A stretch of DNA of 4,218 nt from Escherichia phage Qbeta. The DNA lies in sequence record FJ483843.1. One strand, 5' to 3'. Both the position numbers and the translations under genes were made by a program. Numbering within the stretch: the first letter of the stretch is position 1; the number at the start of each line of letters is the position of its first letter. The notes under the pieces were generated by a model that did not search any database, was not told the origin of the DNA, and was given only the letters and a program-made list of their open reading frames with translations. Shown here piece after piece: positions 1-4,218 of this stretch.

Positions 1-61
1 GGGGGACCCCCCTTAGGGGGTCACCTCACACAGCAGTATTTCACTGAGTATGAGAGGACAT
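1..61 (+). other. 5' untranslated leader with 5'-terminal hairpin
   Basis: Begins GGGGG. Positions 6-11 (ACCCCC) pair with 16-21 (GGGGGT) around a 4-nt loop CTTA (12-15). A 5' G-run is the standard start of levivirus plus strands; the minus-strand 3' end would be ...CCCCC. Confidence 0.8.
53..58 (+). promoter_or_regulatory. Shine-Dalgarno element for the A2 gene
   Basis: AGAGGA at 53-58, 3-4 nt upstream of the ATG at 62. Confidence 0.7.
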
Positions 62-1324
62 ATGCCTAAATTACCACGTGGTCTGCGTTTCGGAGCCGAT
101 AATGAAATTCTTAATGATTTTCAGGAGCTCTGGTTTCCAGATCTCTTTATCGAATCTTCCGACACGCATCCGTGGTACACACTGAAGGGTCGTGTGTTGA
201 ACGCTCATATTGATGACCGTTTACCCAATGTAAGCGGTCGCCAAGTAAGGCGTACACCACATCGCGTTACTGTCCCGATTGCCTCTTCAGGCCTTCGTCC
301 AGTAACAACCGTTCAGTATGATCCCGCAGCACTATCGTTCTTGTTGAACGCTCGTGTTGATTGGGATTTCGGTAATGGCGACAGTGCGGACCTTGTCATT
401 AAAGACTTCGTGTTTCGCACCTTTGCACCTAAGGATTTCGATTTCTCGAACTCCTTAGTTCCTCGTTATACCCAGGCCTTCTCCGCTTTTAATGCCAAAT
501 ATGGCGTTATGATCGGTGAAGGGCTCGAGACTATAAAATATCTCGGGCTTTTACTGCGCAGACTGCGTGAGGGTTACCGTGCTGTTAAGCGCGGCGATTT
601 ACGTGCTCTTCGTAGGGTTATCCAGTCTTACCATAAAGGTAAATGGAAACCGACTACTGCTGGTAATCTCTGGCTTGAATTTCGTTATGGCCTTATGCCT
701 CTCTTCTATGACATCAGAGATGTCATGCTAGATTGGCAAAACCGCCATGATAAGATTCAACGCCTCCTTCGGTTTTCTGTTGGTCACGGCGAGGACTATG
801 TTGTCAAATTCGACAACTTATACCCCGCTTTAGCCTACTTTAAACTGAAAGGTGAGATTACACTCGAACGCCGTCATCGTCACGGTATATCCTACGCGAA
901 TCGCGGGGGATATGCTGTTTTCGACAACGGTTCCCTTCGGCCTGTGTCCGATTGGAAGGAGCTTGCCGTCGCGTTCATCAATCCTCACGAAGTTGCTTGG
1001 GAGTTAACTCCTTACAGCTTTGTTGTTGATTGGTTCTTGAACGTCGGCGACATACTTGCTCAGCAAGGTCAACTATATCATAATATCGATATTGTAGATG
1101 GTTTTGACAGACGTGACATACGGTTCAAATCGTTTACCATTAAAGGTGAACGAAATGGACAGCCTGTTAACGTATCTGCGGACCTATCTGCTATCGATAC
1201 ATTTTATAGTCGACTTCATGCTAGCAACATTCCGTTCGCTACACTTGATCTCGATACTACCTTTAGTTCGTTTAAACACGTTCTAGATAGTGTCGCTTTA
1301 TTAACCCAACGCATTAAGCGTTGA
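62..1324 (+). CDS. A2: Maturation protein A2 (also the lysis protein in Qbeta-like phages)
   Basis: 420-codon ORF ending in TGA at 1322-1324. From the ATG at 62 the protein reads MPKLPRGLRFGADNEILNDFQELWFPDLFIESSDTHPWYTL..., matching Qbeta A2 as I recall it, with the same length (420 aa) and the same first-gene position. The ORF track starts at an in-frame ATG at 50, but the SD is positioned for the ATG at 62. Confidence 0.93.
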   Translation: MPKLPRGLRFGADNEILNDFQELWFPDLFIESSDTHPWYTLKGRVLNAHIDDRLPNVSGRQVRRTPHRVTVPIASSGLRPVTTVQYDPAALSFLLNARVDWDFGNGDSADLVIKDFVFRTFAPKDFDFSNSLVPRYTQAFSAFNAKYGVMIGEGLETIKYLGLLLRRLREGYRAVKRGDLRALRRVIQSYHKGKWKPTTAGNLWLEFRYGLMPLFYDIRDVMLDWQNRHDKIQRLLRFSVGHGEDYVVKFDNLYPALAYFKLKGEITLERRHRHGISYANRGGYAVFDNGSLRPVSDWKELAVAFINPHEVAWELTPYSFVVDWFLNVGDILAQQGQLYHNIDIVDGFDRRDIRFKSFTIKGERNGQPVNVSADLSAIDTFYSRLHASNIPFATLDLDTTFSSFKHVLDSVALLTQRIKR

Positions 1325-1347
1325 AACTTTGGGTCAATTTGATCATG
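1248..1347 (+). promoter_or_regulatory. Probable S-site (U-rich replicase/S1 binding region just upstream of the coat start)
   Basis: U-rich tract immediately 5' of the coat AUG. Coordinates are transferred from the published Qbeta S-site (about nt 1247-1346) with a +1 offset; this is positional inference, not seen independently in the sequence. Confidence 0.4.
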
Positions 1348-1746
1348 GCAAAATTAGAGACTGTTACTTTAAGTAACATCGGGAAAGATGGAAAACAAAC
1401 TCTGGTCCTCAATCCGCGTGGGGTAAATCCCACTAACGGTGTTGCCTCGCTTTCGGAAGCGGGTGCAGTTCCTGCATTGGAGAAGCGTGTTACCGTTTCG
1501 GTATCTCAGCCTTCCCGCAATCGTAAGAACTACAAGGTCCAGGTTAAAATCCAAAACCCGACCGCTTGTTCTGCAAACGGTTCTTGTGACCCATCCGTTA
1601 CTCGCCAGGCATATGCTGACGTGACCTTTTCGTTCACGCAGTATAGTACCGATGAGGAACGAGCTTTTGTTCGCACAGAGCTTGCTGCTCTGCTCGCTGG
1701 TCCTCTGCTGATCGATGCTATCGATCGACTGAATCCAGCATATTGA
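1345..1746 (+). CDS. cp: Major coat protein
   Basis: ATG at 1345, TGA at 1744-1746, 133 codons. Protein MAKLETVTLSNIGKDGKQTLVLNPRGVNPTNGVASLSEAGAVPALEKRVTVSVSQPSRNRKNYKVQVKIQNPTACSANGSCDPSVTRQAYADVTFSFTQYSTDEERAFVRTELAALLAGPLLIDAIDRLNPAY is near-identical to Qbeta coat as I recall it, including the two Cys that form inter-subunit disulfides. The TTG start at 1321 in the ORF track is an artefact. Confidence 0.97.
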   Translation: MAKLETVTLSNIGKDGKQTLVLNPRGVNPTNGVASLSEAGAVPALEKRVTVSVSQPSRNRKNYKVQVKIQNPTACSANGSCDPSVTRQAYADVTFSFTQYSTDEERAFVRTELAALLAGPLLIDAIDRLNPAY

Positions 1747-2334
1747 ACATTGCTCATTGCCGGTGGTGGCTCAGGGGAAAACCCCGATCCGGTTAATCCG
1801 GATCCACCGATTGATCCGCCGCCAGGGACAGGTACCTATACTTGTCCTTTCGCAATTTGGTCTCTAGAGGAGGTTTATGAACCTCCTACTAGTGACCGAC
1901 CGTGGCCTATCTATCATGCTGTTGAACTCCCGCCTCGCGATTTTGATGTTGCCCTCGATGATCTCTTGGGTAACACTGAATGGCGTGACTGGGATTCACG
2001 GCTCAGATATACCACGTTCCGCGGTTGCCGTGGCAACGGTTATATTGACCTTGATGCGACTTATCTCGCTACTGACCAAGCAATGCTTGATCAGAAGTAC
2101 GATATTCGCACAGGCAAAAGACCTGGTGCCTTCGGTAATATTGAACAATTTATTTATCTTAAGTCGATAAATGCATATTGTTCTCTTAGCGATATTGCGG
2201 CCTATCACGCCGATGGCGTAATAGTTGGCTTTTGGCGCGATCCATCTAGTGGTGGTGCCATACCGTTTGACTTCACGGAATTTGATAAGACTAAATGTCC
2301 GATTCAAGCCGTGATAGTCGTTCCTCGTGCTTAG
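1345..2334 (+). CDS. A1: A1 read-through protein (coat protein with C-terminal extension; minor capsid protein)
   Basis: Coat frame continues through the UGA at 1744-1746 to tandem stops TAG TAA at 2332-2337; 329 aa in total, as for Qbeta A1. The extension begins with a Gly/Pro-rich linker (GGGSGENPDPVNPDPPIDPPPGTG). The track ORF 1750..2334 is this extension with an artefactual TTG start. Confidence 0.9.
1744..1746 (+). promoter_or_regulatory. Leaky UGA stop codon of the coat gene (translational read-through site)
   Basis: A single TGA followed by A (TGA ACA) with the same reading frame open for a further 195 codons. Low-frequency read-through of this UGA (as Trp) is established Qbeta biology and produces A1. 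Confidence 0.85.
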
Positions 2335-2339
2335 TAACT

Positions 2340-2344
2340 AAGGA
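2340..2344 (+). promoter_or_regulatory. Shine-Dalgarno element for the replicase gene
   Basis: AAGGA at 2340-2344, 8 nt upstream of the ATG at 2353. The ATG at 2344 overlaps the SD and is not plausibly used. Confidence 0.75.
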
Positions 2345-2348
2345 TGAA

Positions 2349-2368
2349 ATGCATGTCTAAGACAGCAT
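2349..2368 (+). promoter_or_regulatory. Coat-protein binding translational operator hairpin at the replicase start
   Basis: Seen in sequence: ATGC (2349-2352) pairs with GCAT (2365-2368); A2353 is bulged; TGTC (2354-2357) pairs with GACA (2361-2364); loop TAA (2358-2360). An 8-bp stem, one bulged A and a 3-nt loop is the described Qbeta operator architecture, and the replicase AUG (2353-2355) sits inside it. Confidence 0.85.
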
Positions 2369-4122
2369 CTTCGCATAACTCTCTTAGCGCACAATTGCGC
2401 CGAGCTGCGAACACAAGAATTGAGGTCGAAGGTAACCTCGCACTGTCCATTGCCAACGATTTAATGTTGGCATATGGTCAATCGCCATTTAGTTCCGAGT
2501 CTGAGTGTATTTCACTCAGCCCGAAATTCGACGGAACCCCGGATAACTTTAGGATAAATTATCTTAAAGCCGAGATCATGTCGAAGTATGACGATTTCAG
2601 CCTAGGTATCGATACCGAAGCTGCTGCATGGGAAAAGTTCCTAGCAGCAGAGGCTGAATGTGCTTTAACGAACGCTCGCCTCTATAGACCTAACTACAGT
2701 GAGGATTTCAATTTCTCACTGGGTGAGTCATGTCTTCACATGGCTCGCCGAAAAATAGTTAAGTTAATAGGAGACGCGCCGTCCGTTGAGGGTATGTTGC
2801 GCCATTGCCGGTTTTCTGGCGGTGCCACAACAACGAATAACCGTTCATACGGTCATCCGTCCTTCAAGTTTGCGCTTCCACAAGCGTGTACGCCTCGGGC
2901 TTTGAAATACGTTTTGGCTCTCAGAGCCTCAACACATTTCGATATCAGAGTTTCTGATATTAGCCCTTTTAATAAAGCAGTTACTGTACCAAAGAACAGT
3001 AAGACCGATCGCTGTATTGCTATCGAACCCGGTTGGAATATGTTTTTCCAATTAGGTATCGGTGGCATCCTACGCGATCGGTTGCGTTGCTGGGGTATCG
3101 ACCTGAATGATCAGACGATAAACCAGCGCCGCGCTCACGAAGGCTCCGTTACTAATGATTTAGCGACGGTTGATCTCTCAGCAGCAAGCGATTCTATATC
3201 TCTTGCTCTCTGCGAGCTCTTATTGCCTCCAGGTTGGTTTGAGGTCCTTATGGACCTCAGATCACCTAAGGGGCGATTGCCTGACGGTAGTGTCATTATC
3301 TACGAGAAGATTTCTTCCATGGGTAATGGTTACACATTCGAGCTTGAGTCGCTTATCTTCGCTTCTCTTGCTCGTTCCGTTTGTGAGATACTGAACTTAG
3401 ACTCATCTGAGGTCACTGTTTACGGAGATGACATTATTTTGCCATCCCGTGCAGTTCCTGCTCTTCAGGAAGTCTTTAAGTATGTTGGTTTTACTACCAA
3501 TACTAAGAAGACTTTTTCTGAGGGGCCGTTCAGAGAGTCGTGCGGTAAGCACTACTATTCTGGCGTAGATGTTACTCCCTTTTACATACGTCGCCGTATA
3601 GTGAGTCCTGCCGATTTAATATTGGTTTTGAATAACCTATATCGGTGGGCCACGATTGACGGCGTATGGGATCCTAGAGCACATTCCGTATACCTCAAGT
3701 ATCGTAAGCTGCTGCCTAAACAGCTGCAGCGTAATACTATACCTGATGGTTACGGTGATGGCGCTCTCGTCGGATCGGTCTTGATCAATCCCTTCGCGAA
3801 AAACCGCGGATGGATCCGGTATGTTCCGGTGATCATAGACCATACAAGGGACCGAGAACGCACCGAGTCGGGATCGTATCTCTACGATCTTTTCTCGCGC
3901 TATTTCTCGGAAAGTAACGATGGGTTGCCTCTAAGGGGTCCGTCGAGTTGCGATTCTATATATCCGCTCGCTATCGATCAGCTTATTTGTAAGAGTAATC
4001 CTACAAAAATAAGCAGATCTACTGGTAAGTTCGATATACAGTATATCGCGTGCAGTAGCCGTGTTCTGGCACCCTACGGGGTTTTCCAGGGCACGAAGGT
4101 TGCGTCTCTACACGAGGCGTAA
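2353..4122 (+). CDS. rep: RNA-dependent RNA polymerase (replicase beta subunit)
   Basis: 589-aa ORF from the ATG at 2353 (MSKTASSHNSLSAQLRRAANTRIEVEGNLALSIANDL...) to TAA at 4120-4122. YGDD catalytic motif at 3421-3432 (EVTVYGDDIILPS). Matches Qbeta replicase in length and sequence as recalled. Confidence 0.95.
   Translation: MSKTASSHNSLSAQLRRAANTRIEVEGNLALSIANDLMLAYGQSPFSSESECISLSPKFDGTPDNFRINYLKAEIMSKYDDFSLGIDTEAAAWEKFLAAEAECALTNARLYRPNYSEDFNFSLGESCLHMARRKIVKLIGDAPSVEGMLRHCRFSGGATTTNNRSYGHPSFKFALPQACTPRALKYVLALRASTHFDIRVSDISPFNKAVTVPKNSKTDRCIAIEPGWNMFFQLGIGGILRDRLRCWGIDLNDQTINQRRAHEGSVTNDLATVDLSAASDSISLALCELLLPPGWFEVLMDLRSPKGRLPDGSVIIYEKISSMGNGYTFELESLIFASLARSVCEILNLDSSEVTVYGDDIILPSRAVPALQEVFKYVGFTTNTKKTFSEGPFRESCGKHYYSGVDVTPFYIRRRIVSPADLILVLNNLYRWATIDGVWDPRAHSVYLKYRKLLPKQLQRNTIPDGYGDGALVGSVLINPFAKNRGWIRYVPVIIDHTRDRERTESGSYLYDLFSRYFSESNDGLPLRGPSSCDSIYPLAIDQLICKSNPTKISRSTGKFDIQYIACSSRVLAPYGVFQGTKVASLHEA
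2546..2868 (+). promoter_or_regulatory. Probable M-site (internal replicase binding site)
   Basis: Coordinates transferred from the published Qbeta M-site (about nt 2545-2867) with a +1 offset; not verified by folding. Confidence 0.35.
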
Positions 4123-4218
4123 CCTGGGAGGGCGCTATTATGGCGCCTGGTTGTGAATAAATTATCACAACTACTCTTACGAGTGAGAGAGGGATCTGCT
4201 TTGCCCTCTCTCCTCCCA
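4123..4218 (+). other. 3' untranslated region with three hairpins and CCCA terminus
   Basis: Hairpin 1: GGCGC (4131-4135) / GCGCC (4143-4147), loop TATTATG. Hairpin 2: TTGTGA (4151-4156) / TCACAA (4165-4170), loop ATAAATTA. Hairpin 3: see next feature. The genome ends ...CTCCCA, the CCA-type 3' end required for replicase initiation. Confidence 0.85.
4185..4212 (+). promoter_or_regulatory. 3'-terminal hairpin (replication element)
   Basis: Perfect 9-bp stem GAGAGAGGG (4185-4193) / CCCTCTCTC (4204-4212) with 10-nt loop ATCTGCTTTG (4194-4203), followed by the single-stranded tail CTCCCA (4213-4218). Confidence 0.8.

Follow-up and report, generated by a model that had tools for sequence, protein, structure and literature searches.

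Does the UGA that closes the coat gene of this RNA phage simply release the coat protein, or does it leak, such that a small share of ribosomes runs on into the longer protein A1, and what in the surrounding sequence would set and contain such a leak? The window, by which we mean the whole stretch of DNA that was analysed (4,218 bases), is the complete genome of a Qbeta-type ssRNA coliphage, a strain of Qubevirus durum. It matches 83 Qubevirus records; the closest in the phage collection is BR12 (FJ483842), with 95.7% identity from end to end, many other Qbeta records are about 92% identical, and the divergent M11 and MX1 stand at about 75% nucleotide identity. The closest stretch found was an IMG/VR contig, L015, with 96.7% identity over 1.6 kb. 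Pfam places the genes in the order Phage_mat-A, Levi_coat, Read-through and RNA_replicase_B, and the context is that of an RNA of about 4.2 kb carrying an A2 maturation/lysis gene, coat/A1 and the replicase beta subunit, without a separate lysis gene. All related records annotate two nested coding sequences from one AUG, the coat gene ending at UGA and a "read-through" or "A1" product ending at UAG; the coordinates of both in the relatives are those of the window, and the notes of several records describe read-through of the leaky coat stop. The sequence-only reading, which had proposed UGA read-through producing A1, correctly interpreted a feature that was known beforehand and that carries an annotation in each of the relatives. 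Elsewhere in the genome, the relatives have their annotated A2 start at 62; an in-frame ATG stands four codons upstream of that, at position 50, and the mechanically derived A2 frame accordingly has 424 amino acids against the 420 annotated. The elements of the coat/A1 locus described here lie on the + strand.

The major coat protein is encoded at 1345-1743 (ATG at 1345; 133 codons including Met), an assignment made from Pfam PF01819 (Levi_coat; E 1.8e-60, with a match over the full length) and from the annotation of BR12 and other relatives. This coding sequence supplies the coat protein and the N-terminal part of A1 alike, and its dN/dS against relatives is 0.03-0.17. Direct reading of bases 1741-1749 gives TAT TGA ACA, and the claim that the coat gene closes with a single UGA, flanked as UAU UGA ACA, proved exact to the base: the recoding site at 1744-1746, with A at +4, is the first in-frame stop after the ATG at 1345. 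We compared this site across 17 Qubevirus sequences, a set that includes the window and in which 14 GenBank records and three metagenome contigs are represented. The coat stop is a single in-frame UGA, preceded by UAY as the last codon of NPAY, in all 17, the independent metagenome contigs among them. At +4, the Q. durum lineage has A throughout and Q. faecium (SP, FI, HB-P22 and HB-P24) has G, whereas the +5 base is C in every sequence compared; since the SP/FI phages have UGA-G, A at +4 is not required genus-wide. The codons around the stop vary synonymously (GCA/GCG, UAU/UAC, ACA/ACG/ACU and UUG/CUG), and the local context that is invariant across the genus reduces to UAY UGA RCN only. A profile scan of IMG/VR and JGI metagenome contigs with the read-through domain, seeking distant relatives, returned no relatives beyond Qbeta-like and SP/FI-like sequences, and the comparison of stop contexts is thus confined to the genus.

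The A2 gene of the window likewise has UGA-A at its end (1322-1342), and its frame meets another stop five codons on, so that the UGA-A tetranucleotide by itself marks no dedicated signal. The coat UGA is set apart by the conserved 195-codon open reading frame behind it. As observations on A2 in its own right, an isoform extended C-terminally by a few codons, at a few percent, is conceivable from the UGA-A at 1322-1342, and in BZ1 and MX1 the A2 frame runs on into the coat gene for 140 codons.

Beyond the UGA the frame holds exactly 195 sense codons (1747-2331) before TAG at 2332-2334 and TAA at 2335-2337, as the sequence-only reading had it, with all of its coordinates correct. That this A1 extension is the read-through domain of A1, as claimed, is borne out by Pfam PF16814 ("Read-through domain"; E 8.2e-98 over extension residues 16-194), by the crystallized Qbeta A1 domain of PDB entries 3RLC/3RLK ("A1 protein"; E 6e-120 over residues 12-195) and by the annotation of the relatives; because the crystallized protein is 91% identical, the identity of the domain is settled. 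The extension opens with a Gly-rich linker of roughly 11 residues, TLLIAGGGSGE (about 1747-1779), and a Pro-rich stretch (about 1780-1830) lies between this linker and the globular read-through domain. Comparison with those nine relatives for which dS was measurable gave dN/dS values of 0.07-0.22 for the extension, close to those of the coat gene; the extension is therefore maintained as a translated protein under purifying selection. The expectation of coat-reactive species of 14 and roughly 36 kDa agrees with predicted masses of 14.14 kDa for the coat protein (132 amino acids, without Met) and 35.94 kDa for A1 (328 amino acids, with Trp at the UGA).

Two features of the extension in the relatives deserve mention. 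Positions 1789-1797 in the A1 linker are an indel hot spot, with one to three extra codons in HL4-9, FrSangria and FrMerlot, and M11 and MX1 differ in length on both sides of it; these indels indicate that the A1 linker tolerates length changes. One SP-like metagenome contig (L020, MAVO01000006.1; 91% identical to SP) carries a frameshift about 100 codons into the extension, at about 2180-2200, where it reads RRCRATGTST* as against RRCRGNGYIDLD. This is probably an assembly indel, a defective genome being a possible alternative.

The best explanation overall, to which we give a probability of about 0.97, is that the classic Qbeta leaky UGA operates between coat and A1 in this genome; none of the results obtained speaks against it. 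The sequence anatomy, the homology of the extension to a solved A1 domain, the purifying selection on it and the genus-wide UGA come from the present analysis, and Trp insertion, an efficiency of 3-7%, virion incorporation and essentiality come from published work on Qbeta. In that work the coat initiation codon is common to A1, which is made up of full-length coat protein and the extension, and UGA is constitutively misread by Trp-tRNA, with Trp misincorporated at the coat stop in about 3-7% of passages to yield A1. Each virion is reported to carry a few copies of A1 (about 10) with the extension facing outward, and A1 is reported to be essential for infectious particles (Hofstetter 1974, as cited in later papers); UGA followed by A is reported to be misread by tRNA-Trp with particular ease in E. 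coli (Engelberg-Kulka 1981, likewise as cited). Recent evolution experiments on A1 suggest a role in binding or entry.

Applied to the window, ribosomes translating the coat gene would reach the UGA at 1744-1746, where most would terminate via RF2 and release the 14-kDa coat protein, and in a few percent of passages ordinary Trp-tRNA would misread the stop, an event that the A at +4 would favor in E. coli. Translation would then continue in frame for 195 codons to give the 36-kDa A1, a coat protein joined through a flexible Gly/Pro linker to a globular domain. Such a protein would coassemble through its coat moiety, a few copies replacing coat subunits, and would display the extra domain on the capsid surface, where it would be needed for infectivity. 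The leak would in this way set a fixed, low ratio of A1 to coat protein from a single RNA, with no need for another promoter or ribosome-binding site. Trp insertion and its efficiency in this strain are extrapolated from Qbeta, the extension of which is 91% identical, and we infer what the A at +4 contributes here. The sequence-only reading had also described the read-through as being regulated; nothing in the sequence indicates regulation, and the process looks like a constitutive leak at a fixed ratio.

The alternative that survives best is that read-through is not purely a context-driven leak and is actively stimulated or tuned by a conserved RNA structure at 1760-1826, in the manner of the structure-dependent read-through of murine leukemia virus, alphaviruses or luteoviruses, a proposal that we regard as unlikely. 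A stable local structure is predicted there, beginning 16 nucleotides after the UGA, with a minimum free energy of -36.9 kcal/mol and a z score of -3.5; none of 200 shuffles folded as well, and the larger context gives a z score of -3.7. In the predicted fold, GGUGGUGG in the Gly codons pairs with CCGCCGCC in the Pro codons to form an outer helix, for which there are two possible registers, enclosing two small hairpins, GGGGAAAACCCC and GAUCCGGUUAAUCCGGAUC. The outer helix is retained in SP and FI with changes on both sides at three to four pairs, and synonymous variability at 1756-1810 is only 0.26-0.29 of expectation. These observations speak for the proposal, as does a 2026 review in which the downstream structure of Qbeta is entered as "not determined" ("ND"). 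However, the a priori test of synonymous sites in the 20 codons after the UGA gave a p value of about 0.07, which is not significant, and the controls for covariation were divided: the percentage of cells that are paired and the score for covariation exceeded those of shuffles, but the number of pairs changed on both sides did not, being reached by 229 of 500 shuffles. The covariation of the downstream structure is thus only partly above controls, at a level that we would call suggestive.

Position also counts against an action of this structure on the stop. The first 15 nucleotides after the UGA lie outside the stable helix, which begins at a longer spacing than would be expected for action on a UGA in the A site; given the footprint of the ribosome, a point about 16 nucleotides past an A-site stop is beyond the mRNA entry channel. 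Moreover, dense structure extends along the whole of Qbeta RNA, and the coat gene contains a synonymous dip of equal depth at 1405-1464. Leakage at UGA-A through normal tRNA-Trp, at a few percent, has been reported without special structure. The dip at 1405-1464, in the 5' third of the coat gene, is in fact the deepest in the coat/A1 open reading frame (0.24 of expectation) and suggests an overlapping RNA constraint unrelated to read-through. A weak minimum-free-energy hairpin that pairs the UGA with 1721-1725 was rejected as a signal, as it lacks covariation and is broken in SP and FI. Were the structure at 1760-1826 to act after all, it would tune efficiency, for example by slowing ribosomes or by shaping mRNA geometry, and so set the ratio of A1 to coat protein; Qbeta, the first read-through system ever described, would then be structure assisted rather than purely context driven.

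We consider it very unlikely that the extension is expressed as a separate protein from an internal start codon such as TTG 1750, or is reached by frameshifting. A mechanical list of open reading frames does contain a 194-amino-acid frame that starts at TTG 1750, but the sequence upstream of this codon, CCAGCAUAUUGAACA, has no purine-rich Shine-Dalgarno element, and the residues directly past the UGA are conserved as a linker continuing the coat C terminus. Internal initiation was rejected on the first of these grounds and because it contradicts the published architecture of A1, with its full-length coat moiety and shared coat initiation codon. Frameshifting is excluded, since the other frames are closed: the five alternative frames of 1747-2331 hold from 3 to 24 stops each, those at +1 and +2 having 6 and 24, and the domain can be encoded by frame 0 only.

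Less likely still is insertion of selenocysteine at the UGA, directed by a bacterial SECIS element. Structured RNA does follow an in-frame UGA here, but a SECIS hairpin would stand immediately 3' of the UGA and the structure found starts 16 nucleotides downstream; an Rfam scan of the whole window at E values up to 1 matched no curated family, SECIS or otherwise, and in published work on Qbeta the residue here is Trp. The notion that the frame past the stop is open by chance or through a sequencing error has nothing in its favor beyond the window being a single sequence, and we regard its likelihood as negligible in the face of the comparative data that refute it: frame 0 of 1747-2331 stays open in only 3 of 20,000 dinucleotide-preserving shuffles (median first stop at codon 16; composition-based expectation of an open frame, 1e-4), the extension has matches in both a curated domain family and a solved crystal structure and is under purifying selection, and the arrangement is present in 17 of 17 independent sequences. 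Leaky-UGA read-through of the coat gene into A1 accordingly stands as the preferred reading of this locus.

The far end of the extension is marked by the tandem terminators UAG UAA at 2332-2337, bases 2329-2340 reading GCT TAG TAA CTA on direct inspection. UAG UAA ends A1 in all 12 sequences of the Q. durum lineage, including M11 and MX1 despite their diverged flanks, whereas a single UAA ends it in all of the SP/FI-type (Q. faecium) genomes examined (SP, FI, HB-P22 and HB-P24). The sequence-only reading had presented a leaky stop followed by a double stop as a classic signature of read-through; this was an overstatement, given that UAG UAA is confined to the Q. durum lineage of Qbeta, M11 and MX1. 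The tandem stop may be of consequence in this genome because of what follows it. Coat/A1 (from 1345) and the replicase (from 2353) share one reading frame and codons 2338-2352 contain no stop, and UAG UAA is therefore the only barrier to a coat-A1-replicase fusion. The A1 stop is the only barrier before an in-frame replicase in all Q. durum genomes and also in FI, where it is a single UAA with no other stop between it and the replicase, but not in SP-type genomes, which have a further in-frame UAA two codons past the A1 stop. UAG UAA would end A1 firmly, and we infer a firewall role for the double stop in this lineage, in which UAA may serve as a second line behind UAG, a stop open to read-through in common amber-suppressor hosts; in FI, a single UAA suffices for the same barrier job.

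The intercistronic spacer through the replicase start (2338-2368), read directly from the sequence, is context and not part of the read-through signal. It contains a Shine-Dalgarno-like UAAGGA at 2339-2344, likewise read directly, and the replicase AUG at 2353, placed by the annotation of relatives. The start codon lies within a predicted hairpin, AUGCAUGUCUAAGACAGCAU, at 2349-2368, which folds as a bulged hairpin with a predicted energy of -6.4 to -6.6 kcal/mol and which we take to be identical to the Qbeta coat-protein operator.

A long-range RNA contact involving the A1 extension has also been published. Cryo-EM of Qbeta (PMC8880383) revealed a kissing loop between 1876-ACGA-1879 in the A1 extension, within hairpin RT4, and 2844-UCGU-2847 in the replicase gene, within hairpin R22. 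In the window the corresponding loops are AUGA (1877-1880) and UCAU (2845-2848), a C-to-U change with a G-to-A change that keeps all four pairs, and both hairpins are predicted to fold with the tetranucleotides in or at their loops. The AUGA/UCAU state is common to the window, BR12, BZ1 and M11; ACGA/UCGU is found in laboratory Qbeta, TW18 and FrSangria, and HL4-9 and FrMerlot have a change on one side only (UCGC). At the level of sequence comparison, the compensatory change to AUGA/UCAU is covariation support for the published long-range contact.

Set beside known systems, the locus is closest to that of laboratory Qbeta, with which it shares genome organization, the UAU UGA ACA context, the 195-codon extension and UAG UAA. 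The two differ at strain level only: the genomes are about 92% and the extension proteins about 91% identical, with 16 amino acid changes in the extension and a linker that reads GENPDPVNPD in the window and GSKPDPVIPD in laboratory Qbeta. Coat/A1 read-through in bacteriophage Qbeta was described by Weiner and Weber in 1971 and 1973 and by Hofstetter et al. in 1974, and the structure of the A1 domain (3RLC/3RLK) by Rumnieks and Tars in 2011. The divergent Q. durum phages M11 and MX1 also have UGA-A, a 195-codon extension, UAG UAA and a replicase in frame with coat/A1, but at about 75% nucleotide identity and 73-74% identity in the extension; their codons after the stop are ACU GCG as against ACA UUG in the window, which are synonymous and nonsynonymous differences. 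SP, FI and their kin in Q. faecium have a coat protein that ends NPAY-UGA and a homologous extension of 197-199 codons with 42-46% identity, but they differ in the G at +4, in the single UAA that ends A1 and, in SP-type genomes, in a replicase that is out of the A1 frame. Beyond phages, the luteovirus coat-protein read-through domain (CP-RTD), tobacco mosaic virus (TMV) replicase, murine leukemia virus (MuLV) gag-pol and alphavirus nsP4 likewise use a leaky stop to make an extended product at a fixed, low ratio, and the luteovirus product, too, is exposed on the particle as a minor component of the capsid. Those eukaryotic systems have other stop contexts and often defined downstream RNA structures, and their proteins are not homologous to A1; in contrast to eukaryotic viral read-through, no stimulatory structure is established for Qbeta, according to the 2026 review.

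In summary, Qbeta A1 is the founding example of natural stop-codon read-through, met again here in a slightly divergent strain. Its value in this setting is as a positive control, a genuine recoding site having been recognized from raw sequence with exact coordinates. To the established picture our analysis adds three refinements: the context conserved across the genus is only UAY UGA RCN, the double stop belongs to a single lineage, and within it nothing else keeps the A1 frame apart from the in-frame replicase gene.

Follow-up and report, generated by a model that had tools for sequence, protein, structure and literature searches.

Introduction

The loop of the 3'-terminal hairpin in a Qβ-type RNA phage genome is complementary, over eight nucleotides, to a site inside the replicase gene. 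The question is whether this complementarity is the long-range pseudoknot known from Qβ, whether the loop has another partner, or whether the match is a coincidence. The window analysed here is the whole stretch of 4218 nt (FJ483843.1), and it is the complete genome of a Qβ-type single-stranded RNA phage (Qubevirus durum). It aligns end to end with the genome of Qβ strain BR12 at 95.7% identity, and laboratory Qβ and other Qβ isolates show about 92% identity to it. The order of the four genes is the same as in the Qβ isolates: the A2 maturation protein, the coat protein with the A1 read-through, and the replicase.

In Qβ, the loop of the 3'-terminal hairpin U1 is reported to pair with a sequence ~1200 nt upstream, and the pairing is described as essential for replication (Klovins & van Duin, 1999, as cited in PMC3561173). 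The Qβ literature places the partner near the replicase M-site, on its downstream side. In the model given in two further papers, a second long-range helix acts with the pseudoknot, and the 3' end comes close to the active site of the S1-docked replicase (PMC4176380; PMC4200798). A search with the Rfam 15 covariance models gave no match anywhere in the 4218-nt genome at E-values up to 1. A long-range pseudoknot is not something that these models capture.

Pairing of the two strands and their structural setting

Direct reading of the DNA record gives TAAAGCAG at positions 2973-2980 and CTGCTTTG at positions 4196-4203. In RNA letters, UAAAGCAG (2973-2980) and CUGCUUUG (4196-4203) are antiparallel partners with the pairs U2973·G4203, A2974-U4202, A2975-U4201, A2976-U4200, G2977-C4199, C2978-G4198, A2979-U4197 and G2980-C4196. 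The duplex energy is -8.9 kcal/mol. After subtraction of the opening costs implied by the accessibility probabilities, a net energy of roughly -8 kcal/mol would remain. The elements of the genome that concern this helix are as follows.

2353-4122 (+), replicase beta-subunit gene, which holds the internal strand; start codon according to the annotation of the BR12 record
2546-2868 (+), approximate M-site, the internal binding region of replicase and ribosomal protein S1; literature coordinates only (PMC4176380)
2941-2961 (+), local hairpin at the 5' border of the linker, in the minimum free energy (MFE) fold
2962-2980 (+), predicted single-stranded linker of 19 nt that holds the 5' strand, between two hairpins in the local MFE fold
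2973-2980 (+), 5' strand of the pseudoknot, UAAAGCAG; unchanged in all 14 full genomes compared, and covarying with the loop
2973-2980 (+), codons of the replicase gene over this strand: Asn AAU (third base only), Lys AAA, Ala GCA, Val GUU (first base only)
2981-3003 (+), local hairpin at the 3' border of the linker (UUACUGU / ACAGUAA), in the MFE fold
4125-4130 (+), 5' strand of the helix closing the 3'-terminal domain, paired with the last six bases in the MFE fold
4185-4212 (+), 3'-terminal hairpin U1, with the stem 4185-4193/4204-4212 and the 10-nt loop 4194-4203
4196-4203 (+), 3' strand of the pseudoknot, CUGCUUUG; part of the U1 loop, with the same letters in 13 of 14 genomes
4213-4218 (+), last six bases, CUCCCA, the starting point of minus-strand synthesis and the partner of 4125-4130 in the MFE fold

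The M-site coordinates were transferred from Qβ 2545-2867 by adding 1 (PMC4176380). The last 99 nt of the genome fold at -47.8 kcal/mol (z = -7.3), and in this fold the strand 4196-4203 lies wholly within the U1 loop. The letters of the U1 stem differ between the group III and group IV phages, and the pairing is kept. The helix between 4125-4130 and the last six bases is called ld IX in the literature (PMC3561173). The 3' boundary of the internal strand is 1238 nt from the 3' end of the genome and 1216 nt from the loop strand. An earlier note on this genome had counted seven Watson-Crick pairs and one G-U pair, had placed the partner strand entirely in the loop of the 3'-terminal hairpin, and had put the internal site about 1.24 kb from the 3' end. 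The pair-by-pair reading, the 3' fold and the measured distance bear these statements out.

Accessibility, taken as the probability that an 8-mer is unpaired over its whole length, was calculated by local partition-function folding. It is 0.35 at 2973-2980 (the genome median for 8-mers is 0.003) and 0.46 at the loop strand 4196-4203. Both strands of the pseudoknot are predicted to be accessible. Burial of the internal site in a stable local helix, which the earlier note had named as an argument against the pairing, is not seen; the site lies in the predicted unpaired linker.

Chance level and conservation among cultured genomes

The motif YAAAGCAG is expected 0.23 times per 4218-nt window when both strands are counted. 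The 4184 nt upstream of the hairpin were subjected to 300 dinucleotide shuffles, and 8-bp helices to the 10-nt loop with at least seven Watson-Crick pairs were counted. The mean is 0.65 per shuffle, and 47% of the shuffles contain at least one. The bare complementarity of 2973-2980 and 4196-4203 is by itself not beyond chance (P = 0.47), in agreement with the caution of the earlier note that a short match alone is statistically weak in 4.2 kb. The significance of the site 2973-2980 comes from its conservation, covariation and accessibility.

Conservation was examined in 14 full genomes, namely seven Qβ-like strains (including FJ483843.1), M11, MX1, SP, BR8, FI, NL95 and HB-P24. Every helix of at least 7 bp to each genome's own loop was projected onto the whole-genome alignment. 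The helix of 2973-2980 is the only 8-bp loop helix that recurs at the same alignment position in 13 of the 14 genomes, and it is present in both Qubevirus species. The loop (A/C)UCUGCUUUG is identical in the same number of genomes, the exception being HL4-9 with CUGCUUAG. On the internal side, AAU AAA GCA GU is identical in all 14 genomes, and the third positions of the flanking codons vary. The 11-nt run AAUAAAGCAGU (2971-2981) ties as the longest invariant stretch of the alignment, in which 36.5% of the columns are invariant.

The codons of the internal site were compared with the rest of the replicase gene. Of the 256 replicase positions at which a degenerate amino acid is conserved, 38 (15%) have the same codon in every genome. 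At the pseudoknot site, three such codons (Asn, Lys and Ala) follow one another directly, for which the probability is ~0.003 if codons are independent. Among the conserved Asn codons one of 11 is invariant, and among the conserved Ala codons one of 19; both are the codons of the pseudoknot site. To judge from this codon usage, the internal strand is under a nucleotide-level constraint beyond the protein requirement.

A 30-mer around the internal site is present in 69 phage records. Three mismatching records were inspected, and they differ at positions 2967, 2970 and 2983 only, with no difference in the octamer. KC137648 and KC137676 carry A2983G (Thr to Ala), KC137676 additionally carries T2967C, and GQ153928 carries T2970C. 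Two of the three records are clones taken from azacytidine-evolved populations; the third is a mutant isolate.

Some further observations were made in the same comparison. The other longest invariant runs of the 14-genome alignment are UGGGAUCCUAG at 3667-3677 and CUCGUCGGAU at 3766-3775 in the replicase gene, and UUGGGUCAAUU/GAUCAUGGC at 1329-1349, directly before the coat start. The runs at 3667-3677 and 3766-3775 may reflect further constraints at the RNA level. The local fold of 3640-3800 is not significant (z = -1.6). A second exact copy of UAAAGCAG is found in the maturation gene of M11 (566-573) and MX1 (565-572), and the other genomes are without it.

In HL4-9 (FJ483841), CUGCUUAG takes the place of CUGCUUUG, corresponding to U4202A. 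The pair A2974-U4202 is broken in this genome with no compensation, and HL4-9 is nevertheless an isolated phage. Three readings of the substitution are conceivable: variation that the phage tolerates, an error in sequencing the extreme 3' end, or a sign that the loop has an alternative pairing.

Other complements of the U1 loop

Three sites in the genome form at least eight contiguous pairs with the loop: 1456-1464, 2973-2980 and 4011-4018. The site 1456-1464 forms nine pairs, three of them G·U, and in the 14-genome scan it is confined to group III. A further candidate, 1419-1425, is G·U-rich and is not kept in group IV. The probability of being unpaired is about 1e-4 for both 1457-1464 and 1419-1425. 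These two candidates were rejected because they are buried, G·U-rich and not conserved in group IV.

The site 4011-4018 (AAGCAGAU) requires more attention. It forms eight Watson-Crick pairs with 4194-4201 at -9.6 kcal/mol, slightly better than the long-range helix, and the result would be a local pseudoknot. The complement is present in seven of the seven Qβ-like genomes, and its variants (C to U and A to G) still pair as G·U. The loop variant of HL4-9 adds a ninth pair to this helix while it weakens the long-range helix. In the Qβ clade proper, the loop could be imagined to have two mutually exclusive partners, 2973-2980 and 4011-4018, with the RNA toggling between a tethered, replication-competent form and a locally closed form. 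If this were true, the closed form could serve, for example, translation or packaging, and a change of the HL4-9 type (U4202A) would shift the balance. We consider such a toggle very unlikely.

The simpler proposal, that 4011-4018 is the partner of the U1 loop or alternates with 2973-2980, is likewise very unlikely. According to the 14-genome scan, the helix is restricted to the seven Qβ-like strains; M11, MX1 and the group IV phages all lack the complement. The MFE fold places the site in a stable local stem (3976-4019), on the 3' arm, and the site is about five times less accessible than the long-range site (P = 0.067 versus 0.35). Its variants are third-position transitions, for which wobble pairing is preserved by default. 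Moreover, the partner in the literature is ~1200 nt upstream of the loop, whereas 4011-4018 is ~180 nt upstream. The site 4011-4018 was rated as an unlikely alternative because only the Qβ strains proper have it and because it is buried locally.

Covariation in uncultured lineages

Since both strands are invariant in the cultured strains, intermediate relatives were sought for covariation, the check that the earlier note had proposed. A protein search detected uncultured Qβ-like replicases at 48-73% identity, all adjoining coat and read-through genes. The series, represented by contigs for P0002-P0017, fills the gap between Qubevirus and the other genera. None of its members is in the phage collection, and tblastn with the intermediate replicases detected no cultured intermediates. 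In the contigs of the 12 intermediate replicase clusters, most sequences stop in the 5' arm of U1, and the loop was obtained from two lineages only, P0014 and P0015. Replicase searches of the IMG/VR and JGI metagenomes yielded no relative above 46% identity, and most of the relatives found had incomplete 3' ends. Degenerate-codon scans for variant internal sites returned only SP, FI, one Qβ fragment, or nothing.

In P0014 (49% replicase identity), U1 reads GGGGACAGG-UUUGCUUUG-CCUGUUCCCC, and the codons AAC AAA GCG ACU form the internal site. The site CAAAGCGA forms eight of eight pairs with UUGCUUUG in its own loop. Relative to the genome studied, G2980-C4196 is changed to A-U, A2979-U4197 to G·U, and U2973·G4203 to C-G. 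The loop was seen in two independent samples, L194 and L195, whose contigs are head-to-tail concatemers, so that the terminal hairpin, lost from the other assemblies, is preserved. At L194 3520-3560 and L195 1-90, the 3' end (...CCUGUUCCCCUCC) abuts the 5' end (GGGGUAGGGCCCC...) of another genome copy.

In P0015 (48% replicase identity), U1 reads GAGGAGGC-GUGUUGCUUA-GCCUCCUC, and the codons at the internal site are AAU AAA GCA ACA; the loop was seen in L198 and L199. Here eight Watson-Crick pairs join AAGCAACA and UGUUGCUU, with the register displaced by 2 nt. The pairs of 2973 and 2974 are lost, those of the equivalents of 2981 and 2982 are gained, and the pair at 2980/4196 is A-U. A genome-wide ranking of the complements of each lineage's own loop puts the homologous site first in P0014 and also in P0015.

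The alignment of the two strands comprises 16 sequences, 10 of them distinct. Paired cells amount to 97.5%; shifting the partner by 1-3 columns leaves no more than 47.5%. One pair shows a compensatory change (GC in seven rows, AU in three), and two pairs show a one-sided change compatible with wobble pairing. The observed covariation score is reached by six of 500 column shuffles. All 15 lineages have the core AAAGC unchanged, and the third position of the Ala codon is A or G only, both of which pair with U4197. An A at the equivalent of 2980 is found in the lineages P0005, P0008, P0012, P0013, P0016 and P0017, and a G in P0002, P0003 and P0006.

These comparisons indicate that natural compensatory change between the two strands occurs, as seen in P0014 and P0015. 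The change from G-C to A-U at 2980/4196 may be a single ancestral event shared by the two lineages. Since neither strand varies appreciably within the two cultured species, the covariation rests on two uncultured lineages. The earlier note had held that independent variation of the two segments would speak against the pairing; the changes found are matched, and the eight pairs are kept in 13 of the 14 cultured genomes.

The same data bear on the possibility that the complementarity is coincidental, with each segment conserved for unrelated reasons: the linker by the peptide N-K-A-V-T-V-P-K, or possibly by S1 or Hfq binding, and the loop by recognition by the maturation protein or the replicase. 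Such a coincidence would agree with the frequency of comparable matches in the shuffled genomes, with the strict conservation of the peptide around the internal site, and with the UGCUU loop core, which is kept in MS2, GA and AP205 without a complement at the homologous site. We regard it as very improbable, since protein conservation cannot explain three successive invariant synonymous positions where 15% of comparable codons are invariant, the loop changes of P0014 and P0015 are matched by an internal site that is the best complement in those genomes, the Ala third-position variants are confined to bases that pair with U4197, and published compensatory mutagenesis of Qβ is reported to show an essential role (as cited in PMC3561173).

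Relation to the Qβ pseudoknot

The pairing of 2973-2980 and 4196-4203 was compared with the pseudoknot described for Qβ in 1999. The virus species is the same, the 3'-terminal hairpin loop is the same, and the octamers are identical to those of laboratory Qβ (AB971354), where they are located at 2972-2979 and 4195-4202. The features of the known element are found here one after another. The genome is of the Qβ type with the A2, coat/read-through and replicase genes (92-96% identity and the layout of the open reading frames). The 3' strand is in the U1 loop (4196-4203 in 4194-4203). The 5' strand is 1216 nt upstream and is located downstream of the M-site; it lies ~105 nt past the approximate M-site end (M-site coordinates: PMC4176380). 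By prediction, it is single-stranded between structural domains, in a 19-nt linker whose accessibility is at the 99.3rd percentile of all 8-mers of the genome. The pairing is conserved or covarying: 13 of the 14 cultured genomes have 8 bp, two uncultured lineages compensate, and HL4-9 is the sole exception. The length of the helix equals that of the published Qβ pseudoknot, which we take to be 8 bp. The present isolate differs from the 1999 system in that it has diverged by ~8% from laboratory Qβ and by 4% from BR12, and the element is known here from sequence.

In the secondary literature searched, no nucleotide coordinates are given for the published pseudoknot, and matches to the sequence strings are from unrelated siRNA and primer papers only. 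Klovins and van Duin (J Mol Biol 294:875) are said to have described eight loop nucleotides and a single-stranded interdomain partner. The published nucleotides were matched by elimination and by this description. The helix of 2973-2980 and 4196-4203 is very probably the Qβ long-range pseudoknot and is, as such, already known. The suggestion of the earlier note that the essential Qβ pseudoknot is located at these sites is supported by the ~1200-nt spacing, the linker, the conservation and the covariation, with the published nucleotides assigned by elimination.

The companion long-distance helix of Qβ is in the same 3' half of the genome, but it is a separate helix without the U1 loop. It is cited together with the pseudoknot as required for minus-strand initiation (PMC4176380; PMC4200798). 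From the Qβ literature, the following course of events can be proposed. The replicase holoenzyme would dock on the M-site via ribosomal protein S1. Eight of the ten U1 loop nucleotides (4196-4203) would pair with the replicase-gene linker 2973-2980, and this pseudoknot and the second long-range helix would tether the otherwise sequestered 3' domain beside the docking site. The tethering would bring the 3'-terminal CCCA to the polymerase active site, and minus-strand synthesis could start. The replication requirement of the pseudoknot is an experimental result for Qβ and is cited as such; in the present genome, the sequence shows the pairing potential.

Other single-stranded RNA phages and HCV

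In MS2, GA, PRR1, M and AP205, no U1-loop complement is found at the homologous codons, directly upstream of the TVPK motif. This result indicates that the Qβ site belongs to the Qβ-like clade and is not shared by single-stranded RNA phages in general. The best candidates in MS2 and GA are at similar positions, ~135 nt further upstream. These U1-loop complements are CAAGCA at MS2 2211-2216 and CAAGCAA at GA 2199-2205, and they are 1.26-1.35 kb from the 3' end. They are candidates for an Emesvirus counterpart at a location that is not homologous to the Qβ site. The UGCUU core of the U1 loop is conserved beyond the Qβ-like clade (PMC3561173). Since it is conserved in genera without the complement, the U1 loop is under additional constraint.

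For phage M, a U1-loop pseudoknot between UUGCU and AGCAA ~1215 nt upstream was proposed (Rumnieks & Tars, 2012, PMC3561173). The pseudoknots proposed for other single-stranded RNA phages likewise join the loop to a replicase-gene site ~1.2 kb upstream, but they are putative and are located at codons that are not homologous to those of Qβ. An analogous arrangement is known outside the phages. In HCV, the element 5BSL3.2 in the NS5B coding region makes a kissing contact with a loop of the 3'X tail, and the contact is needed for genome replication. As in Qβ, a sequence of the polymerase gene pairs with a 3'-terminal hairpin loop and positions or remodels the 3' end. HCV is an unrelated virus, and its contact, which spans a much shorter distance and involves other host factors, joins two loops, whereas that of Qβ joins a loop to a linker.

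Biological implications

The element is textbook Qβ biology, and it accounts for how a replicase docked at a distance of over 1 kb is able to begin copying at a 3' end that is buried. Its recovery in a new isolate adds nothing conceptually, and it is a good check that the reading of a raw sequence finds a real long-range tertiary contact. The new material consists only of the natural compensatory evidence from the uncultured relatives and of a prediction for the lineages with missing 3' ends. Lineages at 48-49% replicase identity keep the contact by compensatory changes and a 2-nt register shift, and the phylogenetic support for it becomes wider. For the six lineages with missing 3' ends, the prediction is that the corresponding loop position would be U wherever the internal site has A at 2980.
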